A stretch of 64,000 nt of DNA from an uncultured Nitrososphaeria archaeon (GTDB lineage Archaea; Thermoproteota; Nitrososphaeria_A; Caldarchaeales; JAVZCJ01), in NCBI GenBank assembly GCA_964532175.1, contig CAZHGP010000001.1, positions 21,046 through 85,045 on the forward strand, read 5' to 3'. The notes below the pieces were generated by a model. It had not been told where the DNA came from and ran no database searches. It was given only the letters and a program-made list of their open reading frames with translations. A program made the translations under genes and the position numbers. Below, piece after piece: positions 1 through 64,000 of this stretch (position 1 is the stretch's first letter; every line of letters starts with the position of its first letter).

Positions 1-539
1 AATATCAATTGCCAGGAATATATAGAGTAATAGATTGGCATAGAGCTTCAAGAAAATTTTTCAGAACAAAAGAGAAAGGAGGAGAATTTGAAACATGGTT
101 TGTTCATGCAGATGAAGCTGAAACTTCTTTAGCTTTACTTCTTATTCCTGAAATGGTTGAAATGAAATACGCTGTTAATACAGAGCCAAAACATTATTTG
201 CCAAATGGACATATAGATAATGCAGTAGATGGATTAGGAAGACCATCTATATGGAGTTCAGGACAAGGACATATGCCAATTGAAATTGTAGCGACTCCTG
301 AAGGAGTTGTTGGAAAAGCTAAACTTGGAGAAGCAAGGAAGGTTAAAAGAGCAATTGCATTTTTCTTAAAATATTTAACTTTATTAATAGATGAAATACT
401 TGAAGTATTTCCACCTGGAAAAGTACCGCCTGTTGAAGAAGTTACTTATAGAACTGAAGAAGAAATGAAGCCATATCTTTTACTTCCAGGAAGTAAAGGT
501 TGGAAACCAGTTTACGCTTTATTTAAAAGAGTAGATTAA
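1..539 (+). CDS. Creatininase-family amidohydrolase, C-terminal portion (5' end lies outside the window)
   Basis: The ORF runs in-frame from the window edge. The translation (…SLALLLIPEMVEMKYAVNTEPKHYLPNGHIDNAVDG…) resembles the creatininase/ArfB-type amidohydrolase fold. The first in-window start is only an in-frame TTG. Confidence 0.45.
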   Translation, partial: YQLPGIYRVIDWHRASRKFFRTKEKGGEFETWFVHADEAETSLALLLIPEMVEMKYAVNTEPKHYLPNGHIDNAVDGLGRPSIWSSGQGHMPIEIVATPEGVVGKAKLGEARKVKRAIAFFLKYLTLLIDEILEVFPPGKVPPVEEVTYRTEEEMKPYLLLPGSKGWKPVYALFKRVD

Positions 540-542
540 AAT

Positions 543-1529
543 ATGAATAAAATTATTAATGTAGGAATAATTGGAACAGGTAAAATAGGGAATTTTCATG
601 CAAAAAATATAACCTTATATACAAGCGCAAAAGTTTTAGCTGTAGCTGATGTAAATAGAAATGCTGCAGAAAATTTAGCAAAACAAATTGGAGCAAAGAA
701 AGTTTATTCTTCCTATATAGATTTAATAAAAGATAAAGATATAGATGCTGTTATTATATCACTACCAAATAATTTACATTATGAAGTATCGATAGCTGCT
801 ATTGAAGCTGGTAAGCATGTTTTTTGTGAAAAACCTTTATGCTTAAATATTAAAGAAGCTGAAGAGATAGTTAAAAAAGTAGAAAAATATAAAGTAAAAT
901 TTCAAGTAGGATTTAATAGAAGATTCGACTCTTCTTATGAAAAAGCAAAAGAATTAATTGAAAAAGGCTATTTAGGAAAAATTTTAATCTCATATTCAAA
1001 CACATTTGATCCTGAACCTCACTCAGGATGGGAAGCAAATGAAGAAATTAGTGGTGGAATACTTTTTACAACTTGTAGTCATGATTTTGATCTATTATAT
1101 TGGCTAATAGGATCAGAAGTAAATAAAGTATATGTTGAATCTAGGGGCGAATTTGGAAAAAATGAAAGTTTAATATGTTTTTTATCTTTTAAAAATAATG
1201 CGTTAGGAGTAGTAAGCACAATTGAAATATGCCCTTATGGACACGATGTAAAAACAGAAATAATAGGTGATAAAGCAGCTATTAGAATAGAAAAACCATC
1301 TTCAACATTTATAAAAACTATGGATAAAAATGGTATACATAATGATTATCCATATTGGTTTATAGAAAGATTTGAAGAATCTTATATTAAAGAAATAAAA
1401 GATTTTGTAAAATGCATCATAGAAGATAAAGAACCAAGAGTAAATGCAAAAGATGGAATGTATATTGTGAAAATATCTCAAGCTGCAAAAGAATCAAAAC
1501 AAAAAGGTAAACCAATTATATTGGAATAA
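543..1529 (+). CDS. Gfo/Idh/MocA-family NAD(P)-dependent oxidoreductase
   Basis: N-terminal Rossmann motif VGIIGTGKIGNFHAKN. Length 328 aa. It carries the EKP motif (FCEKPL) typical of Gfo/Idh/MocA dehydrogenases. Confidence 0.7.
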   Translation: MNKIINVGIIGTGKIGNFHAKNITLYTSAKVLAVADVNRNAAENLAKQIGAKKVYSSYIDLIKDKDIDAVIISLPNNLHYEVSIAAIEAGKHVFCEKPLCLNIKEAEEIVKKVEKYKVKFQVGFNRRFDSSYEKAKELIEKGYLGKILISYSNTFDPEPHSGWEANEEISGGILFTTCSHDFDLLYWLIGSEVNKVYVESRGEFGKNESLICFLSFKNNALGVVSTIEICPYGHDVKTEIIGDKAAIRIEKPSSTFIKTMDKNGIHNDYPYWFIERFEESYIKEIKDFVKCIIEDKEPRVNAKDGMYIVKISQAAKESKQKGKPIILE

Positions 1530-1594
1530 TATTGTAAGGATCAATTAAAAAAATATTTAAAATATAGAACGTTAAAAATAAGATATGGTTTTAT

Positions 1595-2746
1595 ATGAAA
1601 CATATAGAAAGAGTATTAATGGCTATTAACTTAAAAGAACCTGATAGAATTCCTTTAGATTTAGGTGGACCAATAAGTGGTATATCTAAAATTGCTTATG
1701 ATAAATTGATTAATTATCTAGGATTTAAAGATATAAAATCTATTATTTGGGATAGAATGCAAGGATTAGTAGAAATAGATGAAAGAATTTTAAATATTTT
1801 TGATATTGATTTTAGGCATATACATATAAATGCTCCAACTAAAAAAGATGAAAATTATAAAGAAATTAATGAAAATTGTTATATTAATGAATGGGGAATA
1901 ATGCATAGAAGGCAATTCCATGGATATTATTATGAAATAATTGAACAATATAGTCCATTATATAACGCTAAAAGTATTAAAGATATAGAAAATTATAAAG
2001 GAGCTGTGCCTCACTCTGATAGATTTAAAAATCTTTATAAAAAAGCAAAAAAATATTCTGAAGATGGATTTGCTGTTACAGCAGATGCATTTACTGGAGG
2101 CATTCTTGAATTAGCAGTTTGGCTTAGAGGTTTTAATAAATTTTATCGTGATATAGCAATGGATATAGATTTTGTAAATGCATTATTGAATAGAACACTA
2201 GAATTGCATAAATCTTTTTGGAAAGAATATTTAAATGAAGTAGGAGATTACATTAATATTGTTCTTTATGGAGATGATTATGGTCATCAACAAGGCTTAT
2301 TAATATCACCAAAAATATGGAGAGAATACATTAAACCTAAAGTTAAAGAATTAATTTCTCTTATAAAAAAAGAAGCTAAACATGTGAAAATTCAATTGCA
2401 TAGTTGTGGCTCAATAGAACCAATTATAAATGATTTAATTGAAATAGGTTTTGATATAATAAATCCTATTCAACCTAGAGCAAAAAACATGGATTCGATT
2501 TTATTAAAAGAAAAATATGGAAAAAATGTATGTTTTCATGGAGGAATAGATATTCAATATATTCTTCCAAGAGGTTCTAAAAAAGATGTAGAAAATGAAG
2601 TAAAAAATAGAATTAAAGCTCTTGCTCCTGGAGGAGGCTATATTTTAGCTGCGGCTCATAATATTCAACCAGATGTTCCTCCAGGAAATATAGTTATAAT
2701 GTACAAGTCTGCTTTAAAATATGGAAAATATCCTTTAACAATTTAA
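1595..2746 (+). CDS. Uroporphyrinogen decarboxylase (URO-D) family protein, MtaA/CmuA-like methyltransferase fold
   Basis: 383 aa. The N-terminus (RVLMAINLKEPDRIPLDLGG) and overall pattern are those of URO-D/MtaA family members. Confidence 0.55.
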   Translation: MKHIERVLMAINLKEPDRIPLDLGGPISGISKIAYDKLINYLGFKDIKSIIWDRMQGLVEIDERILNIFDIDFRHIHINAPTKKDENYKEINENCYINEWGIMHRRQFHGYYYEIIEQYSPLYNAKSIKDIENYKGAVPHSDRFKNLYKKAKKYSEDGFAVTADAFTGGILELAVWLRGFNKFYRDIAMDIDFVNALLNRTLELHKSFWKEYLNEVGDYINIVLYGDDYGHQQGLLISPKIWREYIKPKVKELISLIKKEAKHVKIQLHSCGSIEPIINDLIEIGFDIINPIQPRAKNMDSILLKEKYGKNVCFHGGIDIQYILPRGSKKDVENEVKNRIKALAPGGGYILAAAHNIQPDVPPGNIVIMYKSALKYGKYPLTI

Positions 2747-2836
2747 TTTTATAATAAAATCTAAGTCTTAAAATAAAAACTAAAAAATTAATAAAAATAT
2801 ATAAGCTTATATTGTAGTTTTTTTATTAAATATTAG

Positions 2837-3700
2837 ATGAGTACTACATTAAAAAAGAATTTTTTAGAATTATTAGATAAAGATAAAGAATTTAGATATA
2901 CTGTAGCTGGATATTTAGGATTTTCTGAAATTTTAAAAAGATTAGATACATTAGAAGAAGGACAAAAAAGAATATGGGAAAATATTGAAAAATTATGGGA
3001 GAATCAGAATAGATTATGGGAAAATCAAAATAAGTTATGGGAAGAAATTAGATTATTAAGAGAGGGCCAAAATAAGTTATGGGAAAATCAAAATAAACTT
3101 TGGGAAAATCAGAATAGATTATGGGAAGAGATTAAAGGAATAAAAGAAGATATTAAAATGCTTCATGAAGGACAAAATAAGTTATGGGAAGAAATTAGAT
3201 TATTAAGAGAAGAACAAGTAAAGCATTCAAAAATATTAGAAGAACATAGTAAAGTATTGAAAGAGCATAGTGAGATATTAAAAGAACATTCTCGAGTATT
3301 AGAAGAACATAGCAAAGCATTAGGTCAATTAATTCATGGTCAAGGTATTTTAGGAATGGAGCTTGGAGCTCTTACTGAAAGTACTTATGCTAATTTTCTT
3401 TTGGAAGATTTAAGTAAAATAATAGCATCTAATAAAGAAAGTATATTATTAAAATATAGAAATGAAAGAATTGATGAAAAAGATATAGACTTACTTGTAA
3501 TAACAGAAAGGCATGCATATATAGCAGAAATCAAAATTCACCCTAGAGTAGAAGATATTAATGAATTACTATTAAAAAAAGATATTATAATAAAAAATTA
3601 TCCGGATAAAGAAGTAATACCTATACTTACAGGCACATTAATAGGAAAAGATATAGAACAATATGCAAAAAGTAAAAATGTGAAGGTATATAAATATTAA
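2837..3700 (+). CDS. Coiled-coil tandem-repeat protein with a C-terminal PD-(D/E)xK-like (DUF3782-like) module
   Basis: Seven-residue repeats LWENQN(R/K), followed by EHSK(V/I)L(K/E) repeats. The C-terminus KDIDLLVITERHAYIAEIKIH fits a D…E-x-K nuclease-like motif. Confidence 0.45.
   Translation: MSTTLKKNFLELLDKDKEFRYTVAGYLGFSEILKRLDTLEEGQKRIWENIEKLWENQNRLWENQNKLWEEIRLLREGQNKLWENQNKLWENQNRLWEEIKGIKEDIKMLHEGQNKLWEEIRLLREEQVKHSKILEEHSKVLKEHSEILKEHSRVLEEHSKALGQLIHGQGILGMELGALTESTYANFLLEDLSKIIASNKESILLKYRNERIDEKDIDLLVITERHAYIAEIKIHPRVEDINELLLKKDIIIKNYPDKEVIPILTGTLIGKDIEQYAKSKNVKVYKY
2960..3320 (+). repeat. In-frame tandem nucleotide repeats, about 21 nt then about 18 nt period, inside the coiled-coil gene
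   Basis: The unit tgggaaaatcaaaataa(g/a)tta / tgggaaaatcagaatagatta is reiterated. It is followed by reiterated gaacatagtaaagtattgaaa-type units. Confidence 0.7.
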
Positions 3701-3764
3701 GTAGAGGGTCTCAAATTTTACTTTCTAAATTCCTCTTCTAAATATAAAAAGAAAAGTTATAATA

Positions 3765-4034
3765 TTATCCTCCACCTATTACTGGAAGTATAGTTAATAT
3801 AGAATCATTATTAATTATAGTTTCTAATCCATCAAGTAAATTTATACTTTTCCCATTTAAAAGTATTATTGCTTCATGTTTATTTTTTATGATATCTTCA
3901 AATATTTTTCCATATTTTTCTGCTAAAATTTTAAACAATTCCTTAATTTTAATAGATGAAGCTAATTCTATTTCTTCATTCTTCTTTTTTGAATAATCCC
4001 TAAATATACCATAATATTCTATAGTAACTTTCAT
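3765..4034 (-). CDS. MoaD/ThiS-family ubiquitin-like small protein (SAMP-like), C-terminal Gly-Gly
   Basis: 89 aa with a beta-grasp-like pattern. It ends …ILPVIGGG immediately before the stop, as MoaD/SAMP proteins do. Confidence 0.6.
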   Translation of the reverse strand: MKVTIEYYGIFRDYSKKKNEEIELASSIKIKELFKILAEKYGKIFEDIIKNKHEAIILLNGKSINLLDGLETIINNDSILTILPVIGGG

Positions 4035-4147
4035 TTCCTTATTTTTTATATTTCATCTTATTTTTATATTTTTTTTCTTTGGAAACAATATTAAAAGAAT
4101 CGATTTTATTAAGTATGCTCAAGTCATTTTTTATAAAACAATCTTGA

Positions 4148-4444
4148 ATGAATGTTTATATTTTAGAGCATATTAAAATGAGAATGAGCTTAGAAGAAAG
4201 AATGGCAAAAATTGAAGTAATATTAGAACAAATTGATAAAAGATTGAACCATTTAGAATCTAATATGATCAGCTTTAATGAAAGGTTAGATAACTTTAAC
4301 AAAAGATTAGATGAAAGATTCGATAGAATAAATGAAAGAATAGATAGCCTATTCAAATGGTTAATTGGATTAATATTAGGAATGTGGACTACAATAATGG
4401 TAACATTAATACCTATTCTCTTAAAAATTTTAGGATACTTATAA
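4148..4444 (+). CDS. Small coiled-coil protein with a C-terminal transmembrane helix
   Basis: RLDxxFxxRLDERFDRINERID heptad repeats are followed by the hydrophobic tail LIGLILGMWTTIMVTLIPILL. Confidence 0.4.
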   Translation: MNVYILEHIKMRMSLEERMAKIEVILEQIDKRLNHLESNMISFNERLDNFNKRLDERFDRINERIDSLFKWLIGLILGMWTTIMVTLIPILLKILGYL

Positions 4445-4566
4445 TCTTTTAAAAAAAGTAAGTTTTTATTTTGTATTTACTTTCTAAGAATTTTTTATGA
4501 ATAATTTTGAAACATCTAATTTATATTCATATTTAACTTTTTATAATTCAAGTAGCTTTAGATTTT

Positions 4567-4830
4567 GCCAGAAATAGCTTCCTATCATAGTTTAGCCCCT
4601 CTTTCTGGAGGTTGTCTATATTCCAAGCTTGGATTAGAATATAGACTTCCTATTCCTCCCATCGGGAGGCAATCCAGCAAGTAGTGGATAAACCACTACT
4701 AACCCCTCTCTATCATCCAAGCTCATAGGGCTTTTTCATTAACAAATCATTGAGGTTAAACCTCTCATCTATATGCCTCAAATGCTGAATTTCCTATGAA
4801 TAGGAAGCTTGGCTTCTGGCTAACCTTCCC
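4567..4830 (-). ncRNA. GC-rich structured element immediately 3' of tnpB; candidate TnpB omega-RNA (right-end RNA) scaffold
   Basis: A long-range stem pairs 4567-4585 with 4800-4820 (7 + 10 bp) and encloses nested hairpins. Local hairpins: cctccc-atc-gggagg (4655-4669); agtagtgg-ataaa-ccactact (4680-4700); ggatt/aatcc (4631-35 / 4671-75); palindrome tccaagcttgga (4622-33). GC is far above the flanks. Confidence 0.45.
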
Positions 4831-5595
4831 CTAACATGAAAGTATCGGGGAAAGTAGCCTTCTTTGATATTCAATAGTATTCTTTGCAATATTATTTGAA
4901 GCATTGTAATGTTTATTTGTTATCAATCCGCATTTTTCACAAATGAAAAAGCTATTTTTCCCTTTCCCAATCTTTCCAAAGCTTCCACATTTATAACATT
5001 TTATTGTAGTACAATCAGCATTTATTAGAATTTGTTTTAGATTTATTTGATTTTTATTGAATGTTGGCAGATATGTTAAAATTTTCATAGAATTATTCCA
5101 TAGGCTTTTTTCAAATGTTCTTTTTACAATTTTTCTTAACCATTCTGCATTTTTCTTATTTGTTCCTTTGCTATTATTTCCAGCTTCATAGTTTTTAAGT
5201 TCTTCAAATGAAATTATTGCTATTTCACAATTATATTGTTTAATACTTTCTAATGCAATATCAATAAGCATTTTTGAAATTTTCTCTACCCAATCTTTAT
5301 TTTGCCTCCTTATTCTTGCATTTATTCTTTGATACAATTCATTGTATTTAACTGAATTTCTATGAATTTCTTGTAATCTTTGTTTTTCTAATTCTTGAAA
5401 TATATGAGATTTAATCTTCGGTAGAAACCTTGTTTTCATTGGTTTTATTAAATTCTCTCTAATATTCCATATCCATATCGCATATGCAACTCCATATTTT
5501 GAATTTAGATCAACTCCGATTACTGAAATTCTTTGAAATTTTTCGAATTCTTCTTTGGTCAAAATTTCAATATTTTTCTTTAATGTTATATGCAA
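4831..5595 (-). pseudogene. tnpB: TnpB (IS200/IS605 OrfB) C-terminal part, covering the RuvC-like motifs and zinc finger; frameshifted relative to the N-terminal part
   Basis: RuvC-I is IGVDLN and RuvC-II is ISFEEL. The zinc finger is CYKCGSFG…CEKCG. In the RuvC-III position the sequence reads NKHYNASNNIAKN rather than DxDxNAAxNI, so the catalytic Asp is replaced. The upstream N-terminal ORF is in a different frame. Confidence 0.7.
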
Positions 5596-5605
5596 TCTCC
5601 AATGT

Positions 5606-6022
5606 TTATTTTTGGATTTTTTCTTTTCTTCTATGATGCCCTTTTAAATAAATTGGTGGTAAAACCATAGCCATCGTTGGTTTTGCACCATTTTCAATTT
5701 CTTTCTTTAGATATCTCATGTCTTCCTCAAAGATTTTTAATGAAATTCTATGGTATTTCTTTTCAGGATCTGTTATATATACTGTATTACTATCAAAATC
5801 GATGCTAAAACCAGTATTAAAGACAATTGGATGAAACATTGGAATTTCAAAGTTATTAAATTGTTTTAAAGATACTTTATAAGTTGCTGGAATTTCGAGG
5901 TTACCAATATTTATTCCTCTTCTTTTTTGAATTACTGAATACCTCCATATTGCTAATAGTTTTTCGATTTCTTCTAAATTTTCATTATTTATTCTTAATT
6001 TTATTGTTTTGTTTATTTCCAT
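5606..6022 (-). pseudogene. tnpB: TnpB N-terminal part (OrfB N-terminal domain), separated from the C-terminal part by a frameshift
   Basis: MEINKTIKLRINNENLEEIEKLLAIWRYSV is a typical TnpB N-terminus. The ORF stops 10 nt before the downstream ORF, which is in another frame. Confidence 0.65.
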
Positions 6023-6217
6023 TTTTTAATTATAATTTTTTAAAATAAGTATAAAAATATGTAAGGAAATATAGTACATTTTAAAAGAACACATTATACT
6101 TAGAGATAATTGAAAGTAAAATCATATTTATTAGCATTTCTATTCTAATAATATTGGAGAAACTTCAAATATTTTAGAGATTATTTATAAGCATGGAAAA
6201 TATTATAAAATTGATAA

Positions 6218-6420
6218 TATTCATTTAATTTAAAAAAAGGAATTCTTAATGATACTTATCAACAACAATTGAATATAATTTCTTCTATTCCATTTATTGG
6301 TGAGGAATATGCTGAGAGATTATTAAAGAATTTTAAAACAATTAAGAATATAATAAATGCTCCTCCTCAAGAATTAAGTTCAAAAGTAAAAATTCCCTAT
6401 AAAACTTCTATTGAAATTTA
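6218..6420 (+). pseudogene. Start-less remnant ORF encoding a helix-hairpin-helix (HhH2) domain, resembling the XPF/Hef-type nuclease C-terminus
   Basis: The translation …ISSIPFIGEEYAERLLKNFKTIKNIINAPPQELSSKVKIPYKTSIEI* has the I-P-x-I-G-x-x-x-A-x-x-L-L hairpin pattern. An in-frame stop lies at 6215-6217 with no ATG after it. Confidence 0.35.
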
Positions 6421-6580
6421 GAGAATTTTAAATGAAGAGTATAAGAGATAAAGATAAATATATTCCATAAAATTGTTTTTACATTAGTTGGATATCATTA
6501 ATATTCCGTAGGAAATGTTTTAAAAATTTTTAAATTAGATATATAAATCTTTAGCTAAAAAAATAAATTATAGAATAGTA

Positions 6581-7282
6581 GTGATTATTATGAATAATTT
6601 CAGAGAATCAGCATTAAAATTTACTAAAGAGAAAAATTTAAGAATTGTTTTAGCTTTAGATTTTAAAAATCTTGAAGAAGCATTAAAAATAGCTAATGAA
6701 TGTTATAAAGCTGGTATTGAATGGATTGAAGCTGGCACTCCATTAATAAAAAGTGTAGGTATGAAAGCTGTTAAAGAAATTAAGAAAAATTTTCCAAATG
6801 CTTGTGTTATAGCTGATTTAAAAACTTTAGATGCTGGTGCTTTAGAAGTAGAAATTGCTTCTGAAGCAGGTGCAAATATAATAACAATCTCAGGATTAGC
6901 TAGTTCTCAAACAATTATTGAAGCATTAGATTCTGCTAAAAAATATAATTCAAAAATAATGATAGATTTAATGTATGTAAAAAACATTCTTAAAAAATCA
7001 ATTGAATATTCAAAAATTGGTGTTGATTTTCTATGCTTACATACTGGTTTAGATATACAAAAAACTGGAGCTTCAATAATTAATAAAGCTTCTTTATTGA
7101 AAAAAATTAAAGCTTCTGTAAAAATTCCTATAGCTATTGCAGGAGGAATAAATTTAGAAAATTTAGATAATCTTTTAATTTTTAAGCCGGATATCATAAT
7201 AATTGGTAGAGCTATAACTAATTCAAATAATCCATATAAAGTTGCACTTGAATTTGTTAAAAGAATAAAAATAAATCTTTAA
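6581..7282 (+). CDS. 3-hexulose-6-phosphate synthase / OMPDC-superfamily (HPS/KGPDC-like)
   Basis: Motifs LRIVLALDF, IEAGTPL and ADLKTLDAG match HPS. Length 233 aa. Confidence 0.6.
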   Translation: MIIMNNFRESALKFTKEKNLRIVLALDFKNLEEALKIANECYKAGIEWIEAGTPLIKSVGMKAVKEIKKNFPNACVIADLKTLDAGALEVEIASEAGANIITISGLASSQTIIEALDSAKKYNSKIMIDLMYVKNILKKSIEYSKIGVDFLCLHTGLDIQKTGASIINKASLLKKIKASVKIPIAIAGGINLENLDNLLIFKPDIIIIGRAITNSNNPYKVALEFVKRIKINL

Positions 7283-7309
7283 ATGCTTAGAAATTGATTA
7301 TTTTAAGGT

Positions 7310-7672
7310 ATGAATATGTCTCACCCGATTATTAAAATGTTAAGTTGGAAAACAAGACTTTTAAGTGAAGAAGAAATAATTCAAGTACTTGCAGCAATAG
7401 CAAATATTAATTTAAATGAATTTATGCTTAAAGATATTATCAATTTTCTTCCTGAAAAAATTTCAAATGATAAAAGAAAAAGGAGAAGTATTTCTTCATT
7501 CTTAGAAACTTTAGTAGAAATTGGTTATTTAAAAAAGCCATCAGAAAGAAAATGGTCAAAAGTAACATCTTCTTTAAGTCATTTTTTAAGTCCATTATTA
7601 TTAGAATTAAGTGAATTGGAAAGAAAACCAATTAAAAAAGAAGAAGAAAAGAGAGTAATCAAGTTTTCTTAA
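7310..7672 (+). CDS. Hypothetical protein
   Basis: ORF only. Its 3' end overlaps the convergent hjc gene by 14 nt. Confidence 0.3.
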   Translation: MNMSHPIIKMLSWKTRLLSEEEIIQVLAAIANINLNEFMLKDIINFLPEKISNDKRKRRSISSFLETLVEIGYLKKPSERKWSKVTSSLSHFLSPLLLELSELERKPIKKEEEKRVIKFS

Positions 7673-8090
7673 TTTTTTTATCAGTTTTAATTATTAATGA
7701 ATTTTCTATTTCTACTGGAATTTCTAAAAATTTCCATTCTCTATTAAGAAATCTTACAGCTAAAACAGGTTTTGGAGAAAATTCTTTTCCACAATGAGGG
7801 CATTTTACAATGAATTTTTCACAAAATTCTTTTATACGTTTAATTTGTTCTTTATTTAGCATAATATAATCTTTACGAGTTGATTTTACTTCTATAGCAA
7901 GTAGATTTCCATTATCTACTGCTATTAAATCTGGTTTAGCCATTTTACCTGATCCGCTTCCAGGAGTTCTAATAGCATAAAATCCAGCTTTTCCTATATC
8001 CAAGAATTTTTTTAATAAATAATATTCTCCTTCATATCCTATTCGTGCTTTATATTTAGGAGAACTAATTTCCTTAGGCTTTCTAGGCAA
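7659..8090 (-). CDS. hjc: Holliday junction resolvase Hjc-family, with an inserted zinc ribbon
   Basis: GYEGEYYLLKKFLDIGKAGFYAIRTPGSGSG … PDLIAVDNGNLLAIEVKST reproduces the Hjc pattern (G-x-x-E … D … E-V-K). CPHCGKEF is a Cys pair. Confidence 0.7.
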   Translation of the reverse strand: MPRKPKEISSPKYKARIGYEGEYYLLKKFLDIGKAGFYAIRTPGSGSGKMAKPDLIAVDNGNLLAIEVKSTRKDYIMLNKEQIKRIKEFCEKFIVKCPHCGKEFSPKPVLAVRFLNREWKFLEIPVEIENSLIIKTDKKIKKT

Positions 8091-8209
8091 AATTCATCAA
8101 AAAATTATTGTTTTATAAGAATAAAAAATTTAATAAACAAAATAAATAAAGAAATATTTATTTACTTCAATTTTTTCTTTTTTATTACTAAAAAGAGGAG
8201 AAAAACATT

Positions 8210-8509
8210 ATGGCAGAAGAAGCAGTAATACTTGTAGGTAAAAAACCTTTGATGAACTATGTTCTTGCAGCAACAATGCCTCTTGCAGATGGAAAAAAAG
8301 TAGTTTTAAAAGCACGTGGAAGAGCTATTAGTAGAGCTGTTGATATAGCTGAAATAATTAAAAGAAGATTTGTACAAAATGCTGTATATGAAAGAATCAA
8401 TATAGGTACTGAAGAAGGAAGAGTTGGAACAGATAATCGTCCAAGAAACGTTAGTACTATAGAAATCGTTGTTTCTGCACCAAGCGAAAAATCTAAAAAA
8501 TCTAAATAG
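8210..8509 (+). CDS. albA: Alba, DNA/RNA-binding chromatin protein
   Basis: 99 aa: ILVGKKPLMNYVLAATMPLADGKKVVLKARGRAISRAVDIAEIIKRRF … is the canonical Alba sequence pattern. GGAG lies 10 nt upstream of the ATG. Confidence 0.9.
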   Translation: MAEEAVILVGKKPLMNYVLAATMPLADGKKVVLKARGRAISRAVDIAEIIKRRFVQNAVYERINIGTEEGRVGTDNRPRNVSTIEIVVSAPSEKSKKSK

Positions 8510-8528
8510 CATAGAATTTCCTATAAAA

Positions 8529-8575
8529 AGCTCACGCTAGGTTTTCCCTGGCGTTGAGCTATTTTTTATTTTTAA
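8529..8575. terminator. Hairpin (9 bp stem with one bulge) followed by a T-run between the convergent alba and geranylgeranyl reductase genes
   Basis: agctcacgc (8529-8537) pairs with gcg(t)tgagct (8551-8560), followed by attttttatttttaaatttt. Confidence 0.4.
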
Positions 8576-8599
8576 ATTTTTATATAAAAGAATAATAAA

Positions 8600-9796
8600 T
8601 TATAATATCATTTTTGCAATTTTTAATGCAAATAATGGATGTTTCATAAGTTTCATAGCTACTCTACTAGTATTTATTCCATTTGCTAAATCTATTATAT
8701 CTTGGCCATCTAATATATCTGCAAGCATATTTAATTCTTCATCATTTAATTTTTCTAATGCTTTAAGTACTTTTAGACTTTTCTTAATCCTTTCACCCCA
8801 ATAAACATTATATTTATCAACATACTGCTTAAGCATATCTTTAGAGTAATTTTTTTCTTCAATAGATTTTGCAGCTACTTCTCCAGCTATTTTTCCAGCT
8901 GCAATACTTGAATGTATTCCTCCTCCTGTTACTGGAATAACTTGCCCAGCAGCATCTCCACATAACATTATATTATCTAAAACTATTTCTTCAATCATTC
9001 CACTTATTGGAACTGGAGCTGCACCTATTTCTATTATTTTACTTTTTGAAAAGAAATTTTGATGATTTTCAATAAATTTATCTAAATAATCTTTTGCTTT
9101 TGCATTTCTAACTCCTATTCCAACATTTGCAATATTTTCACCTTTCGGAAATATCCATGCATATCCAAGAGGTGCAACCTCACTTCCAAAATAGAAATAA
9201 ATTTTATCATATTCAATTGCTTCATAATTAGTAATCCTATATTGTAAACAAGTAATTGTTTCATAGTTTTCTCTTTTAAAGAATTTCTTTGCAACTATTG
9301 AATTTACTCCATCACACCCAATCAATATTTTTGTTGAAATATTCATTTTCTTTCCCAGAATAGATAATAATATTTCTATTTTATTTTCACTTCTTTTTAT
9401 ATCTTGTGCATTAGCACATATAGCAAATTCTGCTCCAGCTTTAATAGTTTTTGATGCTAATTCTTCTAGAAAAGTAGGTTTATCTATTATCGCTCCCCCT
9501 TCTTTAGAATATCCAATTATATTTTCAAGTGAAAAAACAACTTTTTTATCTTCATTAGGTGCAAATATATATGCTCCTTTAATTTTCTGTTTTATAAAAC
9601 TTGGAGAAGGCTCTATTTCAGCATCTTTGAATGTTGAAAATGATACTGCTTCAGCACATGGTTTTTCTCCTAATCTTTTTTCTTTCTCTATTATAAGAGT
9701 TTTAGCTCCTCCTTCAGAAGCTTTTTTAGCAGCCATTAATCCTGCTGGTCCAGCTCCAATAACAACTATATCATATTCTTCATCTATTCTAAACAT
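8600..9796 (-). CDS. Geranylgeranyl reductase family FAD-dependent oxidoreductase (digeranylgeranylglycerophospholipid reductase-like)
   Basis: YDIVVIGAGPAGLMAAKKASEGGAKTLIIEKEKRLGEKPC is the FAD GxGxxG motif. 398 aa. Confidence 0.7.
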   Translation of the reverse strand: MFRIDEEYDIVVIGAGPAGLMAAKKASEGGAKTLIIEKEKRLGEKPCAEAVSFSTFKDAEIEPSPSFIKQKIKGAYIFAPNEDKKVVFSLENIIGYSKEGGAIIDKPTFLEELASKTIKAGAEFAICANAQDIKRSENKIEILLSILGKKMNISTKILIGCDGVNSIVAKKFFKRENYETITCLQYRITNYEAIEYDKIYFYFGSEVAPLGYAWIFPKGENIANVGIGVRNAKAKDYLDKFIENHQNFFSKSKIIEIGAAPVPISGMIEEIVLDNIMLCGDAAGQVIPVTGGGIHSSIAAGKIAGEVAAKSIEEKNYSKDMLKQYVDKYNVYWGERIKKSLKVLKALEKLNDEELNMLADILDGQDIIDLANGINTSRVAMKLMKHPLFALKIAKMIL

Positions 9797-9828
9797 AATA
9801 TTCTTTATTATTTAGATAAATATATGTT

Positions 9829-10470
9829 TTATTTCATTTTACTTATTTTTTCTTCAAATTTTTCTAGGCTTTTCTCTATTTCCATTCTTCTTGCTTCAAA
9901 TAATATATCGCTTTTTGTTTTTTCTATTAATGAGCGAGCAACATCACATTTTCTTCTTAATCCATATATATTTGAAACTAAAAGTGTACTCATAAGTTCA
10001 TAATAAATATTTTCCATTAATTCAAGAATTTCTAAAGCATATTCTAAATTTTGTTTTCTTAAACTTTCTATTGCTAATCTTCTTAATTCTCCTATAAAAT
10101 CTGCTAAACTAGTTACATATGTTTCAGCTAATACTGGAGCTTCTTTATAATTAAGCAAGCGTCTTTCTTCAATAAATGTTTTAAATAACATTGCTTCACA
10201 AAATTCTTGGAAAGCTATCAATACTTCTCCAGAATACATGAATTCTTCATTTTTTAATAGCATTTCTTTAAGAATTTCTAAATATTTTTTTGCTTCCAAA
10301 AAATGTTTTTCAGCTATGTCTTTCTCTCCTTTATGAAGTGAAATTATAGATAAACCACTTTCTTGAACAATTTTTCTAGTTATTTTAATTATTTCTTCTT
10401 TTATTTCACTTTTAATCGCAAGTTTTTCACGTAATGCTTCCATTTCTTTACGGAATTCTGTTAAATCCAT
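9829..10470 (-). CDS. Translin-family protein (tentative)
   Basis: 213 aa, all-helical pattern of translin-like length and character. No diagnostic motif was confirmed. Confidence 0.35.
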   Translation of the reverse strand: MDLTEFRKEMEALREKLAIKSEIKEEIIKITRKIVQESGLSIISLHKGEKDIAEKHFLEAKKYLEILKEMLLKNEEFMYSGEVLIAFQEFCEAMLFKTFIEERRLLNYKEAPVLAETYVTSLADFIGELRRLAIESLRKQNLEYALEILELMENIYYELMSTLLVSNIYGLRRKCDVARSLIEKTKSDILFEARRMEIEKSLEKFEEKISKMK

Positions 10471-10638
10471 TTTTTATCAACCTAATCAATAACTTAATCA
10501 TTATTTAGATATATTAATTTATTTAGTTTTACTTTTTTTAATAATTAATATTTTTCATTAAATTGAAAGAAAAACTTATATGATACCTTATAATAACATT
10601 GAAAAGAAAGCTTTTTAATTTAAAATAAATGAGAATTT

Positions 10639-11559
10639 ATGTTCGAGCTTTCAGAGGAAGTTAAGCGAATTCTTTATAAAGAAGGTTATAGAATAGTTGG
10701 TAAAAATCAACATTCTGCAGTTAAAATTTGCCATTGGACAAAAGAAAGTTTAAGAAAAGGAAGGAATTGTTTTAAACGTTGGTATGGTGTTCAAAGTCAT
10801 AAATGTTTACAATGTACTGTTTGGTTAGCTTGTATTAATCGTTGTCTTTATTGTTGGAGAAGCATTAGACACTCTGGGCCAATTCCGAATGAAATTAATA
10901 TAGATGAACCATTGGAATTAATAGAAGAATTAATAAAACAACAAAGGCTTTTATTATCCGGCTTTAAAGGTAATCCAAATGTTGATAAATCAAAATGGGA
11001 AGAAGCACAAAATCCAAATAATGTTGCTTTAAGCCTTATTGGAGAAAGCATACTTTATCCAAAAATTTCTGAACTTTTAGAAGAATTTCATAAAAGAAAT
11101 TTTACTTCTTTTCTAGTAACAAAAGGTACTTTACCAAAAGAATTAGCATCATTAAAAGAAGAACCTACTAATCTTTATATATCTATTTCTGCACCTGATA
11201 AAGAAACATATGAAATTATTGATAAACCATTAACAGAAAATAGTTGGGAAGCACAAATGGAAAGTTTGGAATTAATGAAAAGTTTCAATTGTAATAAAGT
11301 TATAAGGATAACTTTAGTAAAAGGATTGAATATGAAAAATCCAGAAAAATATGCTAAATTAATAGAAAAAGCAGAGCCTGATTTTTGTGAAGTTAAAAGT
11401 TATACATGGGTTGGTGAAAGTAGAAAAAGGTTACCTAAAACAGCAATGTGCTCCATGGAAGAAATTGAAAATTTTTCAATAGAATTATCAAAAAATTTAG
11501 GATATAAAATTAAAGATAAAGATATACCTAGTCGCGTTGTTTTACTTTCTAAAAAATAA
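10639..11559 (+). CDS. taw1: tRNA 4-demethylwyosine synthase Taw1/TYW1 (radical SAM)
   Basis: Radical-SAM CxxxCxxC (CINRCLYCW) is preceded by an extra Cys cluster (CHWTKESLRKGRNCFKRWYGVQSHKCLQC) that could ligate a second Fe-S cluster. 306 aa, matching archaeal Taw1. Confidence 0.65.
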   Translation: MFELSEEVKRILYKEGYRIVGKNQHSAVKICHWTKESLRKGRNCFKRWYGVQSHKCLQCTVWLACINRCLYCWRSIRHSGPIPNEINIDEPLELIEELIKQQRLLLSGFKGNPNVDKSKWEEAQNPNNVALSLIGESILYPKISELLEEFHKRNFTSFLVTKGTLPKELASLKEEPTNLYISISAPDKETYEIIDKPLTENSWEAQMESLELMKSFNCNKVIRITLVKGLNMKNPEKYAKLIEKAEPDFCEVKSYTWVGESRKRLPKTAMCSMEEIENFSIELSKNLGYKIKDKDIPSRVVLLSKK

Positions 11560-11561
11560 AT

Positions 11562-12167
11562 TTAGAATCTAATAGTTTCATTTATTTCTAATCCTTTTGA
11601 AGTGAAAACTAATATATCTATACCATTTCCACTTGCAGCATCTCTTGAAATTGAAGCTTTTATTGCTTTTATTGCTAGATCGTATAATTCTTTTGGTTTC
11701 ATATTATTTTTATACTCTGCTTCTATTATTCCTATTGCTATTGCTGCCCCTGAACCTACGCTTGCATAATCATCTTCTATTATTGATCCTAAAGGATCTA
11801 AAACAAATATATGCGCTCCTTCATCATCTATTCCTCCTATTATTGTTTCAGTTAAATAAGGGAAAAATCTACTATTGAATAAATGATTAGATAGAATTTT
11901 ACTTACAGTTTGCACACTAGGTTCTCTACCTATTTCAAGCTTATATAAGTTTATTATAGCTATAGCATCTCTAATTAATATTTGCATATCTCCAATCATT
12001 CCTGCGCAAGCAGCTCCAATTTTATCAGTTATTTGAAAAACTTTTTTTGCTTCCTTGCTTATAACAAAGTATCCATAAGATACTCTTTTTTCTGATGCTA
12101 ATACAACACAATTATCTCCTTTAATACCAACAGTAGTTGCTCCTGGAAAAGGGTATTGAGTTGTCAA
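11562..12167 (-). CDS. psmB: Proteasome beta subunit
   Basis: Propeptide then TTVGIKGDNCVVLASEKR (Thr1-type mature N-terminus). The annotated start codon is TTG. Confidence 0.85.
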   Translation of the reverse strand: MTTQYPFPGATTVGIKGDNCVVLASEKRVSYGYFVISKEAKKVFQITDKIGAACAGMIGDMQILIRDAIAIINLYKLEIGREPSVQTVSKILSNHLFNSRFFPYLTETIIGGIDDEGAHIFVLDPLGSIIEDDYASVGSGAAIAIGIIEAEYKNNMKPKELYDLAIKAIKASISRDAASGNGIDILVFTSKGLEINETIRF

Positions 12168-12322
12168 ATTTATTACCTCTTTTTCTATTCTATTCCTTTT
12201 TATCTAGTTTTATTTCTATATTCCTTGATAATAAACATTACTCTTTTTTTCTTTTTTAAAAAATAAAAAGTAAATTAAAAATTAATAAATGTGTTTAATT
12301 TAGATAATAAAGGCGTTTTCTT

Positions 12323-13132
12323 TTGAATAATGGGCTTAATTTAATTGTTCTTATAAAACAAGTTCCTGAAATAGATAAAGTAAAATTCGATATTGAGAAA
12401 GGAAGAATAGATAGGAACTCTGCTAAAGGTGTAATAAATCCATTTGATTTAAATGCTATTGAAGCTGCGGTTCAAATTAAGGAAAAAATTGGAGGTAATA
12501 TAACAGCAATTAGTATGGGGCCTCCCCAAGCAATATCTTCATTAAGAGAAGCTATTTCAAGAGGTGTTGATAAAGCTATTCTTCTTTCAGATAATAAATT
12601 TGCAGGTGCTGATACTTTAGCTACATCTTATACTTTGGCATGTGCAATAAAAAAGATAGGTAATTTTGATATAATTTTTTGTGGAGAGAAAACTATAGAT
12701 GGAGATACTGGTCAAGTTGGAGCTGAAGTTGCTGAACATCTTAATATTCCTCATGCTTCATATGTTTCTAAAATAATTGAATATAATAAAGAATATATAA
12801 TTGTTTTATCTGAAATGGGCTCGTATAATTATATTATAAAACTTAAATTTCCATGTTTAATTTCTGTTACTAAAGATATAAATGTGCCAAGACTTCCAAC
12901 TTTTAAAGATTTAATGAAAGCTAGAAAAGCTGAAATAGAAATATGGGATTCTAATTATCTTTCAGATATTGCTGATATTAATAAATTTGGTATAGAAGGT
13001 TCACCCACACGTGTTATTAAAATTGATATGCCAAAGGAAGAGATTGGGAAATGTAAAATACTTAAAGGAGAAATTGATGAAATTGTTTCAACTTTAGTTA
13101 AAGAATTGGGGGTTATACTTAAATTATGGTAA
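12323..13132 (+). CDS. etfB: Electron transfer flavoprotein beta subunit
   Basis: LNLIVLIKQVPE … is the EtfB N-terminus. It overlaps etfA by 7 nt. Confidence 0.8.
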   Translation: MNNGLNLIVLIKQVPEIDKVKFDIEKGRIDRNSAKGVINPFDLNAIEAAVQIKEKIGGNITAISMGPPQAISSLREAISRGVDKAILLSDNKFAGADTLATSYTLACAIKKIGNFDIIFCGEKTIDGDTGQVGAEVAEHLNIPHASYVSKIIEYNKEYIIVLSEMGSYNYIIKLKFPCLISVTKDINVPRLPTFKDLMKARKAEIEIWDSNYLSDIADINKFGIEGSPTRVIKIDMPKEEIGKCKILKGEIDEIVSTLVKELGVILKLW

Positions 13133-14130
13133 AAAATAATGGTATTTTTATTTTATCAGAATTGATTAATGAAAAAATTCATCCAATTACTTATGAACTT
13201 TTAGGTAAAGGAAGAGAACTTGCAGATAAGCTTAATACAAATCTTTCTTCAATTATTTTAGGTTATAATATTAAAGAATTAGCTAAAGAACTTATATACT
13301 ATGGTTCTGATAAAGTATACGTATATGATCATCCTTTATTAAAAAATTTTGATATTTTATTATATAAACATAATATAGTTAAACTTATTTTAGAAGAAAA
13401 ACCAAGCATATTTTTAATTGGTGCAACTCCTTTTGGTAGATCTCTTGGTCCAAGAATTGCAGCAGCTCTTAATACTGGTTTAACTGCAGATTGTATTGAT
13501 CTTGATATAGATGAAAAAGGAAACCTTATACAAATTAGACCTGCTTTTAGTGGAAATATTATTGCTTATATAAAAACTAGTACTAGACCACAAATGTGTA
13601 CCATTAGATATAAAACTATGAAACCTGCAATTAAAGATATTAAAAGGAATGGAGAAATTATTAATAAAAATGTAGAAATTTTAAATAATAAAAATATAGA
13701 AATTTTAGAAATTATAAAAGCTGGAGAAATTAATATATCCGATGCTAATGTTATAGTTTCTGCTGGTAGAGGATTAAAAAAACCTGAAGATTTTTCTATG
13801 ATAAAAGAACTTGCTGATTTATTAGGTGGTGTAGTAGGTGCAAGTAGACCATTAGTTGATGAAGGATGGATATCAAAAGAACATCAAGTAGGATTTAGTG
13901 GAAATACTGTTAAACCAAAGCTTTATATAGCATGTGGAATATCTGGTTCTCCTCAACATCTTTTTGGAATGAGAGATTCTGAAATTATTATAGCTATAAA
14001 TATAGATCCTTCAGCACCAATATTTAGAATTGCAGATTATGGGATTATTGGGGATATGTATAAAATTATACCAAAATTAATTGAAGAAATTAAAAGGAGG
14101 TTAAAATTAAAAAATGGAAGAAATAATTAA
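13126..14130 (+). CDS. etfA: Electron transfer flavoprotein alpha subunit (no N-terminal ferredoxin domain)
   Basis: The C-terminal FAD-binding region GASRPLVDEGW … GISGSPQHL is typical EtfA. 334 aa. Confidence 0.8.
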   Translation: MVKNNGIFILSELINEKIHPITYELLGKGRELADKLNTNLSSIILGYNIKELAKELIYYGSDKVYVYDHPLLKNFDILLYKHNIVKLILEEKPSIFLIGATPFGRSLGPRIAAALNTGLTADCIDLDIDEKGNLIQIRPAFSGNIIAYIKTSTRPQMCTIRYKTMKPAIKDIKRNGEIINKNVEILNNKNIEILEIIKAGEINISDANVIVSAGRGLKKPEDFSMIKELADLLGGVVGASRPLVDEGWISKEHQVGFSGNTVKPKLYIACGISGSPQHLFGMRDSEIIIAINIDPSAPIFRIADYGIIGDMYKIIPKLIEEIKRRLKLKNGRNN

Positions 14131-15481
14131 AGAAATTGAAAAAATTGTTGGTAATGAATGGGTTATTAAAGAAAAAGAAAAAATGCTTAATTATATTTTT
14201 GATGAAACACCTTTGCCAATTAGACCAAAACCATCTGATAATATAATTCTTGTTAAACCTAAGAATACAGAAGAAATTTCTCAAATTCTTAAATTAGCTA
14301 ATGAAAAAATGATTCCAGTTTATCCTAGAGGAGGAGGTACTGGTCTTGTTGGAGGATGCATTCCAACTAAAGATGGAATAATTCTATCTCTTGAAAGAAT
14401 GGATAATGTTGAAATAGATAAAGATAATCTTATGGCAATAGCAGAAGCTGGAGCAACTCTTGGAAAACTTTTATCAATTAGTGAATCTTTTGGATTATTT
14501 TTTCCACCTCATCCAGGAGATGAAGGAGCTCAAATAGGTGGATTAATAGCTTGTAATGCAGCAGGTGCAAGGACTGTAAAATATGGTCCAATGAGAAATT
14601 TTGTAAAAGGAATAGAAATTGTATTACCTACTGGAGAAATATTAAAACTTGGCGGTAAACTTCTTAAGAATAATTTTAGTTATGATTTAATGGATTTAAT
14701 AATAGGGAGTGAAGGAACATTAGCAATTATTACAAAAGCAATAATAAGACTTTATCCTCCACCTAAAGCTATTTTAACTCTTATTGTTCCATATGAAAAT
14801 AGACATGATGCTATAAATTCTGTTCCTAAGATATTACAAGAAGGAATAATTCCTCTCGCTATAGAATATGTTGAAAAAGATGTTATAGAAATTTCTGCTA
14901 AGCATATAAATAAAAAATGGCCTATTGAAGAAGGAATAGCTTATTTAATAATAATTATTGATGGAGTAATTGAAGAAGAAGTTTATGGAGAATGTGAAAG
15001 GATAGTTGAAATTTGCAAAAGCTTTAATTCGCTTGAACCAATTGTAGCAACATCTAAAGAAGAACAAAAGAATATTCTTGATATAAGAAGTAATATATAT
15101 ACTGCTTTAAAACCTAATACTGCAGATATACTTGATGTTACTGTTCCACCATCCATCATAGGTAAATTAATGGATATAGTTGATAATATTGAAGGAAAAT
15201 ATTCTACATATTTACCTACTTTTGGACATGCTGCTGATGGTAATCTTCATATTCATATTATGATGGATAAAATTAATGAAATGGAAAATATTAGAAATGA
15301 AATATATATTGCTACATTAGAACTGGGAGGAACAATAACAGGAGAGCATGGAATTGGTGAAGCTAGAATAAAATATATTAATAATTTTATGGATAAAAAA
15401 CAATATGAAATTATGCTTAAAATAAAGAAAATATTTGATCCAAACAATATTCTAAATCCAGGAAAGAAACTTTCTTTTTAA
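14114..15481 (+). CDS. FAD-linked oxidase, GlcD / D-lactate dehydrogenase family
   Basis: PRGGGTGLVGG FAD-binding PCMH motif. 455 aa. It overlaps the etfA 3' end, so the two genes are translationally coupled. Confidence 0.75.
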   Translation: MEEIIKEIEKIVGNEWVIKEKEKMLNYIFDETPLPIRPKPSDNIILVKPKNTEEISQILKLANEKMIPVYPRGGGTGLVGGCIPTKDGIILSLERMDNVEIDKDNLMAIAEAGATLGKLLSISESFGLFFPPHPGDEGAQIGGLIACNAAGARTVKYGPMRNFVKGIEIVLPTGEILKLGGKLLKNNFSYDLMDLIIGSEGTLAIITKAIIRLYPPPKAILTLIVPYENRHDAINSVPKILQEGIIPLAIEYVEKDVIEISAKHINKKWPIEEGIAYLIIIIDGVIEEEVYGECERIVEICKSFNSLEPIVATSKEEQKNILDIRSNIYTALKPNTADILDVTVPPSIIGKLMDIVDNIEGKYSTYLPTFGHAADGNLHIHIMMDKINEMENIRNEIYIATLELGGTITGEHGIGEARIKYINNFMDKKQYEIMLKIKKIFDPNNILNPGKKLSF

Positions 15482-15527
15482 TATATGAATAAAAATTTAA
15501 ATTCTAAAAATATTTTTTTTATTTAAA

Positions 15528-16646
15528 ATGTATGAGAGAAAAATACTATGCTTAATATCATTATTTCTTCTTATTTTATCTTTTTTTATAGAGATAAGTA
15601 TTGCTTCTTTCTCTGAACCAATTTATTATAAGCTTCCTCCATTAGAATATTTTCCAAGCAATATCTATGCTTTTAATGATGAAAAAATATGGATGATAAT
15701 ACCTAGAATTTCAAAAATTGGCTGTTTAAATCCTAAACTAGGTAGTATTTCACTTTATGATTTATTAAAAGATTCTATTCCAAGTGATGTAACAATTGTT
15801 GGAGAAAATATGTTCTTAATTTTTTCAGGAAAAACTTTCTTAACATTATTTTCTCTTAATTCATTCAATTTTTCTTTTTATGAACTTAATAATGAACCAA
15901 TAGATTTAGCTCAATATAAAGATGGAGTATGGATTACTTTACCAGATATAAATGAAATAGTATTTTTCTCTCTTTTTTCAAAAGAAATTTCTAAAAGAAT
16001 TAAATGTTCAATTTTATCAAATAAAAATGTTTTAACCATAAGCTCAAATTATTTATGGGCTATATTAGATACAAGATATCAAATAGCTAGAATTTCTCTT
16101 TCTTCTTATGAAATAAAAATTTTAAATTTAAGTAGTAATGCTTTGCTTTTATCCTCATCAATAAATGATGAAATATGGATTTTTAATGAAAAAAATGAAA
16201 TATTAAAAATTGATCAAAATGGAAAAATTATTTATAAAACATTTTTGGGAGAAAGTGCAATTTTAATTAATGAATTAGCTTCTTCTTCAGATGGTTCATT
16301 ATGGTATGTAGATATTGGAAGAAAAAGAATAGGACATATAACTTATGATGGAAAAAAAGAAGAAATAATTACTAAAGATGTTTCTATAAGAGCTTTTTCT
16401 TTAAGCCCAAGCAATAAATTATGGTTTATAGATGAAAAAAATAATCAAATTGGATTTATAGAATATATTAAAGAACCTATTAGTGAAACTACTTCGATAA
16501 TTACTACTGAGCAAATAACTTTTACGAGTATAGCTACTGCTCCTATTTCTCCAATAATTTTTACAGAATTATTTTTTGGAATTTTATTGATATTTCCAAT
16601 AATTTTCTTATTATTTAAAAAATTCTTAAAGAGAAAAAGGAAATAG
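15528..16646 (+). CDS. Secreted/cell-surface protein with an N-terminal signal peptide, C-terminal TM anchor and KRKRK tail
   Basis: Hydrophobic N-terminus LCLISLFLLILSFFIEISIA. C-terminus FFGILLIFPIIFLLFKKFLKRKRK. Confidence 0.45.
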   Translation: MYERKILCLISLFLLILSFFIEISIASFSEPIYYKLPPLEYFPSNIYAFNDEKIWMIIPRISKIGCLNPKLGSISLYDLLKDSIPSDVTIVGENMFLIFSGKTFLTLFSLNSFNFSFYELNNEPIDLAQYKDGVWITLPDINEIVFFSLFSKEISKRIKCSILSNKNVLTISSNYLWAILDTRYQIARISLSSYEIKILNLSSNALLLSSSINDEIWIFNEKNEILKIDQNGKIIYKTFLGESAILINELASSSDGSLWYVDIGRKRIGHITYDGKKEEIITKDVSIRAFSLSPSNKLWFIDEKNNQIGFIEYIKEPISETTSIITTEQITFTSIATAPISPIIFTELFFGILLIFPIIFLLFKKFLKRKRK

Positions 16647-16651
16647 AATTA

Positions 16652-17299
16652 TCATATTTTAATTATTCTTGATGGTGTTAAAATAATATTCATTTTAACA
16701 TCTTTTTCACTCATTAAATGTGATAAATCATCAAATATTTGTACATCATGAACAATACAAATATTTATTGTTTTTTCATATATTAAACCCTTCTCTTTTA
16801 ATATATGATATTCTTTATCTCCATAACCAGTCCCTTTTCCAATCCTATTTCCATTAAGATCTATTGCAACTGCTCCTTGAGCAAAAATATCTATTTTCCT
16901 ATTTTTTTCTATTTCTTTTCCAAATTTTTCAAACCCTTTTATGATAATCGCCTCCTTTATTAGATTTTTTGGAATATTTGATATTTCATAAAAACCTCTT
17001 ATATGTGGCATTGCTACTACTAGAATCTTATTATTAATTAAAACTATTTCTCTAAGCTTTTTAACTACACTATCTGGTGCAGAGAAAACACATTTAGAAG
17101 AATGAAACTCATTTATTTCAAATATTTTTTCACAAGCTTTCTCAGCTCCATAAAAATTTGGTATTCTTCCATGAGGTGGTAATGGAAATTTAGCAATTTT
17201 TTCTTTAAGCATATAATCCCATATTCTTTTCCTGCATTCTTCTTTACTTTTAAATTCTTTCCCATTCCAGAAAAAAACATTTTTCTTCATAAAAATCAT
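16652..17299 (-). CDS. 5-formyltetrahydrofolate cyclo-ligase family protein
   Basis: GKGTGYGDKEY matches the G-x-G-x-GYYD signature of the 5-FCL family. Its 5' end overlaps the pyrE stop (ATGA). Confidence 0.55.
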   Translation of the reverse strand: MIFMKKNVFFWNGKEFKSKEECRKRIWDYMLKEKIAKFPLPPHGRIPNFYGAEKACEKIFEINEFHSSKCVFSAPDSVVKKLREIVLINNKILVVAMPHIRGFYEISNIPKNLIKEAIIIKGFEKFGKEIEKNRKIDIFAQGAVAIDLNGNRIGKGTGYGDKEYHILKEKGLIYEKTINICIVHDVQIFDDLSHLMSEKDVKMNIILTPSRIIKI

Positions 17300-17898
17300 A
17301 AAATCAATTTTTTATATTCATCAATTGTTATTAATCCATTTTTATAAAATTCCTTTATAACTTTCTTGCTTGTAGTTAAACTATGTAAAGTTACATTTAC
17401 TTTCTCTAAATTCTTTTTTGCACCTTCTTCTCTATCTATTAAAACTAAAGCATCAGTAACTATTCCGCCCTCAGACCTTATAATTTCTATTGTTGAAATT
17501 AATGTATTGCCTGTTGATGAAAAATCATCTATTAATAATACATTTGAACCAGCTTTTAATATTCCTTCTATAATCCTTTCTCTATCATGCCTTTCTTTCC
17601 TTTTAATATATATTAGTGGCTTATTTAATTTGTATGCACATACTGATGCAAATGTTAAACCAGCTAAAGGTATTCCACATAAATATTTTTGATTTAATAA
17701 TTTCTTATTTCTTTTTATTAATTCAATGAATATTTCTATAATTTTTGAAAAAGATGAAGGATCGCTTAAAACTAAGTTTATATCTATATAATATGGAGAA
17801 AGTATTCCAGATGAAAGTTTAAATGTACCGATTTTTAAAGCATTCATTTTCATTAATATTTTAATAAAAGCACTTTCTATATCTTCCTTTTCCAACAT
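17296..17898 (-). CDS. pyrE: Orotate phosphoribosyltransferase
   Basis: KLSSGILSPYYIDIN and the PRPP-binding VLLIDDFSSTGNT motif. Confidence 0.75.
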   Translation of the reverse strand: MLEKEDIESAFIKILMKMNALKIGTFKLSSGILSPYYIDINLVLSDPSSFSKIIEIFIELIKRNKKLLNQKYLCGIPLAGLTFASVCAYKLNKPLIYIKRKERHDRERIIEGILKAGSNVLLIDDFSSTGNTLISTIEIIRSEGGIVTDALVLIDREEGAKKNLEKVNVTLHSLTTSKKVIKEFYKNGLITIDEYKKLIL

Positions 17899-17976
17899 TA
17901 TAATTTTAATATAGAAAAATACTTATTTAAACCTTATTGAAAAATTAATATTATATAAAATGGAGAATATCAAAAT

Positions 17977-19206
17977 ATGGTCGAGATTTGGTTAAAATAT
18001 GGTAATACGGAAATATTTTTTGAATTAGAAAATTTCAAAATTCTTCAACCTAAGGATTACCCATCTTTGCAAAATATGAATGAAGTTTTTCAAGAAATTA
18101 TTAAAAAAATAATAGATGATTATCTTTTAAAGAAAGGAGAAAAAATAGTATTTGTTATTGATGATAAAGGTTTTCCTGAATCATTAAAAAATTTTATAAA
18201 TCATTTGATTGAAGAATTAGATTCATTAAAATTAAATGATAAAAATGTAACTTTCTTAGTTACTTCTAGAAATGGAAAAGAATTAAAGAGTAAAGATTTA
18301 TACAATCTTTTTAGTAAAGAAGCAATTAAAAAATTTAAAATTATATGCCACAATCCTTTAAAGAATGAATTTGAATTTATTGGAAAAACAAGTTTTGGAA
18401 CGAATGTTTATTTAAATAAAATATTTACTGAAGCAGATATAAAAATCCTTTTAGGAAATATTTTAATTAATCCACTTATTGGATATTCTAGTATTGGAGA
18501 AACAATAATTCCTGGAATAGCTAGAGAAGAAACTATAAAACAAAATTTTTCATTAATACTAGAAAATAAGGAATCAAAAAAATTTAGTGAATATTTGATA
18601 CATAAAGATTCATTAGAAGCTGCAAAAATTTCTGGAATAGATTTTTCAATTTATTTTTTATTAAATTCAAATAATGATATTTCAGCGATATTTTCAGGAA
18701 GTATAGAAGAAATTAATGAAAAATCAATAAATTTATTGAATGAAATTTATAGTTTAAAAATTAATGAAAAAGCAGACATAGTTATAGCTTCTTTAGGAGG
18801 TTTTCCATATGATAAAACTTTGGAAAATGCATGTGATTGCTTAATTAATTTATCAAATATTTTATCTGAAAAAAGTGTTTTAATAATTGTTTCAGAATGT
18901 AGAAAAGGCTTAGGAAGTATGAATTTTTCTCTTTTTTTAGAAAAAGATCCTAAAGAAATTTATGAAAAATTAAAAAAAGAACCTAAAATTGAAATATACA
19001 GAGCTTATATATTAAAGAAATTTTTAGAGAATTTTAAAATGGCGCTTGTTTCAATTATACCAAAATCTATTATTTCTGAAATATTGAAAATAAAAACTTA
19101 TGATAATGTTTCAGAAGCATTAACTTATGCTTTTAGGATTGTTGGTAAAAATTCTAAATTATTCATAGTTCCTCAATCTTTTAAAACAATTTTTAAAGAA
19201 GTATAG
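17977..19206 (+). CDS. DUF2088 / LarA-like (lactate racemase family) protein, tentative
   Basis: 409 aa. The N-terminus MVEIWLKYGNTEIFFELENFKIL is LarA-like. No larB/C/E genes are in the window. Confidence 0.3.
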   Translation: MVEIWLKYGNTEIFFELENFKILQPKDYPSLQNMNEVFQEIIKKIIDDYLLKKGEKIVFVIDDKGFPESLKNFINHLIEELDSLKLNDKNVTFLVTSRNGKELKSKDLYNLFSKEAIKKFKIICHNPLKNEFEFIGKTSFGTNVYLNKIFTEADIKILLGNILINPLIGYSSIGETIIPGIAREETIKQNFSLILENKESKKFSEYLIHKDSLEAAKISGIDFSIYFLLNSNNDISAIFSGSIEEINEKSINLLNEIYSLKINEKADIVIASLGGFPYDKTLENACDCLINLSNILSEKSVLIIVSECRKGLGSMNFSLFLEKDPKEIYEKLKKEPKIEIYRAYILKKFLENFKMALVSIIPKSIISEILKIKTYDNVSEALTYAFRIVGKNSKLFIVPQSFKTIFKEV

Positions 19207-20305
19207 GAAACATAGGCACATATGTTAATATTAAAATAAGAATAACTATGCTTAATGCTATTTTCCTACTTTTAGAAAGAGGGGAATATTCATCTAAAGG
19301 TGGTATATCGATTGTTTGTGGCATCATGAATAATAATAATAAAGCCATAAACCAATATCCTGTTACACTCATGAATATTATTGCTATATAAGAAGCTATT
19401 TTATGTTTTTTTCTTGATAAAAAGGATCTAAATATTCTTCCACCGTCTAATTGCCATATTGGAAGCAAATTTAACGCAGTAACAATAGAACCAAGCCATG
19501 CTGCAAATCCCAATGGTGTAGGAATTAATCTTTCGTCTGTTGAAAGCTTTATAAATGGACTTAATATTATTCCTAAAACATAAAATAATAATGGCGATTG
19601 TACTTCAATAAAATATCCCGATTCTTTCCATCTTTCTATTTGTGATAGAGAAGCTGGAAGTGCTGTAAGAAATGCAAATATTCCAACAATAATTGTCATT
19701 AGAAAACTTATTAATGGTCCACTGAAACCCATATCGAATAAATCATCTTTATTCACAACAGGTTCTCTTTGTAATATTACTGCACCATAAGTTGGTAAAT
19801 GTCCTGGTATACCTGGTATAAAATATGGCAAACTTGTATCTATTCCATTTTTTTTGGAAGAATATTTATGACTTAATTCATGTAAACCAAAAATAGATAA
19901 TACAGCTATAGTAAATAATGCTGCTTCACTAGCTATCTTAAAAGGTGTAAGTGGTCCAATAAGTTCTTCATAAAATTGAGCCGTAGATCTTAATATTCCA
20001 TCTATAAATGTTGTTAAAATTGTTGCAATAAATAATATATATGGCATTTTTGTCTTTTTTATTGGATGTTTAATAAATTGATTTATTTTTAAAATTAGCT
20101 TTTCTCCATCTTTTCTCATTATAGGAATTAAATCCATTTCTTTTAGATCTTTTACAAGTTTTTTAAAATCTTCTTTATAATTTCCTTCAGATAATACGAA
20201 TGTTAATACTCCATATTCATAGTATAAATCTTCTACTTTAAATCTAGAATTAACTATAGCTTTCACTTTTTCAAGTTTATCTTCATATTCGATATATGAA
20301 CACAT
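19193..20305 (-). CDS. Site-2 protease, M50-family intramembrane metalloprotease
   Basis: HExxH in a TM segment (FGLHELSHKY) plus the LDGG motif (WQLDGGRIF). Multiple TM helices. Confidence 0.8.
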   Translation of the reverse strand: MCSYIEYEDKLEKVKAIVNSRFKVEDLYYEYGVLTFVLSEGNYKEDFKKLVKDLKEMDLIPIMRKDGEKLILKINQFIKHPIKKTKMPYILFIATILTTFIDGILRSTAQFYEELIGPLTPFKIASEAALFTIAVLSIFGLHELSHKYSSKKNGIDTSLPYFIPGIPGHLPTYGAVILQREPVVNKDDLFDMGFSGPLISFLMTIIVGIFAFLTALPASLSQIERWKESGYFIEVQSPLLFYVLGIILSPFIKLSTDERLIPTPLGFAAWLGSIVTALNLLPIWQLDGGRIFRSFLSRKKHKIASYIAIIFMSVTGYWFMALLLLFMMPQTIDIPPLDEYSPLSKSRKIALSIVILILILTYVPMFPILL

Positions 20306-20429
20306 TTTTCTTTATTTTAAAATATTTATTAATTAAAAAACTTTTATTTAAATGATTTTAATTAAAGTAAAAATTTATCTATTTTGATAAAAATTTTATA
20401 ATTAGAAATTTAGAGAGGGCTTAGAAAAA

Positions 20430-20957
20430 TTGTTTTATACTTTAATAAACTTATTATTAGCAATATTTTTAAATAGAGAAAATTTTATCATTATAAGAAA
20501 TGCTGAAAAAGATGATTTAATAAAAGTTATTGAAATAAATAGACGCTGCCTTCCAGAAAATTATTCTTACACATTTTTTGAAGCTCTTCTTAGAGATTAT
20601 CCAAAATCTTTTTTTGTAGCAGAAACTTATGAAGGAGAAATTGTTGGATATGTAATGTGTAGAGTTGAAAGAGTATTATCTAAAATTAGTTCTTTTAGAA
20701 TTAAAAAGAGTGGACATATAATTTCTATAGCAGTTATACCAGAATATAGAGGATTAGGTATAGGAAAATTACTTATGCAAAATGCTTTAAAAGCTCTTAA
20801 AGAAGAATATGGATGTGAAGAAAGCTTTTTAGAAGTAAGAGTTTCTAATAAAATTGCTATAAAACTTTATTTAGATTTAGGCTATAAAATAGTTGATGTT
20901 CTTAAATCATATTATATTGATGGAGAAGATGCTTATATGATGGTAAAAGCTTTATGA
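20430..20957 (+). CDS. GNAT N-acetyltransferase, RimI/Ard1-like
   Basis: IIRNAEKDDLIKVIEINRRCLPENYSYTFF, and ISIAVIPEYRGLGIGKLLM is the acetyl-CoA-binding R-x-x-G-x-G motif. The start is uncertain (TTG). Confidence 0.7.
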   Translation: MFYTLINLLLAIFLNRENFIIIRNAEKDDLIKVIEINRRCLPENYSYTFFEALLRDYPKSFFVAETYEGEIVGYVMCRVERVLSKISSFRIKKSGHIISIAVIPEYRGLGIGKLLMQNALKALKEEYGCEESFLEVRVSNKIAIKLYLDLGYKIVDVLKSYYIDGEDAYMMVKAL

Positions 20958-20999
20958 AAAAATAAATTTATCTTTTAGTTTTTCTTTATTTTTTATAAA

Positions 21000-22184
21000 A
21001 TGAGTAATGAAAAGATTGAAAAAATCAAAGCTAATTCCTTTTTAATTTCTTCTGCACCTGCTAGAGCAGATTTTTTAAATACTCATCAAGATTATAAAGG
21101 CTTACCAGTTGTTCCAATAGCTATAAATCTTAGAACATATTTTTTTGCAATTAAAGAAATTAATGGAAAATTTAAAATAATTAGTCTAAATTTAAAGAAA
21201 CAAGGAGTAGAATATATTGATACATTCAACATTCCTAAAGTAAATTTAAAACCTGGAAGGTGGTTTGGAAATTATTTAAGAAGTGTATTTATTGCTTTAC
21301 AAAAATATATTAGAAAAAATTTTAATAAAGGTCTCGAAATATTAATTGAAAGTGAAATTCCAGTAGCAAGTGGATTAGCTAGTAGTGCAGCTTTAGAAGT
21401 TGCTTTTACTAAATTATTAAGCGAGTATTATGATTTGAATTTATCTCTTGAAGAAATTGCTGAGATTAGTTTTATAGCTGAAAATAAAATTTTTGGAATT
21501 CCATGTGGAAGATTAGATCAATATGGTTCATCTTTTGGTAAATCTATAATTTTATATCCAAAGCCTCCTGTAAAAGTAGAATCTTTACCAATAAGCGATA
21601 TAAATATAATAGTTGTTGATTCTGGAATTAGACATAGTGTAGCTGATATTCATCCAAAAAGACAAGAAGAAATTAATATAGGTTTAAAACAATTAATGGA
21701 ATCTTCTATTGTTCCAAAAGAAATTAAAGAAAAACTTGGATATAGATTTGATGAGCCTAAATGGAATGAAATAAAAATGGAAGAAATTGAAAAATATTTA
21801 AAATTAATAAATAATATTTCAGCTAAACGTATTTTATATACTATAAAAACTCATGAATCAACATTAAGAGCAATTGAAATAATTAAATCAAATATGATAA
21901 AAAATAAATTATATGTATTAGGAGAAATAATGAATGAGCAACATGAATTTATGAGAGATTTATATGATTTAAGCCTTCCTAAAATAGAGAAAATAAGGAA
22001 TGAAATGTTAAATTCTGGAGCATTAGGAGTTAAGATAAGTGGTGCAGGTTTAGGTGGTTGTCTTATAGGAATTTATGATAAAAAAGAAAATGGAAATAAA
22101 ATATTAGAATCAGCAATAAAGGCAGGTGCTACAAATGGATGGATATTAAAAATAGATGAAGGTGTTAAAGCAAAATGGAGGTAA
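21000..22184 (+). CDS. galK: GHMP kinase; galactokinase by context
   Basis: PVASGLASSAALEVA GHMP motif. It lies directly upstream of galT. Confidence 0.65.
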   Translation: MSNEKIEKIKANSFLISSAPARADFLNTHQDYKGLPVVPIAINLRTYFFAIKEINGKFKIISLNLKKQGVEYIDTFNIPKVNLKPGRWFGNYLRSVFIALQKYIRKNFNKGLEILIESEIPVASGLASSAALEVAFTKLLSEYYDLNLSLEEIAEISFIAENKIFGIPCGRLDQYGSSFGKSIILYPKPPVKVESLPISDINIIVVDSGIRHSVADIHPKRQEEINIGLKQLMESSIVPKEIKEKLGYRFDEPKWNEIKMEEIEKYLKLINNISAKRILYTIKTHESTLRAIEIIKSNMIKNKLYVLGEIMNEQHEFMRDLYDLSLPKIEKIRNEMLNSGALGVKISGAGLGGCLIGIYDKKENGNKILESAIKAGATNGWILKIDEGVKAKWR

Positions 22185-22190
22185 AAAATA

Positions 22191-23189
22191 TTGAGTAATG
22201 AATTAAGATGGAATCCTTTATTGGGTACATGGATAATAGTATCTAGTAAAAGGAAAATTAGGCCATGGAGATTAGAAGAATGTCCATTTTGTCCAGGAAC
22301 TCCTGAAACAGGATATAATTGGCAAACACTTGTGTTGAACAATCTTTATCCAGCTTTAAGAATAGATCCTAAAACTTCTAGAGAAAGTTTTGATATTTAT
22401 AAAGTTAAGCCTGGATATGGATATTGTAAAGTAGTCATAGAGGCTCCTGAGCATGTTGGTGATTTAGATAGTATTCCATTTAAAAATTTAATTTTTTATC
22501 TTAAAGATTTAAAAGAAGAAACAATAAAACTTTGTAATGATGAAAAAATACGATACGTAGCTTGTTTTCGTAACAAAGGTGAAATAATAGGCGTATCGCT
22601 TACACATCCACATTCACAAATTTATGCTCTTCCTTTTATTCCTCCAAGAATAAAAATAGAATTAAAAAATGCAAAAAGATTTTATAAAGAAAAAAGTGAA
22701 TGCCTCTTTTGTCATATAATTAAAATAGAGAAAAAAGAGTTTGATCGTTTAATATATTCAAATAAATCTTTCATAAGCTTTTTACCATTTTTTGCTATGT
22801 GGCCTTATGAAGTACATATATATTCTGAAAAACATATAAATAGCATTATTGAATTAAATGAGGAAGAAATAGAAGATTTAGCAGATATAATAAAAGTAAC
22901 TATTGCAATGTATAATTCTCTTTTTGATTTTAGTTTACCATATATTATGTTTATCCATAATTCTCCATGTAGAAAAAATTATCCATATTATCATTTTCAT
23001 ATAGAATTTTATCCAATTCATAGATCAAAAGATAAATTAAAATATGCTGCTGGAATAGAATGGGGTGCATGGGTTTTTACATATGATGATATTCCAGAAA
23101 ATAAAGTTAAAGAATTAAAAGAAGCTTTAAATAAAGCTTTAAAGAAATTGGAAAATGAAGGATATAAAGCTAAAGGTACTGTTTTTTAA
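22191..23189 (+). CDS. galT: Galactose-1-phosphate uridylyltransferase (HIT superfamily)
   Basis: The N-terminus RWNPLLGTWIIVSSKRKIRPW with CPFCPG zinc motif, and an HxHxH-like HFHIEFYP. Confidence 0.75.
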   Translation: MSNELRWNPLLGTWIIVSSKRKIRPWRLEECPFCPGTPETGYNWQTLVLNNLYPALRIDPKTSRESFDIYKVKPGYGYCKVVIEAPEHVGDLDSIPFKNLIFYLKDLKEETIKLCNDEKIRYVACFRNKGEIIGVSLTHPHSQIYALPFIPPRIKIELKNAKRFYKEKSECLFCHIIKIEKKEFDRLIYSNKSFISFLPFFAMWPYEVHIYSEKHINSIIELNEEEIEDLADIIKVTIAMYNSLFDFSLPYIMFIHNSPCRKNYPYYHFHIEFYPIHRSKDKLKYAAGIEWGAWVFTYDDIPENKVKELKEALNKALKKLENEGYKAKGTVF

Positions 23190-23201
23190 TATATTTATTC
23201 T

Positions 23202-23522
23202 TCATTCCATTTCTAAATTATGAGAAATAACATTTATTATTGGAATACTTAATGTATTTGGATCAAGTGAAATATTATCTCCAAAACCTATTTTTCCAGT
23301 TGTTCTATTGAAATAAACAAATTTATTCTTTATAGGTTCTATTATTTTAGTATAGAAAATAACTGGTATACTACTTGGAACTATTTCAAAAAATACAAAT
23401 GCTATATTTTCAGATTCCCCTTTTTTAAAAATATTTATGAATGGTATTGGTAATGAAGAAGCTAAAATTACTATTTCATCAAAACTTTTTATTTCTATTA
23501 AAATATTCTTCTTCTTTTCCAT
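23202..23522 (-). CDS. Hypothetical protein
   Basis: ORF only. Confidence 0.3.
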   Translation of the reverse strand: MEKKKNILIEIKSFDEIVILASSLPIPFINIFKKGESENIAFVFFEIVPSSIPVIFYTKIIEPIKNKFVYFNRTTGKIGFGDNISLDPNTLSIPIINVISHNLEME

Positions 23523-23669
23523 TTCAAATAAAAAAATATTTAGAAGCTTTTAAATTTTTATTTTTTTATTCTTTTGCCCTCAGAAACCCTGTGTTTTCAT
23601 CATCTTTTTTCTAGTGAGCTGGTTTCATCATTGAGCAATATTATTCTTTAAAAAGGTAATATTTTAATT

Positions 23670-24383
23670 TTAAATTGCTTTTATTTTATTTATATCTATT
23701 TTTGAATTTAGAAATATTGTAATATAAGGTAAATTATAAAATTCTACATTAATTTTTTCAAGAAAATCTTTCAATGCTCTTACATAAAGTATTGTACAAT
23801 ATTCATTTGAATGAATTTTTGTTTCATATAAAGATAATATTATTGGTAAAATAATTATTTTTATAGAACCTTTATTATAAATTTTTTCTAATAATTTTTC
23901 TAAAATTTTTGCTCTAAAATATTGTTTTTTACTTGCAATTTCTAAATTTTTTCCTATTAAAGGTTTACTCCATCTTTTACAATCAAATAATAATATTAAA
24001 TTTTCTTTTATTGCTAAAATATCTATTTCTGTTCTTTTCTTATTTTCTTTAATTCTAAAATTTTTAATAACATCATATCCATAAATATTTAATATTTTTG
24101 AAGAAAATTTTTCAAAATCTTTCCAATTTAAGAATTTTACTAATTCTTCTATATTTACTCCAGAAGCTAATGCTTCAAAAGCAATTGATAATTTTTCAAT
24201 TTCATTTATTGAAATCTCTTGATTTATTTTTAAATTAATATTTTTCAAAACTTCTTCTAAAACATTCTTCGAAACATTTGAATATTCCATTAATTCTTTA
24301 AAAGAAAACTTTTCCTTATTCTTAGTAAATCTTATTATATTTAATAATATTCTTTGCTTAACTTCAGTTTTTATACTAGACAA
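23670..24383 (-). CDS. wHTH plus Mrr-cat-like (PD-(D/E)xK restriction-endonuclease fold) protein
   Basis: WKDFEKFSSKILNIYGYDV … EIDILAIKENLILLFDCKRW follows the Mrr_cat pattern (W-x-x-FE … GY … D-I-D/E … Q/D-C-K-R). The N-terminus is helical and wHTH-like. Confidence 0.45.
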   Translation of the reverse strand: MSSIKTEVKQRILLNIIRFTKNKEKFSFKELMEYSNVSKNVLEEVLKNINLKINQEISINEIEKLSIAFEALASGVNIEELVKFLNWKDFEKFSSKILNIYGYDVIKNFRIKENKKRTEIDILAIKENLILLFDCKRWSKPLIGKNLEIASKKQYFRAKILEKLLEKIYNKGSIKIIILPIILSLYETKIHSNEYCTILYVRALKDFLEKINVEFYNLPYITIFLNSKIDINKIKAI

Positions 24384-24432
24384 GTTCCTTTCTTTTTTAA
24401 TTTTAAGTAATTATTTATTTAAATGTATCTAA

Positions 24433-24726
24433 TTAAATTCCTAATTTTTCAAGTTTTTTCTTTGCTTTAGCTATAGCTTCAGCTTTCATTAAAGATACTT
24501 CTTCAGGTGAAACTTCTTCAATTGTTTTTCTTTTAATTTTTAATGCACAAATTCCATTTGGTAATAGTTTTCTTTGTAAACATACAGCATATTTGCATTT
24601 CCCGCCTATGCATATATCATTAGCCCATTTGCATATATATTTTCTAGACCTAGTATCTAAAGATTTTTGAGCACATCTAAAAAGTCTACAAAAAGGGGTA
24701 CAAGCTTTCCCCTCAGAATTAGCCAA
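24433..24726 (-). CDS. Small Cys-rich protein (10 Cys), putative metal-binding
   Basis: CTPFC…C…C…C…C…C…C…C spacing with a C-terminal Lys-rich helix. Confidence 0.35.
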   Translation of the reverse strand: MANSEGKACTPFCRLFRCAQKSLDTRSRKYICKWANDICIGGKCKYAVCLQRKLLPNGICALKIKRKTIEEVSPEEVSLMKAEAIAKAKKKLEKLGI

Positions 24727-24779
24727 ATTTTTTCACACCCTAAAATTTACCCCTTGCCCAATTCCAATAATTATTAATA

Positions 24780-26495
24780 TTACTCTTCCTTTTTAAATTT
24801 TCTTTTTATAATTGGATAAAGATATATTAAAAATATTATGAAAAATGATATACTTATTAAGAATATTACAAGAATTTCCATTTTTATTATTGAATTAAAA
24901 ATTTTAACTATAGATTTTAAAATAATATTTTTAGTTTGCGGCTCTTTTATATAAAATGTATCTGTATAATATTCTTCATCATTTATGAAAATACTTATTC
25001 TAACTTTTCCTGGAAAAGGAATTATAATTTTTAGAGAATTATTCATCATTCTATTAGAAAAAATATTTTCTTCATTAAAATCTATTTTTACATAGGCTTC
25101 TTCTAAATTGTTTCCAAAAAAATCTTTAATAAATATTTCAATTGGAATATTCAAATTAACATTTTTTATGATTTTTTCCGGATTATCTATTTTTATTTTT
25201 TCTTGAAGTACTGTAATATTGTTTTTTATAACTATTATATCATATCCTCCATATAGAAGCTTTAATACGATCGAACCATCGCTACCAGTAATGCCTTCAT
25301 AAATTCTATCAATATCTGCTTTATCTATCAATTTTACTTTAGCATTTTCAATAGGTTTTCCAATTCTATCTAAAAGAATAATTTTAACTTCTTTTAATGG
25401 AACAATTATTGTTTTTACTTCTTCATGTGAAGCTAATGTGAGATTAGCTTCAATTATTTCTTCTCCCCCTCTTAAAACTTTTACAAAATATTCTCCAACA
25501 TTTTTTGATAATGGTACTTCTTCTATTTTTGCTTCTCCATTATTATCTGTATTTATTCTTTTAAAATTAGATAAATATCTATGAGAAAAAATTAATGTTA
25601 CATTTTTTAATGGTTTTTGATCAGAATCTATTACTTTTGTTATTATCCTTCCTACTTCGCATATAGCACTCAAACTAATACTTTTATCTATAAATTTTGT
25701 TTCATTATAAACAATTCCTCCATTAATTTCTATATTTATTCTATATTCTCCTACATTTTCTATATTTGATGAAGGTATTTGTTCAAAACTTACTTTCCCA
25801 TCAACGCTTAATAATGTTCTACTTATATTCTTCCCTTTATTATAAATCATTACTTTTGCTTTTTCAATTGGTCTTCCTTCTAAATTTACAACAGAAATAT
25901 TTATATTTACAAGATTTGCTATAAGCTTAATAGGTCCAACTGGAATATACAATTCTCTTGAAGCTACTAAGTATCCTTCATAATGAACTTCTAAAACATA
26001 TTTATCTATTTTTTCTAAAATTGAATATGGCAATTTTTCAAAAATAATTATTCCTGAACTATTTGTTTCCCCTTTTCTAGTAAAGTTTCCTAATGGGCAT
26101 TTTAAAATGACTTCTTTATTTTTAAAAGGTTTTCCATCAATATCTACTATTGTAACAGTCAAACTTCCAAATGGAATAATTAATATTACTTCGCTTTCTT
26201 CAGGAAAAGAAACTTCTGTAGTATTTAATCTTATTCCTTCATATAAAACAGATATATTATACTTCCCTTTTCCTATACCTTTAAATTCAGCCCATCCAGA
26301 AGAATTTGTTAAAAATCTATGTACATAAGTTTTATTTTCTAATAAAACATCCATGTTTCCTTGAGGAATTCCATTTTGATCTATAACTAGGACTTTTAAA
26401 CTTAAAATATTTTCTTCAGTATGAGCAATTTGTAAATTAAATACTATCAAAAATAAAGAAAAAATTGATAATAAAATTAATGTTTTCTTCTGCAT
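24780..26495 (-). CDS. Cell-surface protein with repeated about 80-90 aa beta-sandwich (carboxypeptidase-regulatory-like) domains, signal peptide and C-terminal TM anchor
   Basis: Hydrophobic N-terminus LILLSIFSLFLIVFNLQIA. Repeated V-x-V-x-D-x-x-G-x-P motif. C-terminus ILVIFLISISFFIIFLIYLYPIIKRKFKK. Confidence 0.5.
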   Translation of the reverse strand: MQKKTLILLSIFSLFLIVFNLQIAHTEENILSLKVLVIDQNGIPQGNMDVLLENKTYVHRFLTNSSGWAEFKGIGKGKYNISVLYEGIRLNTTEVSFPEESEVILIIPFGSLTVTIVDIDGKPFKNKEVILKCPLGNFTRKGETNSSGIIIFEKLPYSILEKIDKYVLEVHYEGYLVASRELYIPVGPIKLIANLVNINISVVNLEGRPIEKAKVMIYNKGKNISRTLLSVDGKVSFEQIPSSNIENVGEYRINIEINGGIVYNETKFIDKSISLSAICEVGRIITKVIDSDQKPLKNVTLIFSHRYLSNFKRINTDNNGEAKIEEVPLSKNVGEYFVKVLRGGEEIIEANLTLASHEEVKTIIVPLKEVKIILLDRIGKPIENAKVKLIDKADIDRIYEGITGSDGSIVLKLLYGGYDIIVIKNNITVLQEKIKIDNPEKIIKNVNLNIPIEIFIKDFFGNNLEEAYVKIDFNEENIFSNRMMNNSLKIIIPFPGKVRISIFINDEEYYTDTFYIKEPQTKNIILKSIVKIFNSIIKMEILVIFLISISFFIIFLIYLYPIIKRKFKKEE

Positions 26496-26795
26496 CTTTT
26501 CCCACTCTTTCTTAAGTTTCTTTTATCAATTAAATTCTAATATAAAAGCTTATTTGTTCTTTATATTTATTTTAATAGAAAAATCAATTTTTATCTAAAA
26601 TAGCAAATGAAGATTTAAAATAATTATAGAGTTTATTCTTAGAAAATTTAAGATATAAATTTTAAAGTTATTACATAAATTCATTACAATTTTTTATTTT
26701 TATAAATATATGAGCCTATTAGATGTAACAATAAATCTTTTTTTTTAGCAATTATAAGAGGGTTTATTAAAGATATCAGCATAACTTAATAATAA

Positions 26796-27857
26796 TTATA
26801 GAAAATTATCTTCTGTATCTTTAAATTTTTCTTTCCATTTTTTAATTGCTTGTGGGTTAAGCGTTGTTTCAGGTACTTGCCCTTTTAATGCTTTAATACA
26901 ACAATTAACTTGTGCTAATGTTAATGCTCTTTCCATTTCTGGAGTTAATCCAGATACATGAGGAGAAAGTAATAACTTATCATAAATCTCTGGAGATAAT
27001 AATGGAGAATTTATTGGAGGTTCTTTTTCAAAAACATCTAATGCAGCTCCTGCAATCCATCCTTCTTTTAATGCTTTAGCTAAAGCTTCTTCATCGATTA
27101 TTGCTCCTCTTGCAGTATTAATAATATATGCATTATGTTTCATCTTCTTTAATACATTTTCATTAATTATATGTTTAGTTTCAGGTGTTAAAATTGCATG
27201 AATACATAAAAAGTCAGATTCTTTAATTAGTGTATCAAAATCTACCATATTAACATCAAGTAATAATTCTTTCTCTCTTGAAACATATGGATCGTATACA
27301 ATTATCTTAACTCCCCAAGGTTTCATTAATTTTGCAACATAAGAACCAATCCTTCCAAATCCAAGTATGCCAATAGTTTTCCCTCTTATATAAACCCCTC
27401 TTAATTTATCATAATTGCTTAACCATTTATTTTCTTTAACATTTCTATCACATATTAAAATTTTTTTAGCTATAGCTAATAATCTTGCAACAGTACCTTC
27501 TGCTACACCAATATAATCTTCTGGAACTGGTGTATTTGCTACTATTACACCATATTTTGTAGCACTTTCAATATCAATATTATCAACACCTACTCCTGCT
27601 TTAACTACGATCTTTAACTTTGGTAAATTTGCAAATATTTTTTCAGTAAGTTTTTCTCTTGCAATTAATAATATAGCATCAAAATCTTTTCCTTTATCGA
27701 TTATTTCATCTTCAGAATATGGTTTATCTGCTTCTGTTTGGAGTCTACCAATCTCAACATTAATACCTTCTTTTTCAAGAATTTCTTTTCCTTCTAAATA
27801 AACATCTGGCATTGGTTCAATCCACCAAACTCTTTTATTTTTTAAATTAAAGTTCAT
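26796..27857 (-). CDS. D-isomer-specific 2-hydroxyacid dehydrogenase (glyoxylate/hydroxypyruvate reductase or PGDH-like)
   Basis: GKTIGILGFGRIGSYVAKL NAD-binding motif. Confidence 0.75.
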   Translation of the reverse strand: MNFNLKNKRVWWIEPMPDVYLEGKEILEKEGINVEIGRLQTEADKPYSEDEIIDKGKDFDAILLIAREKLTEKIFANLPKLKIVVKAGVGVDNIDIESATKYGVIVANTPVPEDYIGVAEGTVARLLAIAKKILICDRNVKENKWLSNYDKLRGVYIRGKTIGILGFGRIGSYVAKLMKPWGVKIIVYDPYVSREKELLLDVNMVDFDTLIKESDFLCIHAILTPETKHIINENVLKKMKHNAYIINTARGAIIDEEALAKALKEGWIAGAALDVFEKEPPINSPLLSPEIYDKLLLSPHVSGLTPEMERALTLAQVNCCIKALKGQVPETTLNPQAIKKWKEKFKDTEDNFL

Positions 27858-28151
27858 TTTTATCCCCTCTTATTTTACAATAATTTGATAATGTTTATTT
27901 AAAGATTTAAAATTTCTCCAAACTTACTTTTAGTTGATTTAGTCTTTTTTTTATTATAATCATAAAATTTATTTCCAAATCTTAAGTATATAATAGAAGA
28001 ATGATCAGAAAATAGATTTAAAATAATAGGAAAGCAATAAGGAAATAGTATAAAAAATAAAAAGAATTGATGATTAATCATAAATGTTTATTTGCTCTTT
28101 ATCGTATGAGAGTTATCTATTCCGCAATAAAAATGAGGCTTGTCAAGGACT

Positions 28152-28169
28152 GTTGACTTGCTAGTCAAC
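28152..28169. promoter_or_regulatory. Perfect palindrome gttgact-tgct-agtcaac upstream of the ArsR-like gene, with a TATA-like ttatata about 25 nt before the ATG
   Basis: Seen directly: 7 bp arms with a 4 bp spacer at 28152-28169, and ttatata at 28180-28186. Confidence 0.4.
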
Positions 28170-28205
28170 CTAATAGAATTATATAGGCGTTTGTTACCTT
28201 AAAGA

Positions 28206-28640
28206 ATGATGAGTATGAGTTCGGATGATGTGTTTGAAGCGATTTCTCATCCATTGCGAGTTGAGATTATAAAGGTGTTGGCTAAAGGACCCAGACGTTT
28301 TGCTGATATTAAGAGGGAGCTAAGGATTGAGAGTAGCGGCCTTTTGGATTTTCATTTAAAAAAGCTGGACAATCTAATTTCAATAAATGAGGAAAGCCTC
28401 TACGTTTTAAACGAGAGAGGTTTCACTGCACTTCAAGCTATTGAAGCCTTATCCAAATATGGCTGGCAGAAAAGAGCATTTTACATAAATCTCTTGTTTT
28501 CCATCTTGATGAACATTTACATCATGCTAACAATGGTGGAATGGTTTCCATTCGTGCTGGCCATATCTGCAGCGTGGATGGTTTTTTATAGTTACTGGAC
28601 ATTTATTAGAAGGCATGTATCTCTTAAGCTTAGATCTTGA
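28206..28640 (+). CDS. ArsR-family wHTH regulator fused to C-terminal transmembrane helices
   Basis: DVFEAISHPLRVEIIKVLAKGPRRFADIKREL is the ArsR HTH. The C-terminus has two hydrophobic helices (INLLFSILMNIYIMLTMV, FPFVLAISAAWMVFY). The gene is much more GC-rich, with G/C-ending codons, than its neighbours. Confidence 0.55.
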   Translation: MMSMSSDDVFEAISHPLRVEIIKVLAKGPRRFADIKRELRIESSGLLDFHLKKLDNLISINEESLYVLNERGFTALQAIEALSKYGWQKRAFYINLLFSILMNIYIMLTMVEWFPFVLAISAAWMVFYSYWTFIRRHVSLKLRS

Positions 28641-29088
28641 GAGGAAGATTTTAAAAATAGTAAAGGAAATGAGAAAAATTAAAGAATATAAAAAGAGAAG
28701 TAAAAGCTTTTAGATACTTTAGTGAAGATAGAAAAAACCCATCAAAAATTAAAAGGGGATTTTCAGGTATAAGCTTACTAATATAGAGAAGGATGGTGCG
28801 GTGGATCAAATTTTAAAAGATTTTAATAGAGATGCTTATAGCAAAGTCCATTTGGAATTGCGGTAATAATTGGAGTGGTTAAAGATTATAATATAAATGA
28901 TGTAACTATAGAAGTTGATGTGTTAATTATGTGAGTTCCTAAGAAAGGAGAACTCGAAATAATTTGTAAGCCTACTTGGTAGATTAAAAAATAAAACATT
29001 TATTTTATTGGACCATACTTCATTACTTCTGGTTTGATTCCATATAAATGAATTTCCTTTTTTAATGGAAAGGCTTTTAATATTTTTT

Positions 29089-29577
29089 CTAGTTTTTTCT
29101 TATATATTCTAAATCTTCATTTTTTGTAAGTACTCTTATTTCTCCATTAAAATATAGAACTCTTAAAATTTTGTCTTTTTTATAATATTCAATGATAGCA
29201 TCTGATTTTGATATGGTTTTTGTTACTTTTGGTTCGATTAATTCTTTTGCAATTTCAGCTTCATTTTCTTCATGCTCAAAGATTTTAAAATCGCATCCAT
29301 AATCTCTTATTAGCCATTTCCCTTTTGATAATTCAGAATACTCAGTATCTATGCTTATATTTCTTATTGATGGATCTGATGGATTTATTGTTGGCGATAT
29401 AGGATATCCAAAACCTTTTCTTTCTTCAAAACCTACCGACCATGAGCCATTCTTTAGTATCATATTTAAGCCTCCTATTTCAGCTTTCCAATCTCTTTCA
29501 TAAATTACTTCTACTCTACGAGTTCCCAGTCTTATAGGTTTCTCTATCGTATCTCCATTTCCTATTCTTCTTCTCAT
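29089..29577 (-). CDS. Hypothetical protein
   Basis: ORF only. Confidence 0.3.
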   Translation of the reverse strand: MRRRIGNGDTIEKPIRLGTRRVEVIYERDWKAEIGGLNMILKNGSWSVGFEERKGFGYPISPTINPSDPSIRNISIDTEYSELSKGKWLIRDYGCDFKIFEHEENEAEIAKELIEPKVTKTISKSDAIIEYYKKDKILRVLYFNGEIRVLTKNEDLEYIRKN

Positions 29578-29668
29578 TATTTCTTCTTAAATAAAAAAGA
29601 ATTGTTTAAGATATAACTTTTTTATTTATTTAATTAAAAAATATTTATTTAACACCTATGCAAAAGAA

Positions 29669-31087
29669 ATGTTTAGGAAAATGGTACTATATCTATATAA
29701 TACTTTATCAAGAAAAATTGAAGAATTTAAGCCACTTAAAGATAATATAATTACTATTTATTCTTGTGGTCCAACAGTTTATGATTCGCCACATATTGGA
29801 CATGGAAGACATGAAATAATTATGGATTCTTTTACAAGATTTTTAGAATATATTGGTTATGAAGTTAGATATGTTGAAAATATTACAGATGTGGATGATA
29901 AAATTATTGCAAAAGCAGAGAAAATGGGCTTAACTCCAGGAGAAGTAGCTTTAATTTTCACATTGGATTATTTTGAGCAAATGGAAAAATTAGGTATTAG
30001 AAGAGCTTGGAGACATCCTCAAGCAACAAATCACATTCAAGAAATGATTGAAGTAATAAAAAGTTTGATTGAAAAAGGGTATGCATATGAAGTTGATGGA
30101 GATGTGTATTTCTCAGTTAATAAATTTAAAGAATATGGAAAATTATCTAAGCAAGATATAAATGCTTTAAGAAAAGGTGCTAGAGTAGAAATTGATGAAA
30201 GGAAAAAAGATCCAATAGATTTTGCTTTATGGAAGAAATCTAAACCTAATGAGCCTGCATGGACAAGTCCATGGGGAATGGGTAGACCCGGCTGGCATAT
30301 AGAATGCACAGTGATGTCTATTAAATATTTGGGAGAGACTATTGATATTCATGCAGGTGGTGAGGAACTCATTTTTCCACATCATGAGAATGAAATTGCA
30401 CAAAGTGAAGCATTCACTGGAAAACCTTTTGTAAGATATTGGATGCATCATGGATTAATAACAATAAAAGCAGAAAAAATGGCTAAATCTATTGGAAATG
30501 TTATCCTTATAAGCGATTTATTAGAACGTTATGATGCAGATGCTTTTAGATATTTTGTGCTATCTGCTCATTATAGAAATCCATTAGAATATTCGGAAGA
30601 ATCAATGATAGCAGCTCAAAATACAATAAATAATGTAAGAAGAGCAATAAAAAAAATTGAATATGCTTTATCTTATCCTTCTAAGGAAATAAAAGAGAAA
30701 ATCAATATAGAAATTGAAAAATTTAAAGAAGAAATTATTAAAGAACTTTCTTATGATTTTAATACTCCAAAAGCTTTAGCTTTACTTATAGAATTAACTT
30801 ATAAAATAGCAGATAATGCTAATAAAATAGATTCTGAAAATTTAAAAGAATATTTAAAAATTATTAAAGAATTATGGAATGCACTTGGTTTCTTTCAAGA
30901 GAAAAAATCGGATAAAAAAGAAATTCTTATAGAAGATTTATTAAAAATTATATTAGAAATTAGAGAAATTGAAAGAGAAAAGAAAAATTATGAATTATCA
31001 GATTCTATAAGAGAAAAATTAAGGAAATTGGGTATTGAAATAGAAGATACTCCATATGGTACTTTCTGGTTTTTAAGTAGGAGCTAA
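29669..31087 (+). CDS. cysS: Cysteinyl-tRNA synthetase
   Basis: HIGH motif (PHIGHGR), KMSKS motif (KMAKSIGN). 472 aa. Confidence 0.85.
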   Translation: MFRKMVLYLYNTLSRKIEEFKPLKDNIITIYSCGPTVYDSPHIGHGRHEIIMDSFTRFLEYIGYEVRYVENITDVDDKIIAKAEKMGLTPGEVALIFTLDYFEQMEKLGIRRAWRHPQATNHIQEMIEVIKSLIEKGYAYEVDGDVYFSVNKFKEYGKLSKQDINALRKGARVEIDERKKDPIDFALWKKSKPNEPAWTSPWGMGRPGWHIECTVMSIKYLGETIDIHAGGEELIFPHHENEIAQSEAFTGKPFVRYWMHHGLITIKAEKMAKSIGNVILISDLLERYDADAFRYFVLSAHYRNPLEYSEESMIAAQNTINNVRRAIKKIEYALSYPSKEIKEKINIEIEKFKEEIIKELSYDFNTPKALALLIELTYKIADNANKIDSENLKEYLKIIKELWNALGFFQEKKSDKKEILIEDLLKIILEIREIEREKKNYELSDSIREKLRKLGIEIEDTPYGTFWFLSRS

Positions 31088-31089
31088 AA

Positions 31090-32733
31090 ATGTTCAATGA
31101 TAAATTTAAAGATTTAATCGATATAGCTCTTAAAGCATCTGAAAAAATTATTGATAAAAATCTTATAGTAGCATTATGTCTTTATGGCTCACATGTAAGT
31201 GGATATGCTTCTCCTGAAAGTGATTTGGATGTTATTTTAATTGCTAAAAATTTTAATCAAAAAATAAAGTATTTTTACATAAGAGATTTTACTCCAATTG
31301 TTTCAATTTTAGTTATTGATGAAAAATTATTTGAACAAGATGTTGAACAAGCATATCTTGGAGAATTTGTTGCTGGCAGATTATTCACTCCATATTATAT
31401 TATTTATGGAAAAGAATATATAAATGAAATGGATTTAAGATTAAAAAGAAGAACAATCCTTGAACTTACAGAAAACTTAATTTTAGAAAGAAAGCTTTTA
31501 TCAACAGAATTATTAATAAAACCAGAATATTTCCTTTTTGAAAAACTTAGACGTAGAGCAGCTGCATACCCTCCAGCAAAATATAGTTATTTAAAAATTC
31601 TTTATGGAATAAATGGTGAAAAAAATTTAGAATTTATGTTAAATGGATTTAGAATAGCTTTAGATAAATTAGTTTCAGAAAAATTATTTGAAAAAATAAA
31701 TAATTTTTATTCTCCTAAAAAAGAATTAGTTTTAAAAATGCTAAAAGATTTAAAAACTCCAGTAAAAGTTATGGAAGAAGGTGAAAGAATAATTAAAATG
31801 TATTTAACACATGGTTTTGCAGGTAGATTAAATCCAAAGCTTATAATTGAAGAAGCATATTCTAAAATTAAAAGAAGTATTAAAATTGGATTTGAGAAAG
31901 ACTTGCCTGATCCAGAAAATTATTTATTCATTAATACTAGTTTAGGCTTTCAACCAGCTGGAATAGAATGGTCTATAACAGAATTTGTTAATAAATTTTA
32001 TGGAATAAGTAAAAAAGATTTTAAAATAGAAAAAATTGGTTCTTTATTCAATTCAACTTATTTATTGAATATTCCAATTAAGAATAAAAAAATATTTATT
32101 AAAAAATATTTGAATTGGACAGATTTTAAATGGATTGTAGCATGGATGTGGACAATAGGTGTTAGAAATTTTGATATTCTTGCTAGTGATAGAATGTCTA
32201 ATGAGATTCATTTTATTAATACTCTTAAAAAAGAAAGGTTTAATGTTCCAAATATACTTCATATTAATTGGAAAAGAAAGCTTTTATTTGAAGAATATAT
32301 TCCAGGTATAGATTTATTATCTTTATGGAAAAATTATGAAAAAAATTCAAAAGAATGTGAAGAAGCAGCATTTAAAACTGGTATAAATATTGCTAAAGTA
32401 CACAAATTAAATATTGCTATTGGAGATTGTAAAGCTGAAAATTTCTTATTAAGTAATAATGAAATATATTTAACAGATTTAGAACAAGCAAAATTTAATG
32501 GTGATAAAGCATGGGATTTAGCTGAAATGCTTTTTTATCCAGGGCATTATTTAGGAATTAAAAAAAGCATAATTTTTGCTTCAAGCTTAATAGATGGATA
32601 TTTAAAAGAAGGGGATAAAGAAATATTAGCTTCATCAATGAAATTAAGTTATAGTAGATTATTAGTTCCTTGGACTCCTCCTTGGATTATAAAAGAAGTA
32701 CAAAAAATTGTTTATGAAAAAATTAAAAAATAG
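31090..32733 (+). CDS. Two-domain protein: N-terminal Pol-beta-type minimal nucleotidyltransferase plus C-terminal APH/RIO/Kdo-like kinase fold
   Basis: The nucleotidyltransferase motif is LYGSHVSGYASPESDLDV (GS…D-x-D). The C-terminus has IGDCKAENFLL (catalytic-loop-like D…N), LTDLEQA (DFG-like) and WDLAEML. The gene starts 3 nt after the cysS stop. Confidence 0.4.
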   Translation: MFNDKFKDLIDIALKASEKIIDKNLIVALCLYGSHVSGYASPESDLDVILIAKNFNQKIKYFYIRDFTPIVSILVIDEKLFEQDVEQAYLGEFVAGRLFTPYYIIYGKEYINEMDLRLKRRTILELTENLILERKLLSTELLIKPEYFLFEKLRRRAAAYPPAKYSYLKILYGINGEKNLEFMLNGFRIALDKLVSEKLFEKINNFYSPKKELVLKMLKDLKTPVKVMEEGERIIKMYLTHGFAGRLNPKLIIEEAYSKIKRSIKIGFEKDLPDPENYLFINTSLGFQPAGIEWSITEFVNKFYGISKKDFKIEKIGSLFNSTYLLNIPIKNKKIFIKKYLNWTDFKWIVAWMWTIGVRNFDILASDRMSNEIHFINTLKKERFNVPNILHINWKRKLLFEEYIPGIDLLSLWKNYEKNSKECEEAAFKTGINIAKVHKLNIAIGDCKAENFLLSNNEIYLTDLEQAKFNGDKAWDLAEMLFYPGHYLGIKKSIIFASSLIDGYLKEGDKEILASSMKLSYSRLLVPWTPPWIIKEVQKIVYEKIKK

Positions 32734-32785
32734 ATTTTTATAAAAAAAGAAAAACTTAATTATAGCTTTTTTATAAAAATTTTTT

Positions 32786-33100
32786 ATGAATGGATTAATT
32801 GAAGCATTAGCAGAAATTCTTTCTATTCCACAAACAACAATTTTATTAATAATTTTCTTCTTTGTAGGATTATTAATAGGATATGCTTTAGCAAAATTAT
32901 TAAAAGTTTTATTAATACTTTTTATAGCATTTTTCATTGCTTCTTATTTTGGAATAATAAGATTGAATATAATAGATTTTAAAACAATAATTGAAAAATA
33001 TGGTATGGAAATTGCTTCTATTGCAGCAGCTCTTTTATCATCAACAGTTTTTGTAATTGGTGCAATCATAGGTTTTTTAATAGGAATATTTAAATCTTAA
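32786..33100 (+). CDS. Small membrane protein (3 TM helices)
   Basis: Hydrophobic throughout. Confidence 0.35.
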   Translation: MNGLIEALAEILSIPQTTILLIIFFFVGLLIGYALAKLLKVLLILFIAFFIASYFGIIRLNIIDFKTIIEKYGMEIASIAAALLSSTVFVIGAIIGFLIGIFKS

Positions 33101-33111
33101 AATGATAAAAA

Positions 33112-33639
33112 ATGAAAAAATTTTTAAAAATTGTTCCATTAGAAAATGAATTAAAAAATTTATGTAATATTATTTCTGAAAAAATTAAAGAAATATATTT
33201 AATGGAAAATAAAATAGAATATGTTGATATAGCTATTCCAGATTTTTCTTATAATAAAAATAGAAAACAATACAATGCTTTTTTAATACTATCTTCTTTT
33301 TCAAATATTTTTTCTGAATATACTCTTTTTATTACAAATAAAGATATTTATGTTCCTGGAATGAATTTCATTTTCGGGCTTGCATGGAAAAAATTAGCAA
33401 TAATTTCTATTGCACGACTTTTACCTACTTTTTATGAAGAAAAAATGGATTATAATATTTTTGTTTCTAGAGTTATTAAAGAAGCAATTCATGAAATAGG
33501 ACATTTATTAGGATTATCTCATTGCTCAAATTCTAAATGTGTTATGCATTTTAGTAATTCAATATATGATACTGATTATAAAAATGAAAAACCATGTGAA
33601 AAATGTTTTTCTATTTTAAAAAATAAAGGAATTATTTAA
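33112..33639 (+). CDS. amzA: Archaemetzincin (zinc metallopeptidase)
   Basis: HEIGHLLGLSHCSNSKCVMHF … CEKC matches HExxHxxGxxHCxxxxCxM … CxxC. Confidence 0.8.
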   Translation: MKKFLKIVPLENELKNLCNIISEKIKEIYLMENKIEYVDIAIPDFSYNKNRKQYNAFLILSSFSNIFSEYTLFITNKDIYVPGMNFIFGLAWKKLAIISIARLLPTFYEEKMDYNIFVSRVIKEAIHEIGHLLGLSHCSNSKCVMHFSNSIYDTDYKNEKPCEKCFSILKNKGII

Positions 33640-33642
33640 AAA

Positions 33643-34335
33643 ATGTTTTCTAAAGAAAAATTAATTAAATTAAATTTATCTGGAATAGAAATTTCATTAA
33701 AAATAAATAAGCATGTATATTTCCCATCAAAAGTATCTTATTTAATAGCAAAAAATCTTATAATAAATAAGAATGATATAGTTTTAGATATTGGAACTGG
33801 AATAGGTATTCTTGCAATAATTGCTTCTAAATTAGGTGCTAAGAAAGTTTTTGCTATAGAAATTTCTTTTAAAGCTTTAAAAAATGCTAAAGAAAATATT
33901 ATTCTTAATAATATATCCAATATAGAATTAATAAATGGCTCATTATATAATCCATTAAAGAAAAAAGAATTTTTTGATTTAATCATGTGCAATCCACCTA
34001 TGACTCCTTCTCCTAAACCTGTTTCAATATATACTTGGGGTGGGTATGATGGTAGGAAAATTCTTGATGAAGTTATAAAAAATGCAAGTTATTATTTAAA
34101 AAAGAATGGTAGATTAATTATTCCAACAATATCTGTTTGTAATATTGAAAAAACAAAGATTATGATTGAAAAATTAAATTTTTCTTATAGAATAATTGCA
34201 GAAGATACATTCCCATTTAGTAAACTTATGATAAAATTAATTGATCATATAAAATCTCTTCCTGGAAGTGAAATAGTATATAAAAATAATATTCCATATT
34301 TTAAAGCAATTGTTTTTGAAGCAATTAAAAATTGA
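33643..34335 (+). CDS. Class I SAM-dependent methyltransferase, HemK/Mtq2-like (N5-glutamine MTase family)
   Basis: SAM motif I VLDIGTGIGILAI and the NPPM/NPPY-type motif MCNPPMTP. Confidence 0.55.
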   Translation: MFSKEKLIKLNLSGIEISLKINKHVYFPSKVSYLIAKNLIINKNDIVLDIGTGIGILAIIASKLGAKKVFAIEISFKALKNAKENIILNNISNIELINGSLYNPLKKKEFFDLIMCNPPMTPSPKPVSIYTWGGYDGRKILDEVIKNASYYLKKNGRLIIPTISVCNIEKTKIMIEKLNFSYRIIAEDTFPFSKLMIKLIDHIKSLPGSEIVYKNNIPYFKAIVFEAIKN

Positions 34336-35529
34336 TTATTTCATTAATTCATTTACTGCTTTTCCTATTAATCTTATTCCATTAATTATATTTTCTTCAG
34401 AAGTTGCAAAACATATTCTAATATATCCTTCACCATATTTTCCTAATGAAGAACCATGAAGAACAGCAACTCCATAATTTTCCATTAAATATTCAATGAA
34501 TTTTTCAGAATTCATTTTTCTTTTTTCTAAAGGCTTTTTCACATTTATCCATCCATAAAAAGCTCCTCTTGGCTTAAATAAATAAGCATTTTCTATTTTC
34601 TCAAATTCAGAAATCATTATTTTTCTCCTTTCATCATATTTTTTAACCATTTCATTTACTGCTTCCATTGAACCTTTTAAAGCAGCTATTCCAGCTTTTT
34701 GAATAAATGCTCCTATACAAGAAGTTATTACATTAACAAGTTTTATAACTCTTTGTGTTACTTCTTCAGGAGCTATAACATATCCACATCTCCATCCTGT
34801 CATTGCATAACTTTTAGATAATCCATCAATAATAATTGTATTTTCTAAACCTTTTCCAAAACATGCTGCTGAATAATGCTTTAATCCATCGAATATAATA
34901 TGCTTATATATTTCATCTGATATAAGATATAAATCATGATCCTCAGCTATTTCAGCTATTCCTTTAACATCTTCTTTTGTAAGAACAGAGCCGCAAGGAT
35001 TATGAGGAGAATTTAAAATTATTGCTTTAGTTTTATTTGTAATTAATTCATTTACTTTTTCAGGAATCATTCTAAATTCATTTTCTTCTTCAAGTATTAC
35101 AGGAATAGGTTTTGCTCCTGAAAATAGAATTGTAGATTCATAAGCTGGAAATCCAGGATTAGGATATAATACTTCATCTCCTTCATTTAAAATCGTTGTT
35201 AATGAAGTAAAAATTGCTTGTTTAGCTCCAGTAGTTACTACTACATTCTTTTTCCAATCAATATCTATTCCATGTTCTTCTTTAGCTTTTTCAGCTATTG
35301 CTTGTCTTAATTCTGGAAGACCAGCAGAAGGTGTATAATGAGTTTCCCCTTTTAATAAACTTTCTATAGCTGCATCTTTAATATATTTTGGAGTATCAAA
35401 ATCTGGCTCTCCTATTTCTAAATGAATAATCTTTTTCCCTTTTGCTTCAAGTTCTTTAGCTTTACTTAATACAAAAAAAGCAGCTTCAGCACTTATTAAT
35501 TCAGCTCTATGAGAAATGCTTTTAACCAT
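34336..35529 (-). CDS. Class I/II PLP-dependent aminotransferase (aspartate aminotransferase-like)
   Basis: PLP-Lys region GLSKSYAMTGWRCGY. 397 aa. Confidence 0.75.
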   Translation of the reverse strand: MVKSISHRAELISAEAAFFVLSKAKELEAKGKKIIHLEIGEPDFDTPKYIKDAAIESLLKGETHYTPSAGLPELRQAIAEKAKEEHGIDIDWKKNVVVTTGAKQAIFTSLTTILNEGDEVLYPNPGFPAYESTILFSGAKPIPVILEEENEFRMIPEKVNELITNKTKAIILNSPHNPCGSVLTKEDVKGIAEIAEDHDLYLISDEIYKHIIFDGLKHYSAACFGKGLENTIIIDGLSKSYAMTGWRCGYVIAPEEVTQRVIKLVNVITSCIGAFIQKAGIAALKGSMEAVNEMVKKYDERRKIMISEFEKIENAYLFKPRGAFYGWINVKKPLEKRKMNSEKFIEYLMENYGVAVLHGSSLGKYGEGYIRICFATSEENIINGIRLIGKAVNELMK

Positions 35530-35673
35530 TTCATCACCTATTTTTATTTAAATTCTTTATTAAGAATAATTATAAATATTTTTAGTTATAAAGAATATTT
35601 ATTTTACTTTTTTAAAACTATATTAAATAATAAATTTATATTTTTTATAAAACTTAAGAAAAAGTGTTAAAAA

Positions 35674-36384
35674 ATGTATATTCCAAAAATTAATGAATTA
35701 GCTTCTAAAATAGATTTAACTCTTCTTAAACCTGATGCTACTATTAATGATATAGAAAATCTTTGCAAAAATGCTATTAAATATAAATTTTGGTCAGTTT
35801 GTGTAAATCCATATTTTGTAAAATTTGTATCTGAAAAATTGAAAAAGTATAATGTATATACTTGCACAGTTATAGGCTTTCCTCTTGGTGCAACAACTAT
35901 TTCTACAAAATTATTTGAAGCATGCGAAGCTTTAGATAATGGAGCAAATGAAATAGATATGGTAATGAATATAAGTGCTTTTAAATCAGGAAATTATGAA
36001 TATGTTAAAAATGAAATAAAAAATATTGTTGAAGAATTAAAATTAAGAAAGCCAGAATCTATAATTAAAGTAATAATAGAAACTTGCTTATTAACTAATG
36101 AAGAAAAAGCTATTGCATGCGATATAATTATTTCTTCTGGTGCTGATTTTGTTAAAACTTCAACAGGTTTTTCTAAAAGTGGAGCAACAATAGAAGATGT
36201 AAAATTATTAAAGAAAATTGTTAATGGAAAATTAAAAATTAAAGCATCAGGAGGAATTAGGAATTTAAAACAAGCATTAGACATGATTGAAGCAGGAGCT
36301 GATAGAATAGGTACTTCTTATGGTATTGAAATTCTTAATGAACTTTTAAATATTTCTAAAAAATTCAATAGTGAAGTGAAATGA
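35674..36384 (+). CDS. deoC: Deoxyribose-phosphate aldolase
   Basis: VCVNPYFV and Schiff-base Lys region FVKTSTGF. 236 aa. Confidence 0.75.
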   Translation: MYIPKINELASKIDLTLLKPDATINDIENLCKNAIKYKFWSVCVNPYFVKFVSEKLKKYNVYTCTVIGFPLGATTISTKLFEACEALDNGANEIDMVMNISAFKSGNYEYVKNEIKNIVEELKLRKPESIIKVIIETCLLTNEEKAIACDIIISSGADFVKTSTGFSKSGATIEDVKLLKKIVNGKLKIKASGGIRNLKQALDMIEAGADRIGTSYGIEILNELLNISKKFNSEVK

Positions 36385-37706
36385 GCCTTTCAGGATATAG
36401 AGGTTATGTTAAAAAAATACTTGAAGAAAATGGATTAAAAATAGGAGATTATATTCAAGTAGAATTAGAAGATTATGTTTATAAAGGAATACTTATGCCA
36501 AGATATGAATTAGCTGATGATAAGCATATTGTATTAAAACTTGATAATGGATATAATATAGGTATAAGAATTAAAGATGGAATAATAATTAAAAAAATTT
36601 CTGAAGCTACTCCTCCAAAATATGAAATTTCTCCATTACCTCTTTTTAAAGAGAAAATGCCTATTGTAGCTATAATAGGTACTGGAGGAACTATTGCAAG
36701 TAGAATAGATTATAGAACAGGAGCTGTTAGACCAGCTTTAACAGCAGAAGAAATATGTTCAATTGTTCCAGAATTAACAAATATAGCTTCTATAAAAGCT
36801 GAAGTCCTTTTTAGCATTTATAGTGAAGATATTACAATATTTCATTGGAAAAAATTAGCTGAAAGGATAAATGAATTAATTAAAGAGAAAGTTGATGGAA
36901 TAGTTATTACACATGGCACAGATACAATGGGTTATTCTGCAGCTGCTTTAAGTTTTGCTATACAAAAACCTCCAATTCCAATAGTTTTTGTTGGTTCTCA
37001 AAGATCTTCTGATAGACCAAGTAGTGATGCTGCAATAAATTTAATTTCAGCTGTAAAAATAGCTGCTGAAGCACCATTTGGAGAAGTTGTTGTGGCAATG
37101 CATTCATGGCATTCAGATGATAGAATAGCAATTCATAGAGGAACAAAAGTTATGAAACTCCATACAAGTAGTAGGAATGCATTTAACTCTATAAATATAG
37201 ATCCAATTGCATATGTTTTTCAAGATAAAATAGAAATGAATATTGAAAAATACAATCATAGAGGAAATTATAATGAATATTCTTTTTATCCTAATTTTAG
37301 TGATAAAGCTGCATTAATAAAATTTTATCCAAATTTTAATCCAGAAATAATAGATTGGTTTATAGATAAAGGATATAAAGGGATAATTTTAGAAGGGACA
37401 GGTTTAGGGCATGTATCAAAAAATTCAATAAAAAATATAAAAAAAGCAATAGAGAAAAATGTATTCATTGGAATGACTTCGCAATGCATTTGGGGAACAG
37501 TTGATATGTTCGTATATGAAACTGGAAGAGATTTATTAGCTGCAGGTGTAACTCCTTTAGGGGATATGCTTTCAACTACTGCTTTAGTAAAACTTATGTG
37601 GGCTTTAGGTCAAACAAATGATATAGAAAAAATAAAAGAAATAATGTTAACTAATATAGCTGGTGAATATAGTGATAAAAGAGAGCCTTTTAAAATCAAT
37701 TCTTGA
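36381..37706 (+). CDS. gatD: Glu-tRNA(Gln) amidotransferase subunit D (asparaginase-like)
   Basis: IIGTGGTIAS and HGTDTM asparaginase motifs. It lies upstream of gatE. Confidence 0.8.
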   Translation: MSLSGYRGYVKKILEENGLKIGDYIQVELEDYVYKGILMPRYELADDKHIVLKLDNGYNIGIRIKDGIIIKKISEATPPKYEISPLPLFKEKMPIVAIIGTGGTIASRIDYRTGAVRPALTAEEICSIVPELTNIASIKAEVLFSIYSEDITIFHWKKLAERINELIKEKVDGIVITHGTDTMGYSAAALSFAIQKPPIPIVFVGSQRSSDRPSSDAAINLISAVKIAAEAPFGEVVVAMHSWHSDDRIAIHRGTKVMKLHTSSRNAFNSINIDPIAYVFQDKIEMNIEKYNHRGNYNEYSFYPNFSDKAALIKFYPNFNPEIIDWFIDKGYKGIILEGTGLGHVSKNSIKNIKKAIEKNVFIGMTSQCIWGTVDMFVYETGRDLLAAGVTPLGDMLSTTALVKLMWALGQTNDIEKIKEIMLTNIAGEYSDKREPFKINS

Positions 37707-39609
37707 AAAAATTGATTATAAAGAAATAGGTTTAAAAGTAGGGTTAGAAATACATAGACAATTAAATACAAAGCATAAATTATTTTGCAAATGTCCAACT
37801 ATAGATATTGAAGGAGAAGAAACAATTTTTATTAGAAAACTTAGACCAACTATTAGTGAATTAGGTGAAATAGATCAAGCAGCTTTATTTGAAGCTGAAA
37901 GGCATAGAACAATAGTTTATCATGCTAAAAAAGGGAATACTTGTCTTGTTGAAATGGATGAAGAACCACCTCATCCAATAAATAAAGAAGCAGTAGAAAT
38001 TGGTTTAACAATTGCTTTAATGCTTGGAATGAAAATTGTTGATGAAATACATGTAATGAGAAAAATTGTTATAGATGGATCAAATACTTGCGGTTTTCAA
38101 AGAACATGCATTTTAGCTACTGGAGGGAAAATAATAATTGAAGGAAAAGAAATTCCTATTAATACTTTATGTTTAGAAGAAGATGCTGCTACATTAATAA
38201 AAAGAGAAGATGATTTAGTACATTATGATTTATCAAGATTAGGTATTCCATTAGTAGAAATATCTACAGCTCCATTTATTAATTCTCCTGAAGAAGCTAA
38301 AAAAGTTGCTTTAGCTATAGGTAATATTTTAAGATCTACTTCTAAAGTAAAAAGAGGAATAGGTTCAGTAAGACAAGATATAAATATTTCAATTAAAAAT
38401 GGAGCATTAGTTGAAATTAAAGGAGTTCAAGAACTTGAATTAATACCAAAAGTAATAGAAAATGAAGTAAAAAGGCAGCTCCTTTTAATATATATTAAAG
38501 AAGAACTTAATAGAAGGAATGTTAAAGCTTCTGATTTAAAATTTGAAATATTTGATGTTACTGAAATTTTTAAGAATACTGAATGTAAATTGATTAGAGA
38601 TTCTATTGAAAAAGGTTATAAAGTATATGCTTTAAAATTGAATGGATTTGGAGGATTACTTAATATAGAAGCTGGACCAAATATAAGGTTTGGAGCTGAA
38701 CTTAATAATATAGCTAAAGCATGGACTGGAATAAAAGGGATCTTCCATACAGATGAAATGCCTGCATATGGAATTTCAGAAAATGAAATAAATTATTTAA
38801 AAAGAATGCTTAATGCTTCGAATAATGATGCTATTGTTTTTATTTCAGAAAAAGAAGATAAAGCTAAAAAAGCACTTGAAAAAATTTATCAAAGAGCTTT
38901 AGAAGCAATTGAGAAAATTCCTGAAGAAACTAGAGCTGCACAACCAGATGGAACAACGATTTATTCTAGACCAAGACCTGGCTCTGCAAGAATGTATCCA
39001 GAAACTGATATTCCACCTTTAAAAATTGATGAAGAATTATTAGAAAAAATTAAATCAAATTTGCCAGAAACTATTGAAATAAAAATTAAAAGAATTATAG
39101 AAAAATATAAATTAAGTAAGCAACTTGTAGATTCTCTTATTGATATGGATAAAGTTGAAATTTTTGAAGAATTAACTCAATATTCTAATGTTGCTCCAAG
39201 TTTTATTGCTTCACTTTTAACTGAAATAATTATTAATTTAAGAAGAGAAGGATACGATATTTCAAAAATTAAAGATGAACATTTTAAAGAAATAATTAAA
39301 ATGATTAATGAAAAGAAAATAGCTAAAGAATCAAGTATAGAAATTCTTAAATATATATGTAAAAATCCAGAATCAAAAATTGAAGAAGCAATAAAAGAAC
39401 TTTCTTTAGAATATTTAAGTATTGATGAAGTAAAATCTATTGTTGAAAAAATTGTAAATGATAATTTATTAGAAATAAAAAATAATCCTTTAAAAGCTGA
39501 AAAAAAGCTTATGGGTATATTAATGAAATCTCTTAGAGGAAAAATAGATGGGAAAATTCTTAATGAAATTTTAAAAGAAAAAATTAATGAAATAATTAAA
39601 AAAGAATAA
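37663..39609 (+). CDS. gatE: Glu-tRNA(Gln) amidotransferase subunit E
   Basis: DYKEIGLKVGLEIHRQL N-terminal motif. 648 aa. The 5' end overlaps gatD by about 35-44 nt (ATG 37663 or GTG 37672). Confidence 0.8.
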   Translation: MNIVIKESLLKSILEKIDYKEIGLKVGLEIHRQLNTKHKLFCKCPTIDIEGEETIFIRKLRPTISELGEIDQAALFEAERHRTIVYHAKKGNTCLVEMDEEPPHPINKEAVEIGLTIALMLGMKIVDEIHVMRKIVIDGSNTCGFQRTCILATGGKIIIEGKEIPINTLCLEEDAATLIKREDDLVHYDLSRLGIPLVEISTAPFINSPEEAKKVALAIGNILRSTSKVKRGIGSVRQDINISIKNGALVEIKGVQELELIPKVIENEVKRQLLLIYIKEELNRRNVKASDLKFEIFDVTEIFKNTECKLIRDSIEKGYKVYALKLNGFGGLLNIEAGPNIRFGAELNNIAKAWTGIKGIFHTDEMPAYGISENEINYLKRMLNASNNDAIVFISEKEDKAKKALEKIYQRALEAIEKIPEETRAAQPDGTTIYSRPRPGSARMYPETDIPPLKIDEELLEKIKSNLPETIEIKIKRIIEKYKLSKQLVDSLIDMDKVEIFEELTQYSNVAPSFIASLLTEIIINLRREGYDISKIKDEHFKEIIKMINEKKIAKESSIEILKYICKNPESKIEEAIKELSLEYLSIDEVKSIVEKIVNDNLLEIKNNPLKAEKKLMGILMKSLRGKIDGKILNEILKEKINEIIKKE

Positions 39610-39775
39610 TATCCTTAATTTTAATTGAAATTCATTTATTAATGGAAAAATAGCGAGACAAAAATATTTTTAAAATTAAGTTATCTGGAATAAAAGGGAT
39701 CTTCTATACAAATGTTTTTAAAAGAAAAACTTTTTATAAAATTTATAAGCTTTCTAATATTAATTTTATTCGAAA

Positions 39776-40174
39776 ATGTCGCACTCAATATATCTTATTA
39801 AGGCGAAAAAAGGAGATATGGAAATAGAAGCTCAAGCTCCAACATCTTCTGAAGCTTTAGAATTATTAAATAAAGCTATAGAATTACTTGAAAAATTACC
39901 TATTGAAAAGCATGAATTAATAACTAGTAAAATGGAAGAAAAACCATCTATTGATGCATTTGAAAAAACTTCTACTGGAAGAATAAAATATTTAATTGCA
40001 ACTGGTTTCTTTAATACTGAACGTTCTCTCTCAGATACTTATGAAGAACTTTCTAGATTAGGATATCCTTATGATGTAAAATCTATTGATAAATCTCTTA
40101 GACAATTAACACGTAAAGGTTTACTTAGAAGGCTTGGAACTAGAAGAAACTATAGATATATTGCAGTAAAATAA
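39776..40174 (+). CDS. Small wHTH protein, paralog A (C-terminal …RGYPYDVKSIDKSLRQLTRKGLLRRLGTRRNYRYIAVK)
   Basis: The C-terminal wHTH is clearly paralogous to the 43669-44151 product (ERSLS…RGY.Y…G(L/I)L.R.G..RNYRYI). Confidence 0.45.
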   Translation: MSHSIYLIKAKKGDMEIEAQAPTSSEALELLNKAIELLEKLPIEKHELITSKMEEKPSIDAFEKTSTGRIKYLIATGFFNTERSLSDTYEELSRLGYPYDVKSIDKSLRQLTRKGLLRRLGTRRNYRYIAVK

Positions 40175-40184
40175 AGGTGAAAAA

Positions 40185-40658
40185 ATGGAAAAAGAAAAAA
40201 TTGAATTAAAAGCAATAATTGAATATAATAATACACGTATAGAATTTAAAGGAAATTTTTATGATGTATGGAATAGTATTAATAAATATTTTTCAACAAT
40301 TTTTCCATCATTTGAAGCGATTAAAAAAATTGTTGGAAAAATAGATATAAATGCATTATCTGAAATGATATCGGATGAAGTTAAAATAATAGATAGTAAA
40401 ATAATAGTTCATGGAGAAAATGATGCAAAGAGAAAAATAGTATTAGCTTTAGCAGGTGCTTATATTGGAGCAGCAATGGGTTTAATTCAAAATGATTTCC
40501 TTACTCCTCAACAAATTTCTGAAGCTACTGGAATAGATAGCAAAATTGTAAGAGCTAGATTAAGTGAAATGGTTAAATCTAATCTTGTATTTAAAATTGA
40601 TGAAGGAAAATATAAATATTCTCCAATTGGAGAAAAATTAATTAAAATGAAAAAATAA
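40185..40658 (+). CDS. Small wHTH protein, paralog B
   Basis: The N-terminus ELKAIIEYNNTRIEFKGN and C-terminal wHTH TPQQISEATGIDSKIVRARLSEMVKSNLV are related to those of the next gene. Confidence 0.4.
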   Translation: MEKEKIELKAIIEYNNTRIEFKGNFYDVWNSINKYFSTIFPSFEAIKKIVGKIDINALSEMISDEVKIIDSKIIVHGENDAKRKIVLALAGAYIGAAMGLIQNDFLTPQQISEATGIDSKIVRARLSEMVKSNLVFKIDEGKYKYSPIGEKLIKMKK

Positions 40659-40679
40659 AAGGAGTTGTAAAAGAATAGA

Positions 40680-41177
40680 ATGTCTGAAAAAAATGAAAAC
40701 CTTAAAATTAATATTTCTTATAAAGATTTATCTGCTACATTTGAAGGTAATCCGGAACAAGTTTATAGATCAGTTATAGCATTTTTAGAAAAAGTTATTC
40801 CAGCATATTCTTTAGCATCAAAAATAAGTTATTCAATTAATATTCAAGATATACTTGAAAAAGCAAGTAAAATTTTAGCTTATAATCAAAATGAAGGAAT
40901 TTTCTTTCTAAATCCAATTAATAATTATTCCTTAATTGATGGAATAATGTTATTTTTATTAAAATTATACATAGAACATTCCATTGGTTTAAGAGATTCT
41001 CCTGAAGCATCCTTATTAGAAATAAGCAATTTTCTTAATAAATCTCAAAAATCTATTTCTGGAAAAATTAGTAATCTTATTAAAAATGGTTATATTAGAA
41101 GATTATCAAGAGGTAGTTATGTTTTAACAATAACTGGTTTAAAGCATTTAATAGAAAATATTATCCCAAAAATTTAA
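40680..41177 (+). CDS. Small wHTH protein, paralog C
   Basis: N-terminus NLKINISYKDLSATFEGN. C-terminal wHTH SLLEISNFLNKSQKSISGKISNLIKNGYIRRLSRGSYVLT. Confidence 0.4.
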   Translation: MSEKNENLKINISYKDLSATFEGNPEQVYRSVIAFLEKVIPAYSLASKISYSINIQDILEKASKILAYNQNEGIFFLNPINNYSLIDGIMLFLLKLYIEHSIGLRDSPEASLLEISNFLNKSQKSISGKISNLIKNGYIRRLSRGSYVLTITGLKHLIENIIPKI

Positions 41178-41232
41178 ATTATTGAATAGAAAAATTAATA
41201 TATTCTAATTATATTTATCTTATTGATAAAAA

Positions 41233-41769
41233 ATGACTCAAATATGGATTGCAAGAGATTATTCTAAATGTAGTGGATGTAGAAGATGTGAAATTGCTTG
41301 TTCTCTTAAACATGAAGGAGAAATATGGCCTGAAGCATCTAGAATAAGAGTTTTTATGCTTATTCCAGGTATTGAAGTGCCACACCTTTGTGTTCAATGT
41401 CCAGATTATCCTTGTGTAGAAGCATGTCCTACAAATGCTTTATCGATAAATAAAGAAACAAGTGCTGTAAAAGTTGATAAAGAGAAATGTATTGCATGTG
41501 GAAAATGTATAGATGCATGTCCAGGTAAAATTCCACATATGCATCCAACAAAGAAACATATAATCATATGCGATTTATGTAATGGAGATCCAGAATGTGT
41601 AAAAGTTTGTCAAGAAGGTAAATGGAATGCTTTATGGGTAGCCCCAAGACCTAGTAGTCCAGTGTCTAATCCACTTTCTATAAAACTTTATGCAAGAACA
41701 CCTCAAGAAATAACTAAAGATCTTGCTAGAAATATTTATGGAGAAGAATTTGATAAAGAGGTGGTATAA
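41233..41769 (+). CDS. 4Fe-4S dicluster/polyferredoxin-like electron-transfer subunit (AorA-like) of the AOR
   Basis: Multiple Cys clusters: CSGCRRCEIAC, CVQCPDYPCVEACP, CIACGKCIDACP, CDLCNGDPECVKVC. Confidence 0.7.
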   Translation: MTQIWIARDYSKCSGCRRCEIACSLKHEGEIWPEASRIRVFMLIPGIEVPHLCVQCPDYPCVEACPTNALSINKETSAVKVDKEKCIACGKCIDACPGKIPHMHPTKKHIIICDLCNGDPECVKVCQEGKWNALWVAPRPSSPVSNPLSIKLYARTPQEITKDLARNIYGEEFDKEVV

Positions 41770-41770
41770 A

Positions 41771-43660
41771 ATGTTATATGGATATAATGGAAAATTTATT
41801 GAAGTAGATTTATCTAATGAAAAAATAAATGTAGAGAAAATCGATGAACAAATTTTAAGAGAATATATAGGTGGGAGAGCTTTAGCATCAAAAATTTTAT
41901 GGGATAGACTTGGAAATAAATGGGAAGAGGTAGATCCTTTAGGTCCTGAAAATCTTTTATTATTTTTAACTGGACCATTAACAGGATATTTTCCAGGAGC
42001 AAGAATATGCGTTTCTGGAAAATCCCCTCAAAGTAATGGAATAGTCGGCTCAACTGTTGCTGGGAATTTTGCAATAGAACTTAAATGTGCTGGATATGAT
42101 GGAATAATTGTAAGTGGAGAAGCAAAAAAACCAGTTTATTTATTCATAAAAGATGATTTTATAGAAATAAAAGATGCAGCTCATATTTGGGGTAAAAAAG
42201 GGAAAGAAACAACGGAAATATTAATTAAAGAAACATTTAAAGAATTATCAAATAAATGGCCTTGGAAAGGATTATGGAAAGACCCTGGAATACTCTATAT
42301 TGGTCCAGCTGGAGAAAATAAATCTAGAATAGCTGCTGTAATGTCAAAATGGTCTCATGCAGCAGGATATGGTGGATATGGAGGAGTAATGGGTTCAAAG
42401 AAACTTAAAGCAATTGTTGTTAAAGGTTCAAATCCTCTTCCACCTGTAGCAAATAAAGAGAAAGTTTTAAGCTTAATAGCAGAAGTTTGCAAAGTTTCTA
42501 TTCAAGAAAAAGATGATTGGAGAAGATGGGGTACTGGTTTTGGAGGATATGGATTTGGTGCAGATACTAGTTCTGAACCTATTAGAAATTGGCAAGAAGA
42601 ATGGCATGATAATAAAAGTTTTGGAGTTGATAAATTTGAAGAAAGAGTATGGATAAAAAGATATTGGGGAGATGATGGATGTCCAACAACATGTCTTAAA
42701 CTTGCAGTAATAAAAGATGGAGAATTTAAAGGAGCTATAACAGATAATCCAGATTATGAATTGCAAGCATACCTTGGTACAAATTTAGGAATATTTACTC
42801 CTGAAGGAAATGTCTATATGTCTTCTGTAATAGATGATTTGGGTTTATGTGGCATACAAGGAGGAAATGTTCTTGGTTTTACAGCTGAATTATATCAAAG
42901 AGGGATTTTAACAAAGAAAGATTTAGGTATTGAACTTGAATGGGGCAATCCAAAAGCATTTGCAAGATTAGCTGAAAAAATAGCATATAGAAAAGGTATA
43001 GGAAATATTTTAGCTGAAGGAACTTATAGAGCTGCTTTAAGATTATCTAAAAGAAAGAAAATTGATTTAATGAAATATGCTATTCAAAGCAAAGGAATAG
43101 CAATTGGAGCGCATGGAATAAGAAGTGGATTAGATTATCCACCAATAATTGCTTATGCATGTTCTGTACAAGGAGGAGACCATACTTCAGTAGCTGGATT
43201 AATACGTGAAGAATTATGGAAATGTGAAATGTCAATGCTATTTGCAGATAGTGGCGTAGTGTGTGCATTTAATGTTTTCAAATTAGATTGGTTATGGGAT
43301 TTCTTACAAGCTATTACTGGATGGAATATAACTAAAGAAGAATGGTATGAAAAAATTGCTGCTAGAGTATTAGCTATTCAACGCACATTTTTATTACTTG
43401 GCGGACCTGATATTTATTGGGATCCTAGAATTCATGATGAAAATCCTGAAAGATTTTATGAACCTCTTCCTTCTGGTCCGAAAAAAGGAAGTGCTACAAA
43501 TAAAGAAGATTTTCTTAAAACAAAAAGCGAATATTATAAAACTTTAGGATGGGATGAATATGGTATTCCTACTTCAGAAACATTAGATAAACTTGGTTTA
43601 AAAGATGTAGATAATATTCTTCAAAAAGTAAGAAATAAGATATATTCAAGTAAGCCATAG
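41771..43660 (+). CDS. Tungsten-containing aldehyde:ferredoxin oxidoreductase (AOR family)
   Basis: MLYGYNGKFIEVDLSNEKINVEKIDE is an AOR-type N-terminus. About 629 aa. A strong SD (gaggtgg) sits immediately before the ATG at 41771, so the longer 41723 ORF start is rejected. Confidence 0.75.
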   Translation: MLYGYNGKFIEVDLSNEKINVEKIDEQILREYIGGRALASKILWDRLGNKWEEVDPLGPENLLLFLTGPLTGYFPGARICVSGKSPQSNGIVGSTVAGNFAIELKCAGYDGIIVSGEAKKPVYLFIKDDFIEIKDAAHIWGKKGKETTEILIKETFKELSNKWPWKGLWKDPGILYIGPAGENKSRIAAVMSKWSHAAGYGGYGGVMGSKKLKAIVVKGSNPLPPVANKEKVLSLIAEVCKVSIQEKDDWRRWGTGFGGYGFGADTSSEPIRNWQEEWHDNKSFGVDKFEERVWIKRYWGDDGCPTTCLKLAVIKDGEFKGAITDNPDYELQAYLGTNLGIFTPEGNVYMSSVIDDLGLCGIQGGNVLGFTAELYQRGILTKKDLGIELEWGNPKAFARLAEKIAYRKGIGNILAEGTYRAALRLSKRKKIDLMKYAIQSKGIAIGAHGIRSGLDYPPIIAYACSVQGGDHTSVAGLIREELWKCEMSMLFADSGVVCAFNVFKLDWLWDFLQAITGWNITKEEWYEKIAARVLAIQRTFLLLGGPDIYWDPRIHDENPERFYEPLPSGPKKGSATNKEDFLKTKSEYYKTLGWDEYGIPTSETLDKLGLKDVDNILQKVRNKIYSSKP

Positions 43661-43668
43661 AAAAATCT

Positions 43669-44151
43669 TTAATTTATATTATTTACTTTAACTTCCTCTA
43701 TTTTTTTAGAATCAAGAGTAATACTTTCTTCTTTTTTAAATTTAGAAATATATCTATAATTTCTAGGCTTTCCTCTTCTTTCTAATATTCCTTGTCTTAC
43801 TAAATCAAGTAATACATGGGATACTGCTGTTGAATTATAATTATATCCTCTTCTAGCTATTTCTTCAACTACATTTGATAAACTTCTTTCTTCAGAAAAC
43901 CATCCTTCTTTATAAATTGCTTCTATTAAATCTCTACAAGTTAAATTATCAGATGGTTTTCTTTTTTGAATTATTTCACTTTTTATTTCAGGCTCTTTTT
44001 CTATTATAGCTTTTTCTTCTAAATTGCTTTTAAAAGCTGAAATAACATTTTTAATAGTTTTTTCAAGATCTTTTTGAGGACATTCAAGCTCTACTTCTAT
44101 AGAACCTATTTTTAACCTTACTTTTATGGGAATTTCATTGCTCATTTCCAT
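43669..44151 (-). CDS. Small wHTH protein, paralog D, divergent from the nurA-like gene
   Basis: C-terminus …SEERSLSNVVEEIARRGYNYNSTAVSHVLLDLVRQGILERRGKPRNYRYISKFK is paralogous to paralog A. Confidence 0.45.
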   Translation of the reverse strand: MEMSNEIPIKVRLKIGSIEVELECPQKDLEKTIKNVISAFKSNLEEKAIIEKEPEIKSEIIQKRKPSDNLTCRDLIEAIYKEGWFSEERSLSNVVEEIARRGYNYNSTAVSHVLLDLVRQGILERRGKPRNYRYISKFKKEESITLDSKKIEEVKVNNIN

Positions 44152-44219
44152 TCACTAATTGATCAAATTGAGCAACATTTATAAGCACGGAAATATTATT
44201 ATTTAATGGTTGAAAAGCG

Positions 44220-45284
44220 GTGCAAAATATACAACAAAATTCAATACCTTTAAACAAACCCTCTTTACACCTAGATATAGCTAGCAGTACTTATTTAAAA
44301 GCTTTTTCTAATTTAGGATTAATATCTTTAAATAAAATAAATAATGATGAATATTTCTTTCCTGTGCTAGATAAAAATATTGATGATGATGATCATAATG
44401 AAGATATCTTGATAATAGATTTTAAGCAAGGAGAACCTATTTCTTTTTCAATAAAGCCTATTGAAATTAAAAAACCTATAATTGCTATAGATACTTCTTC
44501 TATTAAAATAGCAGAGAATAGTGAAGGTTTTATAATTGCTATAAGAGGTGCAATAATACATCGTTTTTTAAATAAAGCATCAGCTTATTTAATAGGACCT
44601 TTTCCATTTTATATTTGTGAAGAAAATTCTTATTTAATTTATAATAGGCTTAGAAATATATTTTTTGGATTAAAAGAAAATGTTAATCCACCATTACTTG
44701 AACATATTCCTAAAAGAATAGGGAATTTATTCGATCGTTGGCTTCAAATTTATGTTGCTGAAAAATTCTCAGATTCTATTCTTCTTTTTGATGGTTCTCT
44801 TACAGCTGGAACAATAGATAGTCCAATTTCTATTATGAAAAAAATAATTGAAACTTCTCAAAAAAATAATAATATAATCATGGCTTTTTCAAAAATGACT
44901 AGATTGAGAATTCATGGTGTAAGAATAACAGAAATTCAAAGTAAAGAATCATATCCATATGTAATTAATATTGACAATTGTTTAAAACAAATGAAGTATA
45001 AATGCTTTGGAAATATTTATGTTGCACGCTTATCTCCTTTTCCTTATTCTTATAGATTAGATATTGCACCTTTTTCAAAAGATAAACATATTGAAGCATT
45101 AGGTATATTATTGAATAATGATGCTATAATTTATGGATATCCTGAAACTTTATTATTAGCTCATGTATTATCAACTTTTAATAAAATCGATGTTATTGGT
45201 TTTCAAAGATTACTTGCAAGTGAATTTAATTTTCCAATATATGAAAATGAAGATATTAGGGAAACTTTATTTCAACCATTTTAG
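44220..45284 (+). CDS. nurA: NurA-like 5'-3' nuclease (RNase H-like fold)
   Basis: IAIDTSS and LLFDGSL (NurA motif-I-like DGS), plus a C-terminal GYPETLLLAHVLS resembling the conserved NurA YP-x-x-L-x-x-AH motif. Confidence 0.5.
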   Translation: MQNIQQNSIPLNKPSLHLDIASSTYLKAFSNLGLISLNKINNDEYFFPVLDKNIDDDDHNEDILIIDFKQGEPISFSIKPIEIKKPIIAIDTSSIKIAENSEGFIIAIRGAIIHRFLNKASAYLIGPFPFYICEENSYLIYNRLRNIFFGLKENVNPPLLEHIPKRIGNLFDRWLQIYVAEKFSDSILLFDGSLTAGTIDSPISIMKKIIETSQKNNNIIMAFSKMTRLRIHGVRITEIQSKESYPYVINIDNCLKQMKYKCFGNIYVARLSPFPYSYRLDIAPFSKDKHIEALGILLNNDAIIYGYPETLLLAHVLSTFNKIDVIGFQRLLASEFNFPIYENEDIRETLFQPF

Positions 45285-45297
45285 AAAGTGATTTAAA

Positions 45298-46773
45298 ATG
45301 AAAATATTAAAAAAGGAGAAAAATTCAATACAAATAATATGCTTTCCAGAAGATGTTGAAATACAAAAAGGAGATTATTTAATTGCTGAAGAAGGGAATG
45401 GAAAATATGCTTTATTGCAAGTAATAGATGTAAATTATGTTCAAACACCTGGAATACTTGAAGATTTACTTAGAACGATGTCTCTTGAAAAAATAGATAC
45501 AAATTTGATAGATCCTTTTGATACGAATTCTTTTATGCTTTTAATAAAAGATGCTAGAATTGTCTCAACAAAAATACGTGCAATTGCTGAAGGAGATAAT
45601 CTTATTTTTGGAAGTTCTTGGTTACCATCTAGATTCAAATCCTTCATAAGAAAAGCAGATATCGATACTCTTTATAGATTAATTAAAGTAGATGGATTTA
45701 GAAAAATAAATATTGGGAAAGTTTCCGGACAAGATTTTTATATAAATGCTGAAGCATTTGATGGAAGATTAACAATTATAACTGGAAAAAAAGAAACTGG
45801 AAAATCGCATATAGCAAAAATAATAGTTTCTTCACTTGTTGAATATGGAGCTAAATGTATAGTATTTGATATTAATGGAGAATATGTAAATTTAAATAAG
45901 AATAAGCTAGGAGAACCAAATAAATTAGCTAATAAAATTAAAATCTTAATTCCTGGAGAGAATTTTAAAGTAACGATAAAAGATGCTGGATTGAAAGTAT
46001 TACTTGATGTACTTGAATATGTATATAATACTCCTGGAACAAGTTGTAGAGAATTTGCAAGAATTTGGCATACAATTGAACATAAAAGGATGTCTTTAAC
46101 AATTGATGATTTGATAGAATTTATACAGAGAGCATCTATTCATGAATCTGTTAGGGATGCATTAATTTCTAGAATGCTTGCATTAAAAGCTTCTCGCTTC
46201 TTTACAAATAATGAAAATGAAGCTACATCTTTAATGGATGAAATAAATTCTATTGATGATGGAACATTGATTATAATAGATATGAAAAGTCTTATTCCTA
46301 TAACTAGAAAAATAGTTGTTGAATATATATTAAGCAAACTTGGTACTCTTCTTAAAGATGATAAGATTCCACCAATTTTCTTATTGGCAGAAGAAGCACA
46401 TTTGTATATTAGAAATACTTATTGGGATGATCTAGTAACTAGAATGAGACATTTTGGTTTATTTCCTATTTTCGTTACAAATCAACCAGATTCTATACCA
46501 GAAACAATTTATAGGCAAGCAGATAATATATTCTTATTTAATTTTACGAATGAAAATGATTTAGATTTCATTTCTAAAGCTTCTAGGATAGATTCTGAAA
46601 GTATAAAATCTATTGTAAGCCAGTTACCTCCAAAACATTGCTTTATACTTGGCTATGTTGTAGGAGATTTACCCATAGTAGTTAAAGTTAGGGATATGGA
46701 TATTCAAACCATGGGTATGACTAAAAAATTCTTTAAGGAAAGAAAATCGATTTTAATTCAAAAAATGCTTTAA
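45298..46773 (+). CDS. herA: HerA-like (DUF87/FtsK-HerA superfamily) ATPase
   Basis: N-terminal HAS-barrel-like region (DYLIAEEGNGKYALLQVIDV). Walker A TIITGKKETGKSHIAK. Walker B/DEAH-like FLLAEEAHLYI. Confidence 0.55.
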   Translation: MKILKKEKNSIQIICFPEDVEIQKGDYLIAEEGNGKYALLQVIDVNYVQTPGILEDLLRTMSLEKIDTNLIDPFDTNSFMLLIKDARIVSTKIRAIAEGDNLIFGSSWLPSRFKSFIRKADIDTLYRLIKVDGFRKINIGKVSGQDFYINAEAFDGRLTIITGKKETGKSHIAKIIVSSLVEYGAKCIVFDINGEYVNLNKNKLGEPNKLANKIKILIPGENFKVTIKDAGLKVLLDVLEYVYNTPGTSCREFARIWHTIEHKRMSLTIDDLIEFIQRASIHESVRDALISRMLALKASRFFTNNENEATSLMDEINSIDDGTLIIIDMKSLIPITRKIVVEYILSKLGTLLKDDKIPPIFLLAEEAHLYIRNTYWDDLVTRMRHFGLFPIFVTNQPDSIPETIYRQADNIFLFNFTNENDLDFISKASRIDSESIKSIVSQLPPKHCFILGYVVGDLPIVVKVRDMDIQTMGMTKKFFKERKSILIQKML

Positions 46774-46839
46774 TTTTTTTAAAATTTTTATAATATAAAA
46801 AGTTTATAATCTTTCTTTTTAATTAAAATATGATAGTAA

Positions 46840-47373
46840 ATGGATGTGTTTGATGCTATTAAAGGTAGGAGAAGCATAAGAGCATTTCAAGAAAAAGAAA
46901 TCCCAGAAGAATTTATTGAGAAAATTTTAGATGCAGCTAGATGGGCTCCTTCAGCAGGAAATATTCAACCATGGGAATTTATAATAGTTAAAGATAAAGA
47001 ATTAAAAATGAGATTAGCTGAAGCAGCTTATGGACAATATTTTATAGCTGAAGCACCTGTAGTAATAGTTGTTTGCACAAATATTAGAAAATCTAGCTCA
47101 AGATATGGAATAAGAGGGGAAACACTTTATTCGATTCAAGATGCTGCAGCCGCGACTCAAAATATCCTTTTAAGTGTTCATGCTCTTGGATTAGGAGCAT
47201 GTTGGATAGGTGCTTTTTCTGAAGAAAGAGTAATTTCAATACTCAATATTCCAAAATATGTTAGACCTGTTGCTATAATACCAATTGGATATCCTGCAGA
47301 AAAACCTACTCCACCACATAAAAGGAAGCTAGATGAAATTACATTTTTTGAAAAATATGGTTTAAAAAAATAA
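46840..47373 (+). CDS. Nitroreductase-family flavoprotein
   Basis: MDVFDAIKGRRSIRAF is the classic nitroreductase N-terminus. 177 aa. Confidence 0.8.
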   Translation: MDVFDAIKGRRSIRAFQEKEIPEEFIEKILDAARWAPSAGNIQPWEFIIVKDKELKMRLAEAAYGQYFIAEAPVVIVVCTNIRKSSSRYGIRGETLYSIQDAAAATQNILLSVHALGLGACWIGAFSEERVISILNIPKYVRPVAIIPIGYPAEKPTPPHKRKLDEITFFEKYGLKK

Positions 47374-47387
47374 TGGGAGAAAAAAAA

Positions 47388-47447
47388 TCATTTCTTCTTC
47401 TTTGATGCTTTCTTCTTTTTTGTTGCTTTTCTGCCACATTTAGACAT
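47388..47447 (-). CDS. Candidate 19-aa highly basic peptide (MSKCGRKATKKKKASKKKK); very tentative
   Basis: ATG is preceded by gggtgg (SD-like) 5 nt upstream. 11 of 19 residues are K/R. Confidence 0.15.
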   Translation of the reverse strand: MSKCGRKATKKKKASKKKK

Positions 47448-47652
47448 TTTTCCACCCTTTTTATACTAATATATATAAAATTTTTATCGATATATAATTT
47501 TTTATTTAATAAATAGGGTAATTTCTACTAAAAAACATTTTATACCGATTCATAAATGTATAATATATTATACATACAATAAATCTAATATCGTTTCATT
47601 AAAAAGAAAAATTTACATACAAGTATTAAGTAAAATTCTATCGTATTTAAGA

Positions 47653-49941
47653 ATGGAAAATGAAAAAATTAGAGCTAGAATCAAAGTTTCAGGTATAGTT
47701 CAAGGAGTAGGCTTTAGACCATTCATATACAGATTAGCTACATCTCTAAATCTTAATGGCTTTGTAAAAAATATGGTTACAGGTGTTTTAATAGAAGTTG
47801 AAGGTTCAAAAAAATCAATAGAAACATTCCTAAAACTTATTAAAGAAGAAAAGCCATCTATTTCAAGAATAGAAAACATTCAAGTAACATTTCTTTCACC
47901 AATTGGTTATAAAGCTTTTGAAATAAGTAAAAGCTCTGAAGACTTGGGGGAGGCATCTCTTGTTTCTCCAGATATAGCTACGTGTAATAAATGCATAGAA
48001 GATATTCTAAATTTAAATAATAGAAGATATTGGTATCCATTCACTAATTGTACACAGTGTGGTCCAAGATTTACAATAATAAAAGCTCTTCCATATGATA
48101 GAATTAATACTACAATGAGAAAGTTTAAAATGTGTAAAGAATGTGAAAAAGAATATAATGATATTTTTGATAGACGTTATCATGCTCAACCAAATGCATG
48201 TCCTATATGTGGACCAAAAATATGGTTTGAAGATAAAGACAATAAAAATAAATTTTTTAATGAAGAAGCTATTGAAAAAACAATAGAAGCTATACGTGAA
48301 GGGAAAATAATTGCTATAAAAGGTTTAGGTGGTTTCCATTTAGCATGTGATGCAACAAATGAAAATGTTGTTAAAGAACTTCGTAAGAGAAAAAATAGAA
48401 TGTTTAAACCTTTCGCAATAATGAGTTTCAGTATTGATAAAATAAAAAAATTCTGTTATGTAAATGAATTTGAAGAAAGTATTTTATCTTCAAATGAAAG
48501 GCCAATAGTTTTACTCAAAAAGAAAGAAGATGTAAATATTATAGCTGAAAGTGTTTCTCCTAAAAATAATTATCTTGGAGTAATGCTTCCATATACTCCT
48601 TTACATTATTTAATTCTTAAAGAATTAAATGATATTGAAGCAATTGTAATGACAAGTGGAAATATTAAAGATGAACCTATAGTTATTAAAAATGAAAATG
48701 CTAGATTTAAACTTTCTAAATTGGCTGATGCTTTTTTAATGCATAATCGAGATATTTATAATAGATGTGATGATTCTGTTGTTACTTTATTTAATAATAA
48801 GATTTTATTTATAAGAAGAGCAAGAGGTTATGCCCCTTTACCAATAGAAATCCCTATAATTTCTAAAAAGGAAATTCTTGCATGCGGAGCAGAATTAAAA
48901 AATACTTTTTGTTTATTAATTGGTAAAAAAGCATATTTAAGTCAGCATATAGGTGATTTAGAAAATATTGAAACATTTAATTTCTTTAAAAATGCTATTA
49001 AGCATTTTATTAAATTATTTAGAGCTAATCCTGAAGTAGTTGCTCATGATTATCATCCAATGTATTTATCAACTGAATATGCTCTTAATTTTAATGGAGA
49101 GAGAATCGCTATTCAACACCATCATGCTCATATTGCTAGTGTTTTAGCTGAACATAATATTAATGAGTCTGTAATTGGTTTTTCATGTGATGGTCTTGGA
49201 TTAGGATTGGATAATACTATATGGGGAGGAGAATTGCTTTTATTGAATGAAATTGAGAAATTTAAAAGGATTGGCTTTTTTGAGCAAGTTTGCATGCCTG
49301 GAGGAGATTTAGCATCTAAAGAACCTCGTAGAATGGCTTTAAGCTATATGGTTAATGCTTTAGGAATTGATAATGAAATTGTTATAAATTTTGCAGAAAA
49401 AACTTTTGGTAAAAAAATGGAAATAGTTCTTAAGCAAATAAAGAATAAAATAAATTCTCCTTTAACTTCTTCTCTTGGAAGACTTTTTGATGCTATTTCT
49501 TCAATAATTAGACTTGTTGATATTAATGAATTTGAAGGTCATGCAGCAATAATGTTAGAGCATATAGCAAATGAAAATGTTAAAGATTTTTATAATTATA
49601 ATATAAAAGGTGATAAGAATTTAATTTTTGAAACAAAATATATGATTTTAGAAATATTAGAAGATTTAAAGAAAAACATATATCCATCTATTATTTCATC
49701 AAAATTCCATAATACTATTGCAAAAATAATTGTTGAAGCTATTTCTTTAACTTCTGAGAAATATGGAATAAATAATATTGCATTAAGTGGAGGAGTTTTC
49801 CAAAATATTTATCTTTTAAAAAGAATAAAAGAAAATATTAAAGAGAATAATCTAAGAATTTTTATAAACGAATTAGTTCCGCCAAATGATGGAAATATCT
49901 CTCTCGGTCAAGCTTATATTGCAGCTAAAGTATTTGATTAA
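47653..49941 (+). CDS. hypF: [NiFe]-hydrogenase maturation carbamoyltransferase HypF
   Basis: Acylphosphatase domain (IKVSGIVQGVGFRPFIY). Two zinc-finger motifs (CNKCIEDI … CTQCGPRF; CKECEKEY … CPICGPK). YrdC-like and Kae1-like C-terminal halves. 762 aa. Confidence 0.85.
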   Translation: MENEKIRARIKVSGIVQGVGFRPFIYRLATSLNLNGFVKNMVTGVLIEVEGSKKSIETFLKLIKEEKPSISRIENIQVTFLSPIGYKAFEISKSSEDLGEASLVSPDIATCNKCIEDILNLNNRRYWYPFTNCTQCGPRFTIIKALPYDRINTTMRKFKMCKECEKEYNDIFDRRYHAQPNACPICGPKIWFEDKDNKNKFFNEEAIEKTIEAIREGKIIAIKGLGGFHLACDATNENVVKELRKRKNRMFKPFAIMSFSIDKIKKFCYVNEFEESILSSNERPIVLLKKKEDVNIIAESVSPKNNYLGVMLPYTPLHYLILKELNDIEAIVMTSGNIKDEPIVIKNENARFKLSKLADAFLMHNRDIYNRCDDSVVTLFNNKILFIRRARGYAPLPIEIPIISKKEILACGAELKNTFCLLIGKKAYLSQHIGDLENIETFNFFKNAIKHFIKLFRANPEVVAHDYHPMYLSTEYALNFNGERIAIQHHHAHIASVLAEHNINESVIGFSCDGLGLGLDNTIWGGELLLLNEIEKFKRIGFFEQVCMPGGDLASKEPRRMALSYMVNALGIDNEIVINFAEKTFGKKMEIVLKQIKNKINSPLTSSLGRLFDAISSIIRLVDINEFEGHAAIMLEHIANENVKDFYNYNIKGDKNLIFETKYMILEILEDLKKNIYPSIISSKFHNTIAKIIVEAISLTSEKYGINNIALSGGVFQNIYLLKRIKENIKENNLRIFINELVPPNDGNISLGQAYIAAKVFD

Positions 49942-49947
49942 ATATTT

Positions 49948-51102
49948 TCATATTAATATCTTTCCATTTTCCATAATTGTTATTTTTTCACCATTCTTCT
50001 TTTCAATCTCTAATGTAATTCCCGGAGAAGTAACAAAATCCCAATGGAGTGAAGAAGCTATTTTTCCTCCATATCCTCTATTTTCTCCTATAGCAACATG
50101 TATAGTACCTTCAATTTTCTCATCAGTTAAAATGTATCCTATAGCTTCTTTTATATGAGGATTTAATCCTATTCCTATTTCACAAATGTTATTTGCTCCT
50201 ATTTTTGTATATCTCTTTTCATCAATTATCATGCATTTTTCTACAGTATCTTTTAATTGATCAAAATTTTTCTTTGCATTACTTTCTTCTAAAACAATTT
50301 TTCCATTTTTGAAAACTAATAATGCATCTTTAATAATCTTGCCTGTAAATCTATCTCTTGTTAATGGACAAAATAAAGTTCCTTCTCCATATTCTTCAAT
50401 AGGAGCAATAAATATTTCTCCTGCTGGAAGATTTGCTCCCACTTCTCCAATAGAAATATCTTCATCGCTTATTATTCCATCATCTAAATTTATTCTTCTA
50501 CCATTTATTTTCAAATATAAATCTGTTCCTTTATTATCCATTACATGAATTTTTATAGCTTCTTCAAGTATTTTAGCAATTTTCATGCATTTTTCATTAA
50601 GCTTATTATAATCTATCAATATTCCATTTATTATTATATCTTCTAATTTTCTAAGAGATATTTTAAAATATTTTGCTGCTTCAGGTGTTGGCCAACCTAA
50701 ATATAGCCATCTTTTTTGTTTTTCATTTATAATATCTCTAATAGGTTGATATGCTTCAGTATTTGCTTCAATTTTATTTCTTGGAAGTTTAGCATTTATT
50801 GTTGGATCTTTAAAGGAATCCATACTTATTATTACGTCAGTTTTTTCTATTGCTCCTAAAAAATGTTGTGGAGTTTGTCTAATATATTCTTCAGGGACTA
50901 ATTCATAATATCTTTTAAGATAATTATCGCTTTGAATTGAAATAAAAGGTATTCCTCCATTTTTAGCTATTTCTAAAGATATTTCTTCAATAACATTTTG
51001 AAAATAATTATTTCCACGAATTAAAACATTTTCTCCCTTTTTTAAATTTATACATTTTACAACTATTTCAGCAATTTTTTTAATTTTTATTTTACTAACC
51101 AT
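49948..51102 (-). CDS. M29-family (AmpS/PepS-type) aminopeptidase
   Basis: Segments GTDLYLKI, GANLPAGEIFIAP, EGTIHVAIG and HWDF parallel conserved blocks of thermophilic M29 aminopeptidases. Confidence 0.5.
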   Translation of the reverse strand: MVSKIKIKKIAEIVVKCINLKKGENVLIRGNNYFQNVIEEISLEIAKNGGIPFISIQSDNYLKRYYELVPEEYIRQTPQHFLGAIEKTDVIISMDSFKDPTINAKLPRNKIEANTEAYQPIRDIINEKQKRWLYLGWPTPEAAKYFKISLRKLEDIIINGILIDYNKLNEKCMKIAKILEEAIKIHVMDNKGTDLYLKINGRRINLDDGIISDEDISIGEVGANLPAGEIFIAPIEEYGEGTLFCPLTRDRFTGKIIKDALLVFKNGKIVLEESNAKKNFDQLKDTVEKCMIIDEKRYTKIGANNICEIGIGLNPHIKEAIGYILTDEKIEGTIHVAIGENRGYGGKIASSLHWDFVTSPGITLEIEKKNGEKITIMENGKILI

Positions 51103-51210
51103 TCTTCATCACTCTTGCTTCTATTTTTTTATTTTCATAAAATAAATTTAAGCTTAAATATTTAAAAGAAACTATATTTTTCTTTTCATAAAATTATTAG
51201 GCTGATTTAA

Positions 51211-51669
51211 ATGAATTCTGAAAGACCTTCGCTTGATGAATATTTTATGGAAATGGCTAAATTAATTTCTAAAAGGTCTACATGCCTTAGAAGAAAAGTT
51301 GGAGCATTATTAGTTAAAGATAAAAGAGTTTTAGCTACTGGTTATAATGGAGCTCCAAAAGGTTTGCCGCATTGCAGTGAAGTAGGATGTATGAGAGAAA
51401 AATTAAATATTCCTGCTGGAGAAAGACAAGAATTATGTCGTGGATTACATGCTGAGCAAAATTGTATAATTCAAGCAGCAGTATTTGGAGTTAGTACTAA
51501 AGGAGCAACTCTTTATACTACGCATTTCCCTTGCAGTATTTGTGCTAAAATGATAATAAATGCTGAAATTTCTGAAATAGTTTATGAAGAAGATTATGAA
51601 GATGAATTAGCAAAAAAACTTTTAAAAGAAGCAAATATAAAACTTAGAAAATATAAAGCAAAAGAATAA
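51211..51669 (+). CDS. dCMP deaminase (cytidine/deoxycytidylate deaminase family)
   Basis: HAEQNCI and PCSICAKMI zinc-binding motifs. 152 aa. Confidence 0.8.
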
Positions 51670-51715
51670 TTTTTAAATTTGTTTTTATCCATATATACAT
51701 GAATAAGGTGTTGAT

Positions 51716-54193
51716 ATGGAAGAATTTAAACCAAAGCTTGATAAAAGATGGGATATTTCAAAAGAATTAGAATTAATAGAATTATGGGAAAAAGAAGAGA
51801 TTTATAAATTTGATGAAAGAAAAAATGCTCCAGTATTTTCTATAGATACTCCTCCTCCTTATGCTTCTGGCCCTTGGCATATTGGTGGTGTAGTTCATTA
51901 TTCTCAAATAGATATGATTGCTAGATATAAAAGAATGAAAGGATATAATGTATTATTCCCTATGGGAATTGATAGAAATGGTTTACCAATTGAAGTTGAA
52001 GCAGAGAAAAAATTTGGTATAAGTATGGAAAATACTCCAAGAGAAGAATTTATTAAAAAATGTTCAATTTTACTTGATGAAAATACAAAATCTCTTATTG
52101 AAACTGCAAGAAGAGTTGGAATGAGTTGTAATAGTTTTTCAAGTCAAGATAATTTATATTATACAGATAGTCCAGAATATAGAGCAATTACTCAAAAAAC
52201 TCTTATAGAATGTTGGAAAAAGGGTTTAATTTATCTTGGAAAAAGAGTTTCAAATTGGTGTCCAGATTGTAAAACAACTATTGCAGATGCAGAAGTGGAA
52301 TATGAAGAAAGAGAAACAAATTTAGTTTATATAAAATTTAAAATAAAACAAACAAATTCAGATTTAATAATTGCTACTACTAGACCTGAATTGCTTGCTT
52401 CTTGTAAAGCAATAATTGTTCATCCAGAAGATGAAAGATATAAGAATCTACATGGATTAATAGCAATTGTTCCTATATTTAATGAAGAAGTTCCAATTAT
52501 TCCTCATCCAGCTGCTAATATCGAATTTGGAACAGGAGCAATGATGGTTTGTTCATTTGGTGATTTATCAGATATAAGATTATTTAGAGAGCTTAAGCTT
52601 AAACCAAAAATAATAATCAATCCAGATGGTAGATTGAATGAGAATGCAGGAAAATTTTCTGGATTAAAAATAGAAGAAGCAAGGAATGCTATTATTAAAG
52701 AACTTAAAGATAAAGGATTGATTTTAAAAGAAGAGAAGAGAATACATTCAATTCCTGTTTGTTGGAGATCCCATACTCCGATAGAATTTATTGAAATGGA
52801 AGAATATTATTTAAAACAATTGGATTTCTTAAATGATTTAAGAAAAATAATTGATGAAATAAAATTTTATCCACCTGAAAATAAACAAATTTTAATAAAT
52901 TGGATAAATTCTATTCAAAGTGATTGGCCAATTAGTAGAAGAAGATTCTATGGTACTGAATTGCCAATATGGTATTGTAAAAATTGTGGAAAAGCAATTT
53001 TGCCAGAATCTGGTAAATATTATCAACCATGGAAAGAAAATCCGCCTTTTGATAAATGTCCTTATTGTAATTCTAATAAAGGATTTATTGGAGAAAATAG
53101 AACTGTTGATACATGGATAGATAGTTCAATTTCTTCACTTTATATTTTAAAATATGGTAAAGATGATGAATTTTTCAAAAAGAATCATCCATGTAGTATA
53201 AGGCCTCAAGGTAAAGAAATTGTAAGAACTTGGCTTTGGTATAGTTTATTAAGAGTTTATCAATTATTAAATAAGCCTGCTTTTAAAGAAATTTGGATTT
53301 CAGGCTTAATGATGGATGAAAAAGGAGAAAAAATGTCAAAAAGTAAAGGGAACATTGTTGATCCTATTCCATTATTTAAAAAATATGGGGCTTCTGCTAT
53401 AAGATTATGGGGTGCAGGTGAAGCATCATTAGGAAGTGATTTAAGATTTTCAGAAGAAAGGATTAAAGCTGCTTCAAAATTTATACAAAAAATATGGAAT
53501 ATAGCTAGATTTATTTCTCAATTTCCAATTCCAGAAAAAGAATATAAATTAAATAATACAGATAAATGGATTTTAGCTGAATTGTCTAATTTTATAAAAA
53601 TAGCTAGTGATGCTTATGAGAAATATGATTTTCAACCAATTGTTTATAAAGCAAGATCATTTGTATGGCATATTTTTGCAGACCATTATTTAGAAATTGT
53701 TAAAAAGAGAGCTTATAATAGAAATAAAGAATTTCCATTAGAATTTCAAAAAGGGTCTTGGTATACAATGCATATAGTTCTTAAAAATATATTGCTTACA
53801 TTAGCTCCTATAGAGCCTTTCTCAACAGATGCTATTTGGCGTGTATTGTATAGCAAAGGTGAGAGTATCCATATTAATAATTTTCCAAAAATAGATCCTT
53901 CATGGGAAAGCGATTTATTAAAATTAACTCAATTAATAATCAATTTTAATTCTACTGTATGGAAATTCAAGAAGGGAATAAATGTACCACTTCCAACACC
54001 TATTGAAGAAATTTATATTTCTGAAAATTTAGAAAAAATTTTACCTAAAGATTTATTCGAAGAAATCATTAAAACACATAATATTAAAAAAATCTTCTTT
54101 GGCACTCCTAAAGAAATTGAAAAATATATTAATTATTCATTTAAAGCTTCTATTGATGGAAAAGAAATGATTTTTGAATTATTTTTTATTTAA
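51716..54193 (+). CDS. valS: Class Ia aminoacyl-tRNA synthetase, most likely valyl-tRNA synthetase
   Basis: IDTPPPYASGPWHIGG (HIGH-type motif, here HIGG). GIDRNGLPIE. TTRPELLASCKAIIVHPEDERY. GTGAMMV editing-domain block. KMSKSKGN. The residue pattern is closer to archaeal ValRS than LeuRS, but at 825 aa it is short. Confidence 0.55.
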   Translation: MEEFKPKLDKRWDISKELELIELWEKEEIYKFDERKNAPVFSIDTPPPYASGPWHIGGVVHYSQIDMIARYKRMKGYNVLFPMGIDRNGLPIEVEAEKKFGISMENTPREEFIKKCSILLDENTKSLIETARRVGMSCNSFSSQDNLYYTDSPEYRAITQKTLIECWKKGLIYLGKRVSNWCPDCKTTIADAEVEYEERETNLVYIKFKIKQTNSDLIIATTRPELLASCKAIIVHPEDERYKNLHGLIAIVPIFNEEVPIIPHPAANIEFGTGAMMVCSFGDLSDIRLFRELKLKPKIIINPDGRLNENAGKFSGLKIEEARNAIIKELKDKGLILKEEKRIHSIPVCWRSHTPIEFIEMEEYYLKQLDFLNDLRKIIDEIKFYPPENKQILINWINSIQSDWPISRRRFYGTELPIWYCKNCGKAILPESGKYYQPWKENPPFDKCPYCNSNKGFIGENRTVDTWIDSSISSLYILKYGKDDEFFKKNHPCSIRPQGKEIVRTWLWYSLLRVYQLLNKPAFKEIWISGLMMDEKGEKMSKSKGNIVDPIPLFKKYGASAIRLWGAGEASLGSDLRFSEERIKAASKFIQKIWNIARFISQFPIPEKEYKLNNTDKWILAELSNFIKIASDAYEKYDFQPIVYKARSFVWHIFADHYLEIVKKRAYNRNKEFPLEFQKGSWYTMHIVLKNILLTLAPIEPFSTDAIWRVLYSKGESIHINNFPKIDPSWESDLLKLTQLIINFNSTVWKFKKGINVPLPTPIEEIYISENLEKILPKDLFEEIIKTHNIKKIFFGTPKEIEKYINYSFKASIDGKEMIFELFFI

Positions 54194-55103
54194 ATAAAAA
54201 TTTTTGAATTATGTATTTATCTTTCCTTCCAGTATATCTTGCTTTTGGATATTCTTCATAAAGTTTTTTTCTATTTGCTTCAAGTATTTCTAAAGGTAAT
54301 TTCATATATTGAGCTGCTGTTTGTACTTTAACATTTAATTCTTCTGCAATATTGAAAATTTTTTCAGCTATTCTTCTCCATTCCAAATCTCTCAAAAAAT
54401 GATGATCTAAAATAAGGATTTCTAATGGACATTTATAAATAACATTAATTATATTATTAAGAGATTTTTCCAATGTTTCTTCTTTTAAAAAATTAGGTAT
54501 ATAAGATAATGGACCATCGAGTATAATCATACTTGGTTGATTTTCAATAATGAATAAGGATTGTTCTTCTTGTAATAATCCTTCTACATCGCTCGTATGA
54601 ATAAATCTAAAATCTTCTTCAATAAATACTTCAATTACATATCCTAATCTTGCATCTATTCCATGGAAGACAGGCTTAGAAAATTTTATAATTGTATTTC
54701 CAATATCGTATTCTTTTCCATCAATATAATCTATTACTTTAGCTTTTTCTTTTATTTTTTCAATAAATTTTTCTGCTCTCCTTTTTTGACTAAAATTAAT
54801 ATTCTCTTTAGGATGTTTAATTAAAACTTCTTTGTTATCATAAATATTTAAATCATCCCATAAATTATGATGATCATAATGATAATGTGTAATAATTATT
54901 ATATCTGATTTTTTTGCAAATTTAACAATTCTCTCCCAACTATATTCAAGCCTTTTAATTTCAAATGGATGAGGTTTAAGGCCATATCTATAAGGTGCAA
55001 GTGATACACCAGGATCAATCATTATATTCGCATCTTTTGTTTCAATAAAAGTAGACATACTTCTAACTCCAATACTTTCAAATGATATTGGTACTATTCG
55101 CAT
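54186..55103 (-). CDS. Metallo-beta-lactamase-fold hydrolase
   Basis: IIITHYHYDHHNLWDD (HxHxDH motif). Confidence 0.55.
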   Translation of the reverse strand: MRIVPISFESIGVRSMSTFIETKDANIMIDPGVSLAPYRYGLKPHPFEIKRLEYSWERIVKFAKKSDIIIITHYHYDHHNLWDDLNIYDNKEVLIKHPKENINFSQKRRAEKFIEKIKEKAKVIDYIDGKEYDIGNTIIKFSKPVFHGIDARLGYVIEVFIEEDFRFIHTSDVEGLLQEEQSLFIIENQPSMIILDGPLSYIPNFLKEETLEKSLNNIINVIYKCPLEILILDHHFLRDLEWRRIAEKIFNIAEELNVKVQTAAQYMKLPLEILEANRKKLYEEYPKARYTGRKDKYIIQKFLFK

Positions 55104-55136
55104 CTTTTTTACCTATTTTTTAGAAACTTCTTTTAT

Positions 55137-55832
55137 TTATGTTGCAACTTTTTTTCCGCATCTAGGACAAAATATAGCTTCAAATGGTATTTTAGAATTG
55201 CAATAAGGGCAGCTTTTAAATTCTGGAAAGCTTCTTAAAATTTCTTTAGTTACTTCCTTCTTTTCTTCTTCTCTAGGTAAGAAAGATTCTATTTTTTCTT
55301 CTGGTGTAGGCATTTTAATTTCTTCTTTTATTTCTTCCTCAACTTCTTCTTTAGCTTTTTCTGGAATTTCTCTAACTTGAATTTTTTCAACCATTACTTC
55401 TTCTTCTATTTTCTTTGCAATTTTTTCTTCTTTTGATTTCTTTAATGATAATGGATAACTAAAAACTATAGTTGATAATAATGCTAAAGATAAAACAATC
55501 AATCTACCAAAAATATACCCTTGAAGAGTTATTGCTTCAGAAATTATTCCTATTGTTTCCAAAAAAATTTTATTTATTGCAAGATATGAAATAATTACTA
55601 AAGATAATCCTCCACCAATTATCATTGAAATTAATGAATTTTTAATAGATTTGCTTAAAAATGCAATTATTAATCCTGATATAATGCTTCCTACAAGAAT
55701 AGAAATTCTACTATAATTAAAATTAAAATTTCCATAAATATAATATTCCAAGAAAGAGAAAAAGAAAAGTAATATAAAAGCAATTAAAGAAAATAATATA
55801 ATCTTTTTTATCAAATTCAATTCCTTCACCAT
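55137..55832 (-). CDS. Membrane protein with an acidic EEVEEEIKEEIK linker and C-terminal zinc ribbon
   Basis: Four hydrophobic helices. The C-terminus is CPYCNSKIPFEAIFCPRCGKK. Confidence 0.4.
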   Translation of the reverse strand: MVKELNLIKKIILFSLIAFILLFFFSFLEYYIYGNFNFNYSRISILVGSIISGLIIAFLSKSIKNSLISMIIGGGLSLVIISYLAINKIFLETIGIISEAITLQGYIFGRLIVLSLALLSTIVFSYPLSLKKSKEEKIAKKIEEEVMVEKIQVREIPEKAKEEVEEEIKEEIKMPTPEEKIESFLPREEEKKEVTKEILRSFPEFKSCPYCNSKIPFEAIFCPRCGKKVAT

Positions 55833-55890
55833 TTCTCCTAAATATCTTTAAATATTATTTTTATATTTAATATTTAAGTTTATATTTATT

Positions 55891-56403
55891 TTATAATCCT
55901 TCTTTAATATATTTTCCAGAATATGCTCTACTTGAGCTGCTTGTTAATTTAAAAAATACAATTTGAGCAATTCTAGAATTTTTACGTAAAATAATTCCTT
56001 TTTCATTAAAAACATTAAGTAAGCCTCTTCCTCTTCCGTTATATCCAGGGTCCCAAATAGCTGTATAAATAGTTGCGCCCATTCTAATTAATGTTGATCT
56101 AGGAAATACTAAAGCCATTAAATTTTTTGGAAGATTTATAATTTCATTATAAATAATAAGGTACGCTCCTTTACTTAAATTATATAATTCATTTATCGTT
56201 TTTATTTCTTCATAATTTGGTAAAATATCTTCTTTAATATTTGAATCATGAATTTCTCCATGAGAAGCTAGTGAATAAACAGAATTAAGTGTTAAATCAA
56301 AGCCAGCTGGTTGAATTTGTTTTTCTAAATTAATATAATCTTTAATTAGTGGATTTTCAGATATTATTCTCTTTAATATTTCTTTATCAGATAAACAAGC
56401 CAT
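55891..56403 (-). CDS. dcd: dCTP deaminase / dUTPase-fold protein
   Basis: The N-terminus MACLSDKEILKRI … IQPAGFDLTLNSVY matches dCTP deaminase. Confidence 0.65.
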   Translation of the reverse strand: MACLSDKEILKRIISENPLIKDYINLEKQIQPAGFDLTLNSVYSLASHGEIHDSNIKEDILPNYEEIKTINELYNLSKGAYLIIYNEIINLPKNLMALVFPRSTLIRMGATIYTAIWDPGYNGRGRGLLNVFNEKGIILRKNSRIAQIVFFKLTSSSSRAYSGKYIKEGL

Positions 56404-56513
56404 ATTTTATCCTTTTTTATAATTTTATATAAATTTATTTTTAATAATTTGATAAATGATAAAATAAAAAAAATTATAAAATTTAAACTTCCGGCTTTAG
56501 CTATAGATTAGCT

Positions 56514-59112
<2,599 letters not shown>

Positions 59113-59119
59113 CTTTTTT

Positions 59120-59172
59120 TTATTACTTTATGGTAATAACTAATATATAAATATTACCTTGAGGTAATATTT
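59120..59172. promoter_or_regulatory. Two related palindromes in the promoter region of the wHTH-cdc48 operon
   Basis: ttattac-tttatg-gtaataa (59120-59139), and a perfect 10 bp-arm palindrome aaatattacc-ttga-ggtaatattt (59149-59172). Both share the half-site TATTAC(C). Confidence 0.4.
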
Positions 59173-59380
59173 TAAATAAATAAGAATGCTTAGAATTTCT
59201 AAGAATATTTTTATTTTTTTTAACTTATTCTTCTTAATAACATAAGATATATAATTTTAAGCTTTTTATTCAAAAATAATTTTAATTTTATATCTTTATT
59301 TTTATTTTTGATTTAAATTTCATTATTTTTAAAAAAATTTAATAATGAAGTAAATTATTCATTTAGCAAAATATTAAAAG

Positions 59381-60718
59381 TTGATCTATATGACTTCAAA
59401 AAATAAAAGAAAAATAGTAATAATTGGAGCTGGAGGAAGAGATTTTCATTTATTCAATATGCTTTATAAAAATTCAAATGATATAGAAGTTTTAGCTTTT
59501 TTATTTACTCAAATTCCTAGACAAACTGGTAAAAATTATCCATATGAATTAGCTGGTAAAAATTATCCAAATGGAATACCTATAATAGATTTAAAAGATT
59601 TGCCAAAAATAATTAAAGAGAAAAAAATAGATGAAGCTATATTAGCTTTTAGTGATCTTACATATAACGATTTAATGAAAATTGGAAGTTGGGTTTTAAG
59701 TTTAGGAATAGATTTTAAAATAGTTTCTCATATAAAAACAATGCTTTCTTCAAATAAACCAGTAATATCTATTTGTGGTGTTAGAACGGGTGTTGGAAAA
59801 AGTACTGTAACACGTTATATAGTAAAAATACTTAAAGAAATGAATTTAAAACCTATAGTTATAAGACATCCAATGGCTTATGGAAATCTTTTAAAGAAGA
59901 AAATTATTAAATTTGAAAATATTGAAGATGTTTTAAAAAATGAATATTTATCAATTGAAGAAAGAGGAGAATTTTATTCACTTGTTAAAAAAGGAGCAAT
60001 TGTTTATGCTGGTATAGATTATGAGGAAGTTTTAAGAAAAGCTGAAGAAGATGGAGATATAATTGTTTGGGATGGAGGAAATAATGATGTTTCTTTTATT
60101 AAATCTGATCTTTATATAACAGTAGCTGATGCAACAAGACCAGGACAAGAAATTGAAAGTTTTCCAGGAGAAATAAATGTTAGATTGTCTAATGTTATTG
60201 TAATAAATAAAATTGAAAATGCGGATAAAGTTTCATTAGAAAGTATTATTAAAAATATAAGATCTGTTAATGATAAAGCAGAAATAACATTAGCAAAAAT
60301 GAAAGTTATAGTTGATAATCCCTTAATGATTAAAGGAAAATCTGTTCTTGTTATTGAAGATGGACCTACAGTTACTCATGGGGGTAAAAAATTTGGAGCA
60401 GCTTATTTAGCAGCTAAAGAATATAAAGCTAAAGAAATAGTTGATCCTAGACCATATGCTATAGGGCTTATTAAAGAAATATATAAAGAATATCCACATT
60501 TAGAAAATGTTCTTCCAGCTGTAGGATATGATGAACAACAAATAAATGACTTTTTATCTACAATAGAGAAAATTCCTTGCGATTTAATATTATATGATAT
60601 TATCACTGGAGTAGGAGATATTATTTCTAAATATAAACCAGCAATAGAAGTTGAATATGAATTAATTGATATTGATAATAAATTGAAAGATATAATTATT
60701 TCCAAATTTTCTAAATAA
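59381..60718 (+). CDS. P-loop protein with an N-terminal Rossmann-like domain (DUF1611 / cyclic 2,3-diphosphoglycerate synthetase-like, tentative)
   Basis: KIVIIGAGGRDFH N-terminus and P-loop SICGVRTGVGKSTVT. 445 aa. Confidence 0.3.
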   Translation: MIYMTSKNKRKIVIIGAGGRDFHLFNMLYKNSNDIEVLAFLFTQIPRQTGKNYPYELAGKNYPNGIPIIDLKDLPKIIKEKKIDEAILAFSDLTYNDLMKIGSWVLSLGIDFKIVSHIKTMLSSNKPVISICGVRTGVGKSTVTRYIVKILKEMNLKPIVIRHPMAYGNLLKKKIIKFENIEDVLKNEYLSIEERGEFYSLVKKGAIVYAGIDYEEVLRKAEEDGDIIVWDGGNNDVSFIKSDLYITVADATRPGQEIESFPGEINVRLSNVIVINKIENADKVSLESIIKNIRSVNDKAEITLAKMKVIVDNPLMIKGKSVLVIEDGPTVTHGGKKFGAAYLAAKEYKAKEIVDPRPYAIGLIKEIYKEYPHLENVLPAVGYDEQQINDFLSTIEKIPCDLILYDIITGVGDIISKYKPAIEVEYELIDIDNKLKDIIISKFSK

Positions 60719-60752
60719 TTTTATTCATTTTTGAAAAATCAATTTATTTTCC

Positions 60753-61469
60753 TTAAGGCACATTATAATAAATTCTTTTCTTATTTTTCCCTTTATTTTC
60801 TATTTTTAAAAGAATTATTTCTCCTATTTCTTTAGTATTTTTAACATGCGGTCCACCATCTGCTTGAATATCTATTCCTGGTATTTCAACAATTCTTAAT
60901 TCTTCTATTTCAGGCGGCATTTTTTCTGCAAGTTTAATTATTCCAGGTATTTTTAATGCTTCTTCTCTTTTTAAAAAATATATTTTAACTTCTATTGATT
61001 TTTTTACAATTTCATTAGCTTTTCTTATTGCTTCTTCAAATATTGCTCTATCGAATTTTTCTAGACTAAAATCATCTTTTGCATAAATCTCATCTATATG
61101 TCCACCAGTTATTAATGCATTATAATCTTTATACATTATAGAAGAAATTATATGAGCAGCAGTATGTAATCTCATTAATTTATATCTTCTACTCCAATCT
61201 ATTATTCCTTCAATTTCATCTCCTATAGAAAAATTAGGTTCATTTTCTAATATGTGAATAACATTATTTTTCTCTAAATCAATTTTAACATCTATAACTT
61301 TATATTTTTCTCCATTTTTAATTAAGAAGCCAGTATCATTAGTTATTCCTCCAGTTAATGGATGAAAAATAGTTTCATTAAGTATAACTTCTTTTCCATT
61401 TATATCGATTACTTTAGCCTTAAAATTTTTTTGATAACTATCATAAAGATACAATAATTTTGTAACCAT
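60753..61469 (-). CDS. AlaX-like tRNA editing protein (Ala/Thr-tRNA synthetase second-additional-domain family)
   Basis: HTAAHIISSIM (HxxxH zinc motif) and DGGPHVKNTKEIG (a variant of the CGGTH motif). Confidence 0.55.
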   Translation of the reverse strand: MVTKLLYLYDSYQKNFKAKVIDINGKEVILNETIFHPLTGGITNDTGFLIKNGEKYKVIDVKIDLEKNNVIHILENEPNFSIGDEIEGIIDWSRRYKLMRLHTAAHIISSIMYKDYNALITGGHIDEIYAKDDFSLEKFDRAIFEEAIRKANEIVKKSIEVKIYFLKREEALKIPGIIKLAEKMPPEIEELRIVEIPGIDIQADGGPHVKNTKEIGEIILLKIENKGKNKKRIYYNVP

Positions 61470-61626
61470 TTTTCAATATTTAATTAATTAAAGATATTAA
61501 TAAATTTAATTAATGAATTAGAATTATTTTAATTTTTCTTTACTTATAAAATGCATAATAGTGAATCTTTGCTTTTCATTTTTTAAAATTAGAAGTTTTT
61601 GAAAAAAGAATAAAAGTTATTATTTA

Positions 61627-62292
61627 ATGAATAATAAAAATATCAAAATTAATTTATTAAAGCATACCATATTTCAAAATATTCCTTTGAGAAGGGAAAA
61701 TATGAAAATTAAATTATTTATCTTTGATTTAGATAGAACTATAGTAACACTTCCGATAAATTGGATTAAAGTAAAAAATGAAATCAATGAAAAATTAGAA
61801 ATTAATGAAAAACTAACTCCATTATTTCCAAAAATTGAAAAACTAACATATAACAATCTTGAATTAAGAAAGAAAATATTTAAAATTATTGAGAAAGAAG
61901 AAATTAAAATTATTAAAAGAATTTCTTTTAATCCTAAAATATATGAAATTTTTAAAGAATTAAAAAATAGAAATTATAAAATAGCTTTAGTTACTTTTCA
62001 AAGTAAAAAAGCAGCATTAAAAATATTAAAAAAATTAAGGATACTAAAATTCTTTAATAATATTTTAACAAGAGAAAATTCTATAAATAGAGAAGAACAA
62101 ATAAGAATTACTTTAAATAAATTTGGTTTTAAACCTTTTGAAGCTATTATTGTAGCTGATAAAGATGAAGATATTTTAGCAGCTAAAAAAATTGGTTGTA
62201 AAACAATAGCTGTAAAAAATAAAAAAGTTAATTCAAATTATAAAATAAATAATATTATAGAATTATTAAAGTTTTTAGATAAAATTAAGTAG
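61627..62292 (+). CDS. HAD-superfamily hydrolase
   Basis: Motif I FIFDLDRTIV (DxDxT). The motif III/IV region is VADKDEDI. Confidence 0.65.
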   Translation: MNNKNIKINLLKHTIFQNIPLRRENMKIKLFIFDLDRTIVTLPINWIKVKNEINEKLEINEKLTPLFPKIEKLTYNNLELRKKIFKIIEKEEIKIIKRISFNPKIYEIFKELKNRNYKIALVTFQSKKAALKILKKLRILKFFNNILTRENSINREEQIRITLNKFGFKPFEAIIVADKDEDILAAKKIGCKTIAVKNKKVNSNYKINNIIELLKFLDKIK

Positions 62293-62389
62293 AAATTCTA
62301 ATAGAAACATTATAAAAAAAGAATAAACTTTTAATTTAAGAAGAATATATCTTTTAAATCATTTTGGATATGAGAATTGACTCTTATGA

Positions 62390-63526
62390 GTGATCTTAAT
62401 GAATTTAATAGAAAACTTTAAAACAAAATACTCTTATTTAATTTGCTTTATTGCTGCTGCTTCTTGGTCTTTACTTGTGCCAGTTATACCAATTTATGTA
62501 CTTTTTTTAGGGGCTTCTCAATTTGAAATAGGACTTTTAGGCGGGTTTGATTCTATTGCTTATGTATTTGCATCTCTTTTAAGTATTTTAATATCAAAAT
62601 ATATAAGTTTAAAAAAATTATTAATTTCATCAATTTTATTATCTGGTTTATCATGCATATTATTTACTTTTATTAAAAACCCTTTTGAAGCAATATTAAT
62701 AATTATTTTAAGAGGTTTTTCAACAGGATTTTTTTGGCCTATAATTGAAGCATTATTATCTAAAGATTTTAAAATTGAAGAAAAGAAAACTATTTCAAAA
62801 TTTACACTTTCATGGAGTATTGGAGCAATTTTTGGAAGCTCTCTTTCAGGTCCTTTAATGGAATTTTTTAATTTAAAACAAATATTTTATTTAACTGGCT
62901 TTCCTTTTATTTTCTTATCATTAATATCAATTTTCTTAATTGAAGAAGAAAGAGAAGAAATTAAAGGAGAAAATAATATAGAATATGAAAAAATTTTAAA
63001 GCTTAAAGATGCATGGCTTTTATCATTAATATATGGTTTTCTTTTAGGAATAATTTTTTATCTTTTTCCAGCTTATATAGAGATTATTGGTTTTTCACAA
63101 ATATTTATAGGAGCTACTATTTTCTCATTTTTCATTTTTAGAGCATTATTTTTTTGGATTTATCAAAAGATTTCCATGAAATATGCAACTGAAATTGGGC
63201 TTTTTCTATGTGGATTAGGCTTTTTGAATATATTTTTAATAAAAAATCCAATTTTAATTATTTTAGGAAATTCTCTTATTGGAATTGGCTCAAGTATAAT
63301 TTATTCTATAAGTTTAAAAATGGTTTTTTCTAATATAAAAAATGAAGCTACTATTTTAACTGGTTTTTTTGAAGCTATCCTAGCTATAGGTTTTCTTTTA
63401 GGGCCTTTAATTGGAGGATTATTAGCTGAAAAGAATTTAGTTTATCCATACTTAATGGGCTTTTTAATTTCTATTTTCTCAATTATTTTATTAAACATGA
63501 GGCGAATAAATTGGCTAGGAAAATAA
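62390..63526 (+). CDS. MFS-type transporter
   Basis: About 11-12 TM helices and an MFS-like loop motif. Confidence 0.6.
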   Translation: MILMNLIENFKTKYSYLICFIAAASWSLLVPVIPIYVLFLGASQFEIGLLGGFDSIAYVFASLLSILISKYISLKKLLISSILLSGLSCILFTFIKNPFEAILIIILRGFSTGFFWPIIEALLSKDFKIEEKKTISKFTLSWSIGAIFGSSLSGPLMEFFNLKQIFYLTGFPFIFLSLISIFLIEEEREEIKGENNIEYEKILKLKDAWLLSLIYGFLLGIIFYLFPAYIEIIGFSQIFIGATIFSFFIFRALFFWIYQKISMKYATEIGLFLCGLGFLNIFLIKNPILIILGNSLIGIGSSIIYSISLKMVFSNIKNEATILTGFFEAILAIGFLLGPLIGGLLAEKNLVYPYLMGFLISIFSIILLNMRRINWLGK

Positions 63527-64000
63527 GACTTAGATACACAGGTTTAATTACATTTTCTTCAAGAGTTTTTAGTATTTTTACTGGATTAATATTTGTTACA
63601 ACTGTTACTCGAAATGTTCCAATTTATGATTTTGGAATTTGGCAATATATTTCACAATTAATATCATATTTCCTATTTCCATTATGTATTATAAATTATT
63701 GGTCTACAAGATACATTGCTAGGAATATGAAAGTAGGAAAAACAAGTTTATTATTAACTGGCTTATTTTCTATGATATCATTCATTTTTTTCTTAATAAT
63801 TTCCCCATATATTGCAAAAAGTGTTAATACAGATATAAATTTTTTCATATTAGGTAGTTTAATACTTATTTTTCTATCTTTAATAAATAATCTTGATTCT
63901 ATTGCTTATGGTTATAAACCTCATGTCCCATCTTATGGTTTCATAATTTTTGAAATAATAAAAGTAGTTTTAGGATTAATTACAGTATTTTATATGAGAA
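63511..64000 (+). CDS. Polysaccharide-biosynthesis / Wzx-like flippase (MATE-like membrane protein), 5' part; continues beyond the window
   Basis: The open frame runs to the window end. …RYTGLITFSSRVFSIFTGLIFVTTVTRNVPIYDFGIWQY… resembles the Wzx N-terminus. The only nearby start is TTG at 63511. Confidence 0.35.
   Translation, partial: MARKIRLRYTGLITFSSRVFSIFTGLIFVTTVTRNVPIYDFGIWQYISQLISYFLFPLCIINYWSTRYIARNMKVGKTSLLLTGLFSMISFIFFLIISPYIAKSVNTDINFFILGSLILIFLSLINNLDSIAYGYKPHVPSYGFIIFEIIKVVLGLITVFYMR

Follow-up and report, generated by a model that had tools for sequence, protein, structure and literature searches.

A 2,085-bp segment of the 64,000-nucleotide stretch of DNA analyzed here (the window) is very probably a copy of a non-autonomous OMEGA-type mobile element that occurs in MAGs of thermophilic, hot-spring archaea with the NCBI label "Nitrososphaerota archaeon." The segment carries a TnpB/Cas12f-like gene, now in two pieces, followed by a predicted omega-RNA scaffold, and is bordered by a 13-nt direct repeat and a candidate TAM (Table 1). 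The family occurs at 80+ loci with differing flanks, with several copies per contig (up to 4 on one 65-kb contig), and includes intact relatives.

Table 1. Features of the inserted segment and its borders, in window coordinates
Feature	Position	Strand	Remarks
Whole inserted segment, 2,085 bp	4566..6650	-	Absent from syntenic contig L087
Remnant of original HPS gene 5' end (..IIQVALDF)	4541..4565	+	Beside right end; matches L087 4500-4524
Guide position, flank directly 3' of scaffold (AAATCTAAAGCTACTTGAAT)	4546..4565	-	Conservation stops here; follows TTTTA in empty site L087
Direct repeat, 3' copy, 13 nt (AAATCTAAAGCTA)	4553..4565	-	
Omega-RNA scaffold (predicted)	4566..4856	-	~290 nt; covers last ~26 nt of ORF; stops at element right end
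Closing stem 3' strand (TTCTGGC), right-end terminus	4567..4573	-	Right terminal inverted repeat in relatives, ...TTGGACACGCCC
Closing stem 5' strand (GCCAGAA)	4814..4820	-	Pairs with 4567-4573; covaries with GGCGTG/CACGCC variant in relatives
TnpB-like ORF, C-terminal part	4831..5595	-	254 aa; RuvC-I/II, C4 zinc finger, RuvC-III His
RuvC-III NKHYNASNNI, His codon	4911-4909	-	Direct reading
CxxC...CxxC (C4 zinc finger)	4998-4930	-	Direct reading
RuvC-II ISFEEL, Glu codon	5205-5203	-	Direct reading
RuvC-I VIGVDLN, Asp codon	5511-5509	-	Direct reading
TnpB-like ORF, N-terminal part	5606..6022	-	138 aa; collinear with residues 1-135 of ~400-aa relatives
Frameshift site	5611..5621	-	+1 nt compared with every intact relative (DNA alignment)
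TnpB-proximal upstream region "type A"	6023..6120	-	Common to 13 other loci
Degenerate XPF-like gene fragment inside element	6141..6448	+	Pfam: end of ERCC4 domain and HhH2
Conserved left-end module	6458..6536	-	5' side truncated and diverged; without canonical left inverted repeat
Unique segment, 114 nt	6537..6650	-	Upstream repeat to left-end module
Direct repeat, 5' copy, 13 nt	6651..6663	-	
TTTTA, candidate TAM	6664..6668	-	Directly 5' of upstream repeat copy

Insertion polymorphism, termini, and target duplications

The contig L087, 93-95% identical to the window, aligns to positions 3179-4496 and 6651-11564 with just 81 nt between the two blocks, and the two arms of the direct repeat run on into opposite sides of this empty site. 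The arrangement of TTTTA before the repeat is found likewise in L031, L037, L038, L034, L061, L082, L005, and L045. Intact relatives have terminal inverted repeats of ~11 nt, with a left end, GG(G)CGTGTCCAA, that is reverse-complementary to the right one, and target duplications of 8-11 bp that start right after TTTTA; duplications measure 9-10 bp in L034, L061, and L082 and 8-13 nt elsewhere, and one MITE-like derivative (655 bp, 10-bp duplication) is found in L034. Flank duplications of at least 10 nt after TTT[AT] occur at 6 junctions (control mean, 0.07), and at 9 of 11 loci a TTTA precedes the left terminus by 7-10 nt, compared to 7.8% in controls. A duplication is recognizable at only ~10 of ~45 right-end junctions.

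In the window copy, the left end is atypical and the direct repeat is 13 nt long, compared to 9-10 nt in relatives. A canonical left inverted repeat was not present in the window with up to 3 mismatches allowed, nor did any CTGGCA-type element contain a "TGCCAGAA" repeat matching the right-end variant of the window. The gene hit by the insertion, at its 5' end, encodes hexulose-phosphate synthase (HPS); its new start (ATG 6590) and 20 N-terminal codons come from the plus strand of the unique segment, for which a search of the window and 88 loci returned no source. The XPF-like fragment recurs upstream of many TnpB copies and is frameshifted in the window. Because most of its copies are frameshifted, it is unlikely to be a working accessory gene.

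The first-pass annotation had described the element as IS605-type. Elements of the IS200/IS605 group lack both inverted repeats and target duplications (PMC13565253), and we place the family outside that group because of its inverted-repeat ends and TTTTA-anchored target duplications. That an ordinary IS200/IS605 element of the IS1341 type was moved here by a Y1 TnpA is very unlikely: the TnpB-only architecture, an omega-RNA at the right end, and a guide flank preceded in the empty site by a short T-rich motif, like that of IS605-type elements, all agree with it, but the inverted repeats and duplications do not, and the inspected copies have no Y1 gene nearby (no Y1 [HUH] TnpA among the called neighbors of 8 loci). 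Neither the window nor the 88 loci nor the viral contigs contained a transposase bounded by matching ends, and the left-end motif had no match in the viral contigs.

A putative structured RNA that ends at the element boundary

The region downstream of the gene had been noted as structured and GC-rich and proposed as an omega-RNA scaffold, and both parts of that proposal hold up. Its GC content is 37-46%, compared to 25.7% in the whole window, and it folds at -108 kcal/mol (z = -5.8). The region trails nearly every TnpB homologue (nhmmer, ~70 homologues), and the profile matches the window once, at 4553-4856. Across the alignment of these regions, 82.8% of cells are paired (slid controls, 40-47%), double changes occur in 33 pairs (controls, 11-18), and RNAalifold reports 17 compensatory pairs. 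The long-range closure, previously drawn as a single 17-bp stem, is real but consists of two helices, the covarying closing stem of 7 bp and an almost invariant helix of 15 bp (4794-4810 with 4576-4590). Conservation among loci halts abruptly, within one column, at 4566, and the flanks beyond are unrelated.

These observations support the identification of the region as the putative cognate omega-RNA scaffold of the TnpB family, and we infer that the RNA uses the adjoining flank as a guide. A housekeeping or regulatory RNA that is independent of the gene and simply adjacent to it could have a similarly high structure z-score, but it has next to no probability here: the region occurs once in the window and is always tied to a TnpB homologue, directly after it, or to a MITE-like derivative, it is missing together with the gene from L087, and no Rfam family matched at gathering thresholds across the whole window or under permissive settings over 4400-5000, where matches were at chance level. 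ARAGORN found no tRNA. A 15-mer of the RNA scanned against genome contigs was too short a pattern and gave chance matches only, and nhmmer and tblastn searches of those contigs were empty.

A TnpB/Cas12f-like protein interrupted by a recent frameshift

The two minus-strand ORFs, located in different frames as first reported, make up one 397-aa TnpB/Cas12f-like protein in two pieces, in which RuvC-I, RuvC-II, and the CxxC finger are all legible. Its 177 relatives are mostly ~390-430 aa long, at 58-78% identity, and residues D172, E274, and H372 and cysteines C343, C346, C362, and C365 are invariant in the family alignment. Pfam PF07282, for the C4 zinc finger (TNB domain) that sits between RuvC-II and RuvC-III, scored narrowly above its cut-off (26.5 bits against 26.3). 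Both a PDB profile search and Foldseek ranked Cas12f first and TnpB next; the top Foldseek matches to both had a probability of 1.0 and TM scores of 0.40-0.50, obtained with an AlphaFold model (pLDDT 75.8) that served the fold search only. The family can thus be described as TnpB/Cas12f-like, with the RuvC-I Asp and RuvC-II Glu in a predicted RNase-H-like fold. A profile scan of a genome contig collection with the protein alignment gave candidates only, with no true relatives among them, and a scan of viral contigs for the protein found nothing.

The frameshift noted in the first reading is real. The two reading frames overlap within an A-rich stretch, where the window has one extra nucleotide near 5613-5621 (GAAAAAATCCAAAAAT versus GAAATAGT-AAAAAAT in a DNA alignment with 10 intact relatives). 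Two further assemblies, one from JGI (L001) and one from ENA (L206), are 99.7-99.9% identical to the window across the element and gap-free, and therefore have the same frameshift, so that an identical 1-nt insertion is found in three independent assemblies. Such stability would also be expected if the split gene yielded one protein by programmed +1 frameshifting or transcriptional slippage at ...CAA AAA TAA ACA..., since a tRNA-Lys +1 slip at AAA-UAA-A would give exactly a family-length protein, and dN/dS of window pairs is not raised (0.23). A recent mutation explains that dN/dS equally well, however, and the run of A is merely 5-6 nt; none of ~60 intact relatives has a frameshift at this site, so the slippage site is not conserved, and we regard frame bypass as most improbable. 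Only the ORF of this copy is decaying, through a recent 1-nt insertion, and its RNA is intact.

The RuvC-III histidine is a family trait

The usual catalytic Asp of RuvC-III (DRDxN or NADxN) is absent from the family, while the RuvC-I Asp and RuvC-II Glu are kept. In a profile alignment, the family motif "NkHlNAsnNI" sits on "NADyNAArNI" of solved Cas12f and TnpB chains, and the column of the His holds D in distant relatives; the His thus falls on the Asp of the NAD motif, as the first-pass annotation had supposed. From this His and the broken ORF, that annotation went on to suggest a nuclease-dead or decaying TnpB, and here the family argues otherwise. The position is His in 55 of 55 unique family proteins, and the family evolves under purifying selection (median dN/dS, 0.27; 1,482 pairs), so the His is a family-defining trait. 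An Asp-to-His "RuvC-III rearrangement" has already been described for other TnpB clades, which are predicted to be still active (PMC10691335). Judged from the family alignment, the His is no sign of decay or domestication, and the D-E-H RuvC site would presumably retain nuclease activity. We found no biochemistry on any D-E-H TnpB in the literature, so such a protein might bind DNA without cutting it.

Domestication as a TldR-like, RNA-guided DNA-binding regulator of the adjacent HPS gene would be in keeping with the replaced Asp, with an intact RNA beside a broken ORF, and with a guide position that matches 13 nt at the HPS coding start, next to TTTTA. That match, however, is one arm of the flanking direct repeat, the two arms of which run into the two sides of the empty site, and the comparison with L087 disfavors the repeat as a regulatory guide-target pair. 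The same pattern recurs at unrelated loci, in a multi-copy family with unrelated flanks, target duplications, and MITE-like derivatives, and the element is missing from a strain 93-95% identical. Furthermore, D and E are kept, His is a plausible metal ligand, clades of this kind are regarded as active (PMC10691335), and the protein at this very locus is frameshifted. We therefore consider a domesticated regulator highly unlikely and retain the reading as a mobile element.

Comparison with known systems

The family resembles both TnpB/OMEGA systems (ISDra2 TnpB, 8H1J/8EXA; ISFba1 TnpB, 8IAZ) and Cas12f (AsCas12f, 8J12; CnCas12f, 8HR5; OsCas12f, 9NZQ) in its length of ~400 aa, its RuvC-I and RuvC-II motifs, the C4 zinc finger before RuvC-III, the N-x-[D/H]-x-N-A-x-x-N-I motif, and its predicted fold. 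Also shared are a T-rich 5' motif beside the target and, as predicted from sequence, a long structured RNA over the 3' end of the gene that would take its guide from the flank. It differs from them in the His at the RuvC-III Asp, in an RNA that matches no described family, in having no CRISPR array, and in NCBIfam scores far below the cut-offs (guided_TnpB, 25-46 bits against 100; IS200_TnpB, 27 against 425; Cas12f2, 21-55 against 450).

Among the RuvC-III-rearranged TnpB clades of Altae-Tran et al. 2023, RIIIr-4 has the Asp-to-His change and RIIIr-6 is archaeal (PMC10691335); a clade-wide conserved Asp-to-His change and an archaeal distribution are shared with the family described here. RIIIr-4 has lost the C4 zinc finger and often has an RHH/MazE gene upstream (PMC10691335), whereas the present family keeps an invariant zinc finger and is mobile, with no RHH/AbrB neighbor seen at the inspected loci. 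TldRs and other exapted nuclease-dead TnpBs likewise combine an altered RuvC site with a retained RNA, but the family is neither immobile nor single-copy, lacks a conserved target gene, and keeps D and E.

With the IS1341 group the family shares the TnpB-only element, the right-end RNA, and a guide flank after a short target motif; it departs from that group in the ~11-nt inverted termini and 8-11-bp target duplications of intact relatives, and no Y1 TnpA was seen near the loci. Symmetrical ends and target duplications are instead shared with TnpBs in inverted-repeat (DDE-type) transposons and with Fanzor-carrying eukaryotic transposons (PMC10691335; PMC13565253), as are solo copies presumably mobilized in trans and a TAM coupled to insertion-site preference. 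Solo TnpBs with inverted-repeat ends that are mobilized in trans have been described (PMC13565253). Unlike those transposons, the family has no transposase found with matching ends, a duplication length that varies over 8-13 nt, and TTTTA on the left side only, in one orientation; the window copy further differs from its relatives in having the duplication without the left inverted repeat.

A model for retention and insertion

We propose that transcription through the right end would append ~16-20 nt of flanking sequence to the scaffold as a guide. Because this flank directly follows TTTTA in the uninterrupted chromosome, the ribonucleoprotein would recognize a site from which the element is absent or has been excised, beside the TTTTA TAM, and would probably cut it; such cutting would favor retention of the element. 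Indirect signs that agree with RNA-guided, TAM-dependent cleavage are the purifying selection on the family and the TTTTA beside the guide-matching sequence of the empty site. The mobilizing enzyme probably acts in trans on the terminal inverted repeats of ~11 nt (GGGCGTGTCCAA) and would make target duplications of 8-11 bp that start right after TTTTA. For the window copy the target was the 5' end of the HPS gene, which now starts from element-derived sequence.

The geometry of insertion leaves some room for a second hypothesis. In this reading, orientation is always the same, with the right end exactly at the boundary between TAM and target (TTTTA/N...), as its flank begins right after TTTTA in the empty site, and with the left end joined 8-13 nt further on; every occupied site would therefore keep the TAM and a partial protospacer at the left flank. 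A symmetric DDE transposase would not insert in a single orientation, anchored on the TAM and with a stagger of variable length. In one version, the D-E-H TnpB itself would help to choose the target or to cleave strands as the element integrates; in the other, TnpB would cut 8-13 nt from the TAM and the duplications would be scars left by repair of those cuts. Either version would be a novel coupling of OMEGA nuclease and integration, which we think unlikely.

Significance

With its inverted-repeat ends and TTTTA-anchored duplications, the family is an archaeal addition to the small number of prokaryotic TnpBs carried by transposons other than IS200/IS605. A mobile TnpB lineage can stably keep, under selection, a RuvC-III site that looks dead, and therefore the loss of a catalytic residue is not, by itself, evidence of domestication. 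The family is compact (~400 aa), thermophilic, and well defined, with an RNA scaffold, a precise boundary between scaffold and guide, and a candidate TTTTA TAM, and an intact homologue would offer a direct way to ask whether a D-E-H RuvC site cuts DNA.

Recent inactivation of a divergent TnpB

The two minus-strand ORFs in different frames do form one TnpB, as the first-pass annotation had it: conceptual joining yields a 397-aa protein, and a protein search with it finds 177 relatives, mostly full-length (~390 to 430 aa, 58 to 78% identity), nearly all of them from JGI metagenomes and a few from archaeal MAGs at NCBI. The other copies and intact relatives to be looked for thus exist, with two to four members of the family on each of several contigs. 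DNA alignment with 10 intact relatives traces the frameshift to ~5613-5621, where the window has gained a single nucleotide; the frames of both ORFs are open across an A-rich stretch. Contigs L001 (JGI) and L206 (ENA) align gap-free with the window element at 99.7 to 99.9% identity and therefore share the lesion, so the frameshift recurs in other data. If the stop codon stimulated a +1 slip at AAA-UAA-A, a normal-length protein would result, a reading for which we found no support; no intact relative is shifted at ~5613-5621, so the site is no conserved recoding signal. Pairwise dN/dS between the window copy and its relatives is 0.23 and not above the family median of 0.27, showing that the ORF was broken recently. 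On these comparisons, the frameshift is real and recent, and very probably not programmed.

Features of the element and target-site repeats at other loci
Feature	Position	Strand	Description
TnpB-like ORF, N-terminal part	5606-6022	-	138 aa
TnpB-like ORF, C-terminal part	4831-5595	-	254 aa; frame differs from 5606-6022 ORF
Remnant of old hexulose-phosphate synthase (HPS) 5' end (..IIQVALDF)	4541-4565	+	adjoins element right end
Perfect 13-nt direct repeat AAATCTAAAGCTA	6663-6651 and 4565-4553	-	flanks insertion
655-bp derivative, only left-end module and RNA	L034:197-851		10-bp repeat
TTTTA-repeat pattern	L061		9-bp repeat
TTTTA-repeat pattern	L082		10-bp repeat
TTTTA-repeat pattern	L031, L037, L038		11-nt repeat each
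TTTTA-repeat pattern	L005, L045		8-nt repeat each

The replacement of the RuvC-III Asp by His was seen again, but its reading as decay does not hold, since all 55 unique proteins of the retrieved loci have the His, which is a family character. H372 is invariant among 30 aligned relatives, as are D172 (RuvC-I), E274 (RuvC-II) and four zinc-finger Cys, and in a profile alignment with solved Cas12f chains the 'NkHlNAsnNI' of the family falls on 'NADyNAArNI'. At this column the closest sister cluster, at 38% identity, shares the His; more distant TnpBs have Asp. Among individual proteins, the distant TnpB-like representative P0351 (26% identity) has an independent RuvC-III His (DRHLNAS), and the closer P0286 has Tyr. 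The family is isolated: of 1.84 billion representatives searched exhaustively, only 11 reached E<1e-30, mostly fragments, followed by a sharp fall to E ~1e-10. PF07282 is the sole Pfam match, at threshold, and scores for NCBIfam TnpB and Cas12f models lie far under their cut-offs; the best structural matches of an AlphaFold model (pLDDT 75.8) are Cas12f and TnpB.

Clade-wide RuvC-III Asp-to-His "rearrangements" have been described, with conservation argued to indicate that the enzymes are still active (Altae-Tran et al. 2023, PMC10691335). In the principal His clade, RIIIr-4, the zinc finger is missing and some genes are immobile and linked to RHH/MazE (PMC10691335); the window family shows neither feature. 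A literature search found no report on the biochemistry of any TnpB with this D-E-H triad. Other nucleases with an RNase-H fold use His to bind metal (e.g., in the Argonaute DEDH tetrad), making activity of the D-E-H site plausible but unproven.

A new omega-RNA

The GC-rich structured region (4545-4850, minus strand) has a folding energy of -108 kcal/mol (z = -5.8), and a search with the RNA region found a homologous stretch directly 3' of the gene in ~70 loci. In a 58-sequence alignment, conservation stops at one column, after ...CTATGGTAGGAAG-N5-CACGCC(C) in most copies and ...CTATTTCTGGCA in the window, and the sequences beyond are unrelated. RNAalifold identified 17 pairs with compensatory changes. 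When the window minimum-free-energy structure was mapped on the alignment, 82.8% of cells were paired, compared with 40 to 47% with slid partners, and there were 33 double-change pairs, compared with 11 to 18 in controls; the closing stem is either GCCAGAA/TTCTGGC or GGCGTG/CACGCC, both strands changing together as one unit. The region has no Rfam match and occurs once in the window. In location, overlap with the ORF 3' end, size and sharp scaffold/flank boundary it matches TnpB omega-RNAs, and the candidate proposed at first pass is upheld as a well-supported new omega-RNA, whose guide would be 4565-4546. Further GC-rich islands that were inspected, at 28206-28640 and within 29669-31087, fall inside ORFs.

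The surrounding DNA is AT-rich and archaeal (25.7% GC), with Alba, Hjc and proteasome genes, and window proteins have exact copies in MAGs labelled "Nitrososphaerota archaeon" at NCBI. Within the 64-kb window, ARAGORN found no tRNA genes and no Rfam family reached gathering score.

Mobility and element ends

Contig L087, from another sample, is fully syntenic at 93 to 95% identity and lacks everything between window positions 4566 and 6650; its empty site has a small upstream gene, 107 bp and then the HPS gene. The element lies after the ninth codon of that gene, which now starts at ATG 6590, within element-side sequence. TTTTA directly precedes the upstream arm of the 13-nt repeat, and the single copy in L087 reads TTTTA-AAATCCAAAGCTA. 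Domestication, suggested at first pass, is contradicted by the multiple copies per contig and the absence from L087; the element is, by these comparisons, a mobile insertion and not a domesticated gene.

The split gene (6581-7282, plus strand; 3-hexulose-6-phosphate-synthase/OMP-decarboxylase family) survives with its new start. Its 20 new N-terminal residues (MNNFRESALKFTKEKNLRIV) come from a unique 114-nt segment (6537-6650) at the left edge of the insertion, for which no source was found in the window or 88 loci; the close orthologues P0121 to P0123 are without the extension. In a 287-aa ORF of the window (2837-3700, plus strand), a tandem heptad-like repeat (…LWENQNRLWENQNKLWEE…, …EHSKVLKEHSEILKEHSRVLEEHSK…) stands out, ahead of a C-terminal domain free of repeats; the L087 counterpart of this ORF is shorter (224 aa).

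The pattern TTTTA-[repeat]...right end-[repeat] recurs at unrelated loci with repeats of 8 to 11 nt, so that repeat length, with the window copy, ranges from 8 to 13 nt; six junctions show it at >=10 nt, compared with 0.07 on average at 29 control offsets. A recognisable duplication is present at only ~10 of ~45 right-end junctions. In L034, L061 and L082, GG(G)CGTGTCCAATTATTTAA directly follows the upstream repeat; it is also the onset of left-end conservation in a dozen loci, and the right terminus TTGGACACGCCC repeats its first ~11 nt in inverted orientation. TTTA lies 7 to 10 nt upstream of the left terminus in 9 of 11 distinct loci (7.8% at random positions). The MITE-like L034 derivative has the left inverted repeat, left-end module, complete omega-RNA and right end without TnpB, between perfect copies of TTACCATAAT preceded by TTTTA. 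The window copy and others sharing its right-end variant (CTGGCA-type) have no matching left inverted repeat. IS200/IS605 and IS607 elements lack both inverted repeats and duplications (PMC13565253), whereas relatives of the window element have both, anchored on TTTTA, so the IS605-type assignment does not fit. TnpBs carried by inverted-repeat transposons have been described, as have solo copies moved in trans (PMC10691335); no transposase with matching ends was found in the 88 loci, the window or viral contigs.

Recombination among copies and cargo

Copies are mosaic: the RNAs closest to that of the window accompany proteins only 50 to 61% identical. L017 and L030 share a downstream flank with different gene bodies, and L083 and L085 share downstream genes with different upstream sequence, which together show that copies recombine frequently. 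Partial degenerate omega-RNA fragments, some inverted, adjoin copies (L017:3086-3170, L030:1850-1935, L030:225-270, L027/L038 right-end flanks), and at one downstream flank TnpB bodies are only 60 to 70% identical, with different left-end types; these point to nested insertions and frequent recombination or replacement. About 20 copies (e.g., L056:1729-2019, L068:6-296, L022:2160-2450) have a different "type B" upstream region, conserved over >260 nt, which includes the 3' segment of the omega-RNA in inverted orientation (…CCTATCAGTTTAGCCCCTTTCTGGAA…) as well as hairpins (ctcacctcc…ggaggtgag). The protein P0097 is identical in L083, L084, L085 and L086 (MAGs GCA_038872755, GCA_038871875, GCA_038873895 and GCA_038874475); its downstream genes (tRNA-intron endonuclease, crenactin) are the same in all four and the upstream genes differ in one, so the element sits either at the breakpoint of a rearrangement or at a join made in assembly.

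Within the inserted segment, 6141-6448 (plus strand) encodes an XPF-like fragment comprising the ERCC4 domain end and two helix-hairpin-helix motifs (Pfam HHH_5, ERCC4). It recurs in L079:343-642, L028:3124-3471, L045, L032, L011 and ~20 other loci, upstream of and divergent from TnpB. Most fragments are frameshifted and a few have a 99- to 115-aa ORF; hosts have a separate full-length 225-aa XPF (L082:1-216). The fragment is probably hitch-hiking cargo, although it may have an accessory role.

Proposed working of the family

The comparisons above establish the components of the element, how they are conserved and that the element was inserted. By analogy with established TnpB biology, from which the read-through, guide, cutting and repair steps are drawn, we propose that read-through of the right end would give an RNA ending in a 3' tail that base-pairs with the sequence after TTTTA in the unoccupied site. 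By binding there, and probably cutting, the D-E-H protein would bias repair towards re-acquisition of the element. The observation first made at this locus was confirmed and its interpretation kept in part only. In the window copy the protein is lost, and its intact RNA could serve a paralogue at most. Judged from sequence, this copy belongs to a strongly diverged, lineage-restricted TnpB family and was inactivated recently; the family combines a conserved RuvC-III His, a trait already described for whole clades, with a new omega-RNA and a non-IS605 architecture.

Follow-up and report, generated by a model that had tools for sequence, protein, structure and literature searches.

The DNA analyzed here is a stretch of 64,000 nucleotides from an uncultured Nitrososphaeria archaeon (hereafter the window). 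It carries a complete open reading frame at positions 31090-32733 of the + strand (ATG start, 547 codons plus a stop codon), and the predicted structure of its product joins two modules of defined fold, a Pol-beta-type nucleotidyltransferase and a Bud32-like kinase, in a single rigid polypeptide. Although both folds are well known, their combination is without a characterized member. Literature searches on nucleotidyltransferase–kinase fusions found no description of the family in the library searched, as the original prediction had suspected.

The explanation that we favor, with a probability of roughly 35%, is that the protein is a bifunctional enzyme whose modules act consecutively (phosphorylation, then nucleotidylation) on one and the same non-RNA substrate. 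In the first step, the kinase would transfer a phosphate to a hydroxyl of this substrate; the nucleotidyltransferase would then add an NMP to that phosphate to give an NDP-activated intermediate, which is the chemistry of Tam41. Alternatively, the second step could be the nucleotidylation of another hydroxyl, which is the chemistry of the ANT enzymes.

The family is confined to archaea of which no pure culture has ever been obtained. In such lineages, new biochemistry is mainly reached through conserved "dark matter" proteins. To our knowledge, Tam41 and the antibiotic nucleotidyltransferases are the few enzymes with a Pol-beta fold whose nucleotidylation targets are metabolites or lipids, and Bud32-like kinases are known from KEOPS only. 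Given the scarcity of both kinds of enzyme, a fused family would either bring activation chemistry of the Tam41 type into the archaea or show that Bud32-type kinases have another role in the cell besides the known one.

Two modules in one polypeptide

The reading frame is not a product of chance, because it runs for 547 codons at a G+C content of ∼25% and has 88 full-length homologues with E values down to 1e-46. The G+C content is ∼25% throughout the window, and the composition of the fusion gene is native. The original prediction described this reading frame correctly, and the four motifs that it quoted are all present: LYGSHVSGYASPESDLDVILIAK at aa 31-53, IGDCKAENFLL at aa 444-454, LTDLEQA at aa 461-467, and WDLAEML at aa 475-481. 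When domains were assigned by profile HMM, both halves scored above Pfam gathering cut-offs.

The core of the nucleotidyltransferase occupies aa 1-107 (31090-31410, + strand). Pfam NTP_transf_2 matches aa 18-66 with 23.6 bits (gathering cut-off 21), and the Pol-beta signature is found as Y32-G33-S34, D45-L-D47, and D77, the last of which ends strand 71-77 in the strand–helix pattern of the model. Conservation counts mark the same catalytic residues on the + strand, namely G33-S34 (31186-31191), D45-x-D47 (31222-31230), and D77 (31318-31320), together with a family-invariant D84 (31339-31341). The core is followed by a helical and winged-helix extension (aa 108-275; 31411-31914, + strand), which carries the family-specific motifs Y-K-K-R (118-121), PEYFLFEKLRRRAxxYPPxxYSY (145-167), and YxxHGxAGR (238-246). 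Among 18 N-terminal halves from the family, 13 matched Pfam Polbeta and 12 matched NTP_transf_2, and no Pfam model covered aa 67-275 in any of them. NCBIfam models gave weak matches to the N-terminus (MntA, ANT(9), and ANT(3'')). Searches of PDB sequences with the whole protein and with a profile of the N-terminal half returned nothing significant, the sole resemblance being the generic G-S/D-x-D motif (MNT, AadA, TUTase).

This half had been called a minimal nucleotidyltransferase (MNT). Its place in the Pol-beta superfamily is confirmed, but the word "minimal" does not fit. An MNT is a single domain of ∼100-150 aa that serves as the antitoxin of a type VII toxin–antitoxin system and is paired with a HEPN toxin gene. 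The module described here measures ∼275 aa, scores 20.1 against the MntA model NF047752 (cut-off 60), and has no HEPN neighbor at any surveyed locus. "Tam41/ANT-like with winged helix" should replace the earlier term.

The predicted structure was obtained with AlphaFold2 from a 27-sequence family alignment. The model is confident (mean pLDDT 87.8, pTM 0.85), with values below 70 only at aa ∼220-270 and ∼340-360, and so high a pTM in a two-module protein implies a defined orientation between the modules. When the N-terminal half was compared with known structures by Foldseek, the best E values belonged to KNTase/ANT(4') (7e-7) and the best TM-scores to Tam41 (0.44/0.46, thus <0.5; E 3e-6), whereas RNA-specific TUTases were found with a probability of only 0.38. 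The MNT antitoxins and DrrA are also among its structural neighbors. Judged from the model, the closest relatives of aa 1-275 are enzymes that mostly nucleotidylate small molecules or lipids (Tam41, KNTase/ANT(4'), LinB). The fact that these relatives mostly modify small molecules or a lipid phosphate, and that RNA nucleotidyltransferases are distant, argues for consecutive action on a non-RNA substrate.

The kinase half, which is assigned by profile, fold, and conserved catalytic residues, spans aa 276-547 (31915-32730, + strand). It holds the complete eukaryotic-like set of catalytic residues on the + strand: the beta-3 Lys K338 (32101-32103), the helix-C Glu E372 (32203-32205), D446 and N451 of the D446-C-K-A-E-N451 loop (32425-32442), and the metal-binding D463 (32476-32478). 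These are followed by a helix with W475-D476. As far as sequence can tell, the catalytic apparatus of the window kinase is complete. The Pfam Kdo/WaaP kinase model (PF06293) matches aa 347-471 with 25.2 bits (gathering cut-off 21.3), or with 27.2 bits when the C-terminal half is searched alone; this match is marginal and the Pfam family is broad. The RIO1, Pkinase, and WaaY models of Pfam remain below their thresholds. The best NCBIfam kinase match is archaeal Bud32 (TIGR03724, E 6e-13), whose 48.8 bits fall far under the equivalog cut-off of 125, and the remaining Bud32 models (NF0114xx) reach 17-39 bits against cut-offs of 174-447. In the model, the domain has the minimal Bud32-type fold and, like Bud32, is without an activation segment and a substrate-binding lobe; extra C-terminal helices are seen at aa 490-546. 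The earlier assignment of an APH/RIO/Kdo-like kinase was therefore right about the kinase and about the Kdo model, but "Bud32-like" is a sharper name and the domain extends over ∼270 aa rather than ∼200.

The kinase can be read in favor of a small-molecule or lipid substrate, since its fold family includes many kinases that act on hydroxyl groups of sugars, lipids, and antibiotics, and since Kdo/WaaP is the one Pfam kinase model whose threshold is passed. Against this stands Bud32 itself, the nearest kinase relative, which is a tRNA-dependent ATPase and protein kinase and not a small-molecule kinase. Likewise, the winged helix and the conserved basic residues K119, K152, R154-156, and R246 would also suit a nucleic-acid substrate. 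These features point to an alternative in which the enzyme is directed at RNA, and its Bud32-like domain is an RNA kinase, or an ATPase stimulated by RNA, that gates or complements nucleotide addition to tRNA or rRNA. Precedents on the RNA side are Bud32 in KEOPS and the archaeal tRNA 2'-kinase ArkI, and the arrangement would be analogous to the Kae1–Bud32 fusion, the nucleotidyltransferase taking the position of Kae1. We consider this explanation to be on the unlikely side.

The sequence of the catalytic loop raises a second alternative. Its consensus in the family is G-D-C-K-P-x-N, which is of the Ser/Thr-kinase type (D-x-K-x-x-N), and the form D-x-K-P/A-E-N agrees with the Ser/Thr protein-kinase consensus. 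The protein could thus be a regulator whose kinase phosphorylates, and whose nucleotidyltransferase AMPylates, a protein target, perhaps one tied to the metalloprotease-like neighbors described below. AMPylation of proteins has precedents in MNT, which acts on HEPN, and in GlnE, which acts on glutamine synthetase, and the presence of MNT antitoxins and DrrA among the structural neighbors is in keeping with such an activity. However, neither HEPN nor another known target partner accompanies the gene, the lack of an activation segment and a substrate-binding lobe speaks against a protein substrate, and the matches to defense models are weak and at the level of motifs. We regard a protein-directed function as rather improbable.

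Distribution and states of the family

The 88 homologues from a word-indexed search are nearly all 520-570 aa long, cover >90% of the query, and range in identity from 98% down to 28%. An exhaustive HMMER scan covering 1.84 billion cluster representatives yielded 379 matches at E<=1e-3, 249 at <=1e-10, and 142 at <=1e-30, most of them full length. These proteins form a fusion family of fixed architecture with ∼140-250 sequence clusters, each of them small (1-23 members). Searches of a 5.8-billion-protein index with profiles of the full alignment and of the N-terminal alignment added few members, but the N-terminal profile revealed a stand-alone form of the nucleotidyltransferase. The names given to members in the sources are uninformative: "hypothetical protein", "nucleotidyltransferase domain-containing protein", "Bud32/predicted nucleotidyltransferase", "Kae1-associated kinase Bud32", and "lipopolysaccharide kinase InaA family protein".

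All sources are uncultured, being Nitrososphaerota, Thaumarchaeota, Aigarchaeota, Caldarchaeales, Bathyarchaeia, or "Thermoprotei" genomes, and no named cultured ammonia oxidizer is among the members found by any search. Scanning a single genome for each GTDB species gave 55 loci (Terraquivivens, Wolframiiraptor, Caldarchaeum, Pelearchaeum, many Nitrososphaeria, Nitrososphaerales, Nitrosopumilales). The nearest relative at species level is just 49% identical to the window protein, which indicates that the window comes from an unsampled lineage of low G+C content. The family is vertically inherited in uncultured Thermoproteota (Nitrososphaeria including Caldarchaeales; Bathyarchaeia).

Conservation was counted over 209 full-length members. 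In the kinase, nearly every member retains K338 (208), E372 (208), H438 (208), D446 (202), D463 (205), E465 (206), Q466 (205), W475 (204), and D476 (208), and the counts for K448 and N451 are 190 and 186. This pattern shows strong catalytic constraint on the kinase. The corresponding counts for the nucleotidyltransferase are 175 for G33, 146 for S34, 146 for D45, 150 for D47, 176 for D/E77, and 208 for D84, and only 127 of the 209 retain G-S, D-x-D, and D/E77 together. In about one-third of the members the kinase is kept but the classical D-x-D is gone, and these losses cluster in a subgroup of the Caldarchaeales. The window protein retains every counted residue of both halves, so that the catalytic motifs of the original prediction are intact in this protein even though the D-x-D is not constant in the family. 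On account of the invariance of D84, and because Tam41 itself is reported to keep only one of three acidic residues, D84 and the conserved basic residues K119, K152, and R154-156 may mark a functional pocket.

The stand-alone nucleotidyltransferases form several clusters of complete proteins of ∼260-290 aa, which match only aa ∼1-280. Among them is a 23-member cluster that comes from Tara mesopelagic samples and is annotated "predicted nucleotidyltransferase". They keep YGS, SDYD, D84, LGEFxGRL, YKKR, and EYFLFEKLxRRAxxYPPxxYSY, and a tblastn search found no remnant of a kinase 3' of the 283-aa gene at three loci (L061-L063).

The family therefore occurs in three states, with both halves intact, with an intact kinase and a degenerate nucleotidyltransferase motif, or with the nucleotidyltransferase alone. 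These states amount to a natural dissection experiment. They also weigh against our main explanation, because loss or degeneration of either half independently of the other is not predicted if the two steps are strictly obligatory and consecutive.

Genomic context and the link to cysS

In the window, the fusion gene follows the gene for cysteinyl-tRNA synthetase, cysS (29669-31087, + strand), whose product matches Pfam tRNA-synt_1e (E 7e-128) and DALR_2. The stop codon of cysS (TAA, 31085-31087) and the ATG at 31090 are separated by two bases (AA). The spacing is as tight as originally described. A Shine-Dalgarno-like GGAG lies within the 3' end of cysS, 6 nt 5' of the fusion ATG (31080-31083, + strand), and this placement is consistent with co-transcription and translational coupling of the two genes. 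Downstream on the same strand, the next operon gene encodes a small hydrophobic protein of 104 aa (32786-33100) without a family match. It is followed in the same operon by an archaemetzincin of peptidase family M54 (33112-33639; NF033823, 168.6 bits against a cut-off of 145; Pfam Peptidase_M54, E 7e-30) and then by a HemK2/MTQ2-family protein methyltransferase (33643-34335; TIGR00537, 99.1 bits against 87). No tRNA genes were found within the window. A sigma-70 scan gave 35 sites where 44 were expected and 0 terminators, and is uninformative for AT-rich archaeal DNA.

The original prediction took the coupling to cysS as a hint of a role linked to translation or Cys metabolism. A role specific to CysRS, tRNA-Cys, or cysteine metabolism would be in keeping with the 2-nt gap and the upstream GGAG in the window, and with a similar arrangement in three contigs, where the gap is again 2 nt (L057, L058) or is replaced by an 8-nt overlap (L056). 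However, cysS is adjacent to the fusion gene only in these three contigs, whose fusion proteins are 98% or 84% identical to that of the window. A search with the window's neighbors found cysS beside the fusion gene at 0 of the 55 species-representative loci. In relatives of ∼45% identity, other genes fill the upstream slot: PmbA/TldD, encoded on the opposite strand, or a formylmethanofuran:H4MPT formyltransferase, whose gene ends on the base with which the fusion gene begins. The fusion is conserved across Nitrososphaeria, Caldarchaeales, and Bathyarchaeia, so the family is far wider than its linkage to cysS, which is confined to one lineage of close relatives. A CysRS-specific function is very improbable, the suggested connection with translation or Cys metabolism is not supported, and the adjacency is a local accident rather than a functional clue. 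In a compact genome, close coupling with a housekeeping gene says little about function unless it recurs across lineages.

Other neighbors recur within clades. At 29 Nitrososphaerales/Nitrosopumilales-type loci, an unannotated HExxH protein of ∼215-240 aa is encoded directly upstream on the same strand, and in L061-L063 its gene overlaps the family member by 29 nt. The genes downstream of the family member at these 29 loci (S24e, DUF359, Rpo7, a PIN protein, and eIF2-gamma) lie on the opposite strand. PmbA/TldD is located upstream on the opposite strand at 22 Caldarchaeales-type loci, and two tandem NTP_transf_2 proteins of ∼330-360 aa are encoded downstream on the opposite strand at 12 loci. 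At 10 Caldarchaeales-type loci as well as in the window, the HemK2/MTQ2-family methyltransferase is encoded downstream in the same orientation, with an aminotransferase and gatD after it, and in 7 of those 10 loci the methyltransferase is immediately downstream (gaps <= ∼140 nt). The window lineage has inserted the 104-aa membrane protein and the archaemetzincin between the fusion gene and the methyltransferase, and the operon from cysS to MTQ2 is a lineage-specific arrangement. The 104-aa protein is kept in close relatives, and a 36%-identical match adjoins gatD in L012. The conserved neighbors of other clades (the HExxH protein, PmbA/TldD, the tandem nucleotidyltransferases, S24e, DUF359, Rpo7, the PIN protein, eIF2-gamma, and an Lrp/AsnC regulator) were sought in the window and none is present, nor does the window contain a second Bud32-like kinase.

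The recurrence of metalloprotease-type neighbors bears on the protein-directed alternative. Each clade has a different one: the HExxH protein, whose gene overlaps the start of the gene that follows it; PmbA/TldD; and, two genes downstream in the window, the archaemetzincin. The three are mutually unrelated and the pattern may be coincidence. The HExxH protein gave no meaningful match to PDB sequences, NCBIfam, or the archaemetzincin of the window, to which it is unrelated (hhalign probability 0.6%). Clustering of all neighboring ORFs found no neighbor that is conserved across the whole family, and thus context does not point to a family-wide functional partner. The same clustering found no biosynthetic gene cluster around the fusion gene in any clade, which counts against the consecutive action that we favor.

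Comparison with known systems

The kinase resembles Bud32 of KEOPS in its minimal fold but differs by its Ser/Thr-like D-x-K-x-x-N loop and by its extra C-terminal helices. Its fusion partner also differs, being a nucleotidyltransferase where the Kae1–Bud32 fusion of M. jannaschii has Kae1. Some JGI and NCBI names imply that the fusion protein is the KEOPS Bud32 of these organisms. This identification was rejected, given the sub-threshold scores and the lack of a link to Kae1: no Kae1 (Peptidase_M22) is among the called genes of eight loci (L056-L063), and it is absent from those of the most frequent neighbor clusters that were identified, which are part of all clusters. Kdo/WaaP kinases are less close, since Bud32 scores better by both profile and structure, and archaea have no lipopolysaccharide. 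A role as a component of a known anti-phage defense system was likewise rejected, because PADLOC models gave only motif-level matches (E 1e-4 or weaker) and the gene has a conserved housekeeping context.

Tam41/TAMM41 is a CDP-diacylglycerol synthase of mitochondria and bacteria with a Pol-beta fold. The N-terminal half of the fusion shares its two-domain fold of nucleotidyltransferase and winged helix, which in Tam41 jointly bind CTP and are followed by a C-terminal membrane anchor (PMC7018664). The kinase sits in the position of this anchor, and the stand-alone forms have neither. Of the three classical acidic residues, Tam41 is reported to retain just one (PMC11646218), whereas the window protein keeps all three. 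Pfam Mmp37 gave no match when 18 N-terminal halves were searched at E values up to 10, and the Tam41 structures 7ecd and 6ig2 were not found by a profile search of PDB sequences. The likeness seen in the model is structural only, with TM-scores below 0.5, and this tempers the main explanation.

If the resemblance extended to the substrate, the Tam41-like half might be a soluble, CarS-independent cytidylyltransferase producing CDP-archaeol or some other lipid or alcohol activated with CDP, with the fused archaeol- or diacylglycerol-type kinase supplying the phosphorylated substrate. Tam41 replaces CdsA in mitochondria, which would be a parallel, and a Tam41-like enzyme that occurs only in archaea of the Nitrososphaeria type readily suggests itself as a candidate for a route without CarS. 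With such an enzyme, these archaea would have another way, or a salvage pathway, to obtain activated precursors of ether lipids. However, no member of the family was seen under a cultured ammonia oxidizer's name, although these are the organisms with the reported CarS gap, and no membrane-binding segment is evident. Regarding CarS in Thaumarchaeota, no update to the 2014 statement was found in the searched library. We consider this specific proposal a long shot.

The aminoglycoside and lincosamide nucleotidyltransferases (KNTase/ANT(4'), ANT(3'')(9)/AadA, ANT(9), LinB) superpose over ∼130-145 residues, with a large rmsd over the full alignment, and all family scores are far under the respective cut-offs. 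These enzymes belong to a resistance context, whereas the fusion gene resides in a conserved, chromosomal housekeeping context in archaea.

The logic of our main explanation is found in known fusions of a kinase and a nucleotidyltransferase. LicCA (choline kinase/cytidylyltransferase), HldE, FKP, RibF, and NadR catalyze consecutive steps, and this general precedent favors consecutive action on a non-RNA substrate by the archaeal protein. The nucleotidyltransferases of these enzymes have Rossmann-like or HIGH-motif folds rather than a Pol-beta fold, and no sequence or structural similarity of the archaeal fusion to any of them was found. LicCA has the same module order as the archaeal fusion and a kinase of the same eukaryotic-like superfamily, but the parallel with these enzymes is an analogy of logic only.

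Gene arrangement around the fusion gene in the window

In the window, the fusion gene lies in an apparent operon of five genes. These encode CysS, the fusion protein, a membrane protein, an archaemetzincin (peptidase M54; 33112-33639, + strand) and a HemK2/MTQ2-type protein methyltransferase (33643-34335, +), and they are separated by gaps of 2, 52, 11 and 3 nt. The membrane protein, a hydrophobic polypeptide of 104 aa (32786-33100, +) encoded directly 3′ of the fusion gene, has no family match. It is retained in relatives whose fusion proteins are 84-98% identical, and a 36%-identical match adjoins gatD in L012, another fusion-family locus. Just upstream of cysS are a gene for an ArsR/SmtB-type HTH protein of 144 aa with a hydrophobic C-terminal tail (28206-28640, +) and, on the − strand, a 162-aa ORF without a family match (29089-29577).

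An interchangeable slot upstream

The contig of a more distant relative (L060, 45% identity) shows that the slot upstream of the fusion gene is interchangeable, because a gene for formylmethanofuran:H4MPT formyltransferase (L060:4102-5001) sits there instead of cysS. The formyltransferase gene shares one base with the fusion gene and is coupled to its start. A large Big_1/CarboxypepD_reg-like surface protein is encoded further upstream of it, and likewise upstream of cysS in L056, the contig of a close relative.

The HExxH protein and the stand-alone nucleotidyltransferase

In 29 Nitrososphaerales/Nitrosopumilales-type loci, the fusion gene is directly preceded on its own strand by a gene for an HExxH protein (L020-L053, e.g. 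L046:475-1119; also L061:4322-5029, on the strand of the nucleotidyltransferase gene). Members of this unannotated family are ∼215-240 aa long and carry an invariant A-H-E-F-x-H-Y motif. No match to them was found in Pfam, NCBIfam or PDB, and they are unrelated to archaemetzincin.

One subfamily consists of the N-terminal, Tam41-like half alone (∼280 aa; proteins P0206, P0217, P0225 and P0281), with every nucleotidyltransferase motif intact, and includes mesopelagic sequences from Tara Oceans. On the contigs L061-L063, its gene occupies positions 5001-5852 and overlaps the HExxH gene by 29 nt, and no kinase remnant is present downstream. Among the conserved partners of the nucleotidyltransferase half, the HExxH protein is the most tightly linked. 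The metalloprotease-like gene beside the fusion gene differs by clade, encoding the HExxH protein, PmbA/TldD or archaemetzincin, and the recurrence of such neighbors may be coincidental.

Comparison of the window with Caldarchaeales loci

Twelve Caldarchaeales-type loci (L001-L004, L006-L010, L012, L017 and L019; e.g. L009:8440-9414) carry a tandem pair of NTP_transf_2 genes on the strand opposite to the fusion gene, and the 3′ end of the pair abuts or overlaps the 3′ end of the fusion gene. The pair also occurs in a further relative (L059:6652-8666, opposite strand) and is absent from the window. The two paralogues are each ∼330-360 aa long, and both have an internal NTP_transf_2 domain with the motif GSxxxxxxxxxSDIDL.

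G+C content is only 21-31% across the whole window (1-64000), and ARAGORN found no tRNA genes in these 64 kb. The top species-level match of the fusion protein is just 49% identical. The window appears to derive from a very AT-rich lineage, not yet sampled, that is related to the Caldarchaeales/Terraquivivens group. GatD from the window is 56-60% identical to Caldarchaeales GatD (70% in L010, where the match is truncated), and the order MTQ2-like methyltransferase, aminotransferase, gatD is that of Caldarchaeales.

Follow-up and report, generated by a model that had tools for sequence, protein, structure and literature searches.

A probable vertically inherited NurA-HerA pair with a conserved divergent winged-helix gene in an uncultured low-GC hot-spring archaeon

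The nurA and herA genes of the window (the whole 64-kb stretch of DNA that was analysed) are best explained as the NurA-HerA machine that Bathyarchaeia and allied TACK archaea have inherited vertically, and not as a mobile defence module; we put the probability of this reading at about 0.8. The pair itself matters little, adding to the known repair genes of an uncultured, low-GC archaeon from a hot spring. It belongs, however, to a three-part unit, made up of a winged helix-turn-helix (wHTH) gene, a conserved divergent promoter and nurA-herA, that gives a handle on the regulation of archaeal end-processing enzymes. The unit is also relevant to the debate on whether repair or the destruction of foreign DNA is the task of HerA-NurA.

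Gene arrangement and identity of the two enzymes

The nurA gene (44220–45284, plus strand; 354 aa) starts with GTG, and its stop codon is separated by only 13 nt from the ATG of herA (45298–46773, plus strand; 491 aa), which codes for a predicted hexameric translocase ATPase of the FtsK-HerA superfamily. Upstream and on the opposite strand lies a small wHTH gene, wD (43669–44151, minus strand; 160 aa), assigned from the ORF call, Pfam and an AF2 model. The 68 bp between wD and nurA (44152–44219) constitute the putative divergent promoter/operator region. The positions, lengths and strands of the three ORFs agree exactly with those of the first-pass annotation, and every motif that it had named in NurA and HerA was found in the translations. 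Its proposal that nurA and herA form an operon is supported by the 13-nt gap; herA is directly downstream of nurA in all 80 sampled loci. No tRNA genes or Rfam matches were observed in the 64-kb window, and a scan with a bacterial sigma-70 promoter/terminator model, which is uninformative for an archaeon, gave 21 sites against 23.8 expected.

NurA matched the Pfam profile PF09376 with 26.3 bits (gathering cut-off 21), its residues 87–315 corresponding to profile positions 3–249 of 254. In sequence searches, neither NurA alone nor a profile built from 30 sequences matched any solved structure, and a fold search was therefore used. The AF2 model of NurA has a pLDDT of 78 overall and of more than 85 across most of residues 70–340; the model confidence is low for residues 1–69. 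The top Foldseek match was Saccharolobus solfataricus NurA (2YGK, E 9.2e-9). Chain G of the TdpAB complex was second best (8WFD_G, E 2.3e-8, TMq 0.49), followed by 9X1M_G (1.7e-6), 7F6D_G (4.3e-5), 3TAL (9e-4) and then Argonaute PIWI domains, the TM-scores of the matches being modest (0.4–0.5). On its predicted structure, NurA is an RNase H/PIWI-fold nuclease that is very divergent in sequence.

The NurA motifs are AIDTSS (aa 89–94), FDGSL (aa 190–194) and YGYPETLLLAH (aa 305–315). The predicted active site comprises D91, E135, D191 and H315, together with K225 and Y307, as mapped by motif order and by the secondary structure of the model, not by 3-D superposition. Along the chain of the AF2 model these residues are placed in beta1, at the start of alphaA, at the end of beta4, after beta5 and in the C-terminal loop and helix. 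D91, D191, K225, Y307 and H315 are invariant in 30 NurA homologues, and E134/E135 are at least 90% conserved. The first-pass annotation had made its reading depend on the alignment of the NurA catalytic residues, and these do occur in the same motif order as in the published sets: D58/E116/D133/K202/Y298 of SsoNurA (PMC3326311) and D51/E105/D126/K297/Y403/H411 of PfNurA (PMC3300031), the Y-x7-H spacing of the latter being identical here.

HerA scored 62.4 bits with DUF87, the HerA central domain (cut-off 23.2). Both enzymes are thus above their Pfam cut-offs in the profile check that the first-pass annotation had proposed, and the fold and alignment matches agree with their naming as NurA and HerA. 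HerA carries the Walker A motif GKKETGKS (aa 163–170, nt 45784–45807), the Walker B motif LLAEEAH (aa 362–368, nt 46381–46401), R384-H-F-G and T-N-Q-P. Its best solved relative is S. solfataricus HerA (4D2I), with residues 92–485 aligned to residues 79–481 of 500 and with GKKETGKS paired to TGSGKS, LLAEEAH to VIEEAH and RHFG to RKFG. The Walker A, Walker B and RHFG motifs are invariant in 31 HerA homologues. With the NCBIfam models HerA_Thermprot (NF040937) and helicase_HerA (NF040819), scores were 42.6 bits against a cut-off of 800 and 35.3 bits against a cut-off of 970, respectively; judged by these sequence scores, this HerA is a divergent subfamily outside the curated NCBIfam equivalog models. 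The HAS-barrel-like N-terminus suggested earlier could not be confirmed, as Pfam gave no HAS-barrel match at E ≤ 1. The HerA N-terminus is well conserved within the family; in sequence comparison, the alignments to 4D2I start at residues 92–111 and leave residues 1–90 unaligned.

Conservation of the pair and its linkage to mre11-rad50

Relatives of the pair are present in at least 465 GTDB species genomes, the best match in the scan of GTDB representative genomes being 43% identical. The window derives from a low-GC (about 26%) sister clade of the Bathyarchaeia relatives. Its closest relative is the hot-spring MAG GCA_038874475.1, where NurA, HerA and GatE are 93%, 96% and 93% identical, respectively, to those of the window. 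Among the more distant ones are L060 (Ca. Terraquivivens) and L008, and in the latter the identity is 55% for HerA and 53% for GatE. The neighbouring gatD-gatE, hypF and class I tRNA synthetase genes are kept in relatives with 81–93% NurA identity. By these identities, the pair is conserved at a core-gene-like level and evolves as slowly as GatE; it also appears to be single-copy in the clade. Proteins of Bathyarchaeia MAGs at NCBI that are named 'DNA double-strand break repair nuclease NurA' belong to the same family (35–45% identity over 78–95% of the length) and have the same neighbours.

The first-pass annotation had considered the pair to be unusual because mre11 and rad50 are missing. 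They are indeed not nearby: tblastn with bathyarchaeal Mre11 and Rad50 detected neither in the 64-kb window, and a Pfam survey of nearly all window ORFs of at least 110 aa gave the same result. However, only 9 of the 57 informative GTDB loci have mre11 and rad50 2–5.5 kb downstream of nurA, and the pair stands alone, as in the window, in the other 48. The unlinked state is therefore usual for the family and the norm in Bathyarchaeia, not an anomaly. In the linked layout, nurA-herA is followed by a gene on the opposite strand and then by mre11-rad50. Linkage was also found on L006, a 1.9-Mb metagenome contig. The pairs of the linked loci are orthologous to the window pair, and in the HerA family tree they fall within the same family. 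The six contigs of the closest MAGs (L089–L094) yielded neither Mre11 nor Rad50; a 1069-aa ORF on L089 proved not to be Rad50. Mre11-Rad50 is presumably encoded elsewhere in the window's genome.

The divergent winged-helix gene and the shared promoter

That the small divergent gene encodes a wHTH protein, as had been suggested, is borne out by a match of wD to Pfam Penicillinase_R (25.6 bits, cut-off 22.6) and by its AF2 model. In the model, an N-terminal beta-hairpin and helix (aa 8–45) are joined through a disordered linker to a C-terminal winged helix (aa 72–136, pLDDT 83–90). The best Foldseek matches were the winged helices of BlaI, MecI, Fur and PadR (E 4e-3 and weaker; 4e-3 to 2e-2 for the BlaI and MecI DNA-binding domains). 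Only generic winged-helix regulators were retrieved, and the N-terminal hairpin-helix had no match in this search. BlaI, MecI and PadR repressors have an N-terminal wHTH and a C-terminal dimerisation/sensor domain, whereas the order is reversed in wD, and no gene for a BlaR/MecR-type sensor-protease adjoins wD. It is only the DNA-binding fold that wD shares with the BlaI/MecI/PadR-type repressors.

In 69 of the 80 loci, nurA is preceded by a wD orthologue in divergent orientation, and 7 of the other 11 are truncated by contig ends. The 68-bp intergenic region contains a perfect palindrome, TTGATCAA (44159–44166), a second box, TTGAGCAA, and a TATA-like TTTATAA (44178–44184), while an SD-like GGTTGA (44208–44213) precedes the GTG start of nurA. 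A 31-nt core (44159–44189) is 100% identical in the window, in L005 (NurA 81% identical) and in L089. Over 69 Bathyarchaeia loci, the pairwise identity of the intergenic region (72%) exceeds that of the nurA coding DNA (61%), which indicates a dedicated local regulator. The BRE/TATA 19-mer occurs 68 times in 1.2 Mb, every time at the wD-nurA intergenic position. The conserved position of wD, together with the conservation of the operator-like DNA, makes it very probable that wD is this local regulator. In the linked loci, the DNA upstream of mre11 shared nothing with the wD-nurA operator motif beyond the TATA box, and hence we do not claim a regulon.

The retention of a divergent wHTH gene and a conserved shared promoter with nurA-herA is mildly new. 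We know of no report of such a gene beside herA-nurA in Sulfolobales. One may go further and see in wD and its near-invariant promoter/operator a dedicated, ancient on/off switch by which Bathyarchaeia and allied TACK archaea control NurA-HerA; wD would then be a lineage-wide regulator of a dsDNA-degrading machine and would respond to DNA damage or to viruses. We offer this only as a speculation, with the odds rather against it. Archaea are not known to have a LexA-type SOS system.

Alternative explanations

The first-pass annotation had suggested that the pair may be a non-canonical, accessory or defence-type module. Spelled out, this alternative is a horizontally mobile HerA-nuclease module, held under a local repressor, that would act against viruses or plasmids and would not depend on recombinational repair. 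The layout, with its divergent wHTH gene, is one typically seen in regulated accessory operons, mre11-rad50 is absent nearby, and two PADLOC models, HerA and mad8, do match the ATPase, if only in part (E about 1e-16 to 1e-17). Among the NCBIfam models, 'anti-phage-associated HerA' even scored slightly higher than HerA_Thermprot (46.3 against 42.6 bits), although only over the C-terminal 110 residues. The nuclease, on the other hand, had no PADLOC match, and defence HerAs align over only ~120 C-terminal residues, whereas the alignment with the repair HerA of S. solfataricus spans the full length. The anti-phage systems Sir2-HerA (8J4U), DUF4297-HerA and TdpAB (8WFD/8WET) likewise combine a HerA-family hexameric ATPase with a nuclease or effector; they differ from the window pair in that their HerA similarity is partial and weaker, their effector or modification partners are absent here and the window pair behaves as core genes. 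Compared with Sir2-HerA, DUF4297-HerA and MADS, the partner in the window is NurA, and the context is a conserved housekeeping one instead of a variable defence island. The Pfam survey found no Sir2, DUF4297, methylase or other defence or mobile-element genes in the window. As the pair is near-universal and apparently single-copy in the clade, has a fixed housekeeping synteny, evolves as slowly as GatE and has orthologues abutting mre11-rad50, we regard an accessory defence module as very improbable.

The extremophile TdpAB system (PMC12914056) suggests a related possibility, namely a restriction pair of HerA-like TdpA and NurA-like TdpB attacking DNA that lacks the phosphorothioate modification. 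TdpB is NurA-like in fold, as is the window NurA, whose model matches 8WFD_G as well as it matches S. solfataricus NurA. With the HerA family profile, however, TdpA reached only 25.5 bits over a partial region as compared to 56.5 bits for S. solfataricus HerA. Moreover, the window and the syntenic loci yielded no tdpC, dnd or PAPS-reductase-type modification genes, and the pairs of relatives are linked to mre11-rad50; a TdpAB-like function has hardly any chance of being correct. A better, though still unlikely, candidate is a canonical, inherited NurA-HerA whose main job is not end resection but the complete breakdown of dsDNA that is linear or foreign, or some other task of the HerA/FtsK type, with the conserved wHTH protein as an off-switch. 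A 2026 study of the canonical T. kodakarensis HerA-NurA argues that it degrades both strands and may not carry out end resection at all, and proposes that it acts against viruses (PMC12977600), so that the cellular role of even the canonical HerA-NurA is debated. Tight control is implied by the dedicated wHTH gene and by operator-like DNA of exceptional conservation, and the lack of mre11-rad50 linkage in 48 of the 57 loci also speaks for this reading. Against this, the pair adjoins mre11-rad50 in a subclade, and Sulfolobus islandicus HerA and NurA are reported to be essential and resection-proficient (PMC4351679).

Proposed mechanism and relation to known systems

In the preferred reading of an inherited NurA-HerA machine, and by analogy with solved complexes, a HerA hexamer would drive the ends of duplex DNA, at the expense of ATP, along its central channel and into a NurA dimer, where two-metal sites of the RNase H type (D91, E135, D191 and H315) would cut the strands. 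This would be the step of DNA-end processing that goes with Mre11-Rad50 when archaea repair double-strand breaks. Both the formation of the HerA-NurA complex and its substrate are taken from this analogy; a toroidal NurA homodimer bound to the HerA hexamer is suggested by the invariable adjacency of herA (80/80). The two genes, 13 nt apart, would be co-transcribed. Most likely, the targets of wD are the conserved TTGNNCAA-type boxes, which lie directly against the BRE/TATA in the shared 68-bp promoter; from there it would control nurA-herA as well as its own gene.

In S. solfataricus, HerA and NurA (PDB 4D2I and 2YGK) belong to the repair operon herA-mre11-rad50-nurA, which is found in thermophilic archaea. 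The window resembles this system in the near-full-length HerA alignment with conserved Walker A, Walker B (EE) and R-x-F-G, in the top fold match of NurA with D-E-D, K and Y in the same order, and in the adjacency of the two genes. The differences are the nurA-herA order, mre11-rad50 not being adjacent, the conserved divergent wHTH gene, and an extra helix between E and the second D of NurA (56 residues compared with 17 in S. solfataricus NurA). The NurA-HerA of Deinococcus radiodurans (PDB 7F6D), like the window, is a two-gene nurA-herA operon without adjacent mre11-rad50, and counts as a minimal machine for end resection (PMC12977600, PMC9960219). The D. radiodurans pair is thought to have been acquired horizontally, in a genome said to lack Mre11-Rad50; the window pair, in contrast, is most probably inherited vertically, and members of its archaeal clade encode Mre11-Rad50, sometimes next door.

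Small paralogues of wD

Three tandem small genes of the wHTH type (39776–41177, plus strand; 132, 157 and 165 aa) were recognized as ORFs with weak wHTH Pfam hits. The description of wD as one of a set of paralogues was correct in part. It is a clear paralogue of the 132-aa protein (39776–40174; 34% identity, E 1e-19) but has no detectable similarity to the 165-aa protein (40680–41177). The 157-aa and 165-aa proteins are similar to each other (E 8e-8). The relation of the three genes to the nurA-herA module is uncertain; they sit just after gatD-gatE and, in many relatives, keep their synteny with the nurA-herA block. In the window, an AOR and ferredoxin gene pair is inserted between these small genes and wD.

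Identity of the NurA and HerA proteins

The locus consists of three ORFs: wD, a 160-aa winged helix-turn-helix (wHTH) gene on the minus strand (43669-44151), and, on the plus strand, nurA (44220-45284; 354 aa, GTG start) and herA (45298-46773; 491 aa). The 13-nt gap between nurA and herA contains an SD-like AGTGAT. These ORF calls agreed exactly with the coordinates of the first-pass annotation, and all of its motifs were found (AIDTSS, FDGSL and YGYPETLLLAH in NurA; GKKETGKS and LLAEEAH in HerA).

HerA matched DUF87, the HerA central domain, in Pfam (62.4 bits). Its closest solved relative was the S. solfataricus repair helicase HerA (4D2I); residues 92-485 aligned to 79-481 of 500, with agreement at Walker A, the EE Walker B and the R-x-F-G motif. 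The HerA family profile (31 sequences) scored 56.5 bits against 4D2I, compared to 41.5 for Sir2-HerA, 35.9 for T. kodakarensis HerA and 25.5 for TdpA, the last three being aligned only partially. A HAS-barrel at the N-terminus was not confirmed by sequence comparison.

NurA matched its Pfam profile almost end to end (26.3 bits; cut-off 21), and was too divergent to match solved structures by sequence. An AlphaFold2 model (pLDDT 78; >85 over most of residues 70-340) gave S. solfataricus NurA (2YGK) as the top fold match (E 9e-9), then the TdpAB chain that resembles NurA, the NurA proteins of T. kodakarensis, D. radiodurans and P. furiosus, and Argonaute PIWI domains, in that order. All 30 homologues compared share D91, D191, K225, Y307 and H315, while conservation of E135 is 90% or higher; in the model these residues sit on the expected RNase H elements. 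Mapped by motif order, not superposition, they reproduce the published catalytic sets of S. solfataricus (D58/E116/D133/K202/Y298; PMC3326311) and P. furiosus NurA (D51/E105/D126/K297/Y403/H411; PMC3300031), with identical Y-x7-H spacing. Pfam, the fold match, the active-site residues and the 4D2I alignment together backed the naming of the two proteins as NurA and HerA.

The NurA call deposited for the closest MAG (GCA_038874475.1, contig L089, 8862-9782) is 306 aa. The 354-aa GTG-start form is backed by N-terminal conservation among homologues and by a GTG and SD-like box kept across Bathyarchaeia; the shorter call probably omits part of the true N-terminus.

Distribution of the pair and its relation to mre11-rad50

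When GTDB was scanned with a single genome for each species, NurA relatives turned up in at least 465 genomes. Hundreds of proteins belong to the family; virtually all are from Bathyarchaeia, and several had previously been annotated as 'DNA double-strand break repair nuclease NurA'. Among the best 80 loci, herA is directly downstream of nurA in every one, and the order gatD-gatE, two to three small wHTH genes, a variable insert, a divergent wHTH gene and nurA-herA recurs in distant relatives. The neighboring genes are conserved, housekeeping genes, and the window (∼26% GC) is filled with archaeal genes of this kind (GatD/GatE, CysRS, a ValRS-type synthetase, Cdc48, HypF, a proteasome subunit, ETF and Hjc). 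Hot-spring MAGs, GCA_038874475.1 (27% GC) among them, are the nearest genomes to the window; their gene order matches it through hypF and an M29 peptidase and diverges beyond. Identity to the closest MAG is 93% for NurA, 96% for HerA and 93% for GatE; to the distant locus L008 it is 55% for HerA and 53% for GatE. As HerA is as conserved as GatE in the latter comparison, it behaves like a core gene and not like one subject to defence-island turnover.

The first-pass annotation held that the lack of mre11-rad50 sets this pair apart. A Pfam survey covering nearly all ORFs of at least 110 aa in the 64-kb window revealed no Mre11, Rad50, Sir2, DUF4297 or Dnd-type gene, and bathyarchaeal Mre11 and Rad50 gave no tblastn match in it. 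However, the pair stands alone in the same way in 48 of the 57 loci (out of the 80) whose sequence extends 4 kb or more downstream. In the other nine, mre11 starts 2-5.5 kb after nurA, accompanied by rad50 in eight; nurA-herA is followed by one opposite-strand gene and then by mre11-rad50. On the 1.9-Mb metagenome contig L006, where the intervening gene encodes a NUDIX protein, Mre11 and a zinc-hook Rad50 lie ∼2 kb past the orthologous herA. The linked loci form a nested group inside the same HerA tree, in which the window, L005, L060 (Ca. Terraquivivens) and L008 are the sister clade; the orthologous pair is therefore the Mre11/Rad50-associated one where linkage exists. From these relatives, we infer that the window carries the housekeeping pair, probably with mre11-rad50 encoded elsewhere in the genome, which is the case that the first-pass annotation itself named as refuting its reading.

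The block from gatDE through the small genes and wD to nurA-herA is syntenic in many Bathyarchaeia. Its insert slot holds a 4Fe-4S ferredoxin and an aldehyde:ferredoxin oxidoreductase in the window lineage (41233-43660), and an SMC_N/AAA_15 ATPase and a DUF4276 protein on L006 (7870-9488). On L089, a gene of >1000 aa (1-2409; 1069 aa called) adjoins the block where the window has no equivalent; by tblastn, its product is not Rad50. Bathyarchaeal-type wD-nurA-herA also occurs on L042 (DATGZD010000034.1) and L075 (DASPTR010000079.1), filed as acidobacterial MAGs (Ca. Sulfotelmatobacter and Ca. Acidoferrum), probably through binning contamination.

A conserved wHTH gene and putative promoter region

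The wD protein has a winged helix (Penicillinase_R, 25.6 bits in Pfam). In its model, a beta-hairpin and helix at the N-terminus are joined by a disordered linker to a winged helix at the C-terminus; in a fold search, this winged helix resembled the DNA-binding domains of BlaI, MecI, Fur and PadR, although the domain order is reversed in wD. In 69 of the 80 loci, nurA is preceded by a divergently oriented wD orthologue; seven of the other 11 are contig-truncated, and four, from one subclade, are arranged differently. Three tandem small genes after gatD-gatE (39776-41177; 132, 157 and 165 aa) have C-terminal wHTH-like regions and are covered by no curated family. The first is paralogous to wD (34% identity); the second and third are paralogous to one another.

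Within the divergent intergenic region (44152-44219), the 31-nt core TTGATCAAATTGAGCAACATTTATAAGCACG (44159-44189) is shared without change by the window, L089 and L005, the last having a NurA that is 81% identical. A TATA-like element lies within this core, together with a perfect palindrome and a second TTGNNCAA box. The intergenic DNA has a mean pairwise identity of 72% over 69 Bathyarchaeia loci, versus 61% for nurA coding DNA. Conservation reaches at least 90% in the TATTGT repeats, a TTGTGCA/TGCACAA inverted repeat, TTTAAATA, a GGTGAAT SD-like box and the GTG start. The 19-mer CATGCACAACATTTAAATA covers both BRE and TATA; all 68 copies of it in 1.2 Mb of locus sequence are at the wD-nurA site. 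The wD protein is probably a dedicated regulator that would act at boxes abutting BRE/TATA. No related motif was found upstream of mre11 in the linked loci. A motif like the left conserved block also occurs, in inverted form, within the opening codons of nurA.

An ordinary member of the NurA-HerA family

The local regulation proposed in the first-pass annotation agrees with the retention of wD and the conserved intergenic DNA, as do the protein identities with the evidence for them; its reading of the pair as a non-canonical, defence-type module was not supported. Occurrence in so many genomes, the constant presence of herA, the housekeeping synteny and the GatE-like conservation all argue against an accessory system. 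A TdpAB-like pair is suggested only by the fold match of the NurA model to TdpB; it is contradicted by the weak score of TdpA against the HerA profile and by the lack of any modification gene in the window and the syntenic loci. We concluded that this locus, though divergent, is an ordinary NurA-HerA member, to which the conserved putative wHTH regulator and promoter add a small new detail.

By analogy with solved complexes, a HerA hexamer would feed duplex ends into a NurA dimer, where they would be cleaved (PMC3326311; PMC9960219). In a 2026 study, T. kodakarensis HerA-NurA degraded both strands, and the authors suggested that even the canonical enzyme may act against viruses (PMC12977600). 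Uncertainty about the cellular purpose of HerA-NurA applies to the whole family and is not specific to this locus.

Other nucleic-acid-processing genes of the window, all on the minus strand and none adjoining nurA-herA, encode the Hjc Holliday-junction resolvase (7659-8090), a translin-family protein (9829-10470) and a NERD-domain protein (23670-24383). A 547-aa protein (31090-32733, plus strand) had no Pfam match at E ≤ 1e-5; NCBIfam models matched a Bud32-like kinase region (aa 364-477, E 6e-13) and, weakly, an MntA-type nucleotidyltransferase at its N-terminus, a combination that makes an unusual fusion.
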